Translations under genes and position numbers: made by a program
From: Guillardia theta CCMP2712
Taxonomy: Eukaryota > Protista > Cryptophyta
Direction: 5' to 3'
DNA: 60,212 nt
NCBI RefSeq assembly: GCF_000315625.1
Contig: NW_005434554.1
Location: forward strand, 1-60,212
Shown here: piece after piece, positions 1 through 60,212 of the stretch
Position numbering within the stretch: position 1 is the stretch's first letter
How the letters are laid out: each line of letters starts with the position of its first letter
Notes under the pieces: model-generated
Database searches by the model: none
What the model was told of the DNA's origin: nothing
The model's input: the letters and a program-made list of their open reading frames with translations, nothing else

Positions 1-3000
1 ACGACTTCGTTCATAATGCTGGAGCGATCCTCTACCGTCGTGTGAAGGCTCCTGCACCGGCTGCAGATGGCGCGGCGATCCCACCTGCCCCGGCTGCTGT
101 GCCTGATGACGCAGGACGCCCCCCGGCATCTGTGGTACACATCCCTGGTTTGCGCGCTCTCGTCGACTCGTCTCATGAGCACTTCATTCCTCCGCCTGCG
201 CAGCGAAATGTGACCCCTCTTGTCATGCGCGTCTTCCCTCGCCATGTGCATGCTCGCGCTGCGCTGACCGCTCAGCAGCGTGATATCCTCACCTTGCACA
301 GCCGCAGGACACACTCGCTCAAGTCGCAGGATAGGGTCTTGCAGTCTACCATCTTCGCTAATTTTCCTGAGCGAGACCTGAGCCACTCTCCGATGCGAGT
401 CTCGAGCTACTATCGATCGGCGCGGAGCTGGCGAAGCGTCTCCGTCCCTCACTGTGACGTCGGGTGCCTCCGGCGGTACCGCTCGAGGTAGTCCTCCTCG
501 CTAGCCTCCGAGTCAGCGGTAGCCGAGTCAGCGGTAGCCGCCCGTGACGGCGGCGACGCCGCGGCAATGCCCAAGGACCGGCGTGACCCGACCGATGCCG
601 GGGAGGAAGCAGGCGAGCTCGGACCAGCAGCAAGCACCCCAGTGGTGTCGAGCTCTCCGGAGGCACCCGACGTCACAGTGAGGGACGGAGACGCCTCGCC
701 AGCTCCGCGCCGATCGTCGGGGCCACTCGAAGGGTGTCCGGCTGCCCTTTCTCCGTCCGCGGCCGCCCGCTTTGTGGCGGCAGCGGACGTCTCGACTGAC
801 AGTGGTCAGTCGGCTGCCTCCGGGTATCGCGTGTAAGGGATTTTATTCCTCCTGCATGCTCCTGCTGCTTGTTGCTTGATTGCTTGACCCTTAGGCTGCT
901 TGTCTGCGCGGCTTCGCGCTTGGGCTGGCGATGCCGCGTCTGGGTGCCAGCAGTGCTGGTTGTTTTCGGGCTTGTGTTTTGTGTGTGATTGTGCAGCTTC
1001 TCGCTGTGGACTGTGTACCTGCCGGTTCAGCTTGTTCCTGCTTTGTTTTGCTTGAGGCACTTTTTATCTTCTGCCAGTAAATCCTATACACCCCCATCGG
1101 AGTCGGAGACCTCCGGCGAAGACTCCGCGGGCGACTCGACAAAGTCCGAGGAGGAGCTGTCCTCTGGCTCGAGAAGTGCTTGCGCCCGCAAGGGCGTCAT
1201 GCGCCTCGCACCAGACAAGAGCGCTTCCAGCGTCAGCTGCATAGTGAGGCGCTGATAGGTGGCGGCGCGTTTGCGAGCCAAGACCTCAGCAGCAGGGCCG
1301 TCATCAGGCACGAAGTGCCGACTGTGTACCTGCCGGTTCAGCTTGTTCCTGCTTTGTTTTGCTTGAGGCACTTTTTATCTTCTGCCAGTAAATCCTATAT
1401 CCTCCTGGCGCTTGGGCTGGCGATGCCGCGTCTGGATGCCAGCAGTGCTGGTTCTTTTCGGGCTTGCGTTTTGTGTGTGATTGTGCAGCTTCTCGCTGTG
1501 CGCTGTGTGCCTGGAGGTTTAGCTTGATCCTGCTTTGTTTTGCTTGAGGCACTTTTTACCTTCTGCACTTTTTACCTTATGCCAGTAAATCCTCCCCCTT
1601 CTGCCAGTAAATCCTATCGCCCCGTGGGGGGAAGTCAACCTCGACGCCCTCCATGTTGCAGCGTCTGAGAAGATTCGCAAACATTGCGCTGCATATGCCA
1701 TGTTCAGCTTGTTCCTGCTTTGTTTTGCTTGAGGCACTTTTTACCTTCTGCCAGTAAATCCTATCTAAGTGCCCCAGGCGGACCCCCGGGCAACGCCGGC
1801 TCCTTGTCGGCGGCTGCCCTTTCTCCGTTCGCGACCGTCCGCTTTGTGGCGGCAGCGGACGTCTCGACTGACAGTGGTCAGTCGGCTGCCTCCGGGTATC
1901 GCGTCTAAGGGATTTTATTCCTCCTGCATGCTCCTGCTGCTTGTTGCTTGATTGCCTGACCCTTAGGCTGCTTGTCTGCGCGGCTTCGCGCTTGGGCTGG
2001 CGATGCCGCGTCTGGATGCCAGCAGTGCTGGTTCTTTTCGGGCTGCAGAAGGATTTACTGGCAGAAGGTAAAAAGTGCCTCAAGCAAAACAAGCTAAACC
2101 TGCTGGCACACAGCTCACAGCGAGGTGCCTGTCCACAGCGAGAAGCTGCACAAACACACACAAAACACACAAACACTTTTTACCTTCTGCCAGAAAATCC
2201 GTAGGAACACGGTACCGCTAGCCTCCGAGTCAGCGGTAGCCGAGACCAACACCGCCCGTGACGGCGGCGACGCCGCAGCAATGCCCAAGGACCGGCGTGA
2301 CCCGACCGATGCCGGGGAGGAAGCAGGCGAGCTCGGACCAGCAGCAAGCACCCCAGTGGTGTCGAGCTCTCCGGAGGCACCCGACGTCACAGTGAGGGAC
2401 GGAGACGCCTCGCCAGCTCCGCGCCGGTCGTCGGCGCCACTCGAAGGGTTTCCCCCAGCGGAGTCGGAGACCTCCGGCGAAGACTCCTCCTCGGGCGACT
2501 CGACAAAGTCCGAGGAGGAGCTGTCCTCTGGCTCGAGAAGTGCTTGCGCCCGCAAGGGCGTCATGCGCCTCGCACGCGCGTTTGCGAGCCAAGACCTCAG
2601 CAGCAGGGCGTCATCAGGCACGAAGTGCCGACGCTTGTGTTTTGTGTGTGTTTGTGCAGCTTCTCGCTGTGCGCTGTGTGCCAGGAGGTTTAGCTTGTTC
2701 CTGCTTTGTTTTGCTTGAGGCACTATTTACCTTCTGCCAGTAAATCTTCGTTTTGCACACAGCGCCACAGCGAGAAGCTGCACAAACACATACAAAACTT
2801 GAAAAAGCAAGACCAAAAGGGAACCAGCACTGCTGGCAACTGTCAGCAGACCCGGCACCGCCAGCCCACTCGCGAAGCCGCGCAGACCAGCAGGGAGGGT
2901 CAAGCAACAGTCTGTAGGAGGTTTAACAAGCAGCAGGAGCATGGGGACGTCCGAGATGAAACTCCCTTGGGCTGGCAGTGCAGGGTCTGGTTGCCAGCAG

Positions 3001-3600
3001 TGCTGGTTACTTTCGGTCTTATGTTTCGTGCGTTTGAGCCGCGTTTGTTGCTGTGTGCTCTCTGCCTGCCGCTTTTGCTTGTTGCTGCTTCCTTCTGCTT
3101 GAGGCACTTTAGAGGATCGCATCCTTATCCGCTCCAGCGTTATGAACGAAGTCGTGCGCCTGAACGAAAAAGGCACTTTTTACCGTACCTTCAGTGCCAG
3201 TAAATCCGTCGCCAGAGGATGCTTCTGGGCTCGGTGAGACCTCGAGCACTGAACGTCCAGGCTGTGAGGGTGCAAGCACTTCTCGAGCTCCTCCTCGGAC
3301 ATTGTCGAGTTCCGATGGAGGAAACATCCAGAGTGGAGCCGATGCGCCCACTGTCGGACGTCCGGCGGATGCCTCCGGAGAGCTCGACGCCACTGGGGTG
3401 CTTACAAGCGTCTTGAACATGAAGCCATGATGGCTTCGGAGAGCTCGACGCCACTGGAGTGCTCGCAGCTGGTCCGAGCTCACCTGCCGCAGTGCTTGCT
3501 CCCCACCAACTCGCCGCCGCGCTGCGTCGCCGTCACCGGCTCGGCAGCCCGGCACTGCGCGGCACTTTCTACCTTATGCGAGTAAACTCTCCAGCCCGGT
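1..3600. repeat. Mosaic of duplicated, reshuffled and inverted blocks; probable decayed mobile-element or repeat cluster
   Basis: About 501-734 recurs at about 2218-2449, about 739-970 at about 1811-2043, and about 1098-1322 at about 2459-2632. The core TGCTTGAGGCACTTTTTA(C/T)CTTCTGCCAGTAAATCC occurs many times, including inverted at 2051-2098. Bases 1-26 are nearly the reverse complement of about 3131-3156. No recognisable protein domain. Confidence 0.8.
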
Positions 3601-4054
3601 CCGCAGTGCGCCCGCTGAGTCCTGCCGCAGTGCTCAGCTGTGAGTAGGAACCTGGCAGAGTTTTACATGAGGCTTGTTGACGGAGTTTTGCTTAACCGGA
3701 CCGCGGCACTGGCACGCCGCTTGAAACAAGGATTGTGGAGCACACAGTCGGAGCCTCGGAGAGATAGACAGACGGTATGCTAGGATCGGATGTGAAACTG
3801 TCGCGGTCCAGACATGACTGGCCGGCTCCGAGGCTCAGCGGCAGAAGCCCGGCCCGGACGGCGGGGCCGGGACCGTCGGCGGAGGCCCGTCGCGAACCGG
3901 GAAACTGCCCGGTATGCGGGCCCGGTGCTGCTGAAGTACAGGAAGAAGTTGGAATGATCTGTAAATGATAATGTAAATTTCAAATTTTAGAACAGAATTT
4001 AAGAGACTGTTGTCAACCTGCAAGCAACATGCTTCCTCAAATGATTTTGAAGGA

Positions 4055-7000
4055 ATGGCGGGAGTGCTAACCATGGCTCCGGGGATGGGGAGGGCGCCGG
4101 CATCGCTCTCCATGCACCTCCTGCTCTGACCGCAGAAGAACTTGAGCGCAGTTGTGCCTGCCTTCTCTCTCTTGAGCTCATGTCCTGAGGGCGGTCCCCG
4201 GTCGGTAGCTAGTGGACTGAAGAGCCTGAGAAGGAAATGGCTACTCTCCCTCCTCCATCATCCCCAAGGAGCCATCAGCGCCCTCCCACACACTCGGATT
4301 ATTCGCAGGCTGGGAGGATCTGGAGTTCGTTGGGGTTCTTGTTAGACTACAGGCCCCAGGTGAAGGCGTGCAGATCGATTGACTGCTCGCATCTGACATG
4401 AATCACAGAAAGGTACTCACTCCCAGGACGGGGGGATCTTGGACCTTACAGCTGTCGGGCTCGGCAGATTTTGGAGGAACAGTGGAGAGCAGAAAGACAA
4501 GAATCTGCCAGGCTACTCACCTCACTTGATCTACAAGGTAACAGGGAGCGCTCTGCTCAAACGAAAGGATTTCTTTGCTGAGAAGGACGGCAGGTCAATC
4601 AACGTGTGTGCAGCCTTTTGATGGAGGGAGACGAGGTCGCTTCCGTAGATGGAGAGGTGGATGCTGTTGGTTGGACAACTGTCGAAGCTTACCTCTAGGG
4701 CCTTGTGTGCATCCCACAGGCCGTGTCGGAGAGGCGAGGAGAAGAACTCTGCCAGCTCCTGACCGAGAAGATCGACAAGGTCAAGGTCATCAAGCTCACG
4801 GTCTGTGGTCCCTCCGCTGAACCCGGCGATGTTGGTGATGTCTGGGGCAGATAATCAGGAGGATGGCTGGAGACAACTGGGGGGTGACGTCAAGGAACTT
4901 GGATGTTGTCATCTCCGTCAGCTCGTCTCGCAGGTTTTCTTGTGCGATCAATTCTACATCTCACTCCCCGAACCAGCAACATGTCGAGAGGTCAGCCCAG
5001 CGAGCCAAGAAATGTTCCCGACGATGTGATTGTTGAGGTTGCATGCCATGCCTGAATGAGACGCAGTCAGCACGTTCGACCAAGCCTTCTAGAGAGCAGC
5101 AAGCAGGACATACAAGTAACGCAAACTTGACGATTTGAAGGAAGATTTAATATGATACTAATAATCAGGTCTTGATCAAAGCGGATCAAGAGGTCGGAAA
5201 GTGTACGTTCCTGCCTGCTTCAAAGCAAACATGCCAGATTCGATGAAGGCAAGTGATCTTGTTGCTTGACTGAGTTTGACAAGCTCATCCAGGCTTCCAG
5301 AGTTCAGCGAGCAGGCGAAGGAACGCATAGCGAACGTGTACATTTGCCCGAAGAATCCTTCGAAAGAAACTTGAAGGGAGAAAGGAGGGAGAGATTGACT
5401 GATCGTGAGAAACGCGAGGAGGAAGAAGAAGAAATGAAGATCTTCAAGGGAGGGGAGTCAGCCATGGTGCGATCATTGCATGCTTTATGTGGTCGCTAAC
5501 CCTGCGATTGAATCAGCCATCAAGATGTGAAGAGAATCTGAACTCACAAGCAAACAGCATGCCTGGCATGCCACACGTCCTCACAGCCTTCATTGAGCAT
5601 TCTGTCCAGAGGTGCCAGGAGCATGTGCTCTCCCTCTGATCTCACTCTCAGTCGGTCTTGCTCTCTAGGTTGGGCAATGATTTGCATCAGAGCGACGTAG
5701 CTGAGGTCGCGCTTCCCTCGTGGATCAGACCGCTGATGCTCTATCAACCCAACGGCATGAACCCTCTCACGGTCTCGTTGCCTCTCGTCTTGCTTCTTGT
5801 GATGTCCCGACAGGATGGGATCGGACATCTTCACCGCGCCATCACCACGATGGCAGAGAGCAGTGAGTGTCGATGAGCACCAGTACCCCTTGCTGAGACG
5901 CCGCGATGGCAGGTATCCGAGAAGCTCAATTGCAGCAGCAGCAGCGGGAGCTCAGAGTGCAGGAAGAGGCGATGAGAGGGTGAGCGAGGGAGACGAGGAA
6001 AGTCTGTGTCAAGATGACGGATGTTGCATGTTTTACAGCAGACGTATTGGATTGGAATCGAGTCATGAGGCAGAGAGTGACGGGAAGGCTTATGACTCAG
6101 CGGAGGACGTGAGAGAATTTGACCCGTCACTTCCCCTGGTTTCACGCTCCTTGCAACAGCTCCTGAGACTAGAGGCCATCGGGACGGGGAGAGTTCAGTG
6201 CAAGGTGAGGGAATGAGGGTGAAGGGATCGACGAGGGGCGAGGAGATGACCAGAGCACGCAGAGCTTGAGTGAGCAAGACAAAGAGTTGGTGTGGCGGCA
6301 GAGGGAGAAGCTTGTCAAGTACCGTAGAGGGCTCCTGCCATTGTTTCACTCCACCTGCTGGCAGAGGGAGTCAGACGTTCGCAAGGTTCGACGCTCTTCC
6401 ATGCGTCCTGCCACCCTCTGGCATGACGACTGCCCGTCACTGCAGGTGCTCGAGCTGGTGGATGGCTGGGTGGAGCTGGAGGTCGACGATGCTCTGGAGC
6501 TGTTGGGGTCCAACTACAGCGTTGTCCCGATCCGTTCGCTAGCGATCCGCTCTCTCGACAAGGTTTGTCTGCAGCTGGAGGCGTGACGGGCTGAATGTGG
6601 GGGAAGGCAAGATGTGAGGAGGGACGGCAGGGCAGGGGACGGGAGGGGAGAGGTCAATGGAAAGCGACTCTGACGGAATTGGCTCAGGTGTCGGACGCGG
6701 AGTTGATGTGCTTCTTGATGCCTCTCACGATTGCGCTGCGATATGACGTTGTGGATTTGGGGGAGCAGGAGGATGGCGAGGAGAAGGGAAAAGAAGGGAC
6801 GGAGGAGGAGGAAGAGGCGGTTGGAATGCTGGCGAAGTTTCTCATTAGGAGGTCACTGCGCAACTCATCGATAGCCATGGCGTTCTACTGGCACCTTGTT
6901 GTCGAGAGATCGTGCGGGGGGAACTTCTCGCGCATGTACAGGAGAGTTCACGCGCTGCTGAGCAGAAGGCTGCAGGCATCCCAGATGCTGTTCGATGCAG

Positions 7001-9006
7001 GAGGGGGAGGGGTTGGAGGATCGCAATCGAGCTGGAAGGGGCTGAAGGTGCTAGAGGTGGTGCGGCAGCAGGAGCACTTCGTCGCTTCTCTCTCTGCTCT
7101 TGTGGCGGAAGTGAGAAAACACGGGAAGTTGTCGAGGCTGCAGCAGGTGGAACGACTGCGAGAAGCGATCTCACCCGAGGGAAACCTGAGCCACCTCGCC
7201 GACCTGGCTGTTCCTGTGCGGCTGCCGAATCAGAGCCATGTGGTTGTCTCAGGTGTGAGGAGGAAGAGGACGGGGTAGGGAGGAGAGGGAAAGGTGACCG
7301 AGAGATTTGATGCTGCAGGTATCATAGCTGACAAGACGACGATCCTCAAGAGCGCCATGATGCCGATCAAGCTGGTGTGCAGGAGGGAGGAGGCGAAAAG
7401 AGACAGGAGCGAGGACGACGACGAGGAAGAGCCGTCGAGGTGCCACACGGTGCTGCTGAAGAGCAGCAACGATCTCCGTCGAGACCAGCTGATCATCGCC
7501 TGCATCGACCTGATGGACATGCTGCTCAAGCGCGAGGGGTCGACCTGAACATCATCACCTACCGAGTCACTGCCACATCTCACAACCAGGTGAGGAGGAC
7601 GAGGATGTGGGACTGTGTGTGAGTGCGGAGATTGACTGGAAGGGGGGAGGAGAAAGGTGTTGAGTTAGGGGTGGTGGCGGAGGAAGAAGAGGAAGAAGTT
7701 GAAGTGGAGGAGGAGGAGGAGGAGGAGGAGGACGCGTGAGAAGGAGGAGGGAGTAGGAGTAGGAGTAGGAGTAGGAGGAAGGGCGGGGGGGGGGGGGGGA
7801 GGAGGGAGGGAGGAGTCGAGGTGGNNNNNNNNNNNNNNNNNNNNNNNNNNNNNNNNNNNNNNNNNNNNNNNNNNNNNNNNNNNNNNNNNNNNNNNNNNNN
7901 NNNNNNNNNNNNNNNNNNNNNNNNGTGGGGGGGGGGGAGAGAAGGAGGAGGATCAGGTGTTGACGAGGAGGGGCAGGGGCTGGTGGAGTGGGTTGAGGAC
8001 TCTTATGACCTCCAGCACATCCTCGACGAGTTTGCAGACATTCGCCTCTTCTTCCAGGCGCACGACCCGACCAACCGCCGGGTAACTGCCGAGCAGAGGG
8101 CGGAGAGGCGCAACAATCCCTTCGCCAGCATCCTCGCCAGCGGGTCCCCCGGCCCCGACGCTGCCGCCGAGCGCGCCAAGTTCAGCGAGGAGATCCTCGA
8201 CAAGTTCGTGCGCAGCTGCGCCGGGTACTGCGTGATCAGCTTCCTGCTGGGCATCGGGGACCGTCACCTTGAGAACCTGATGCTGACCACCGACGGGCGG
8301 CTCTTCCACATCGACTTCGAGTACATCCTGGGGCATGACCCCAAGCCCTTCGCGCCCCCCATGAAGCTCTCGGAGCAGATGGTAATGGCGATGGGAGGGA
8401 GGAGGTCGCGTCGCTACGTGGAGTTTCAGAAGGTGTGCTGCAAGGCGTACCTCATCCTCCGCCAGCACGCCAGGACCTTCCTCAACCTCCTCGACCTCTC
8501 CCGCGACCTCAACGCCAACCAGAATGCCCTGAGCTTCCGCAGCGGGCAGGAGCTCGAGGAGAGGTTTCAGCTCCACCTCACCCCGCAGGAGGCCGTCACG
8601 GTACTTCCTGCCTCCTCGTTGCTCTCCTGCTCTCTACTCCTCCGCCTCTCTTTCGCTCGATCTCTTTGCCAACCTGCTTGCTTGATCTGCTTCCCCGCAG
8701 CGATTCCTACTGCCTGCTCAGTCAGAAAGAGACCGTTTTTCTTTCGCTCTCCCTTTCTCAGTTGCTCCTCCCGTCGGTCCTCCTCTTTCTCTTTCCTTCC
8801 CTCGTCTCCCCCTTCCTTCTCTGCCTTCAATCCTCTTCGCCTTCCCCTTCTCTCCCTCTCACTTCCTCCCAGTACCTGCAGGAGGTCATTCACGAATCCG
8901 TCGGCGCGCTCTTCCCTCAGCTCGTCGATACGGTTCGTCTCCCTCCTCTCCTCCTCTCCTCACGTTCCTGCAGGTTCACAAGTGGCGGCAGTTCTTCAAG
9001 CAGTAG
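4055..9006 (+). CDS. VPS34: Class III phosphatidylinositol 3-kinase (Vps34-like), multi-exon; start approximate
   Basis: Helical-domain exons SEQDKELVWRQREKL, LEVDDALELL, ELMCFLMPLTIALRYD and AFYWHLVVE. Kinase motifs KSAMMPIKL, KSSNDLRRDQLI and SCAGYCVISFLLGIGDRHLENLMLTTDGRLFHIDFEYILGHDPKPFAPPMKL. Last exon VHKWRQFFKQ* ends at 9006. Confidence 0.9.
7825..7924. other. Assembly gap (100 N) inside a purine-rich Vps34 intron
   Basis: Run of N flanked by GGA repeats. Confidence 0.95.
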
Positions 9007-9113
9007 GAGGAGAGAGGCTCAGCTTTGTACTTTATTATCCGAGGAATGAAGACGTTGAAGGAGGAGGGAGGGGGAGGAGGAGGAGAGTGAAAGGAGGACC
9101 AAGACGCGTCGAG

Positions 9114-12100
9114 TCATTTCGCATCATACCAAGAATCGACTATCGCTCCGTCAACCTAGCACAGCCGTGAGTTCCACGTCCACTCGCTTTCTTCCTCCGC
9201 CCTCCCCATTTTCTCTCCAGGATCACCGGAAGGTCGACGAGGAGGGGGCGAGGGAAGGGATTTTCCATGCATTTCTTGACGATCCGAAAAACTTCTTCAG
9301 CATGATCTTCTGGTCCTGTAAGTGAGGCGAGTGAGGAGATGCGAAGAGAAGAGATGGAGGAGCAGAAGTAGGGGCACAGCGAGGAAGAGGGTCAAGGGGG
9401 AGAAGAACCTTCAAGGATGACCTCGTCGTGGATCTGGAGCACCATCTTCCATCCTCTTGCTCTGATCTGTCGACGCGAAGATGATCAGCATGGAGGTGAA
9501 GGAGCAGCAGGGGAGGCAGCTGACTCCCCTGCTTCCTCTTCAGCTGCCTCCCCTGCTCTCAACAAGTACTCCCTTACCCCTCCATCAGACTCTTCCTCCC
9601 TCCTGTCTCTAGCGAAATCTCCTTCTCTTCCTCCTCACCTCCTCGTTCCTCCAGATGTTCAGCATCGCCATGACAACGACATCTGCCGCTCCTCCTTGGA
9701 TCGGCGTGTTGATGGCAGCTCTCTGTGACAAAGTAACGTCCCCATCTCTTAGGTCTCCCCCCTCCTCCCCCCTCCCCCTCCCCCCTCCTCCCCCCCCCTC
9801 CTCCTCTTACTCCAGAAACCATAGCAACAGCAACAGCAAATCATCTTCCTCCGCCTACCTCTGCGTGCCCTCGAAGAACAGTGTTGTTGCTCCGCATGTC
9901 TGCCAAGTTTCTCCTCCTCCCCAGCAGCGTCTCTGTGTATCCCACCCTCCTCGCCTTTTTCTTCACTCCCTCCTGCCAGTCCTGCACTTCCTTCCTCGCG
10001 TTGTACCAGGCCTTGATCGTCTCCTGCGCCTCCTTCTGCGTGACCCCCCAGTCCTTGGCCAGCCCGACGCTGCACATCACTCAGAGGTCAGAGGCTGGAG
10101 GAGAGGAAGAGGGAAGGGGAAGGGGAAGAGGACGAGGTAGTGGATGGTGAAGAAGAACTGTCGGACTAGCAAGACAAGACCAGGAGACATGTAGGAGGAG
10201 GAGGAGAGCGGGGAGGAGGGAGGAGGGAGGAGGGAGGAGGGAGGAGGGAGGAGGGAGGAGGAGGAGGGAGGAGGAGGGAGGAGGAGGGAGGACCAGCTAC
10301 ATTGAAATACAAACAAATTCGCACTCATTCGTCTCATGCCACAATCGCACATTCCCATTGAGTCGCGGCNNNNNNNNNNNNNNNNNNNNNNNNNNNNNNN
10401 NNNNNNNNNNNNNNNNNNNNNNNNNNNNNNNNNNNNNNNNNNNNNNNNNNNNNNNNNNNNNNNNNNNNNNNNNNNNNNNNNNNNNNNNNNNNNNNNNNNN
10501 NNNNNNNNNNNNNNNNNNNNNNNNNNNNNNNNNNNNNNNNNNNNNNNNNNNNNNNNNNNNNNNNNNNNNNNNNNNNNNNNNNNNNNNNNNNNNNNNNNNN
10601 NNNNNNNNNNNNNNNNNNNNNNNNNNNNNNNNNNNNNNNNNNNNNNNNNNNNNNNNNNNNNNNNNNNNNNNNNNNNNNNNNNNNNNNNNNNNNNNNNNNN
10701 NNNNNNNNNNNNNNNNNNNNNNNNNNNNNNNNNNNNNNNNNNNNNNNNNNNNNNNNNNNNNNNNNNNNNNNNNNNNNNNNNNNNNNNNNNNNNNNNNNNN
10801 NNNNNNNNNNNNNNNNNNNNNNNNNNNNNNNNNNNNNNNNNNNNNNNNNNNNNNNNNNNNNNNNNNNNNNNNNNNNNNNNNNNNNNNNNNNNNNNNNNNN
10901 NNNNNNNNNNNNNNNNNNNNNNNNNNNNNNNNNNNNNNNNNNNNNNNNNNNNNNNNNNNNNNNNNNNNNNNNNNNNNNNNNNNNNNNNNNNNNNNNNNNN
11001 NNNNNNNNNNNNNNNNNNNNNNNNNNNNNNNNNNNNNNNNNNNNNNNNNNNNNNNNNNNNNNNNNNNNNNNNNNNNNNNNNNNNNNNNNNNNNNNNNNNN
11101 NNNNNNNNNNNNNNNNNNNNNNNNNNNNNNNNNNNNNNAGGAGAAGAAGATATGGGAAAAAAAAAACAAACACCACAGATCGAAAAGTAAAATAAAGGGA
11201 CTATCTTTTTGTTTGCCGTGTGAGGGAGGAAGTACATGCGAGCAGGCACAGCTACACACGAACAAAGCCAACGGCACCACATCCCCCAGAGCTGGAGTAA
11301 TTGCAGTCGACATAGTGGTGGTGAGGGAGGGAGGGAGGGAGGGAGGAAGCGAGGAGACCTTGTAAACATCCTTCTCGAGGGCAGGCTGGTTCTGCAGGTT
11401 GGGCCTCTTGGAGGAGAGGCGGCCAGTCTCGGTGTTGAGGTTGAGGGCCGTGTGTATCCTGCCGTGCTGGTCCGTCATCTCCGGCAGGGGGATGAGGAAA
11501 GTGCTCAGAAGCTTCTCCACGTTCTCCGACTCGAGGAGGAAGCCAAGGGCCTCGCAGACCTCCTTGCCGAAGTCTCCCTCCCCAAGGTCCTTGAAGGCTG
11601 TCCCGTACCGCGGAGGATCGGCGAAGGGCTTCCCAGCTAGGGTTGAGATGACGCTCCCTGAAGGGACAGCGGTCAGAGGAGGAGCAAGGGGAGGGGAAAA
11701 GCGAGGAGAGATCAGCAGGTAAGAGTGATGATGCAGAACGAAATAGAGGCTGGGAGGAGGTCAAGGAGGAGGCGGGAGGATGGAGGAGGCAGAAGGAGGA
11801 GGCGGGAGGATGGAGGAGGCAAAAGGAGGAGGCGGGAGGATGGAGGAGGCAAAAGGAGGAGGCGGGAGGATGGAGGAGGCAAACGGAGGCTTAGGAGTCG
11901 ATTCTGCTGTGACCTGAGGTCGACGCTTGTCCAGCGGGGGTGTAGGAGACAGGAGAGAGGCCGAGGCCCTTGAGTCTGATCTCTCGGGTGGCTCTGGGTT
12001 CACTTCTCCCCTCCTCGAGGAAGCCTTCAGTGTTGTCGATGGTGAAGGTCTTGTAGTGCTCCTCCTCCGCCTCCTCCACAGCCTTCGCCAGCCCCTTGTC

Positions 12101-13788
12101 AATGAGCGCCTGAGCGTCTGTGTACGCGAGCTCGACCTCCTCCCCGACCGAGTAAGTATGCTTGGTCTTGCTGTTGGTGACAGGCTCCTGGGAGGTGATG
12201 ACGACGCGCTTGGAGGAGAAGAGGAGGTGCTTCTTGTGCAAGTTGCTCCTCGTGTTCATGTAGATCCCATCCGGACAAAGCTTTCCCACCCACCTCCGGA
12301 ATCCTGCCAGCTTCTCCTCCTTGTCCCTCTCAGCAGCGGCAGCCTGCTGGCGGAGGTAATCCCGGTCGATGAAGATGCCCGTCCTCTCAATGTCCGTCAG
12401 AATCTCTCCGAAGGGTTTCCAGAACCTCTCGTAGAACTGGAACATGCAGAGCAGCTTTGACTTGGTCGGCTTCTTCACGTCAACCTTGCCCAGCCGTCCC
12501 TTGAGGATCGAATCTGGCGAGAATATCACGAGGTCCGGGCTCCAGCTCATCTCCTCCAGCTCCTTCCTGAGCTTGTAGTACAGATACCACGTGCACAGCG
12601 AGTCGTAGGTGGAGTAGTGGACCCACTTGCGGAAGATCTTGGGGTCGTCGTCGGTCTGGATGGAGCAGGAGTCTCGTAGGATCAGAACCTTGCCTGGGGT
12701 TCCATCCTTCTTGAGCTTCCTTACAGAGAACACCTCCTTCATCTCCGTCTTCCCCCACCCCAGCAGCTCGTTTGACAGCACCGACAGCTTGTACCCCTTC
12801 CCTGTCGACAACCTGCTCGCATCCCACAGTCGAGCCATGTGGATGGTGTCGCCCGCGAACCCTCGCACAGTGATGCCGTGGTTGCGGAGGATGTGACTGT
12901 CGAAGCTCCAGTTATGGAAGATCTTCTTGAACCGCTCGTCCTCGAACCAGACCTTGAACACCGCCAGCACTTTCTCTCCCTCCTCTCCGAGCGTGTTCAC
13001 CCACAGCCTGTTGCTCTTCCCTTTTCCTCTCCGTGCGGTTGTGCTCTTCACCTCCGCGTTCGCTTCTGATCCCTCAGCCACCTTGTGCGCATTCGTTTCA
13101 GCTTCCTGCATGCCAGGCCCTCCCTGCTCTTTCCCCGCCTCCTCTTCCCGCGTCTCCGACTTCGCTTGGCTCTGATTCTCCTCGTTCTCAATCTCAGAGA
13201 CAGCTTCTGCTTCACCCGACACATCCTCGTCCGTCAGCTCCAGAGTCTCCCCGACGTGCTTGAAATCAACTAGCGGCCCCCGTACAGGGAGAAGCAGGCG
13301 CAGCTTCCTTTCTCCACAGGGCTCTCGACCGTCGGGTCAACGCCATAGGTCTCAGTGTCGCAGGCGAAGATGATCTTTTCCATCCGCTTCTGCATCAACC
13401 TGGTACTCCCGTCAGAGTTGCAAGGAGCTCAAGCGCTAACTCACACTTCCAACGCTGCTCTCGCGTCCTCCTCCGTCCTTACAACGGTCACCAACCGGCT
13501 GGAAGGCTCTGCCTGTGTCTGCGCTGCCGTCAGCTCGAGGAGGATGAGAGGGAGGAGCTTCACCTTGGACGCGTTGGGTCTCGCAAGCTCTGAGGAGAGG
13601 AAGGGGGAGGGTTTCGGCACGAGCTGGAATATGTTTGCTTTCTCGTTGGAGAACTTCTTCGGGGTCCATGGCTTTCCGCCCTTCACAGCCAGCATGCGCA
13701 CGAAGAGCCGCTGCCCGTCATGCCTGTTAGACGAGCATGCCTGCAGCACGGGACACGAGCATCGTAACATGGGGGAAACTCTCGCCAT
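9114..13788 (-). CDS. Family A DNA polymerase of the plant/protist organellar (POP) type, with 3'-5' exonuclease; multi-exon, partly in a gap
   Basis: Exonuclease motifs FACDTET and FHNWSFDSHIL..GFAGDTIHMARLWDASR. Polymerase motifs GRIHTALNLNTETGRLSSKRPNLQNQPALEKD, GYTETLLGRRR, INTPIQGGAADVV, QIHDEVILEG, and the POP-like end DSWYDAK*. The N-terminus is basic and Ser-rich, like a transit peptide. Confidence 0.92.
10370..11138. other. Assembly gap (about 770 N), probably hiding the polymerase motif A/B exons
   Basis: Run of N lying between the NLQNQP exon and the AQETIKAWY exon. Confidence 0.9.
11764..11890. repeat. Intronic 30-bp tandem repeat, about 4 copies
   Basis: AGGAGGAGGCGGGAGGATGGAGGAGGCA(A/G)A repeated. 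Confidence 0.85.
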
Positions 13789-14368
13789 GGACGCGGCCGT
13801 CTGCTTCCAAGGGTTCATCGCTCACCTGATCCTCACGTGCCATACGACATGGAGGGCCAGTTGCAGGGAGGGGAGGGGCGCGGGGCTACAGTTCTACATG
13901 TCATCGGATGGATGATGGTAGGACCTGCTTTATGCAGCATGAGAATCGAGCACAAACAACACATCTTCCTGCTCCTCTGAACCTCATCTTCTTCTCTCTT
14001 CCCTCCCCTCCCTTCTCTTCCTCCGTCCATGTCATCTAGCCGCCCCCCCCCCGCCCCCCCTCCCCTTCACACGTTCTAGGGGATACGGCTCCTGCCGGTC
14101 CTAATTAAATCCCATCATACCTCCCCCCGACCTCCTCCCCGCCCCCGCCCCCAGCACCTCATTCCCGCACTTCACTCGCTCTTCTCCCTTGCTCTTGCTC
14201 ATTATCAACCCACCACCACCTCCTTCTCTTAATCCTCCACGTCCTCCTGATCCTGCTTCTCCTGCTCCCCTCCCTCCTGGTTCTGAGGGTTTTCGTGAAG
14301 CGGGGAAGCAGCATTGAGCTAAGAAGATGCGAAACTTTTACGAGATGCGCACGGAAACGAACAGAAAG

Positions 14369-14839
14369 TTTCGAGATCATAGCAGAAGCTTTCGAGATCA
14401 TAGCAGAAGCTTTCGAGATCATAGCAGAAGCTTACGAGATCATAGCAGAAGCTTACGAGATCATAGCACAAGCTTACGAGATCATAGCACAAGCTTTCGA
14501 GATCATAGCAGAAGCTTTCGAGATCATAGCAGAAGCTTACGAGATCATAGCAGAAGCTTACGAGATCATAGCAGAAGCTTACGAGATCATAGCACAAGCT
14601 TACGAGATCATAGCACAAGCTTACGAGATCATAGCAGAAGCTTACGAGATCATAGCAGAAGCTTACGAGATCATAGCAGAAGCTTTCGAGATCATAGCAG
14701 AAGCTTACGAGATCATAGCAGAAGCTTACGAGATCATAGCAGAAGCTTACGAGATCATAGCAGAAGCTTACGAGATCATAGCAGAAGCTTACGAGATCAT
14801 AGCAGCCTGGAAGCTTACGAGATCATAGCAGAAGCTTAC
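14369..14839. repeat. 21-bp minisatellite, about 22 copies
   Basis: Unit TT(T/A)CGAGATCATAGCA(G/C)AAGC, with only two variable positions. Confidence 0.97.
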
Positions 14840-15603
14840 TGGAGCGGAGGAGTGAAAGAAGCCTTGAAGGGCTAGGAAAGGAGCGACTGAAACGTCAAGT
14901 CACAGCCTGGAGGAATCAGCTCGGGGTATCGATTTTCCTCATGGCAGGCCTCGTGCTCTACCGGTAGACGTGCGGAAGCGTAGGAGTGCATGGATCAACT
15001 TCTTCAGAAGAGCCGCAGTTGTCCTGGAGTGACAGAAACATGGCTCAACAGAGAGTTCAAGTCTTCAAACGACTCAGCTCGTGACTCAAAAATTTCAAAC
15101 TCCCAGCACGTTCTTTCCAGTCGTACAACCTCACTATCCGATCATGATGAGAATCAACCCTGCCATCATCCTGCCGACTCAGCGGCTGTCCATTCACTGA
15201 GTCATCCGCCTCTACGGCCCGGTCACCCGGCCGAGTCTTGCCACCATGACTTGCAGCCAGTTCAGTGCTGAGTGTACTGCCAGGAGAGTCACTGACTGAG
15301 TGGGACCCGGCGCCGGGCCGGGCCGGGCCCGGCCTGAGACCGGCTCTGGCGCCGCCTGCCCGGTCTAGCGGGTGACTCACCAACGTGGACTGTAATGAGA
15401 AGAGGGGTAGGGTGGGTAGTAGGGTTGGATGAGAACGGGTGGTGGACGTTGAAAGGATCCATCGCTGTATTGATAGGGGTGTATTAGATGGACATCCTAG
15501 GGGTGGGATATTTTTGAATAGGGGGTAGGGTAGTGAAAAGGGGGTACAAAAAGCTGTCGTGGGGGTAAGGGTGGGGTGAGTGATAGAGCGCGGACCCTCG
15601 GCG

Positions 15604-17371
15604 ATGGAATCTGGAGGGGTTGAAGGCGGCGGCAATGCCGGAGGAGGCGAAGGGCAACAGGTGAGATGTCACGATGTGATGAAAGTCAGAAGAACCTGAG
15701 AGATCTCTAGAATCTCTCCTTGTATGCTCCCAGGGAGTTTCTTTGAGGATAGAAATGGTTGGTGTCGTTAGGATTGCATCCAATGGAAAAGAAGCATGTT
15801 TCTGGGGGTTTCGTGGATGGATGCTGTAAATCAGGAGTTTGATGGACATCGATGTATTTTTATGGCTTGTTGTCTCAAATCTTATTCGAAGTGATGCTCT
15901 CTCTCGCAAACAGACCGCGGCGACGTCTCAGGACCAGCAGGTCGACCCCAGCATTCTCTTACAGGTCGGCGGTGCGATCATGAACCCGGTTCAGGTAGAT
16001 CATGAATGATCTTGTGTTCTTGTGTGCCAGCATGGCAGAGTGAATTCACGCTTGATCGTCAGATTCAATTGCTGTCCAACCCTGATCTGGCTGCTAAGAT
16101 GATCGGTCCCTACGGACCGAATCACACTGCTGCCCTCTTAGCGGAGGGCGCGAGCTGTACGATATACGTTGGCAATCTCAATCCCTCCATCACAGCAGAG
16201 CAGTTGAACCAGTTCTTCTCAGCAGTGTGTGGTCAGGTACGACGATGCTCGTGACCTCATGCCGTCAGACCTCAGCATGACCCGTTGAACACGTTCAGGT
16301 CCTGCATGTGAGGATGGCTGGAGATGATCCAGCGACAGCTTTTCGGTTTGACAGAACCCGCTTCGCCTTTGTGCAGTGAGAGCATGCTTCAAGCTGCTGC
16401 TGCAGATTGAATCATCTTGTTCTGTTAGATTTCTATCCAAGGAGCAGGCAGACATCGCCATGACGCTGTCGGGGACGATCCTCGGAGGGCTTCCGATCAA
16501 ATGCGGCCCAGCTAAGAATCCCATAGTGCAGGTTGGTCGCCTGCTTCTCTCAAACCGAGTGCATGACGGGATGTCTCGGATCGCAACAGCCAAGATCTGT
16601 CCTGCCTTCTGCTGGACAGGCTGCTGGAGTCGACGATTCCGCACTGGAGCAGCTCAAGGCTGCGCAAGAAAGAATCGCCGCAAAGATCAGTGCTAAGACA
16701 CAGAAAAGCGAAGGTGCGCCCTCTTCATGCCGATCCTGCATCCGCTGAGCAGCGTCATGCTCACAGAAGCTTCTGCCGGTCAGGGGGGAGGACGACGATC
16801 GAAAAGTCCGGTACTGCGCCGAAGATCTGCCTCACCTCGTACGGCCCTGCGTTTCCTTTGCCCTGCGTTTGAGCTGTTCACGTGTAGGACGAGGGGACAG
16901 CCCTGGAAGGAGGAGAAGGAGTCCAAGTCCCATTAAAAGACGGTCTTACGACGACAGGGATAGGAGGAGGAGCAGGTATCGACGCTGTCGTGCTTGTTGT
17001 GTAGGAACAGGATGACTGTCGTATGGTAGGTCCAGGTCCAGGGAAAGGGGCAGGAGAGACCGAAGCAGAGACCATCGCAGCAGAAGCAGGGATCGAAGAA
17101 GTCGCAGCAGAGATCGGCGCAAGAGGAGTTCGAGCAGAGACAGAAGGCGTGACAGGTGCTGCAGATGCCCTACATCGTCTCCTACCAGTTTTGACTTTCT
17201 TACAGCAGCAGAGATAGAAAGGACAAGAAGGACAAGAAGGACAAGAAGTCCAAAGATAAGCGGGATAGAAAGGATCGCGATGATTCTCCCGAGGCGAGGG
17301 AAACAGAACCCAAGGATGAAGGGAAGAGTGAGTCCAAGCATGAGGCGAATGGAGTAGGCGGGGGGTCTTGA
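15604..17371 (+). CDS. SR-related splicing factor with an RRM and an RS/RD-rich tail (SRSF11/SREK1-like)
   Basis: RNP2 TIYVGNLNPSITAEQLNQFF and RNP1-like RFAFVQF spliced over short introns, followed by RS- and KDKKDKK-rich exons. First exon MESGGVEGGG..QQ|GT. Confidence 0.8.
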
Positions 17372-18329
17372 GCTTAGGCTTGAACTTGTCTCTCCAAGGC
17401 CTCAGTTTGGGCTTGTGTCAAACTCTTCATAGCCGGATAGGAAATGTCTTGAACGGTTTGCCAGTCACGATGATAAAGTTTCAAGCCGCCGACGGTCTGA
17501 CTCACGCACTGAGCCTACCATACGGGTCGGCCCAGTCATGGTGACTCAGGCGGAGGCCGGGCGGGCCTTCGGGAGTCACTCAGTAGAGTCCGGGTCAGAT
17601 TAGTGAGAGTCGCAAGTTTACGGCTTGACAAGGTGACTAGTACAAAGGTTTTTGTAGGGTTATGAGCCGCGTAGCATTTACGAGATATGGGGGTGGGGTT
17701 GTAGTCATATGGGGTGGGTGGGTCAATCACCATAGTAAACAGGAGTAAAATCAGGAAAGTAGGGGGTGGGTGTAGAGAACTATGGGGGTAGGGGTTATAA
17801 AGGGAAGAGCGGGGCCGTAAATTAGTACGGGAGGGTGGTTTGCAACATGAAGGAACCCCCACCTACCTATAGCTGGTCAAATAAGGGGGTAGGGGGTAAC
17901 GATGGTGACGAACAATGGGGCGCGGATAGTTCGAGAAAAAGGAGTGGAAGAGAGAGGAGGAAGGAGAGAAGAAGAGTAGACGAGTCACGATGAGGGGAGA
18001 CGATCTACCAAGAGAAGAGAGAGGAAGAGGGAGAAAAGCCAGGGAAGGCAATGGGGAGGGGGGAGGGAAGGGGAGGAAGAAGAGTGAAACCCAAGAATGG
18101 ATCACGAAAGAGGAAAAGTGCAAGGATCTATTCTCCGGCTCCGAAAAGTTTGAGGTTTCAGATTGGCTTTAGCTCAGGCTGGGGAAAGTGCCATGACGCC
18201 ATGTTGTTTGTACCAAGGTGCAAGACAAGTTATGGGAAGTGTAGTCTAGCAATGTTGGCGAAGAACGATTGGCTGAGAATTCTAAACCAGTCTTTCCGTC
18301 TTCTGTTCAAATTTTTGACGATTTTATAG

Positions 18330-20863
18330 ATGTCATTGAAGAATGTTCCGCCCCCTACCACCTTCTCTGTCGAGGTGACACCGAACCACGGTATTTCGAA
18401 CGCAGTTTGTGATATTGCTGTTGCAGTGGGGTGAGAAAGAAGCCTCTAATGAGAGTAAGATCCATCGTGCCCCCGGATACGAGAAGGAGCTGGTTGGCCT
18501 CCCCTTCGCAGACGAGCCTCACATCAACACCATCCCTGCCTGTGTGAAGCGTGCTAGGGAGAAGTGAGCAGTCTTGAAGGCCTACTCGACTTGTTGACAC
18601 GTTTCCCAAGGTATGCCAGCCGCCCTTTCTTGGGCGAGCGAACGCGAGAGGCGGACGGCAAGCGCGGCAAGTATGTGTTCGAGACCTATGAGAAGTGCTA
18701 CTCGGACATCACCAGGTTCGTGAGCCTGCGCGAGCTCTCGCGCTAATGCAACGCCGGCAGGCTGGGACGGGGCCTGGTGAACCTCTGCAGCCTCGATGGC
18801 ACCGGCAAGGAAGGCGAGCAGCAGCCGCGCATCGGAGTTTACGCGTGAGGTGAAGCCGTCGAGCAAAGAGGATCTGAAGCCTCTAACAGGATCAATCGCT
18901 CTGAGTGGACCAAGACTCTGTACGCTGCTTGGAGCTTCCGCATTGTTGTGAGTCGTGGCGACTAGAGATGGTAGGACTGTGTTGGTGAGGCTTGCTTGTA
19001 TCAGGCGGTACCTCTGTACGACACGCTCATGCCGAATGCTGTGAGCTACATCGTCAACCATGCTGAATTGACGACGGTCCCAAAAGAGAGCTGCTGATGT
19101 GTAGAACTCACCGGGTGCAGATTGCTGCGGAGCGCTCGAAGCTTGCGACCATCCTCAAGTGTGACTGGAAGGATTCCTCCCTGAAGAACATCGTGAGGCA
19201 GGCCCGCTAGAGCCCTTGACACTGACTGGCTACGTGCAAAGGTTCTCTTCGAAGATGCAACTCAGGAGGAGATCGACAGCGCCGCTGCTGCTGGTGGCTT
19301 CACTTCCTTCCTGACATGTGACGTCGCCTGATAAATGCAACAGGACTGCGCTTGCTCTCATTCAGCAACGTCATCAAGGAATCCAGCGAGGGCCACGTGA
19401 GTGCTGGAGGAACAACCTCGTCCCGTGTGACGCTCCTTCTGCAGTCCGACATGATGCCCAAGCCCGAGGACTGGGCGTACGTCATGTACACGAGCGGAAC
19501 CACCGGAGACCCCAAGGGAGTGGTTCTGACGCATAAGAATGTCTTGTCATCCTCTGCCGGCATCCTCCGCCAAAACTTCCGCGAGGATCTGCTCCTCGAG
19601 GACGATGTTTACATCTCTTACCTTCCCCTGGCTCACTCCCTCGAGGCTTGCCTTCAGAACTGCGTTGTCTTCGTTGGATGCTCAATCGGCTTCTATCAAG
19701 GAGATGTGAAGAAGCTTGTAAGCGAAGATCTCCCTGACCTCAGGCCTACCATCATGGCTGGAGTGCCAAGGATCTACGCTCGTATTTATGACAAGGTGAT
19801 GATGGGCGTGGAGAGCAAAGGGTTCATTGCCAAGACTCTGTTCTCTTGGGGTCTCAAGTCCAACAAGTCCAAGTTCATCTACGACATGATTCTCTTCAAC
19901 AAGCTCAAGCAGGTGGTGGGAGGAAGGATTCGTCTCCTTGCTTCTGGTGCTGCTCCTCTCAGCGCGGAACTGCATCACTTCCTCAAGCAAGTCTTCGGCT
20001 GCCCTGTCTTGCAGGGATACGGAATGACTGAGAACTGCGCAGCTGCTTGCGTGCAGCCTCTTGGAAGCATCAAGGGAGGAAATGTCGGAGGACCAACGCC
20101 AGCGGTTGAGGTAAAGCTCCAGGACACGGAGGACTACAAGACCTCGGACGTCTATCCCAAGACCAAGGAAGAGTTTGAAGCGCAGGTCTCCTTCAAGGGA
20201 GCCTTCGATCCCTCTCTGGCCGGCAAAGTCATCGAGAGAGGAGAGGTGTGCTTGCGGGGCTACAACGTGTTCCCTGGCTACTACAAGAACGACAAAGAGA
20301 CGAAGGAGACTCTGGACGACAAGGGTTGGCTTCATACCGGAGATATCGGCATGTGGAATGAGGATGGCTCTCTGTCCATCATCGATCGCAAGAAGAACAT
20401 CTTCAAGCTCGCACAAGGCGAGTACGTGGCGCCTGAGGCCGTGGAGAACGCGGTGAGCGCGTGCAAGTGGGTGGGTCAGTGCTGGATCTACGGCAACTCC
20501 TACGAGAACTACGTCATCGGCATCATCGTGCCGGACCAGGAGGTTCTGCTCAAGTGGGCGCAGTCGAACAAGCCCAACATGTCGGTGGCGGATCTTGTCA
20601 AGGACCCGGCGGTGAAGAAGATGATCTTTGATGACATCATCGCCACCGGTCGCTCCGCCAAACTTCGCGGCTTCGAGCTGCCGAAGCAGATCGACTTCGA
20701 GACGGAGATCAACCAGCTGGGGCAAGGCTTCACCATCGAAGGAGATCTCATCACCCCCACCCTCAAGCTCCGCCGCCCCAACCTGCTCAAGAAGTACCAG
20801 AGCAAGATCGACGCCATGTACGCGCAGATCCGCAAGGAGGAGAGCATGTCAAAGAACGTCTGA
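18330..20863 (+). CDS. LACS: Long-chain acyl-CoA synthetase (AMP-binding family)
   Basis: YVMYTSGTTGDPKG, SYLPLAH, QGYGMTE, GWLHTGDIG, IIDRKKNIFKLAQGEYVAPE and TPTLKLRR. Upstream exons include RPFLGER and VPLYDTL. Confidence 0.93.
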
Positions 20864-20939
20864 GTGAGGAGGAGCCGCATGTTCCTCACGATTAAAGTGA
20901 TGAAGATAACTCCTCCCCCCTCCCTCTGATGTTGTCGAC

Positions 20940-21890
20940 GATGTCTGCTGGCATAGCTGCTTGTGACATCTGAGGAGCCATCAGACAGGAAGGGTAGGAT
21001 GAGCTGTAAAACCGCGTGATCCAAGAGCGACGTGCCGTTGCTGCTTGTCACCCTAGTCGAGGCTCCAGCTGCAACAAGGGTCCTGACAGACTTCACCTGC
21101 CGCGTGCTCAGCCGCAGAGGACGAGGGGGCAGGAAGGAGGGGAGAGGAGAGAGGACAGGAGAGGAGAGAGGACAGGAGAGGAGAGAGGACAGAAGGAGAA
21201 GGGGGCGGGGAAAGAGAGGAGAGGAGAGGAGAGGAGAGGAGAGGAGGATGCAGGTACCATCCGGTAGCTCACTGCTGTCCATAGCGCCGTCGCTCCTTCT
21301 CTGTCCTTCACCTCCATGTCGCATCCTCTCTCCAGGAGGAGTTCGAGGACTGTCGTGCTAAAGGGCCTTGAGGCTTCACGTCAGCACCCCCGGAATCCTC
21401 CGCCTCCTCGTCACATCATGACTGCTTCATGCAGCGCTGTCCTCCCCAGCGCGTTCTGCGCGTCGATCCGAGCACCATGATCCAGCAGGCAGGCGACGCA
21501 CTCCTGCCCGGCAGGTCACGACAGACTCCTCCTGCAGGGCCAGCACCGTCGAAAACTGCTTCACCGCCAAGTGAAGTAAAGTGTCGTCGTTGCTGTCAAG
21601 AGCACATCGTCATGCCAGCTCTCTTGCGCTCCCCCTACTCACCTCTCCACCAGTCGTCTATCAGGATCAGCTCCCTGGCTGAGAGCCTCCTCCACTCTCG
21701 TGCGGTTGTCCGTAACGATCCCATGGAGCAGACGCACGTCGGGACTCTCCTCTCCCAGGATCAGCTGCTGCATGAGCTCATGCGGGACCTGAGCGTCCAC
21801 AAGGTCGAGGATGGAGGTCTCAGACCCGTTCCTTGCCAGCAGGCATGCGTCCAATCGCCCCAGCATCTCACTGAGAGTCAACGACCTCAT
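20940..21890 (-). CDS. Ankyrin-repeat protein; 3' end uncertain
   Basis: Minus-strand exons EALSQGADPD, DTLLHLAVK, DAQNALGRTALHEAV, VKDREGATALWTAV and TLVAAGAS..NGTSLL. Confidence 0.75.
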
Positions 21891-22079
21891 GCCGTCAAGC
21901 ACCCTCCTCGCCCTCTCGCTTTCTCTCGACGCTGACGGTCTCTGCACCAGCAGTCACTTCCCTTGGACTGGTAGGAGGAAACTTACGCCCACAAGCAGCT
22001 GTCTGCGAGCATCGACGCCTCCCCTGAGCCTCGCACAGGGGCAGGGAACGGAGAAGGAGGGAGAAGGGGGCGTGCGGGC

Positions 22080-24706
22080 ATGGCAAGCGAGGTATGTGAA
22101 GCAGAGAAGCAGAAGTTGTGAGGGGAGGAGCCTGGTGTCGCTCATGCAGTCTGCTCATGCTCCTTGCGCGCGCTCTCCTCGGCTCTCATTGCCGCCTCTT
22201 CGCTCGCCTTCTCCCGCCATCTCCACATCCGCCCCATCGCCCCCTGGCTGCCGAGCCCGCCTCGTATCGGGGAAAGACTAATTCGGGAAACCAAGTGTAG
22301 AAAGATGCTCCATGGGGATGGAGGAGGAGGAGGAGGAGAGGATGAAACAAGTCGACCACATGGCATGAGCGCGAGGTAAGCGAGCCATGGCGGTCAAACT
22401 GGCAGTGAGGGATGGGAAAGAAGGGAAGGACAAAGTGGGTGCAATCATGGATGGGAGGGGGTGCGAGGAGGAGGAGGAAGGAGCATCGGGAGGCGGAAGC
22501 TTCTACAGCCTTGCATGGGCTCTCTCTCACAGGTTGGCTCAGCGGTTCTGGGAGCGACGGTGGAGGGGAAGGAGCTACGGGGAGGCGACGAGAGTTCTGA
22601 TCCTCATGTCGGAGACAGGAGGAGGACACAAGGCTTCGGCATGGAGCATCGCTGAAGCCCTGGAGGCGCAGGCTGACCATCCTCTCCAGATCTCCATCGT
22701 TGACATGTTTGTACGTCACACCAACTTTCCCTTCAACCGCCTCCCCAAGATGTACTCTTACCTCTCCAACAAGCCTCGCATGTGGGAAGCCGTGTACAAG
22801 ACAACGAAGATGACGGCAGGAACGATACTGGGATGTCAGGAGGCGCTCTCCCTCGCATGGATCGACCACTTTCATCGCTGCGTGGAGGAGGAGGACCCCG
22901 ACCTCATCATCTCCGTCCATCCCCTGGTGCAGGACGGGGTGGCGAGGGTGGTACGGAGGATCAGGAGCTGGAGGAACGGGAGAGACATCGCGTTTGTGAC
23001 GGTGGTCACTGACCTCGTGGACATCCATCCTTTCTGGTTCCACCCGGCAGTCGATCGCTGCTTCGTCCCCACCGAGGGCGCGAGGGAGGTCGGAGGGAAG
23101 TGCGGCATCGCGTCCTCCAGGCTAGCTGTGTGCGGGCTGCCCGTGCGGAAAGGGTTCCTCGACATCCTCGGGAGGAGGAGGGAGGAGGTGCGGGCGGGTC
23201 TCGCGCTGGAGGACTTGCAGACTGTGCTGGTGCTGGGGGGAGGGGACGGGGTCGGCGACCTGGGGACGTTGGCGCGAGCAGTAGGAGGAAGCATGCGCGG
23301 GTCAATGAGGCGGCAGCTGATCATCGTCTGCGGAAGTGAGAAGAGAGGGAGAGGAGGAAAGAAGGGGGAGGAGGGAGGAGGGAGGAGGAGGAGGAGGATC
23401 TGACTGTCAGTTCGCAGAGAACACTAGAGTCTTCGAGGAGCTGCAGGAGGAGAAGTGGCCAAGAGAGATTCGCGTGTTTGTGCTGGGATACGTTACGAAC
23501 ATGTTCGAATGGATGTTCTCCTCCGATGTAGTTGTAACCAAGGTCAGATTCCTCCCCTCCTCCTCCTCCTCACTCCTTCTCCTTCTCCTACTCCTTCTCC
23601 TTCTTCCTGCTCCCTCCTTCCTCTCGCTTCCTTCCGCTTCCTCCCTCATACTCCTGAGCTACCATGCTCTTCGCTGTGTTCTCCTCTTCTCCTCACTCAC
23701 TCTGTCAGGCTGGTCCGGGAACCATCGCGGAAGCATGCATCTGCGGCTTGCCCATCATGATCTCCGGCTTCCTACCTGGACAGGTAGAACCGAAGAGGAA
23801 GAGGAATTGGAGGAGGGAGGAGAAGAGGGGGGGAGGGGGGGGGGGAGGGGAAGGAGGGGAAGGAGGGAAAGGAGGGGAAGGAGGGAAAGGAGAGACTGAA
23901 ATGATTGCAGGAGGAGGGAAATGTAGATTACATCGAATCAAGGTGCCTTTCTTTCCTCCTTGTCTTCCTGCCTCCATCCTATAGCACTTTGACCATCTTT
24001 CCTCGCTCCTCTCTCCTCCACCCCCGTCCTCCTCCTCCTCCTCCTCCTCCTCCTCCTCATGTTCTGACTCTGCTTGCATCCTCGCATTCTGCAGGAACAT
24101 CGGGGAATATCATCCTGACGTCTCAAACCTTGCGGAGAGGCTCAAGGTATCTTGTCGTTTTTCTCCTCCCCAGCTTCTCCCGCCCCCCTTTCCTCCCCTC
24201 GCCCTCGTCCCTTCTCACTCCTTCCCTCCTCGTCCCTTCTCACTCCTTCCCTCCTCGTCCCTTCTCACTCCTTCCCTCCTCGTCCCTTCTCACTCCTTCC
24301 CTCCTCGTCCCTTCTCACTCCTTCCCTCCTCGTCCCTTCTCACTCCTTCCCTCCTCGTCCCTTCTCACTCCTTCCCTCCTCGTCCCTTCTCACTCCTTCC
24401 CTCCTCGTCCCTTCTCACTCCTTCCCTCCTCGTCCCTTCTCACTCCTTCCCTCCTCGTCCTCACCTGCTTGACGGAGCTCTTGTAGGCTTGGCTAGCTGA
24501 CTCCTCGCTGCTCGAGCGAATGTCGAGAAACGCGCGAGCAGCGAGTTACCCGCGAGCGAGTTTGGAGATAGCAGGGTGAGAGGAGGAGGAGGAGGAGGAG
24601 GAGGAGGAGGAGGAGGAGGAGGAGGAGGAATGACGAACGTGAATGCAGGGAGATCTTGGAGATTGTGCAGGGAAGAAGGGAAGCACAGAAGAACATCGAG
24701 AGATGA
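22080..24706 (+). CDS. MGD: Monogalactosyldiacylglycerol synthase (GT28); 5' exon structure uncertain
   Basis: VLILMSETGGGHKASA, PDLIISVHPLVQ, TVVTDL..HPFWFHP, GLPVR, VLGGGDGVG, TKAGPGTIAEACICGLP and FLPGQEEGNV. Confidence 0.9.
24203..24460. repeat. Intronic 25-bp polypyrimidine tandem repeat, about 10 copies
   Basis: CCTCGTCCCTTCTCACTCCTTCCCT repeated perfectly. Confidence 0.95.
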
Positions 24707-24926
24707 TGGGGCAAGACAGCGAGACGGGAAAGCTTGAGCGAGAGCTTGAAGGGGTCAGAGAGCTTCATCTACAAGGGGGAATGTGAGAGTGAGAGTAAGA
24801 GTGAATGCTGTCACGTTTGGCTAAACTGTGACAAGACAAGTAAAACAAAACAACATGTAACTTGAACAAGTCATCGAACAGATCATATCAACAAGTTATC
24901 ACACTACATCTTCTCTCCTCTCCTCT

Positions 24927-26145
24927 TCACACCAGTCGATGCTCGGGATTCATCAAAACTTGCAGGACGCTGAAATCTCCGATGATATCAATGACTCTCT
25001 TCGCCTTCTCCGTCCTGCTCGCTTGTTGGGACTGACAACCTGCCTTGTGTATAAATCTCCTCTTCCTTCCCTCCTCCTCCTTGCTGCCCCTCGCCTCGCC
25101 CTCCTCCTCATCCTCCCTCCATGTCTTACTCGTCTCGACCATCCTGATCAGAACACGCTCGTCCGCCCGCCCGTGAGAGTTCTGCGAGGAGGAGAAGTGA
25201 AAGAGCAGGAGCAGGCGAACCAGTCTGACCAGACCTGCGGCCAGCGCGTGAGGAGGAGCCGCAGCCGCAGCCGCAAGAAGGGGGGATGAGGAGCAAGAGG
25301 AAAAAGAGGCGAAAAGGAGACGAAGGAGAAGGAGAACAAGGAGGAGAAGCAGGAGGAGCAGGAGGGCTGACATCGGATCAAGCTGCTGGTCTTCATGCTC
25401 GCTGTGCTGGAGTAGGAGGCAGCTGCACTTTCTTCGCGTTTGAGAACAGACAGAAAGATGGACTGAAGCTGAGGAGAGAACAAGTGAGAGATTGCGTCAG
25501 AGACTTAAGCTTGCATCTTCCCGCTCACCTGATTCTTGGTAAAGACGATCATGGAGGAGGAGGTAGCGGTTGTTGTTGTTGTTGTCGTGGTGGTGGTGGT
25601 GGTGGTGGTGGTGGTGGGATTCTCACAGAGGTTTTCTTCCAGCAGGAGGTTGACCAAGTCTTGGAATGTCCAGTAGCGATGAACCTTCTTCTCCTTCTCC
25701 TTCTCCTCCTCCTCCTTCATCCTCATCGCCATCACCTTCAACGTCAAGAAAGTCTTCCTGTAAGCGATCGGAAGCGAACGCAGCGCTCGGCACCTCAGCC
25801 TTTTGCATCATCGTGAGTGACTAACTAGAAGAGAGGAGGAGGAGGAGGAGGAGGAGGAGGAGGAGGAGGAGGAGGAGGAGGAGGAGGAGGAGGAGGAGGA
25901 GGNNNNNNNNNNNNNNNNNNNNNNNNNNNNNNNNNNNNNNNNNNNNNNNNNNNNNNNNNNNNNNNNNNNNNNNNNNNNNNNNNNNNNNNNNNNNNNNNNN
26001 NNAGGTGGTGGAGGAGGAGGAGGATGAGAGGTACGTTATGAGATGCTCGATCCCCCCCTCCTCGTCCAGCACTTTGGCGTTGTTCTCGTGGTTCTCGATG
26101 AGGTCTGAGATGAGGGAGATGAGAGCATGGAGAAACCTCCCCGTA

Positions 26146-26187
<42 letters not shown>

Positions 26188-28449
26188 TCCTCCTCCTCCT
26201 CCTCCTCCTCCTCGCGCATCATCTTACACAGTCTCCTGGTCATCCCGCTGGAGTGGAAGAAATCCTTCATGCGTGTAGCTAGCAAGACGTTCTGCTCCTC
26301 CTCCCGCTGATCTGATGGCTCTCCATGCTGATATCCATCCCCATCCTCGTCGTATCCTCCCCTCTCATCGCCCTTCCCGTCTCTCTCCTCCCCTTCCTGC
26401 TCGCCATGACCATAGGGCAGGAGCTGCTCCCTAATGGAAATGGTGGAATTCTTCCCGAACCTCAACATGTCGAGGAGGAGAGTGAGTGACATCTCAACTG
26501 AAACTCTGTCAGCCCTCATCCTCCTGCTTGTCCAAGTCTTGCTGAGACTTTCACACTCCTCCTCCTCGTCGTCGTCGTCGTTTCCTTCCCCCTCATGCTC
26601 CTCCTCTCGCTTCCTGCCTCCTTCCCCTCCTTCCATCGTCTTGTTTCTCTCCTTCCTCAGGCGTTTTCGTTCTCTGCTGAAGCTCCAGACATGCACAATC
26701 TCCTGCTGGAGGATTAGAGGAGAGGAGAGGAGAGGAGAGGAGAGGAGAGGAGAGGAGAGGAGAGGAGAGGAGAGGAGAGGAGAGGAGAGGAGAGGAGAGG
26801 AGAGGAGAGGTCGCTTACAGCAAGACGAAGATAGCCTTCTTCCGAAGCGAGGACGAAGAAACCATCTGAGAGCTGTGAGAAGGAGGAGGAAAGAATGAGA
26901 GAGGAGAGGAAAAGAGAACAAGACAAGGGCAGAGGAGGAGGGCAGAAACAAAACTACAAACCATCAAAAACTCGCAAGAGGGTTACGAGGGCTGAGAGGG
27001 CCCATCCTTGTTGTGACAGCAGACATTCTTGCAAACTTCGAAGCCTCTGGCCGAGCAAGTCAGGCGCTGAAGCAGAGAGGAAGAAGGAGATACGGGAGAG
27101 CAAAACTACATTCATCTCGTCTCGAGCTTCTCGTCTCAATGTCCCATCACAATCAAGTGAACAAACAACTCATGGTCCTCAGCATACACCGCACTGGATG
27201 ACAACACAGACCCGCACAGCTCGGCACCTGCTTCAACCTTGCGATCTCGGTCAGGGCTCGCTCCTTACGAACAAACGTAAGATCCCTCGCGTCAGCCTTC
27301 ACTGATGTTGTCAACGACTTGACAAGCTCTGTATTCTTTTCCATTGACTTCTCCACCTGACCGTCGAGACCTCTCAGGAAGCTCCTGACCTCCTCCCTTC
27401 TCACCTCCAGCACAGCCGATGCCAGCACGCTCTCATACGAGGCTGCTGAGAGGCAGTAGCTGATCGCGAACGTGTGGAAGGAAAAATCCCTGAGGTCACC
27501 GAGGGTGAAGAACTTGTTGTCGAGTTTGCAGAGGACGCTGATCATCTCACAACATCTTCCGCACAAGACTGCAGAGCAAACTTCATCCATCATGTCGCAG
27601 GAACCGACTCTCAGCACACCTGAGTCGGCAACAAACAGGTTGTGTTCTAATGTGCTCATTACTGCTGAGAGGACATCTCGATTGATCTGAAAGCTCTTTC
27701 CTACCTTGGGGTACGCGCGGTAGGAGTGGATGATGCAAGTCAGAGCGCTTTCTCTGCCACTGCGATCAGCCGCCTTCCTTCCCGTCATCATGTCCACTGA
27801 CCGCACGTCGTACATGCTCTTCTCCACCGACCTGTCTTGTAGCTGTTGCCTCGTGTAGAAGATCTTGGCGCTGGTCGACAAGAGTCAAGGAAGGACAGCA
27901 GCACGAGGACTCACTTGAGGTAGATCTGTAGCAAGAGCTTCACCCCGCTGAAGTCATGTACCGCCCTGGCAGCGTTCACTTGTGCACTGCCATAGCTCCT
28001 GTCGCCCACCGCTCCTCGACATGCTGTGGGCTCAGGACCCAACAACCCTTGCAGCTCCTTGACCTGCGGAGAAGTCAGATGGGTAACCATGGCTGCTAGC
28101 TCGCCATCTCGAAGGTCTCCATGGCCGAAACCATGGCAGGCGAGTTAGGATCGAACTCAACGATGTTGTCGAGGAGATTCTCAATAAAATCTGAGGGAAG
28201 CAGGAGCGATGTGAGCGAGGAAGAAAAAGAGAAAAAGGAGCAGGAGAAGAACGTGAGAGTGGTCGAGGATGAGGATGAGATGAAGAATTGAAGGAAGTGG
28301 GGGTGAAGGGACGGAGCAAGGAACGGAGCAAGGGACGGAGCGAGAGAGAAGAAGTCTATATTACATGTGGAGGTCAACCCCGGAGACCTGTCAAGAGGGG
28401 AGACGATGGAGGAGGAGACATGAGGAGAGGTTCGGTGCGGACTGGACAT
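24927..28449 (-). CDS. Large hypothetical protein, predicted helical/ARM-like with poly-E/Q/T tracts
   Basis: Long protein-like minus-strand exons (27153-27881, about 26010-26710, 25505-25747, 24927-25240) with splice-like boundaries. No diagnostic motif. Confidence 0.55.
25903..26002. other. Assembly gap (100 N) next to a (GGA)n tract
   Basis: Run of N. Confidence 0.95.
26716..26809. repeat. (GAGAG)n pentanucleotide microsatellite in an intron
   Basis: About 18 perfect copies; a similar tract lies at about 21215-21245. Confidence 0.9.
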
Positions 28450-28635
28450 GTTCGTCCATGTCTGCTCGAGGTTCCTCGTCGTGCCCATCCTCTTTTGCTC
28501 CTCTGCCGCCCGCAGCTTCATCAGCAGCTCTCCCGCCCCCACCATTGCGCTCTCAACTCCCGCCCGATTGTTGGGATGGAGGTGGGTCCTCTAAGAGTTC
28601 AAGAGGGGGGTGGGGTCATTTGATTCGAGTTTGAC

Positions 28636-28700
28636 ATGCCGAAAATTCTAGGAAGGGAAATGCACTTGGACGGAGGGGGGGGAGGAGGAGGAGGAGGAGT

Positions 28701-28787
<87 letters not shown>

Positions 28788-31700
28788 GAGAGCAGGAGGG
28801 GGAGCAGAGCTATACAAGTTCCATCTTAATCATGCGAGGATGAACTTCGGCAAAGAGGAAGCGACCAGTGGAAGCATAGCAATGGAGAGAAGCTCGCGTG
28901 ACGAGGAGCTTGCGATCCTCTCGCCGTCCTCAGGATGGAGCACGACCATCAGCTCCTCGCACATGCAGGATGTCGGAGTACCGACACCGAGGAATGTCGG
29001 GGTGGCGACACCAAGGGATGCGAACACATCCTCCAAGGAGCACAGGACCGGGTTGATAGAGGGAGGTAGCGGTGCAGGAGCACAGTTAACACTGGCGGTG
29101 AAGGCATGGAGCAGGGACAAGCATGAAGGCTTGACGTGATCTTGTTGTTCTCCTGCTGCCCTTGTGCTCAAAGAGATGGCAGGACCACAATCGGCGCATT
29201 GAATCAAATCGTCCGTTGCATCAAACTGAACGACGGGGTTGAAGGACAGAACATGAAGGCGGTAGAAGAGATGCTGGGAGACCAGGAGGTCCTCAACGCA
29301 ATGTCGGAGATGTTCAGGGGCCCTTCAGGTCTACAAGACAAGGTCTGACTCATGGCTTCTCCTCTCTACCTGACGCGACCCCTCAGATCCTGGAAGTTTG
29401 CTACAACATTGCAAACACTCGAGTAAGCATTGCAAACAGCTTCCAAGAGTCTTGAGTCACTTTGACCTCCTGCTGCAGGCCCTTCGTTTCAAGATCCTCC
29501 ACAGTGGAATCCTGCAAGGGTTGGCTGCTGTCCTGCTCAAAGACGGTCAACCGACGACCAACGTACAGGCGCATCTTGCTGCAGTGATCCTAGAGAGTCT
29601 GGTGAGTTGCTTCTCCAGCTGAAGTTCAGCTCTGACGTCAGGTCAGTCGCACTCCAACGACGAGGGGAAGGAAGTGATCTGCTGCTCCCGAGGGCTCCTG
29701 CGAGGCCTCGTCAAGAGTCTCAAGGTGTCGACGAGGGGTCAGACGAATGTGATGAAAAATGTCGCGTGATGAAGATGATGGTCATGCAGGCTCAACCTTG
29801 CATCCTGTCGGCGATGTCAAACTTGACAAGAAGTCCGAAGCAGGTGAACGCGTTGAGATGTGCGGGAGAGCTTCGGTGCTGATGGTTTGCGGGAGGCATG
29901 GAGGATCGCGTATAGCAAGGAGTTTGATGGAGCTATTGCTGAATGTCTCAAGTACCCCAAAGACCCGCACTCCCTACAACTTTGCCTCCTCCTCGTTCGC
30001 AATCTTTGTAAGATCTCAGCAGCGAGGAAGGGGTTTGACAAGTATTGGAATGAGACCAAGGAAGCGATCTTGCAAAGATGCAAAGAGAGCAACGTCAACG
30101 AATTACGGTCGTTGTTGATGTTCCCTTTCAAGTGAGAGAGTGACCCGTTGGACAGGGAGTCTTACCTTCAGATGAAGGATTGTCTTGTAAAAGGTGACGA
30201 TCGATTGTCCTCCTCGAGCTCGAACTCGGAAGATACAAGTTTTGGAGTCAGTGAAATTGATCAGAGTGAGAGGAAATCAGGTGATTGAAGGCGGAGAAAT
30301 ATTCATGTGTTGGGTTGTGAGAGTGTGAGCTGATTTTTTCTATTTCAACGACGATGGAAATATTCATGTGTTGGGTTGTGATAGTGTGAGCTGATTTGTA
30401 ATATTTCAACGACGATGTTGTCATACGCACGTCAATGTCGAATGTCGAATGTCGATATGACGATGTGATAATGTTGTTTCATGTCTTGAGCTTCACGCAG
30501 ACAAACTCTCAAGCAAGTATGTTGACGAGGACAAGATGGAAATGAGCGAGAGCGAGCAAAGCCTGGAGGACGAGGGAAAGTCGGACGAGGCTGAAGCCAG
30601 CGATACTGCCCATGATGAAGATGAGATGGTAGATGAAGGGGAAACATTGGAAAAGGAGGAGGAGGAGAAGGAGGAGAGGGAGAAGGAGAAGGAGGGGATG
30701 ACAGAGACGATTGAGATTGAGAAGTTTAAGAATGGACACGAGTTGGATCAGAAGGAAGTCAACAATGACATGGAGGATCAACGGGAGGAGATGCAAGAAG
30801 AGAGGGACAAGGAGAGCGTGCTTCAGAACATGGTGGCGGAGCAGCACGCAGTGAAGGAGGCGAAGGACAGGTACGAGGGCGTTTTCATCCCCAAGCTGGA
30901 TATCTCGCGGGCAGGAAGCAGCACGAGCTTGAATCTTTCTGCTCGCCGTCTCCCTTCAGTCCCTCGTTCTTGCGACAGCCCTCGGGTAGTTGAGTTCTCC
31001 ACCAACCCCATCAGAGAGCGGAGGACGATCGGCCTGCCTGCCATGGAGGAGAAGAGGGAAGGGAATAGGAGGGCGACAAGGATCGAGAACCACCAGACGC
31101 AGTCTCCTCCTCCTCCTCCTGGCCCTCGTGAAGGATCCTATTTCAAGCAATCATCCATCGCGTCTCCTCCCTTGCACACGCCCAGGCTGCTAGCCATCCC
31201 CATCTCTCTTGATAGTCCGCGATGTGACTTGAACTCGTCAGACCCGCGGCAGAGGAGTAGGCGAGGGGAAAGCGGAGGGCGGAAAGAAGCAAGTCCGAGG
31301 TCAAGCGACGACCCCATGGTGGTGGAGGGAACATTGCTGGAGGAAGAGGAAGAGGAAGAGGAAGAGGAAGAGGAAGAGGAGTGGAAGAACGCAGAAACAG
31401 CACACGGACGAGAGCAAAAAGAACAACTCGCAGACGACGAGAAAGGTGGCAACCGACATTCAAGACAGGAGGAGGATGAGCAGCAGCAGCAGCAGCCGGA
31501 GGTCGGAGGAGCAATCAGCATGAGCGAGTCTCTCGTGCTGGAGTCAGAGCTAAAAGATTCTTGCGATCCTCTCAGCCTCTCTTTGGACTCAACCAGGGCG
31601 AGTGAGACGAACAGGGAGGAGGATGCTTCTTCATCGCAACAGCTCCTCGTCATCAGGCATCCCATGCCCTCCCTCGCGCATGGTGGCCAGCCGACAGCAG

Positions 31701-32981
31701 GGGAGGGGAGGAGGAGGAGGAGCACACCGCAGGTCATATCTCCTGTCAAGACCTTCCTCAGCCCCAGGGCGGACAAGGGTAGATCCCTCGTCCTCGAGGT
31801 TGGGAGGGACGCGCGTCAGAGCGAGCAGGAGCAGGACGCTGATCCTGATCCTCTCGTCCGCTCGTCCTCTCGCCACCTCGACTGGGCTGCTTGCCAGCTG
31901 CAGGCGAGACTTCGGATGGCGATCCAACGGTCCTGCGCATTCTCACCGCGGTCGAGTCGAGGCTACGACTACACAAGCTCCGAAGCTACTGAGAGGTGAA
32001 GGACATGTTGTACTACTGCATGTTCGACGTCTTCCCGTCCTCCTCCTCCTCTCTGCCTTCCTTTGCCAACCCTGTGTTTCTCTTCCTTCCATGTTGCTGC
32101 GATTCCTCCTCCCCCTCCTCCCTCTCCTCTCACTTCCTGCCATGTCCCTGGATCCTCGTCTCGCTCACTTGCGCAGCAGAAAGAAACGACGAGACGTGCC
32201 TGTAGTCCTGTGGTCGGGCAGGAAACCTTCCTCCCCATCCCCCTCTTCCCCCAGTCCTTCTGCTCGCTTCCCTCCTGCCCCCCTCCCCCTCAGCCACCAG
32301 AGCGTTCAGGAGCAGCCCGGGGCGACGAGACATGACCGGGAGGAGAAGGAGGAGGAGGAGAGGAGGAGGAGGAGGAGGAGGAGGAGGTTGAGCCGGGAGG
32401 GTGAGCGCAGCACGAGTAACGTCTGAGCATGGAGCAGGTGGTTCGTGTGCGAAGGGTTCAGCTGCTACAGGGTTACGTGCGGAGTTCTGGAGCAGAGGAC
32501 GCAAGACAAGTCAGGACTCGTGCTGTACCTCACAGACGTGTGATGTTGATGATGCAGGTGCTGCTAGCAGCTTCTATCATCAACCGGAGCCTTCGGAACT
32601 GCATCGCAAGGTCAACCAGACCCCTTTCTCCTCCTCCTCCTCCTGTTCCTCCTCCTTCACCACCACACCTCCACCTCCACCTCCACCTCCACCTCCACCT
32701 CCACCTCCTCCACCACCACCACCTCCTCCTCCTCCTGTTGTCTCTCCATGAGCTGCTCTACCAGGAAGGAGCTGCGGCTTCTCCAGACCTGCCGGGTCGT
32801 CCTGCAGTCGGAGGAGAGCTGTCTACTCCGCATAGCTGAAGAGAGCGTGAGGGATTCAGCGGTACCAGCCTGCCCAACTCACTCGTCGACCCCATGCAGG
32901 AATCAGAGGCTGAGCGAATTTCATGCAGAGCGATCGAGCAGTTTGGTCGGTTCATCCTCCGCCACTGCCTCCAGCATTCAT

Positions 32982-33012
<31 letters not shown>

Positions 33013-33700
33013 TCCTCCCCCTCCCCCTCCTGCTGAACCAGCCTCCCTCCTAATCCCCCCTCCAACTCTCCATCGCATCTCAGCTCCTCTCCTCCTCTCC
33101 TCACTCACCCATGATCTGACACCTAAACTCCAGCTGGACTCTACCAGGACATGTCCTGGAGCAGCACGACCCGGTCGTTCGCGCCGCACGTGAAGCTGCC
33201 GACCTCCGCCCTCCTCCTCTCCTCCGTCTCTCGCATCCTCACTAGCGCCGTCCGCTGGATCAAGGACGAGCAGGCTGGGAGGGCAGCGGAGGCATCCCAG
33301 CAGGTGAGATCGACTTCACTCGCTCCTCTCTTCCTCACCCTCCTGCAGCTTCTCTCTGACTTCCTGCGAACCTGTCCGCGCCATCGAGGTCTGGTGCAGG
33401 AAATATTCGTGAAGGAGCCGGATCTTCTGAAGGTTCCGTTGCCTCCTCTTTCCGTCCACCACCACCACCACTACCACCACCTCCTCCTCCTCCTCCTCAT
33501 TCTCCCCTTCCCTCCCATCCCTCGCCTCCTCCTCCGCCTGCCTTGATGTGCTGGTTCAGGTCCTCATGTCTCGCTTGCTAAGGGGGAGGCGAGAGCAGAA
33601 GCATCTAACGGCTGAGCTGATCGCGAGCATGGCGATCGGGTCCAAGGTTGACGGTAGAGGAGGAAGAGGTGGCTGACTTGGCTGGTAGTCTTGACCTGAC
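28636..33700 (+). CDS. Hypothetical ARM/helical-repeat protein with a long disordered acidic region; may be two genes
   Basis: Short helical exons (ALNQIVRCIKL, KILHSGILQGLAAVL, PCILSAMSNLT, LLVRNLCKIS), a 487-codon low-complexity ORF (30536-31999) and further Leu-rich exons to about 33700. Confidence 0.5.
30295..30415. repeat. Tandem duplication of about 61 bp in an intron
   Basis: GAAATATTCATGTGTTGGGTTGTGA(G/T)AGTGTGAGCTGATTT..TATTTCAACGACGATG occurs twice. Confidence 0.85.
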
Positions 33701-33769
33701 GCAGGCGTTCACCTGCTCCACTCCCTTCATCGCTGTCGGGCGAGGTTGGACGAGTTGATAAGTGCGAGT

Positions 33770-33877
33770 GAATGAAGTATAAGATCTGATCGACACATGC
33801 TGAATGAAGTATAAGATCTGATCGACACATGCTGAATGAAGTATAAGATGTGATGGACACATGCTGAATGAAGTATA
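33770..33877. repeat. 32-bp tandem repeat, about 3.4 copies
   Basis: GAATGAAGTATAAGATCTGATCGACACATGCT repeated. Confidence 0.9.
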
Positions 33878-34273
33878 CGACTTATAGGGGGGGTTGGGGG
33901 TAGGGGTGGTTGAGACTCACAGAAGTCAAGCGACAAGATTTTGATGGCGGCGGTGCGGAGGGAAGAGGATGGGGGAAGAGGAGGAGGAGGAGAAGGAGGA
34001 GGAGACTGAAGTTGAAGATTCAGAAAGAAGTAGACGAGGAGCAGGAGTTGTGCGTTCAAGCTTCAGTCTCCTGTTACTACTTCTAGCCAACTCCTAGGCA
34101 GAACAGATCGTGCTTGTGATATCGTGTACAGTCACAAGTCGATATTGTAAGAGTTGCAATCGAGGGAGCAAAAGACGTTTGGATCATAGCAAGCCAGAAG
34201 GCATTTGAAATCCGGAGAGAGCGATTGGAGTTGATACAATCAGGCTTGTCATAAAGCGCCTGCCTCAAGAAGG

Positions 34274-37200
34274 ATGGTAAGGAAACTGCAGCGAGGGGAA
34301 AGGGGCAGAGCTCTGGCATTCAGTGTGATCATGCTGCTCCTAGCCCAGGGTGTGGATGGCCAGCTCTGCGCCTTCCAGCCCATCATCATCGCAGGCTCCT
34401 CCATCAGCGGTGTGGAAGACACCCCACTCAGTGTGTACCAGCAGTGGACGGCGATTGGAGGGAGCGCCCAGGGCAAGCTTTACAGCAAGTCATGCGCGAA
34501 TGACGGGAACTACATTAACTGGAACAACGTGACGATCATGAGAGCGGTCTTCTCCGTCAAGTACGGCAAGCTGTGGCTCGCGCCAGGTTACCCGAGCTGC
34601 GGGGTTATCATCGACCAGAACACCAAGTTCGACACGCAGATGGAAGCGCTCACCAGGGTGTTTAGCTTCATCTCCAACGTTGATGGCGTCAACTGCATCA
34701 TCCGGCATCTCTACTACCAGGGCCTCCCAAACGCCAACCAGGCGACCCAGCGCAACCTGTACGGGGAGCAGCCGCAGCTCGTGATCCAGGTCGTCCCAAC
34801 CTGCCAGCACGATTTCGTTCCGATCTGCATCGGAGCGCAACCAGGAAGTCCGTCAGATTGCGCGACGCAGGACAAGGCGCTCAAGTGTGCGGCTGGGTCG
34901 GGCCAGTGCGTCAGCTGCACGTGCTCGAGCGTGGATACGCAGCCTCCGTTCTGCGGGGCTGAATTCACCGCGACGTTCACAAGCACGACAGCAATCAACT
35001 TGTCGCCAGTGGAGGACCTGCCGTTCCTGCAGAGTTGCCCTTACATGTCCTTGGTGAACAGATCCTCTCTGCAGTACTTGACGTCCCCGAGTGACTTCTG
35101 GTCGAAGAGTGAGGGAGGTCCCAGGTGCTCGGCCGTGCCCATCCAAAGTGCTCCTGCAGTTTACACAGGTAGCAATGCCGCTACTCAGATCTTCCCGGTA
35201 TACATGCATCCCTCCTACTGCGGGGACGGGTGTGCGGGTTATCCCATCAACGCGCAGTTCTGCTTGCCCAATGCTGGCTCGTACGCCTATCACATCGAGG
35301 ACTTGGAGGCCGTGGACTTGATGTTCAACGGGATCTACATCAACGACCTGGACTTTACGACGGGCCAGCTCCAGATGTCAAACTTCTTCGTCATTCCTGC
35401 TGGACTCATCGTGGGGAACTTCCAAGGAGCAGGGTCCATCACTCCTCCCCCTGCGATCTCCTCCTCCAGTGGGACCATGGGGTCGTATTGCGCCATTGCG
35501 AAACCTTTCTCAACATGCGCAACGGCGGTGTCGTCGAGCACGTTCGGCAACCTGCCGGTGTTGCAGGCGGACAAAATGCGATTGAGAATCGTAGCCACGA
35601 CCGTCCGCCCGCTGAACTCTGCCGGAGGATGCGACTTGTCAGCTCAGCCCCAGCTGGCGTGCTCCCTGGTCAATCAGCAGTGCTCCTGCCGGAGCCAGAC
35701 GTACTCTGTGCAGGGCAGCAACCGCAGCGTGATCCTCTTCTATGAGCTGTTCTCGACGGTTGACAACAACACCTTGGAGACAGGGTACATAGACTTCAAC
35801 ATGTTTCAAGCTGCAGGAAGCTCGTTCGACACCGTCAATGGGCAGATGTTTGCTGACCCAGGGAGAGTTTACTCTGCCGCCCTCCAGCAGTCTGTTGACT
35901 GGTTTGCTGCATCGCCGATGACCGTGTCTGGCGTCTACAACAGATCGACTGAGACCCTGCAGCTGAGTAACATCAAGACTTCACCGCAAGTCAACCCAAC
36001 GTTGACTCTGACAGTCGCAGCCAAGTACGGAACTCTCACGCTGCAAGGTAGCCATGTTCAGGTTCTTCTTGTACACTCTTGGTTGACCCCTGATGCAGGA
36101 AGCGGATCGAAACTTGTGACAGACTCTAGGACGATGAAGACGATCGAGGGGACTGTCGATGAGGTCAACTTAGCCATCTCAAAGTTGAAGTATTCTGTCC
36201 CGGGACCGAGCATCTTTCCTTACCTCAACACGATGACAAGTGTCAATGGCGTGCGGCATGAGGAGATCCTCTCCATCGACGTCTTCAACACCCTCAACGC
36301 TTCCTCGAGGGTGCAGCTCAATTTCTCCATCGTGATTGTCGCTGTCAACAACGCGCCTAACATTGCCGTCCAAAGTTCGTACGAGATGGCTCGCCAGGAC
36401 CAGGACTTCCTCGTCCCCAACCTCGTTCTCACCGACCCGGACGCTGAAGAGATCTTGCTCGGTACGTTGACTCTCGTTCCACGTCGCTGAAGCCTCCCAA
36501 GATTGCCTCTTAATGTTGACACGCTCTTGACCAGGTCAAACGGCCCCCAAAGGAGGAGCTCAGATATCACTGCAGCTGAGCTGCAAGTATGGGACTCTCA
36601 GAGTAGCGCAGCTGACAGCAAGCAACGACATGCACTTCTACCTGAGCAGCGGGGACGCAGCCTGCGCCAAAGTCTGCGCCAGCATGCCCAAGTCGCTGCC
36701 CGACCTGACGACCCTCCAGCTCTTGCCCAGCACCTGCCAAGATTGCATGCAGGCAGAGGGACTGAGAAGAGCTCGGGAGGGAGGGAAGGAGATCTCGCTG
36801 TTCGCCAACCTCGAGACGGGCAAGCGCTTCCTGGGGAATCTGACCTATCGGGGAGACCCTGGATACAACAACAAGACGGTCGACTCCGTACCAAGTGGGC
36901 TGGTCTGTGAGACTGCGATGCGTCCGCACACAGAGTCGAAGGATCAGATCGTCATGTCGGTGTACGATCTGGGCAACACAGGATGCACAAACCAGCTGGT
37001 CAAGAGCGGGACGAGCAGGATCGTCGTTGAGGTCGTGGGAGGAGACGACACGCCGACTGTCGCCCTCTACGAGGACGGGAAGGATGTGTGCACGGGCTGC
37101 GGGTCCAACCAGACCTGCTGCTCCTCGAAGCAGGTCGTAGTGGCCTCAGAGGACACGATCCTCTCCTTCAGCGAAAAGTTTCAACTCGTGCTCCAGAGCA

Positions 37201-38411
37201 GCGACTCGATGAACTTTGACTTTCCCACCTATCGCTTCCAGCTCCAGCTCACGGCAAGGTACGGGAAGTTCTCTTTCAAGGGCAGCACGTCCTCGTTCAT
37301 AACTGCCAACAACCCCCTCGAGTCTTACTCCCTTTCCGCTGACAAGCGAGTGCTGACGGCAACGAACTCCATGTGCAGGCTGAATCAGCTCTTGCAGCAG
37401 ACGCAGTACCTGCCTGACCCCAACTTCAACTCTCTCCTCAAGGTCTTCGACCAGCTGCAAGTCAAGATCGCACAGGTCTTCCCAGCTACCAGCCAGGTGG
37501 GCTCCACCTCCACCTTCCCAGTCGACGTCAGAGCGGTCAACGACCCGCCCAACCTGTACCTCAACTCGGACTTGACAGGGTCCAGCTCCCTGCTGCAGCC
37601 TGTCCACCAGGTTGAGACGGAGACGTACGACTTCTTCGAGGGGGGCGAGCAAGGGTCCAAGTGCCCCGCAGGACAGAAGTGCTTCAGCATCTCAGACATC
37701 GACATCTGCGAGCAGAAGTACCTGAGCTTCAAGGTCTTCCCCTCCTCCATGGACGAGATTGCCATGCTCACGGGCGCGGTCTGCGCCAGGACGGTGCCGG
37801 ACGGCGAAGGCAAGGGAGACATGCTGGTCACCTTCCAGTCCAACATCGGCAGCATCTGGTTCTTCTCGAGGTACGAGTGGCAGTTGAGGCAGGGAGGAGG
37901 CGACGTCTCCGACGCTGCCTGGCTCGCGTTCGTGAAGAAGGTGAGGCCAGACGACAGCGCAGGGAAAGAGAACAGAGTCGTCAACATGACGAGGCCGCTG
38001 CCCTACTTCAAGGGAGGTCTCCTCCGCTACTACGCGTCAAGAGATTATGCGCAGACTGACAACATCTCCATCGCCCTCAACGACTTGGGCAACACTGGCG
38101 GTCCTGACCCCTCCCGCTCCAAGTTCTGCTGCTGCTCCGACAGGAGCTGCAGCACCTGCAGCTCGCAGGATTGTAACCTGCAGCTCGCCGTCTCCTCCTG
38201 CAGCAAAGTGCCGGGCTGGACCTGCCGAGACAAGGTGGTCTTCACAGACACGGGGCTGTCAGACTTGTCCGTCACTGCCATCACTGTTGCCGTCGGCTTC
38301 GCCTTCCTCCTCCTCGCCTCCTCCCTCAGCTTCATCGCTGTTGGGGATAGCGGATTCAAGGCAGGGGTTGGAGCCGGAGCGAAGCTGGAACAGTACCAGG
38401 TCGCCATGTAG
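34274..38411 (+). CDS. Large type I membrane protein with cadherin-like/bacterial Ig-like repeats and Cys-rich inserts
   Basis: Signal-like ALAFSVIMLLLAQG, repeated KYG-L..L-Y..V-D/N-P modules, DLGNTG twice, C-terminal TM AITVAVGFAFLLLASSLSFIAV and a short tail. An intron at about 36462-36534 joins the two ORFs in frame. Confidence 0.8.
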
Positions 38412-39551
38412 TCAGCGACTCTGAGAGTTCATGTGTGTCTTAGTGCCAAGTAAGTGATGACAACAGCTTGTGTGATTTACAGCCTCGTACTCAAAGTTAA
38501 CTTAAAAATCAGTACGAGGACAACTTGATCAAGAGAAAAGAGGAGAGTCGATAGTGCACAACGGTCACGAGTCGATTTTTCGCTCAGGCCAGCGGCTTGT
38601 TCCGCGGCGGAACAGTCATGGTGAGACTCGTAGCCGAGGCCCGGGCTGTGGCCCTTGACTCCTCGGAGAGACTCAGAGCCGGGGCCCGGCCTGGGCTGTG
38701 GCCCTTCAATGAACACTCGGAGAGAGCCGGGGCCGGGCCGGGCCGGGCCGGGCGCCGCCGCATCCGATGATCCAACAGGCACCAGTCAACCCCACCCCCA
38801 CCCCGTCAAAGCAACACCAAAACTACCAGTACCACCCTTCAAATCCGAATCTCGTACCCCACCCCCTGAAAATTTGAACTTCTTATGATCTGAGAAGGGG
38901 TACTGGATTGGTGAGAAAGCGGGGGTCTAAAACGAGGACATTAGGTAGGGTACTTTTGAAATAGTACGGGTAGATTGTAGGAAATTTGGGGGTGAGGGTA
39001 CGTTTATGGCTTTGAAAAGGGGGGTAGGGTGAGTAGGGTCTGTTGGAATTCAATTCAAGTGATCGATGCAGAGGGGGAGGAGTATGGCAAAAGGGGAGGG
39101 AGAAGAGGCTTGCGATCGGATCCAACACCTGCACTCCATGAAATTTTCATGACTGTTACAATCGACACCATCTTATCCCTGTTCCTGTTTGTGAAATGTG
39201 AGATTTCGGCTCTCCAGAGCGCACGATGTCTTTGCACGCCTGGCACGCCTTTGAAAGCGTCAAGGAGAATACGAGTAGGAGCAGACCATGTTATTGCAGA
39301 AATATGTACTTGTGTTGAAAAGCCTGGTCTTGATGATGACAAAGGAAGAGAAGAAAATGATAGGGTCATATTCACAAGGAAATATTTAGCTTGCGAATAT
39401 TGTTTCATCGAACGACTTGTGATTGACCTTTTCCCCGTCGGGTTGATAACTTGAACCGTTCCCTTTGATCTTCACAATTTCTTTTGATGACCTGATGGAT
39501 GTTTCGTTGATTATTAACCTTCAGGGTCTAGCAAGTCGACAAGTTTCGACA

Positions 39552-41217
39552 ATGCCACAGGTCATTCTTTCCGGACCGCAATTTTCTTCTTAGTTTATTT
39601 CAGGCACCGATGGATGAGAGGGTAGGAACGAAGCGCAGGGCCCTTCAGGCTGTCGACATGAATCGTGGGATTCGCAATGTCAGGCAGAAGGGCAAGGTTC
39701 GTTGCCACAGGACTTCAGTGCGTTTGCCTGAAAGATTTGTAGGGTGAGGCTGATGTGGTTTCCTGTGAAGACAAGGTCTCTCAGAGAGAGCTTCGTCATA
39801 GAGCCCGAGTGCAAGTAAGTCGATTCCTTGATCACAATCCTAGAGAATCACTGAGATGACCTGCAGTCCAAGGGAGTGGAACCCCTGAATGCTGAGACCA
39901 CAGAATGTCCGCAAGCGAACAATGATTCCAAAGAGAGTGATGTTCAACTCAAGGAGACAGAAACGACTCAACCTGTACAAGAACAAACCGAGCGAGATGT
40001 TCAAAGTGATGCCACTGTCGATGCTGGAACCTCAGAAAAGGCAGAAGACTTGCAGCAAGTGTCGATGCAGGATTCGAAGGTCGCGGAAGAGACACCTTCC
40101 GCAGTCGTTCCGGAAGAAGCAGATCCGTCCATAACAAACGTGGAGCTGCCTGACCCTTTCGACATTGACTCCAACGACACTGGCAATCAATTTGCTGTCA
40201 CCGAATACTTGAGCGATATTCACAGAATGCTGCGAGATAATGAGGTGAAGAATTTCACTCTGGTGCCATGACCGATAACATGGATGTCCAGGAGCGTTGT
40301 ATAATTGATCATACCTACATGAATCGACAACCAGATATCAACGCAAGGATGAGAGTCATCTTGAATGATTGGTTGATCGAGGTTCATTTGAAGTTCAAGC
40401 TACGCCAAGAAACTCTCTACCTCTGCTTCCAGCTCATCGACCGATTTCTAGAGCGCAACACTGTTCCAAGACAATCTCTGCAGGTTTGAATTCGTGAAGA
40501 ATGCTTCCTTGCCCTGCTTTCCACTCACTTCAGTGCCAGCTCGTTGGAGTCACTGGCTTAATGCTTGCTAGCAAGTACGAGGAGATCTATCCGCCGGAGA
40601 TCAGAGACTATGTCTACATCTGCGATAATGCTTACACCAGAGATCAGATTCTGAAGATGGAGCAGACAATGTTGGATAAGTTGAACTACACCCTCTCGTT
40701 GCCAACTTGCTGGTCCTGGATGAAACGATTTGCGAAGGCTGCTCACAAGGAGAATGACCTGGAGTTCTTTCATCTACTCTCTTACATGATCGAGTTGTCA
40801 TATTTTCAGATGAAGATGTTGTCATACAGGCCTTCAATGCTTGTTGCGGCATCTGTTTGTTTCGCAAAGAAGGTTTGCTTTGAAATTTGCCTGAACGTTT
40901 GTGACAATCTTTCAGATGTTGAAGGAAGATCCTGAGTGGAGTGAGGTTTTGCAGCATCACACCGGATACGAAATGGAGAATATGGTGATCTAATGATCCT
41001 TCCTTCATCGTTCACTGACTTGTACATCAGAAACAATGCATGAACGACTTGAGGGGTCTCATCCTGCAGGCAAAGAACGAAACCCAATACAAAGCAGTAT
41101 ACAAGAAGTTCTCTCACTCCAAATACAGTCAGGTTCATTGTACACTGACTTGTACCGTTGGTCTTGACAACAACGCAGGTGACAAGGCACTCCGTTGATC
41201 ACATCCAAGAGATGTAG
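39552..41217 (+). CDS. CYCB: B-type mitotic cyclin
   Basis: D-box RRALQAVDMN; cyclin box YMNRQPDINARMRVILNDWLIEVHLKFKLRQETLYL and QLVGVTGLMLASKYEEIYPPEIRDYVYICDNAYT; C-terminal AVYKKFS. Confidence 0.93.
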
Positions 41218-41240
41218 AGATGGGAATCCCTTCTCAATCT

Positions 41241-41835
41241 CTAGTCGCTGTCAACTTGTAACATTCCCTTGGATGATTTCGCATCTTCTTTCTTCTCCCT
41301 CCCCTTGGACTTGAGGTTGTTGGCGATCATGAAAGATTCGATGCTCTCTGTAAGAGATGGGTTGCGTCTCGCGCACAACCGAACCTGTGAATGATTGATA
41401 AGTCTCACTGAACAAACACTCAAGTGCGAATAAAGACACAAGAAGTACATCTTCTATCTGTACCACACTCCTCTTGGCATGCTTCGCAAACATGATCATG
41501 TCTGAAGGCTCAGTATTAATTGTGGAACTGATAGATCGGCAATGAAGACCTCTTTCCATCTCGTCCATATATCCTTCTGTAAGCTCCATCACGTACTTGA
41601 TGACTTCGGCTGGTACTTCCACCCCTTTCTCCTGCGCTTCTCACCGGCAGAAGTCAAACAAAAACGAAGATGAACAGGACGAAGTTGTCATCGGCGACAA
41701 ATTCTCACCTACTTCATGTGAAATCCGAGAGACCAGGTAGTTCAAGTCTGTGAGATCTTCCTCTTCGTCATCGTCCCCCCTCTCCCTGTTCTTCTCTCTC
41801 GTCTCCTCCATGTCCTCTGCCCTTCGCTCTGCCAT
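41241..41835 (-). CDS. CENPS: CENP-S / MHF1 histone-fold protein
   Basis: LNYLVSRISHEV, VIKYVMELT and DMIMFAKHAKRSVVQIEDV|RLCARRNPSL match the CENP-S signature FA(R/K)HAKR...DV.L.ARR..SL. Confidence 0.88.
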
Positions 41836-42069
41836 AATGGCGAAAGAAATGATCTAGAGCTGTGACAGATTTCTTCTAGAGTTGTTCTAGATTTAGGATG
41901 TCAGTCCGGCTATGAGCTTGTCTGACGGAAGACAAGTGTACTACTCTCTTTACTCAAAGTTAAGTTAAATCACTGAGAATTTGTATCTTCGTCCTACTCG
42001 GAAGGTGTTCTAGAAGTTGTTCTAGACTTCACGATATGTTCTAGACTGTTCGGGTCAAAGTCGTCGAAA

Positions 42070-43228
42070 ATGCGCGATGGCAAGGACTGGCGAAGCATCG
42101 AGGTGAGAGAAAGGAAAGGAGGAAAAGAGATCAGACTCTGAGAGGAGGGGGAAAATTTCTCAGGAGACCCTTGGGAGTTATATCACTTGATGATGAGATT
42201 GGAAAAATTGTTTGGAATTGTGTTTGTTGTTTCCCTGAATGAACATTCTTGTTCTCCAGAGAGCCAGAGAGCGTCAGCAGGAGGTTGCTCGACGTGTGCT
42301 GTCGAAGCGAGCCACATCTCCGGTGAGATCGTACCAAAAGTTGCAGCACGCGTTCGCTGATTGTGTTGGATCGAATGCAGTCAAAGATTCCCATGGATCA
42401 GCGAAGCGCATTCCACGATGCGAGGGAGGTCTTGAACGATCTTCGGAGTGAGTACTCACTGTCTCTTTGTTCTAGCTCTTCACCATCCATAGTATCACAG
42501 TGCTGATGATCGTCTCTATTCGATAGACTTTGGCATTCTTCTCGGTATCGATCAATGGAGTCTCACAACAAGTCTGTGGGTCACTGGAATTGTGCAAGTG
42601 ACAGCATTTTCCTTGTTGATCTCCAGCAGCTGGGTGCTTCCATGGATCATTCCCACGAGTACTGTAGGATTCGTCATGTCTATCGCCATGTTCCTGTGGT
42701 ACATGAGGGAGCAGAACGAAACGGCCATCATTATCTACGTATGCCTCTGCGTTTGCATCTTTTTCATCGCGTTGGCAGATGTACTTTCTTCTCTTCATTC
42801 TGACCTGGCTGTGGATAATTTTGTGCGGCAGATCATCGTGGTCAGGAATCATGCTCATTTGCCTGAGTGTAGTTCGTCTTATCAGATCATAGCGCCAGCT
42901 ATTGTGATGTTCGTGGAGCTCATTGCAAGCTTGGTCGCAATTTACATATGTGTATTCAAGACAACGTCTGTTGTTGAAACGCACATCATTGAACTAACAT
43001 TGTTTGCAGGTACATTCCTCGAAAACACAAATCAAAACTTACTTTCAGACGGCACATCAAGCGAATATATGACAGCGTCATGCAGGTTTTCCCTTTATTT
43101 GTTTTTCTTTGTTGCCTGACTTCTTCGGCAGGGCATGATGTCTAGGGTAAAGAGATTTCAGAATCGATTTGAAAGTCAAGAGTACAAGGAGTACAAACAA
43201 ATCGCAGCACGAAACATCACTTGGCTGA
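42070..43228 (+). CDS. Hypothetical small multi-pass membrane protein with many short introns
   Basis: MRDGKDWRSIE|GT start; hydrophobic exons WVLPWIIPTSTVGFVMSIAMFLWY, AIIIYVCLCVCIFFIALAD and IIAPAIVMFVELIASLVAIY. Confidence 0.6.
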
Positions 43229-43239
43229 ACGGCAGGTGA

Positions 43240-44400
43240 TTGTGAGTGATCAAAATCTAATGGCAGCTCATGGAATCCATCAGATTCGACCGAACTCTTG
43301 AGATTGTTGTTGACATCTACCAGAAATTCAAAACATTTTTCTCCGATGTAAGTTATTTTTCCGTTAAAGTCGTATTCGGCATGTTGGTGAAGTGTTTGCA
43401 AAGGCACTGAGAGAAGCAGCAATTGAGGAGGTTGTTCTCCCCAGCTCGAAGGATGGAAGTTCAAGCAAAGACAATGAAGACGAAGGATTGGATGAATGAC
43501 CAGGGTTGGCAGCATTCTCTGATTTATTCAATCTCGCTTTTGATCTTCTCGTTTTCGATTTATTCTTTCAATGTTACAAGTGATGATTGTCCTGTCGACG
43601 TCAACGTGTACAGACAGAGTCTCAGCAATGTGATTGCATTTTAAAGTACTCTAAGCTAAATAGGTTTTCTCATTCTCAAAATACAGCATTCCAAGTGAAT
43701 CACTCGAGGCGCTAGTGGTCCAATCTCACTACCTTAGTGACATTTTCAGGATATCCCATGATCTTCTGCACATTCTTCCAATGCTCCAGCACTTTACATG
43801 AATCTATCACAATGTTCAGAGTCGATAAAGACTGACGGCAGGCAAACCTGCCATGGACTTGTTGATTTGTGCAAAATCACGATTCATCTCCTCGAAGGTA
43901 TTTGCGAGATCCCTGTTGATAGTCAATCAGAGGCATGTTTTACATTGATGCAGAGATTGCCTTGTTTGCTGCTCAAGTATCTTTAATTCGATAACTTCAT
44001 TCTCCTTCTCCGCAAGATAATGTTCGTATCCCATCTTGAAAACTGAAAAGCAACAATCAAAAGTGCAAATCAGGAAGACAGGATAAGGTATAACAATTCT
44101 CGAGATCGCGACTGTCAAAGTAGTTAGGTCAGCAAGTTTGACTGATAATGTGTTTGTTCCTATCATTTTCTCTCATGCCTCTGAGCCAAGCAATCCATTC
44201 TTCCACTATTTCAACCTTACGTTCTGTGAGGTCTGTGTTCTCTGCAGGTTGGTGAGGAAGTTGCAGACCTGTCACAACATCTGGTCTATCTTTCACATCA
44301 TCTGGTCTATCTTTCACATCATCTGGTCTATCTTTCACAACATCTGGTCTATCTTCCACATCATCTGGTCTATCTTTCACATCATCTGGTCTATCTTTCT
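43240..44400 (-). CDS. Hypothetical protein with KDRPDDV heptad repeats near its 5' end; boundaries uncertain
   Basis: Protein-like minus-strand exons (KVEIVEEWIAWLRG, FKMGYEHYLAEKENEVIELK, HAEYDFNGKITYIGEKC). Confidence 0.45.
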
Positions 44401-44537
44401 CCCATTCTTCTTGTCTGAGCTCTTCTCAGCCTATCACGCCCTTCCTAGCCCTATCTGGTCTATCTTTCACATCATCTGGTCCATCTTTCTCCCATTCTTC
44501 TTTGTCTGAGCTCTTCTCAGCCTATCACGCCCTTCCT
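44270..44537. repeat. 21-bp tandem repeat nested in a larger duplication
   Basis: CACATCATCTGGTCTATCTTT occurs about 6 times plus 2 more; CCCATTCTTC(T)TTGTCTGAGCTCTTCTCAGCCTATCACGCCCTTCCT occurs twice. Confidence 0.9.
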
Positions 44538-44969
44538 TTGCCCTGCTTCCTTGCACGCCATTCACGCCGACATTTGAACTCACAGTCATGGCCCTCATCC
44601 CCTTGCAACCGGGCCCGGGGGACGGGGGCTGGGACGGGGGGGCAGACGTGGGGGACGCTAGGGCCCGGGCCTGCTCGTCGGCCCGGCAGCCGCTGGGGCC
44701 GGCCCTCGCGGCACCCGCCGGGTTAAGAACCCAAAGAACCCGGTGGCAGCTTTTACTCACAGTCGAGTTACTCAGCCTGTAGAGTGGCTCAAAGTTCAAG
44801 TTAAAAATCAGTACAGCGCCGGAGTATGGTCCGAGTCGGCCGTGGCCTAAGTGGCGGGCCGCGCGGCCGCACAAAGCCCGGCCCGGGCGCACTCGGACCG
44901 CGCGGTGACCCAGCGCCTCGGCCTTCCCGCCAAAAAAGTTTGTGGAACTTGCGCGCCACCGAGACTGGA

Positions 44970-46180
44970 ATGGCGGCCTGGGCTGATCAGACGCGGGAGT
45001 TTCGTAATGCGATCCTTGCCTTGACAGACGAGAAGCAAAAAGAAGAGGTCAGTGAAAGTTTTCTGCAGCATAGCTGTACGTTGAAAGGATTTGTTTTCTC
45101 AGGTACGGCATAACACTACAAAACAAGAACTTGCAAATCTCGTGGCAGAATTCGAAAAGGAAAAAGAGCAGAACACATATCTAAAGGCAAGCTTTTTGAG
45201 CTCTCACGTCAAAATACAACACACTAATGGCGCAAATGGCATCTTTTTCTTGACTTTTTCCAATCGGCAGGAACAGCTAGCACTCGCAAGTGCTGCTGCT
45301 TTGACAGCACAATCGAAAGTAGAGAACCTTGAAAGGAATGAAAGTGCACTTCGCATTGTACGTTCACTTGAAATCATCTTGACATAACAATGAGCAAAAT
45401 TCAAAGGCCTTGAAAAGAAATGAAGAAAAATTGAAAGAGATCAAAGAGAATCAATCAGAAGGTCAGATACAAGTCTGGGGGATTTTGAGAAATGTTCATT
45501 TGACCTCTTGTTATGCAGAAAGGATCAAGCTCATTGAGCGATATGACAAACTCATCAAAATGTGGGGAGGTCAAGAAGTGGTAGACCAAGATCATTCGAT
45601 TGTGAAAAACTCAGAGAAAGATGATACTCTGAGCTCCAAGAACGAAAGTGACAGGTTCCTCTTCGATTTGCACCATCATTCGATATTTCTTGCATCAAAT
45701 CATGATTTATCCGCAATTAATCAACTTCTCGCAGCCAGCTAGCTTACCGTGATGAGCAAAAGATATCAGAAGAATCTGACTCCACAAACAAGCTGGAGAT
45801 GGTCTTTTTGCCTCTAACCCGGTAGAGGTGTATCTTGACAACAAGGTTGCATGCAGGCAGAGAAAGAAATTGAAATTGAACGTTTAACCAAGAAAAACGA
45901 GACGCTCCTCTCAGAGTTCAATCAAGCCATGCAGTCATCGTACTACATCGTGCAGGGTTGCTTATCACTCTCAAAAGAAATAGAAGAAAAAAATCCCGAA
46001 GTATTCGCGGTATGCTTTTCCCAGGATTCTCCATGCCCATGGACAGGTATTGATTTTCCTTTGTATGCGTGTGACTGTGACCATGCCGCAGAGTTCAACA
46101 TGGAAGAAAATATCTCCATGATAAGCCACCTTTTGACAACCCATGGATTCTTACAAGTGGAAGAGGAAACTGGCTCTTGA
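44970..46180 (+). CDS. Hypothetical coiled-coil protein
   Basis: Exons MAAWADQTREFRNAIL, KQELANLVAEFEKEKE, SKVENLERNESALR and EKEIEIERLTKKNETLL, separated by introns of about 50 nt. Confidence 0.65.
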
Positions 46181-46292
46181 GTCTTGAAGCACAGGTTTTC
46201 AGTCTCACTTGCATTTCAGTTCTTGTTTTGACTTCCTAAATGTTGAGCGTCATGTTAAGTGCATATCCGTCGCCCTCTGGTTTTAGACTGCT

Positions 46293-46873
46293 CTAGATAA
46301 TTCTAAACTTCATTGTCTTTTATTCCCAATAATTCAATCTCGTAGATCAAATCTGCGTTTGGTGGAATTGGACCTCCCGGGGTACCAACATAGCTGCCAA
46401 AACCATGAGTAAAGAAAACCCACAAAATTCTGCAAGCGCTTCACAAACCTGTATGCAAGCTTTGCCGGGACGAATAGTCTCCGGATTTCTCCTACCGTCA
46501 TCCCTCTAACACCCATGTCCCAACCCTTGATGACCCTCCCTCGCCCAAGGCGAAATTCAAGGTCGCCCTCGTCGAACTGCATGAGGTTTGAAGCAAGGGC
46601 CCCTTTGTAATGCACCACGACATTATAACCATCCTGTGGAAGCCACTCAGTACCTTCTGGGCCATCGAATCGTAGATGAACAATAGCATACCTCTGCACC
46701 TGGACCTTCCCCCTTCCGTAGATAATCAATCTTCAGCCCTTCATTCTCGCCTTTGGGGTCGTATATGTAACCCTTTCAAACAAGGTCAGCTATGAGCGCA
46801 AAACGATCTCGTCTACCTGGACAAGCGCTAAGCACATTATCGACAGCAGCAGCCTCTCCCTCCCTCGCCGCAT
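46293..46873 (-). CDS. FKBP-type peptidyl-prolyl isomerase with a signal peptide
   Basis: VVVHYKGAL..FD, FRLGRGRVIKGWDMGVRGMTVGEIRRLFVPAKLAY and GPIPPNADLIYEIELL; N-terminus LLLSIMCLALVQ. Confidence 0.92.
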
Positions 46874-47021
46874 GTCGCCGGTGACACCCATGGTCAAACT
46901 TGTTCGAGTTCTTTTTGCGGCACTGTGCGGACGGTATGAGTCACTGGCGCGGGCACGGTTAGAGTAATAATTTCACTTACCTTTACCCGCCCCTCGGGCT
47001 TGGTGCCTGCTTGGTGCGACC

Positions 47022-50000
47022 ATGGCGGGCAGGGCAACGTGCTTGTTCGGTGCTCAATGCAAGGTGCAGGACGAGAATTCACAGCTGCATCGATGCACAG
47101 CATGCTCCAACATGTTCCATCATGTCTGCGCGAATGAATGGAGCGAAGTCTGGAATCATTGTGGATGCAACAAACGCCAAGTGGGGAAGGAGGTGGACCG
47201 GATTCAAGGAGCTGTCCCCTCGATACCTGAGGACCGGCTGGCGCAAGCAATTGCTGGGACAAGGAATAGCGGTGAGAGTGGATCAAACTCTGCAAATGCT
47301 GGCAAGAGGTCGCGAGTTGAAGAAGAAGAAAATGACGACGACGACGACGACGACGACGACGATGACAACGACGACGGAGAGGAAGATGACGACGGGGAAG
47401 AGGAAGAGGAAGATGAGGAAGTAGATGGAGATGATCCGATGATGGAGGAGGATCAGGAAGTTCAAGAGCTGATGGAGCAGCTAGGTGCGGGCAAGGACGG
47501 CAACCTTTCGCAACGCTCGGAGTTAGCCTATTTGGGTTCTGTAGGCCAATTGATTGCTTGGCTCTACGAGAAGAAACCGGTATGCTTGTCTGCCGAGTTC
47601 AAGAGATGCATGGAGTCCGAACCAGACTATAAAGGTCCGATCACGAAGAAGATCAAGGAGCTGCTGAAACGACAGGATCTCAATCCATTTAACACAAGGA
47701 AGTTCTCACACAAACAATGGTGTTCGTACATCAAGGATGTGATGAAGAACACACGTTTGAAGCTCTCATCATTCACGTCCTTAAGATCGGGTGTCAGGTA
47801 TTTCTACAGGAGGCATCGCAAGACAAAGACATATCATAGGAAATTTGCTGCTCAAATCTCTCAATTTTACAAGATCCTTCACAACCAAAATGCTATAGAA
47901 AGGGAAGCGAATGCAGCAAAGAGAGCATCATCAGCAAAGATCCCATTACCGTTCGCGTTGTATGTCACGATGGGCGAAGCTATGCTTCCATGCAGGAGTA
48001 TGGATGTAATTGTCAGCAGAACATATCTGATTCTCAGCTGGAATTTGTCTTGCAAATCAGCCCTCACAAGTGAGATCCTATTCCAACACTTGGGCTGGAT
48101 GGATGATCATATTTGGATTCGGTTACCCGATAGCCGACCTGACCAAAACGTCGAACGGTTCGAAGCGAAGGCAATATATGCTAACCCCGCCCGCCCTCAA
48201 ATTTGTCCCTTGCTCGCACTTGGAGTTTATCTCATCAGTCACACACCAGATGGTACCAAGTTATTTGCAGGTGGAGTTAAACTAGTCACGAGTATTGTGT
48301 GACATAACCACACCTTGGCAGGTCGAAATCAGTATCATCGCTTTCTGTATTGCATTCAGAACATAATGACGGAACCTGCCCCAGAGAAAGATTCATCCGT
48401 GCAAGAACGGCCCGGCCGGGCAAGAAAGTACGATATTAGTGCCATAAGAAGGGTTGTTGGTCTTCAGATGGGCATAATGGGTATCGCGAGGGGAAGTTTG
48501 TGCTTCAGTACCATCCGCAAGGTAAGTGATTGCATGCGAACATCGAAACACTCTTCATGGAGAGCTGACACGGCAGGGTTGGCAGGGTGATTCGAATGAT
48601 GGAGGGATTGCAACAACTCAGTGTGAGTATGATGCTGCGTCGAATCTGGCAAAGAGCTCTTCTGGGCTTCCTCTTCATTCAGAGATTGTTCCCCCGCTCC
48701 CCCCAAAGTTCAGGGGAGTCGACGAGAAGACCTTGCAGATTGCAATCGAGACTTGCTTTCCGACATTACCCAAACACATGGCTGGAATCCTTGAGCATTG
48801 CCTGGCCAGCATCGTGTACCACTTCAACTACTTGAGTCTGCGGTTGGACCCTTGCCATCCTTTCTGGAGCAGTGCCTTGTTTCTGGAGCGAGGCTTGTTG
48901 GAAAAGCTCAAGGAAAAGGCATTCCTGCCCCAGACTCCGGAGGTGCCGAGGGTAAATAATGTCTGCGCTCAGAGCCAAGCTCCCCCCCCGCCTGTCGAAG
49001 TGCCCTGTGATGATCCCTCTAACCGTAATTCCTTGGACAATGTGCCCAAGGACGCAGCCTTGGTTCCTGAGCCAGAGCTGTCGGTGCAGTTGAAATCGTT
49101 GGAGAAGAAGATTGATGAACAGCGTGTTGAACTCAAGAGGATGTATAGATTGGGGATCGACGAGGTGATGAAAGAGCTGAATACTATGCACGAGCAATAC
49201 ATGCAAAAGATGCAATCAATGCAGCAGCAGATGAAACAAATGGATCAGCAGGTCAGCTGTTTGTTCAATCAGATAAACACGACACTGGAGAATCGGGAAG
49301 GTCAGGCCGTCAACCCGGAAGAGCAGGAGCAATTGCAGCGGCAGCGGCAAAACGTTGGATTCCAGCACCTGTTTCAACAGCAGCAAGAAATGCAAAGGAT
49401 GTTCCTGGAAAACAATCAGCAACATTGGCAGATTCAGAAACAAATTCTTCAGAAGCTGCAGCAAAAAGGGCAGCAGGGGAAGGGCAAGGGACGGGGGCAC
49501 GAGCAGGGTGGAAGTGCAGGGCTATCAGTGGAGCCTTCTGAGCTGAGCGCACCGTCGCAAGACTCAGAGGAATCGCAGGACGAGAGTTCAGTCAACGTGC
49601 GGTCGGAACCCATGAAGGTATCGGATGAAGCCGGAGTCATGATGAACGCCTGGACCCTCTGGCACTGCGGAAACCATCACAAAAGTCTGCCTCCTATGAA
49701 GAACTGGAAGGCGGCGCAGCTGTCAAGCCGGGCGGAGAGCAGGAGGCTGTCGGACATGAGGTACCTGATGAAGAACTTCCATCAGTTCATCAAGAGGAGC
49801 ATCCTTGATAGCCCCTTGCACGAGTTCACCAAGAGCTTGGAGCTGGATCAGTTGAAAGCTTTCATTGACGGCGCCCCGTCGCTGCAGGAGGCGAATGCTC
49901 TGTTCAAGAAACATTCTGACAGGTTCCTGTCATGGACGGAGCGCGGAGAGGCCAATGAGAGCTATAGCGAGCGGAGTGGGCAGCTTTCATGGATAACCTA

Positions 50001-50073
50001 CGTCAAGAAACTGCGGGTGAAGGAGAAAACAAGCCCTCAGGAGATGGAGTGGTTGTGGAAGAGTGAGGGTTGA
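47022..50073 (+). CDS. Crypton (tyrosine-recombinase transposon)-derived protein: N-terminal Cys/His finger, degenerate YR domain, Q-rich coiled coil, GCR1_C-like end; about 981 aa
   Basis: Introns 48271-48321 and 48522-48576 join three ORFs in frame. Motifs IPLPFALY, LILSWNLSCK, HLGWMDD, PDQ, IYANPARPQICPLLALGVYL, LFAGRNQYHRF, SGLPL...LPPKF, CLASIVYH and AWTLWHCGN..LPPMK..RRLSDMRYLM follow the order I recall for protist/fungal Crypton proteins. Confidence 0.78.
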
Positions 50074-50742
50074 TTCCAGAGACTATCAGAGGGTAGACAT
50101 ACATTAGGATAGCTGTTTGATCGGAAACATGATTGGTGGTAGTTTTCAAATGGTCTGTCGGGTTTCAGAGCCTCTAGCAGCAGTAATTTTTGTGCAGATT
50201 GGTGACATCCTGTGACAACCTTGCGTTTCAAGTAACCTTGCAATACACTTGCATGAGACTGAACTCACTGAATGACTGCAATGACTGATTACTCTCATTC
50301 CAGCTGCATCATCGCACTTATGTCACAAGTCACATCTCCCATCCATGTAGCTCCAGGGATGTTGCCCCTGTGGTGGCAGTGCGTCAGGTTTCCTATATGT
50401 CCTCTGGTGCCCTCTTTCAATTCCCAATATTTCAAGTGAGGCGGACTGCAAGTGATTATGTAAAAGGCCTAAGTACTCATAGATAAGTAAAATTTGGATA
50501 GTTGTGTGGACTTTGAAAAGTTTGAAAGACTGGCAATGGCAGAAGCGTGCTTGGAGCAGTGGAAGGCGAGAACAGGTGAGAGGAGGGAGAGAGGGAGGGA
50601 GAAAAGAGAGAAAGAATGGAGGGAGATGGGGGAGGGAGGACGCGCATCAGACAGAAAGACAGCGACAGAGACAGAGACAGAGACAGAGACAGAGTCAGTG
50701 TGAGAAAGATGGAGAGTTAGAAAGTTTATCGAGCGCTCTGAG

Positions 50743-52228
50743 CATGATGGTGACTTTCTCAACCAGCCGCTGTCAGTCTAGCTCGGAAGGCGACTAGCCA
50801 GGAGGAGAGGAGCCTTGCCTTGAGGAGGGCGGCACTGAACGGGTGGTCGTCTACTTGCACAGCTCGAGTAGCAACTCAGAACGAACACAGAGGTCAAAAC
50901 TCGTGTCTGGTACATCCCAGCGCTACTGACAAGAATCATCCTCGTCTCGTCTGTCCAGTCTCTTCGCCGAGGACCAGAGCGCCAACACGCACCGATGCAT
51001 CAGTATCAAGACACAGCATAAGGTCGAACGAGTCTATGGTAGCCGATGCTCTCACTCCGTCTGGCCTCGTCTGATCTGATCCAGGCGTCGAATGTATCGC
51101 TAGATGCTGACGTTGATCAGAAGATATGGGAGCACACGGTGAAGAGAGCGCGTCGTGTGACCTCAGAGGAACATGTGTGATGTGATTGATAACAGGAAGG
51201 GAAGAAGGACCAGGAAGAAATGACAAAGCTAGCAAAGTGAGCTCAACATGCAAAGGTTCCTGCTCTCACTCGAGTTGCAGGAGGATGGAAAAACTGTCCA
51301 ATCAAGTCGTGTACTTGGAGAGTAAGAACAAGATATTGGAGAACGAAAACAGGTGGAGATCGGTATTGGTTGTCATGAGATCGATCCTGGTGGTTTCAGG
51401 GCCCTGACCGCCCAGGCGACTGCAGACAGGCAATTAGCTTCATACGCATCGAGTTATTCCAGTGCTGCGGTGAGATGACGGGATTTTGATGAGCCTGACT
51501 GACAGCCCTCCAGTTACAGTCGCTGGAAGAAAAGAAAGCGCTCGAGAGAAAGTTGCAACAGGTACTTGTTCATGGTTCAAAGAGGAACAACTGACATCAT
51601 GTCATTGGTCTCAGGAGGCTCTTGAAGCAGATGCTCTGCGCGATCTCTTAAGGATGAAAGATGATACAATCAGCGACCTCAAGGTCGTGCGAAGGCTTCC
51701 TTGCAAGTACTGACGATTCCTGGATGGCAGCGAGAAGCTGATGAGCATGCCGAAAGGATCAGCCAACTACAGGGGTCAGCAGCGGAGCTCTACTCTCCTA
51801 TTCCTTACTCTTGCCTAGGACTATCGAGTATCTTCAGAGGAGAATGCAAGAGAATGAGAACGAGAAGATGTCTTTGAAGAAGGAAACAGAGAGGCTGAGT
51901 CAGGAGCTCGAGACCAAGGTTAGTCTCTGTGTCCGACGTGTTGAGAACGTTAATGATCACCCTTCAGACTACTTACAAAGATGTCGCGGTTCAAGCCAAC
52001 CCGGACGTCATGGAGAAGTTGATCGAGAGCGACAGGTCTGGCTTGATGATCGTAAGTGTGAAATTCTCTGTGATGGTTGCCCCCAGCGAAATCTCTCACG
52101 TCAGCCTCGATGAGAATCATTTGGAAGAAGACTTCAAGTCTGCTGACTTGCTCTTTGACGAGTCTGGTAAGCACAGCTCTCCTTGCTATCACGAGTTCAA
52201 GTCTCTTGCTGTAGATGAGAGCACTTGA
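50743..52228 (+). CDS. Hypothetical coiled-coil protein with many micro-exons; start uncertain
   Basis: MEKLSNQVVYLESKNKILENEN, LRDLLRMKDDTISDLK and IEYLQRRMQENENEKMSLKKETERLSQELE. Confidence 0.55.
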
Positions 52229-52378
52229 GGTTTCATGCTCAATTCCACTCGTGCCGTCGGGGAATTTCGTCTCTTTTCAACCCTAGCAGGATTTTTTCAG
52301 GATTTTTTTTGACAAGTCTAAAACCTGCATCCCATTGATTCATCTCTGATCAGATGCAAGAGCTTCACGTTGTTTCCA

Positions 52379-54562
52379 TCAGGTGCGAGGGCTCGACCAG
52401 TGCTTGAAGTAATCCATAGAGCTCTCTGCTCAACAAGCATCAACCCTGCACTCTTCAAGCCTCCCTCTCCTACCGATCAACCCCTTCCTTTGCTCCAACG
52501 TCAGCTGCTGAGCATCCTCGAAAGAGATGGGCGAGGAGTCTGATCGCAGAACGTCAGGAAGGAGCGCCAGTCGACACCATCACCAAGGGAGTGCGACGTG
52601 TCAGCCCTCTTGAAGACCCACGCGATGCTGGCGCGAGGGTTGGAGGAGCAGGTCCTGTGACACTGGAAAGACCGTGAGACCTCGAGGGCGGAGGAAGCGG
52701 CTAACCTGGCAGCCCCAGTGTATCGTGTTGCCCATCCAGCCCATCGCCGTGCCAGCCCTCACGGGAGCCAAGGGAAGGACACCGGCGAGAGGGAAGCTAT
52801 CGCTGGGGTAAGGAGGGGGAAAGTAGGGCAGACAGGAGGAGATGGGGACGAGGAGAAAATAACACTGAGGAAGGAGGAAAATAAAAGGGGGAGGAGGATA
52901 GAAGGAACACAACATCACCTTAAGAACGACTTGCCTGCCAACCAGCCCGATTGCTGGGTCGAAGAAGAACTCGTTCAGTTGATGTTCGCGAGCAATCGAG
53001 TGTTGAAGACCTGAACCCACATGTGCTGCATGACGTCATCCCGATCGAAGTTTGCGTCGAACTCCTGCAAGTCACAAGATCAGAGCCAACCGTTCGCATC
53101 ACGTGGAAGAAGAGAAAAAGTCTCCCGGCCCTCAGAGGAAGTCAGGTCACATACGAACCTTCGGCACGACGTACATGCATCCATTCTCCAGCGTGACCTG
53201 CATGACGTCAGCAGATTTTCCTCGCTGACCTCAGCGCGTCAGAAATTTTCTTACGTCAGACACTGGAACCCAGATCGTGACAACTTTTGGTTGACCACTC
53301 GAGTCGTAGCTTCATTGCATGTCAGCAGCCCCTCCATTCTTCATCCTCCAACCCCGACCTGTCGCTGTACGTGTAGTCGCGGTGCGGGAGGGAGAAGTTG
53401 GTCCCGACGTAGCGATTCCCAGACTCTGCTCGGGGCGGCGGTCTCAAGGCAAGCTCGAGAGGCACTATGGCACTGACCTCCAGCCTTGTGGTAGTCCAGG
53501 TGATAGGCGGCGAACGTTGGTTCCAACACCTTCACCTCCTGTCAGGTCACTCCCGAGACCCAGTGAGAAGGTACACAAGGGCCCCCGATCAGTTTTTCTG
53601 CTGCTTCCCACAGCCTCAGCATCACCTAGTCGCCCTCGAGCATCAGCAGCAGCCAGTAACCTCAGCTGTTGTCACCTTCCACGGCTCGTCGTACATCCAG
53701 ATGTAGAAAGTGGGGACGCCCGCCCGTCTCAGACTTCGCATGCCTGTGAGAATCAAGGCTGGCAAGTTTGTCTCTTGGCTCTCTGGCGATAAGAAGTAAC
53801 CCTTCCCAAGGAGGCTCTCCCGGAGGGGGACGATATCAGCCTCTTCTATCCACGAGTCCTCTCCTCTTGACAGTGACGACAGGGAGCAGCTGACAGCCAG
53901 GACGTGATCTACAACTTCGCTCCACTTGTCGGGTCTCGTTTCACTTCTCCACCATTGCTCTCCCTGCGACTCGTGCTGGGCATGCGCCTCAATGCTCGTC
54001 TCTGCCGCTTCCTTCGCCTCCTCCGCTTCCTCCTCCTCGTCTGACGAGTCTTCGCCTCTAGCCTCCATCCGCCGCGCTAACTGTTTCAGCCTCTCGCTTA
54101 GAACATGGAGGGACCGCTCGGGATCTGAGTTCTTCAAAGCCTTGATCGCCGTCATGAGAACCTTGCGAAACTTGTCACATGGACATCGACCTATCAGCAT
54201 CAGGCTACCGCTTTCTCCTCCCTGTCTTGCATTCTTGCGACTCGGCGGCAGACTTCGTTGGTGATATCCTCCTTCATCTTCATAGCCTTGGCTGCAAATC
54301 ACGTCTGAGCATCCCCATGTATATTCCAAGATCCTTACCTGCCAACCCCTTGGCCTTCTTCTCGTCGAGTTCTTGATCAGCATTAGCCTGATAGATATCA
54401 GATCACGATAGCGGAAATAAGTTTATAGCCTCCTCTCTTCCTCTTTACTCCCCTACCATTCTCCTCCTTACTTCTTCCCATCTTTCCGCTCGTCTCGTAC
54501 CAACACGCCCCGACACGCCCCTTTCCTCTCAGCTTCCCCCCTCGTCTCGTCTCGTCTCGTCT

Positions 54563-54603
<41 letters not shown>

Positions 54604-54712
54604 TCCTTCCTCCTCCTCCTCCTCCTCCTCCTCCCACCTCTATCAAGCTTGCCGCCATCATCTGTCGCCGAACCCCAGCGATCCCAGCATTGACGGCCAT
54701 CCTTGCACCCAA
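52379..54712 (-). CDS. Phytanoyl-CoA dioxygenase (PhyH)-like Fe(II)/2-oxoglutarate oxygenase; start uncertain
   Basis: Minus-strand exons PHRDY (H-x-D), WVPVSDV, ENGCMYVVPK, GTAMGWMGNTIHWG (distal His) and NPRASIAW (2OG-binding Arg). Confidence 0.72.
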
Positions 54713-54938
54713 CCAAGCAGCTCATCGCCCTCGTATGCTTACTCATCGCCCTCGTAACCAGCAGTTGATCATCTCCCTCATACCCGCGCCCTGATCTTCC
54801 ATTTGGACCCAACCGCTATGGCAGTGAAGCGGAGGGTGAAGAAGGCGTAGGAGGAGGAGGAGGAGGAGGAGGAGGAGGAGGAGGAGGAGGAGGAGATCAC
54901 CAGCATTGCAGGAGGCAGCTGAAGCGTCCGATCGAAGG

Positions 54939-57900
54939 ATGGTTAACAGGAGGATAAGTCCTGAAGCTGACGACAGGCAGGAGGTCAACCCTTCTGCCTC
55001 GCCAGAAGCCCCACAGGAGCGAAGAGCATGGGAGTCGAGCATCGACAAGCATGGCGTCGAGGCGAACGGGCAAACTTATATCCCTCTCTCCGTTGCCCGA
55101 AACAAGATCGCGGAGGTGCAGGCAGACATGGCAGCTATGAAGGTCGAGCACATAGGAATCGTGGAGGAGCTAGAGAGGCACTACAAGGAGATCGAGAGAG
55201 ATCTCCAGTCGTACTTCCTGGGCTACATCAAGAAGCTCAATGCAGCAGCGGAGCAGAAGGAGAGGGACCATCTCGATCTTGTGGACAAGATCAGTCAGGA
55301 AGCGGACGTCTACCGCGAGGTCGCTGAGCGTGAGGTTGCACAGCTGGAGGACGAGGTTCAGAGGAGCCATGAGGAGATAGCGAAGCGAGATGCGCAGATC
55401 GCTGACTTGCAGAAGCAGCTGGCCATACTGAACGAAGACTTCGATCGGCTCGGCCATGACGACCATGTCCAGATAGCCGGCTGCAAGACACGATCAGGAA
55501 GAGGGAGGCGGAGATTGCGCGACTACAATCCGCATGCTCGTCGATGATCCGCTCGATCCTAGTGGAGATGGAGAGCAACTTCAAGGTGCTGCCCGTCGTC
55601 TTCGCCGAGATGGAGGAACGAGGGAGGCACGAGGAAGGGCTCAAGGAGCGGAGCTCCCAGCTGAACCTCCAGCTCGAGCAGCGCAAGATGGAGCTGACGG
55701 ACCTGATGATGGAGAGAGACGTCAAGGTGGCAGACTGTGAGAAGCTTCAGGCCTCCCTGGACTCAGACTCGAGAGTCTTCCATGAGCGCATCGAGGAGAA
55801 GGACGCCGTCCTGGCGAAGCTGAACGAGGAGGCCGAGGAGGCCAGGGCAATCTGTCTCAACCTGGTTCACACCATCAGCAGCATCCAGGCAGAAGCGAGG
55901 GAGGCTGGCGCTTCAGTCCGCGAGCTCGTTGAAGAGCATGCACACGTCCTCTCGATCAGCGAGGACACGCTCTCTCGGATCTCTCACCTTGAGAGCTGGA
56001 TCCAAGACGAGCCCCGGCGAGTCGACGCTGCCGTCCTCGAGGCCCTCCTGCCCCTCGACACGTTCTTGAGCACAGCGTCTAAGCAGCTCGGCCTCTCTGC
56101 AAGAGGAGAGGGTGAGGCAGTGGAGGCTGAAGGTGGCGCGGAGGAGCGCACACTTGACCCGAGCTCGCTTGCAGCGCTGCTGACCTTCATGGAGAACTGG
56201 TTGGATAGTGAGAAGGAGAAGGAGGAGAAGAGCGCGTGGGAGGGGCCGCAGAGGCCGCATGGAGTCATCGCCTACACGCAATCATCATCAGGTGTTTTCC
56301 CTTGCTCGTTTGTCGTTTGTTGATTGACGTTGTTGCGATCAGTGGTAGAGGTGAAGGAATCAACCAGGACGGCGATCAAGTCCGTGTCGTCGCTGATGAT
56401 CAAGAAGATAGTCGATCTCTCACAGCAGCTGAGCTCCAACAGCAGGCGGATGGAAGAGGCCTTGCGCGAGGATGTCGAGGCGATGCAGGCGTGCGGTCTG
56501 CTGGTGCAGGAGGAGTTGAGGGAGTGCGAGGAGCTTCAGAAGTTCATGGACGAGAACCAGCGGCAGCTGCTCTCGTTCAAGAGCAAGTCGGAGATCTTCG
56601 ACAAGGAGATGAAGGCACTCCATGATGACATCAAGGTCTGCTTCGAGATGATCGAAGCTGAAGTCCCGAGCATCGAAAAATCGTTCTCCGACCTTGCTGC
56701 CGGCCAGATGGCGATCTCTTCCTCCGGCTACTCCAAGGTGCAGCTGAAGCAGGCGGAGGAGAAACTACAGTCGTTCAGCAAAGGAGAGGCAGAGGGCGCG
56801 AAGAACGCTGCGATCTCTTTGCAGAAGCAGCAGCAGAAACTCGCTGAGAAGCGAGGGCAGCTGGACGATGCTGTGAGCCGGTTGCAGGCGGAGAGGGAGG
56901 CGTTTGAGCAGGAGAAAGAGGAACTTGACAACATGGACACTGAGACGAAGGAGGAGTACCTACGGATCCGCCTGATGGAGTTTGACAAGCTGAAGCGGAA
57001 GCTGGATGAGAAGCAAAAGGAGCTCGACAGCTACATCGAGGCGAACTCGAAGATGCAGATCATCCTCGCGTCGACGGGGGAGAAGGAGAACCTGGACATG
57101 AAGGAAGTGCAGGAGATGATTCAGAGGCACACAGAGGAGATGGACGAGCTCAGAACGACGACTGAGCGCAAGATCAACAAGCTGCAGCTTGAGAACAGCC
57201 AGCTGAGGGAGTCGCTGGACGCGGACAAGGAGCAGCTGCAGGATGTTGTGGATCAGCTGCAGGACGACCTGGAGGAAGCGAACAAGAAGCTGGTGCAGTC
57301 CTACGACGACATCGAGAGCCTGAGCAACCAAGTCGAGGCGGAGCAGAAGAAGCTGTTCCAGCGAGAGCAGGAGCTCTACCAGGAGATCCTCGCGCTGAAG
57401 CAGGAGATTGCCAACCTGCAGTCGAAGGAGCTCATGGAGAAGGCACAGGAGACGGAAGCTCGTCATGCAGAGGCGCAGGAGGACAAGACTAGGATCGAGC
57501 AGAAGCTCAAGGACGCCAAGGAGCAGCTGAAGGTCGTGGAGACGCGGGACAAGGAGGAGGCGAAAGCTGCCGGGGTGACGAAGATGAAGAGGTCGGAGAC
57601 AGCAAAGGATCTCTACTGGGAGGTAGAGCAGCTGTCGCAGGACCTCACTACAAGGAAGAAGCAGATACAGGAGGTGCTCAGACCCTTGTTCTCCTCCTCC
57701 ACCACCACTTCCACCACCACCACCACCACCACCACTACTTCCTCCTCCTCTTTCCTCCACCGTCCTCATCCTCGTCCTTCTCCCGCTCGTTTGCTCCTCC
57801 TCCTCGCCTTTCTCTCCCTACACGCCTTCTACCTCTCCTTTTTGTCTCTCTGGTTTGTTTTTTCCTCGCTCGAGTCTCCCCGTCCTTGTTACTTTCCCCC

Positions 57901-60212
57901 TTCACACCTTTACGCCCGCAGGCGAACGAGACGCTGCAAGAGCTGAAGCTGAAGCAAGAGCAAGTCGCGGAGGAGACAAAAGTAAGAGAGGAGGGGAGGA
58001 GTATGGTGCGTCCTCACTCCTCCTGTCAGGCTCGAGTAGATGCTGAGAAGGAGGAAGCTGAGAAAGAGCACAAGTCGAGGATGGAAGCGATGGAGGCAGA
58101 GTTTGAAGAGCGAAGGTCAGCAAGCGCCTCCTCGATGCCTCTCAAGTCTTTGTGCAGGATCCAACTGCAGAAGCAGCAGCAGGAGAAGCAGGCGCTGCTC
58201 AAGAAGTACCAGGAGGCTGTGCAGGAGGTCGCGAGCGAGGAGCAAACGGATTTCCTCAAAGACCTCAAGGTTCATCAGGGAGGAGGGACGGAGATGAGGA
58301 GGGAGCGAGGGAGCGAGGGAACAAGAGAAGAGGGAGGGAGGGAGCGAGGGAACAAGACAAGAGGGAGGGAGGGAGGGAGGGAACAAGACAAGAGGGAGCG
58401 AGGGAACAAGAGAAGAAAGAGAGAGGAGAGGGAGGAAGCTGATCGCGTTGTCAGGATGATCTCATGGATGAGTCGGAGGAGAGTGGCTCAACTGCTGCGG
58501 CAGTGAAGTCGCAGCCCTCAGAGAAATCTTCTGCTGACAAGGCTGAGAAAGCTAAAGTGAGGAGCAATGATTTCCTTCCTCCCATCTCCCTCCGTCTGCT
58601 CTCTCTGTCTCTCTGTCTCTGTCCCTCCCTCCACTCTCTCTCTACCACTCACTTCCTTCTTGCTCTTGAAGCTATTGTTGTTTCTTTCTCGATTTCAGCC
58701 TGTCCTACTGTTCACCATCATCTCCAATTACCTCCTCCGTCTCATCTCATCTCCTTCCTCCTGGTTTCCTTCTCTCGCCTCCCTCTCTCCTCTCTTCTCC
58801 CCTCCCCTTTCCCTCCTCTTCTAATCTTCACGTCGATCAGGCCAAGGCACAGAGTATCCTGCAGCAGAAGAAAGAGCAGGCGAGCAACTCTCAGCAGAAC
58901 GCCAACAACAACAGCAAGCAGGTCAGCTGCTGGGCCCTTGCTGGAGGGCTCCTGGCATCTCAGCTGACCTGGTGCAGCTGCGAGACGCGGAGAGGAAGAA
59001 TCGTCAGCTCGAGGCCGCAAACTCGAAACTCCAGCAGAAAGTCTCTGAGGTGGGCATTTGCCGATCAGATCCTCAACCCTCCCTGTCTGTTGGATGCCGA
59101 CACTTACTCCCTGCCTCCTCCTCCTCCTCCTCCTCCTCCTCCTCTCCTCCTCTTCCTCCTCCTCGTGCTCTCCCTCCTACCTCTTGCTCCTCTTCTTTTC
59201 CTCCGTTTATTCTTACCCTTCTTGTCCTCGTCCTCGTCCTTGTTTCTTCCTCCGCTTGCCTTCGGATGATTTCCGATATTTTCTTGCAGCTGGAAGCAAA
59301 GCTCGCAGACGGGAAGGCCGTGGGAGGTGGAGGTGGCACGTCCGGTGGGAAGGTCACAGACCAGAAAGCGAAGAAACTGGAGAAGGTTGGAGGAGGAGGA
59401 GGAGGAGAGGAGCAGGAGCAGGAGGGAGGAGGAGGAGAAGGAGGAGGAGGGAGGAGGAGGGAGGAAGAGGAGAAGGAGGAGGAGGGAGGAGGAGGAGGAG
59501 GGAGGAAGAGGAGAAGGAGCAGGAGCAGGAGGGAGGTGGGGTGCAGGGAGCTTGTTCACGCTGAATTCCATTGAAGGACCTGGAGAACATGAAGAAGAGG
59601 GAAGAAAAGGCCAAGGCAAATGCTGGAAACGCTGCTACCAGGCTGTCAGAGCTCGAGAAGGAGAATAAGAAGATGTCTCAGGTCTTCTTGTCCTCCCTAC
59701 TCCTCCCTCCTATCCCTCTTCCCTCTCTCTCCCTCCTCTGGCCCTCTACTCATATCCCTCCTCCTCCCCGCCCTTCTTGCCTCCCCTCCCCTCCCCTCCC
59801 CTCTCTGTTCTCCTCTCCTCCCTCCTCATCAACCGGTCTCATTCCCCTGACGTCCCTGCAGGATCTGGACAAGAAGCTCAAAGAGAACAAGGAGCTCACT
59901 GACCGCGTCGAGCAGCTCTCAGCGTTCAAGGAGCGAGCAGAGAAGGCGGAGGCAGCGCTGGAGGAGAAAGAGAAGACGCTCAAGGAGCTGGAGGGAGAGT
60001 ACAAGAAGGAGGTCGCCCTCCGCAAGAAATATTACAACCAGATCGAGGACATGAAAGGAAAGATCAGAGTCTACGCTCGTTGCCGCCCCTTCGCCAAGTA
60101 TGAGATCGAGAAGGTTAAACTTCCTCCCCCTTCCTCCTCCTCCTCCTCCTCTCCAACCCCCCAACCCCCTCCTCTCCTCCTCTTCTCCACTCTCTTCCTC
60201 CTCATGCTGATC
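54939..60212 (+). CDS. Kinesin-14 (C-terminal motor) with a very long N-terminal coiled coil; truncated by the window end
   Basis: More than 1000 codons of coiled-coil exons, then the neck and motor start EVALRKKYYNQIEDMKGKIRVYARCRP at about 60010-60090. Confidence 0.88.

What the first reader, a model, noticed from the sequence alone, without database searches (positions are those of the whole stretch)
47022..50073. Probable domesticated Crypton: intact gene, dead tyrosine-recombinase site, added zinc finger
Seen: an uninterrupted ORF of about 981 aa with two canonical introns and no obvious terminal repeats. Compared with the Crypton YR consensus as I recall it (WNL..R; K.DQ; THS.RKG; R.GW; DRY), the first Arg reads WNLSCK, the Lys reads SRPDQ, H-x-x-R reads ISAIRR (His lost), IRKGW keeps Trp, and the nucleophile region reads DSNDGGIATT with no Tyr at the expected spacing (the nearest is QCEY). 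Structural motifs (YANP..P.ICP, GLPL..LPP.F) and a GCR1_C-like C-terminus are retained. Known: Cryptons were domesticated in fungi (Ndc10/Cbf2 centromere protein, Gcr1/Msn1/Hot1) and in animals (KCTD1, ZMYM2-4, QRICH1). Inference: an independent domestication in this algal lineage, giving a DNA-binding or chromatin regulator. I am not aware of a description of one, but I cannot search.
Basis: partly seen in the sequence, partly recalled or inferred. Interest (0 to 1): 0.85.

Follow-up and report, generated by a model that had tools for sequence, protein, structure and literature searches.

The report
Dead Crypton recombinase gene kept by alga
A single-copy, expressed and correctly spliced gene of the alga Guillardia theta descends from a still-active Crypton-type jumping gene but has lost five of the six residues needed to cut DNA while its reading frame is intact, so it has probably been put to a new DNA- or chromatin-binding use.

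Summary
The gene is real: three exons (47022-48270, 48322-48521, 48586-50073). Spliced transcript contigs from three studies support both introns.

It belongs to a large CryptonS-like tyrosine-recombinase family: over 80 six-frame matches in this genome and 3470 cluster representatives elsewhere, including oomycetes and diatoms. A high-confidence family model matches Cre at Z 18.

Its nearest relatives are a 3.8-kb mobile element (four copies, 98-99% identical, different flanks) and a second single-copy lineage. Both have the same architecture, the same two intron positions and an intact R-K-H-R-W-Y set. The candidate reads K, R, S, R, deleted, Q.

It is single-copy, and its similarity to the element is confined to coding sequence. 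At least 7 nucleotide changes sit in four catalytic codons, yet the frame is open. The recombinase module evolves 2-3 times faster than in its sisters. The C-terminal domain shows no such excess.

So the dead site and the Crypton origin are supported. The 'added' zinc finger and the GCR1_C tail are not. Domestication is likely (about 0.55) but unproven, because no orthologue was found. Other first-stage notes flagged Cryptons elsewhere in this genome.

The parts
47022..50073 (+). Whole coding region of the Crypton-derived gene (978 aa after splicing). NCBI splits it into two models, GUITHDRAFT_118040 and GUITHDRAFT_118041.
   Evidence: ORFs and splice sites; spliced transcript contigs; database models P0001 and P0004.
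47022..48270 (+). Exon 1 (aa 1-416 plus the first base of codon 417).
   Evidence: Paralogues end this exon at the same position and phase.
48271..48321 (+). Intron 1, 51 nt, GT..AG, with an in-frame TGA. Its position is conserved in the C114, C282, C319, C47 and C45 paralogues.
   Evidence: A joint skipping 51 nt appears in runs X1, X2 and X4; paralogue junctions.
48322..48521 (+). Exon 2 (aa 417-483). It ends with FSTIRK, the degenerate H-x-x-R motif.
48522..48585 (+). Intron 2, 64 nt, GTAAGT..CAG. The intron position is conserved in paralogues.
   Evidence: A joint skipping 64 nt appears in all three transcript contigs; paralogue junctions.
48586..50073 (+). Exon 3 (aa 484-978 plus the stop codon).
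47040..47168 (+). N-terminal C4HC3 (PHD-like) zinc finger, aa 7-49. It is shared with the mobile sister element.
   Evidence: The Cys/His pattern is conserved in the candidate, C114 and C45. Pfam gives only weak PHDvar_NSD hits, E 0.11 and 0.03.
47313..47465 (+). Acidic Asp/Glu-rich stretch encoded by a GAC/GAA repeat. The paralogues also have one.
47469..47921 (+). Core-binding (SAM-like) domain of the recombinase fold, about aa 150-300.
   Evidence: Family alignment A1; weak Phage_int_SAM_4 hit; the family model aligns to Cre from residue 25.
47922..48936 (+). Degenerate catalytic domain plus the family-specific post-Tyr helical extension, about aa 301-600, interrupted by both introns.
48054..48056 (+). 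K345 (AAA) at the box-I Arg position. The sisters have AGA.
48135..48137 (+). R372 (CGA) at the catalytic Lys position. The sisters have AAG.
48507..48518 (+). S479-T-I-R482, the H-x-x-R motif with His replaced by Ser (AGT against CAC/CAT) and the Arg kept.
48585..48592 (+). Site of the in-frame deletion of about 22 aligned residues (26 fewer residues between the motif Arg and the Tyr position than in C114). It removes the helix after H-x-x-R and the conserved Trp.
   Evidence: Alignments to C114 and C45; splice evidence.
48619..48621 (+). Q495 (CAG) at the nucleophile Tyr position. The sisters have TAC.
   Evidence: The spacing matches Cre W315-Y324 (ranges).
49084..49506 (+). Gln-rich region, probably a coiled coil (inferred from composition and heptad-like repeats). 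It is poorly conserved in sequence but present in all sisters.
49612..50061 (+). Family-conserved C-terminal helical domain (AW..W.CGN..LPP.K..RL.DM ... RSGQL.W..YV.KLR). Pfam does not detect GCR1_C here.
   Evidence: The equivalent part of the L015 model is helical with pLDDT 80-89.

Best explanation
This is a single-copy host-resident gene of Guillardia theta that descends from a CryptonS-like tyrosine-recombinase transposase and can no longer cut DNA.

It keeps the whole transposase architecture:
- a PHD-like C4HC3 finger;
- an acidic stretch;
- a core-binding domain;
- the recombinase catalytic fold;
- a Gln-rich coiled coil;
- the conserved C-terminal domain.

Its catalytic set reads K-R-S-R-(deleted)-Q instead of R-K-H-R-W-Y, and the helix between H-x-x-R and the Trp is missing. 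I infer that it works as a non-catalytic DNA- or chromatin-binding protein. The swaps R>K and K>R keep positive charge at the phosphate-contacting positions. The finger and the C-terminal domain are at least as conserved as in the mobile relatives. The coiled coil would allow it to form oligomers.

Shown here: ancestry, fold (at family level), loss of catalytic residues, single copy, transcription and splicing, and rates that differ between domains.

Inferred: DNA binding, the cellular role, and that selection acts at host level.
For: 1. Gene model and expression. Spliced contigs from three studies remove both introns.

2. Ancestry.
- The six-frame search finds over 80 family matches in the genome.
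- The candidate forms a clade (support 0.998) with two lineages that have intact sites, C114-type and C45.
- The C114-type is a 3793-bp element with four copies at 98-99% identity. The copies share a sharp 5' boundary and, where it is retained, the same 3' end, and their flanks are unrelated. It has no terminal inverted or long terminal repeats.
- Both introns sit at the same positions and phases as in the candidate.

3. Fold. The family model (pLDDT 95.5) matches Cre at Z 18.0 (rmsd 3.1 over 270 residues), Flp at 15.9 and Ndc10 at about 15.

4. Dead site. See the column counts and the codons. At least 7 nucleotide changes lie in four catalytic codons.

5. Not simple decay.
- Synonymous divergence from the sisters is saturated, while dN is 0.3-0.5.
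- A neutral divergence of only 0.03 per site leaves this ORF open 1.5% of the time, and 0.12 per site never did in 5000 trials.
- In the recombinase module the candidate has 50 unique changes against 18 (p=1e-4) and 60 against 24.
- In the C-terminal domain it has 9 against 18 and 10 against 21. The domains differ with p=0.01.

6. Single copy at DNA level. Similarity to the element is confined to coding parts. There are no flanking repeats. An FKBP gene lies immediately upstream on the other strand.
Against: - No orthologue was found. Two word-based searches of 5.8 billion proteins found only G. theta paralogues and distant hits.
- The profile search's best non-Guillardia neighbour, Hanusia phi P0010, is only 30% identical and falls outside the clade.
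- A metagenome scan found nothing.
- The same genome holds other dead or deleted family members with long ORFs (C128, C52, C13, C72, C6). Loss of catalysis with an open frame is therefore common in this family and need not mean host benefit.
- dN/dS could not be measured on the candidate's own branch because dS is saturated.
- The candidate departs from the family consensus at 36 of 83 highly conserved columns, far more than any other member. Part of the protein is therefore evolving very freely.
- The fold was predicted for a family member, not for the candidate itself, because a spliced protein has no reference in these tools.
- The transcript contigs begin at about 47024, so the 5' end and the start codon are not pinned down.
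Confidence: 0.55

Rival explanations
1. The gene is a transposon-side regulator rather than a host gene. It would be a catalytically dead relative that binds the ends of the active sister Cryptons, or co-assembles with their recombinase through the coiled coil. It would then repress or modulate transposition, or it would be the passenger ORF of a non-autonomous element mobilised in trans.
For: Active sister elements with the same architecture coexist in the genome. DNA-binding modules are conserved while catalysis is lost. Internally deleted derivatives of the active element that keep the finger and C-terminal domains in one long ORF also exist: C6 at 695 aa, plus C1 and C43.
Against: The candidate is only 44% identical overall to the active element's protein, so shared DNA specificity or co-assembly is doubtful. 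There is no similarity to the element's non-coding ends. It is single-copy.
Confidence: 0.2
2. The gene is an inert relic: an old, immobile Crypton copy that is transcribed from a neighbouring promoter and simply has not yet acquired a stop codon.
For: The family contains many degenerate copies (C74, C51, C144 and C46 have stops). The candidate has by far the most departures from conserved columns (36 of 83). No orthologue was found.
Against: At least 7 substitutions in 12 catalytic-codon sites imply an old inactivation. Even 0.03 neutral substitutions per site would usually break the 978-codon frame. Both introns keep working splice sites. The deletion is in frame. The C-terminal domain shows no acceleration (fewer unique changes than in the mobile sisters; p 0.07-0.12 on its own), unlike the recombinase module.
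Confidence: 0.15
3. The protein is still an active recombinase that uses a non-canonical active site.
For: One Arg (R482) is kept, and basic residues remain at two other positions.
Against: The nucleophile Tyr is Gln, the Trp and its helix are deleted, and the His is Ser. In Cre, R173K alone abolishes catalysis; this rests on established knowledge of Cre mutants, not on a test here. No second copy or circle junction was seen.
Confidence: 0.03

Closest known systems
CryptonS elements of oomycetes and diatoms (Kojima and Jurka 2011, PMC3212892)
   Same: The recombinase has a core-binding and a catalytic domain, followed by a conserved C-terminal region that is not GCR1_C. Homologues of the family are found in Phytophthora, Globisporangium, Lagenidium, Aphanomyces and Nitzschia. 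The mobile sister element is about 3.8 kb, carries a single gene with introns, and has no terminal inverted or long terminal repeats.
   Different: The candidate itself is single-copy, has no recognisable ends and lacks five of six catalytic residues. The cryptophyte subfamily adds an N-terminal PHD-like finger, an acidic stretch and a long Gln-rich region (about 1000 aa against about 690 aa). The sister element's ends (AATTAG...AAATAT) are not the TATGG termini reported for most CryptonS. A direct comparison with Repbase CryptonS sequences was not possible.
DUF3504 genes of animals (KCTD1, KIAA1958, ZMYM2-4, QRICH1, WOC): domesticated CryptonA recombinases
   Same: They are Crypton-derived recombinase folds that have lost most of the catalytic tetrad, sit in intact expressed genes, and are often combined with zinc fingers (PMC3212892).
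   Different: There is no Pfam DUF3504 match in the candidate or anywhere in the genome. They derive from a different Crypton group. The animal genes have deep orthology, which is missing here. In this gene the zinc finger was inherited from the transposase, not added.
Ndc10/Cbf2, the yeast kinetochore DNA-binding protein
   Same: It has a tyrosine-recombinase fold without catalysis that is used for DNA binding. The family model matches Ndc10 structures at Z 14-15.
   Different: There is no detectable sequence relation and no evidence of a centromere role here. Ndc10 belongs with the fungal CryptonF/GCR1_C lineage.
Cre recombinase of phage P1
   Same: Best structural match of the family: Z 18.0, 270 residues, both domains. 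The family's R198, K225, H310, R313, W339 and Y348 (numbering of the P0005:20-500 model) fall at the spacing of Cre R173, K201, H289, R292, W315 and Y324.
   Different: Sequence identity is 12-14%. The family has a roughly 130-residue helical extension after the Tyr plus further domains. The candidate lacks the catalytic residues.

Membership tests
Tyrosine recombinase superfamily (Cre / lambda Int fold) | Two-domain fold: a helical core-binding domain plus a catalytic domain | tested here: met
   Tested at family level. The AF2 model of homologue P0005:20-500 (pLDDT 95.5) matches Cre at Z 18.0, Flp at 15.9 and XerH at 14.0, with Foldseek E 2e-5. The candidate is homologous to the family over this whole region. 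It could not be folded itself because no reference exists for a spliced protein.
Tyrosine recombinase superfamily (Cre / lambda Int fold) | Catalytic R-K-H-R-(H/W)-Y set | tested here: not met
   The candidate has K345, R372, S479, R482, a deleted Trp and Q495. The sisters C114, C45 and C50 have the full set.
Crypton DNA transposons (CryptonS-like) | Element that encodes a tyrosine recombinase with no reverse transcriptase and no long terminal or inverted repeats | tested here: met
   Met for the sister element: 3793 bp, one gene, no terminal repeats. The candidate locus holds the gene only, with no repeats.
Crypton DNA transposons (CryptonS-like) | Dispersed copies with shared ends, showing mobility | tested here: not met
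   The candidate is single-copy at DNA level and shares no non-coding ends with the element. The sister element meets this feature, with four copies at 98-99% identity and different flanks.
Crypton DNA transposons (CryptonS-like) | Conserved C-terminal region without GCR1_C, and relatives in oomycetes and diatoms | tested here: met
   Pfam finds no GCR1_C in 45 C-termini. Named homologues come from Phytophthora, Nitzschia and others. Description in PMC3212892.
Crypton DNA transposons (CryptonS-like) | 5-6-bp terminal direct repeats, mostly TATGG | tested here: inconclusive
   The sister element begins with AATTAGC and ends with GTAAATAT. No TATGG was seen, and the crossover site was not resolved.
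DUF3504 (domesticated animal Crypton recombinases) | Match to Pfam PF12012 | tested here: not met
   No hit in the candidate pieces or in the six-frame genome scan (the scan's controls were silent).
GCR1_C DNA-binding domain | Match to Pfam PF12550 | tested here: not met
   A remote structural relation was not tested.
Domesticated transposase gene (operational criteria) | Single copy, loss of transposon ends, intact ORF, transcription | tested here: met
Domesticated transposase gene (operational criteria) | Purifying selection after loss of mobility | tested here: inconclusive
   The support is indirect: an open frame despite multi-hit catalytic codons and a rate asymmetry between domains. Branch dN/dS could not be measured because dS is saturated.
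Domesticated transposase gene (operational criteria) | Syntenic orthologues in related species | tested here: not met
   None was found in protein or metagenome searches. No other cryptophyte genome could be searched, so synteny is untested.

The most novel reading that the evidence does not exclude
A cryptophyte has turned a PHD-finger-bearing Crypton recombinase into a non-catalytic chromatin or DNA-binding factor. The factor either marks specific chromosomal sites, an Ndc10-like solution reached independently, or acts as a host-kept trans-dominant brake on the still-active sister Cryptons. This would be the first Crypton exaptation outside animals and fungi, caught next to its living ancestor family.
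Probability: 0.15. Interest if true: 0.7.

Novelty: new member of a known kind. Interest (0 to 1): 0.5.

Why it matters
Crypton-derived, catalytically dead recombinase genes are known from animals (the DUF3504 genes) and fungi (Ndc10, the Gcr1 family). I found no paper in the searchable library that describes Cryptons or Crypton-derived genes in Guillardia or other cryptophytes.

In this genome the dead gene sits alongside closely related, apparently still mobile elements with the same architecture and introns. That is rare for old domestications. It makes the steps testable: which residues go first, and which domains stay constrained.

The result also corrects the public annotation, which splits the gene into two models. 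It adds a large, mostly unannotated recombinase family (3470 cluster representatives) and a high-confidence fold for it.

Tried and rejected
- I first read the Tyr in QCEY as a retained nucleophile. The 100-sequence alignment showed that the conserved Tyr is three residues earlier and is Gln in the candidate.
- I first used the 55-nt version of intron 2. The transcript contigs use the acceptor 9 nt downstream.
- Pfam on the candidate pieces and on paralogues gave no integrase, GCR1_C or DUF3504 hit.
- A profile search against PDB sequences found nothing relevant. Only the structure comparison found Cre.
- The first AF2 model (L015, 25-row alignment) was poor at pLDDT 63, although its Foldseek hits were already all recombinases.
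- Pairwise and three-taxon dN/dS failed because dS is saturated.
- The ESM Atlas look-up of the C-terminal domain scored below 0.8 and gave no lead.
- The metagenome scan for close relatives found none.
Element boundaries therefore rest on the loci already held.
- The raw RNA run X19 gave only 3 reads (6% of the run was read), so strand and transcript ends are unresolved.
- The spliced candidate protein could not be folded or searched as one piece because it has no reference. I did not paste it.
Full report
**Organism and gene model**

The window is contig C120 of an 87.1-Mb, 669-contig assembly. Database matches identify it as Guillardia theta CCMP2712. The ORF pieces in 47022-50073 join through two GT..AG introns.

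Laying public runs on 46800-50300 gave spliced contigs in three runs from three studies. All of them skip 48271-48321 (51 nt) and 48522-48585 (64 nt). The runs are only guessed to be RNA, but the spliced joints show that they are. The protein therefore has 978 aa and reads ...STIRK|GDSNDGG. The 'GW' is intronic.

The contigs run from about 47024 to about 50258, with a gap at the acidic GAC/GAA repeat. NCBI annotates the locus as two genes, GUITHDRAFT_118040 (316 aa) and GUITHDRAFT_118041 (516 aa).

**Family in the same genome**

Six-frame searches with exon 1 and exon 3 gave 82 and 73 matches. The best matches are only 54-61% identical in exon 1. At DNA level the locus is unique; other matches are 67-79% over short coding stretches.

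The closest relatives are four copies on C114, C282, C319 and C47.
- They are 98-99% identical to each other from a sharp common 5' boundary. Where the 3' end is retained (C114, C319) it is also shared.
- The element is 3793 bp, each copy has a different flank, and there are no terminal inverted or long direct repeats.
- C282 is truncated, C47 has an internal deletion, and C319 is broken at the N-terminus. C114 encodes an intact 1003-aa protein.

A further single-copy lineage on C45 encodes 990 aa.

All of these share the candidate's two intron positions and phases. They also share its full domain order: C4HC3 finger, acidic stretch, core-binding domain, catalytic domain, Gln-rich region, C-terminal domain. 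The zinc finger is therefore inherited, not added. It also heads other family members: C8, whose only catalytic change is H>N, the C438 and C52 copies, and the degenerate C13 copy.

**Family outside the genome**

A profile of the core-binding and N-catalytic region found 3470 cluster representatives at E<=1e-3 among 1.84 billion proteins. 502 of them score at E<=1e-30. Most are 680-700 aa.

Named relatives come from Phytophthora species, Globisporangium, Lagenidium and Aphanomyces (oomycetes), from Nitzschia (a diatom), and from the cryptophyte Hanusia phi. This is the host range that Kojima and Jurka gave for CryptonS. They describe CryptonS as lacking GCR1_C but having a conserved C-terminal region (PMC3212892).

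Pfam agrees. There is no GCR1_C, DUF3504 or Phage_integrase hit in the candidate, in paralogues, or in 45 family C-termini. Six-frame scans of the genome for GCR1_C and DUF3504 also found nothing, although those scans had silent controls.

**Fold**

With a 100-row alignment, AlphaFold2 gave a model of homologue P0005:20-500 at pLDDT 95.5 and pTM 0.92.
- Foldseek found 39 PDB matches at E<=0.001, all tyrosine recombinases.
- VIA-align gave Z 18.0 to Cre (rmsd 3.1 over 270 residues, both domains), 15.9 to Flp, about 15 to Ndc10, and 14 to IntI and XerH.

The aligned ranges (model 4-343 to Cre 25-319) place the family's near-invariant R198, K225, H310, R313, W339 and Y348 at the spacing of Cre R173, K201, H289, R292, W315 and Y324. 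This residue mapping is inferred from ranges and spacing, not from a printed residue alignment.

**Active site of the candidate**

Counts are from the 100-sequence alignment.

| Position | Family state | Candidate | Codon change (sisters to candidate) |
|---|---|---|---|
| Box-I Arg | R in 97 | K345 | AGA to AAA |
| Lys | K in 94 | R372 | AAG to CGA |
| His of H-x-x-R | H in 93 | S479 | CAC/CAT to AGT |
| Arg of H-x-x-R | R in 93 | R482, kept | - |
| Trp | W in 93 | deleted | - |
| Nucleophile Tyr | Y in 92 | Q495 | TAC to CAG |

- The second Tyr, three residues after the nucleophile, is Y in only 76 and F in 10. It is the one the candidate keeps.
- The Trp is lost in an in-frame gap of about 22 aligned residues right after intron 2.
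- The four changed codons carry at least 7 nucleotide changes.
It mislocates H-x-x-R (it is FSTIRK, not ISAIRR) and is wrong about the Trp.

**Decay or retention?**

- Synonymous divergence from C114 and C45 is saturated, while dN is 0.3-0.5, so a branch omega cannot be computed.
- In a tree of 133 sequences the candidate groups with C114 and C45 (support 0.998). G. theta C13 and Hanusia P0010 are the next outgroups.
- Tajima-type counts show an accelerated recombinase module (aa 160-600). With the Hanusia outgroup the candidate has 50 unique changes against 18 for C114 (p=1.3e-4) and 60 against 24 for C45 (p=1.1e-4). With the C13 outgroup the counts are 38 against 21 and 41 against 25. C114 and C45 are symmetric with each other.
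- In the C-terminal domain the direction reverses: 9 against 18 and 10 against 21. On their own these differences are not significant (p 0.12 and 0.07). The difference between domains has p=0.010 and p=0.009.
- The finger shows no acceleration.
- The candidate departs from the consensus at 36 of 83 columns that are at least 85% conserved. Other members have a median of 4 and a maximum of 20; C114 has 9 and C45 has 11. Of the candidate's departures, 18 fall in the 23 columns of the active-site C-terminal block.
- A simulation on this CDS shows that neutral change of 0.03 per site leaves the frame open in 1.5% of trials, 0.05 per site in 0.14%, and 0.12 per site in none of 5000.
- The excess dN of the recombinase module (about 0.12) and the multi-hit catalytic codons both imply more change than that.

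Taken together, the frame, the splice sites and the flanking domains have been kept by selection while the catalytic centre was free to change. These arguments are indirect and assume roughly clock-like change.

**Context**

An FKBP-type isomerase gene lies upstream on the other strand. No repeats flank the gene. Its similarity to the mobile element is confined to coding parts.

**Caveats**

- The same genome has other long-ORF members with damaged sites: C128 (K, K, A, S, no W, C), C52, C72, and C13, which lacks the catalytic C-terminal part.
- It also has internal-deletion derivatives of the active element (C6, C1, C43) and copies with stops.
- Hanusia P0010 also lacks the segment from H-x-x-R to the Tyr.
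- Catalytic loss with an open frame is thus recurrent in this family, so it does not by itself show host benefit.
- No orthologue of the candidate was found. The word-based searches only see proteins of 0.55-1.75 times the query length, and no other cryptophyte genome could be searched.

**Verdict**

A Crypton (CryptonS-like) origin and a dead active site are well supported. Exaptation as a non-catalytic DNA- or chromatin-binding protein is the most likely reading, at about 0.55. A transposon-side regulator (0.2) and an inert relic (0.15) are the main rivals. This is a new member of a known kind. Other first-stage notes in this scan had already flagged intact and dead Cryptons elsewhere in this genome.

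Noticed in passing
L002/L035/L036 (G000 C114:14922-20998), L003 (C282), L005/L032 (C319), L006/L037 (C47): A 3793-bp Crypton-like element with four copies at 98-99% identity. The copies share a sharp 5' boundary (AATTAGCTAGCG...) and their flanks are unrelated. It has two introns, and the C114 copy encodes an intact 1003-aa recombinase, so it looks recently mobile. I found no paper describing Cryptons in Guillardia.
   Followed up: partly
window 47022-50073: The public annotation splits this one gene into two models, GUITHDRAFT_118040 (316 aa; the first 259 aa are correct) and GUITHDRAFT_118041 (516 aa). Neither model contains the WNLSCK to FSTIRK part.
   Followed up: yes
L019 (C128:143247-146831), L022 (C52:311996-315352), L011/L050 (C13:550068-555169), L012/L041 (C72): These are other family members with long open frames but damaged catalytic sets. 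C128 is a 710-aa ORF reading K, K, A, S, no W, C. C52 is a 719-aa ORF. C13 lacks the H-x-x-R to Tyr segment yet keeps the finger and C-terminal domain. They may be further exaptations or relics.
   Followed up: partly
L007/L034 (C6:936015-940985), L009/L039 (C1), L010/L040 (C43), L008 (C216): These are internal-deletion derivatives of the active element. They join the finger and core-binding part directly to the C-terminal domain. On C6 this forms one 695-aa ORF. C1 and C43 are near-identical to each other.
   Followed up: no
P0010 (Hanusia phi, EukProt EP00960): The nearest non-Guillardia relative is a Hanusia phi transcript product. It keeps R, K and the His but jumps from 'GTHS' straight to 'FVGRTAAGLP', so it lacks the motif Arg, the Trp and the Tyr. 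This could be an alternative splice form or another dead derivative.
   Followed up: no
window 48570-48590: Intron 2 has two tandem CAG acceptors 9 nt apart (cag|ggttggcag|ggtg). All three transcript contigs use the distal one. Contigs would hide a minor proximal form that adds Gly-Trp-Gln.
   Followed up: partly
window 46334-46729 (-): An FKBP-type peptidyl-prolyl isomerase gene (Pfam FKBP_C, E 4e-17) lies just upstream on the opposite strand. No transcript contig covers 46800-47020 in the runs laid.
   Followed up: partly
family-wide (alignment A3, model m3a21f0e44103): The family has a well-predicted helical extension of about 130 residues after the nucleophile Tyr (GLP..LPP.F..CFP..LAS..H..HP.W). 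Cre lacks it, and only the Flp and Ndc10 alignments reach into it.
   Followed up: no
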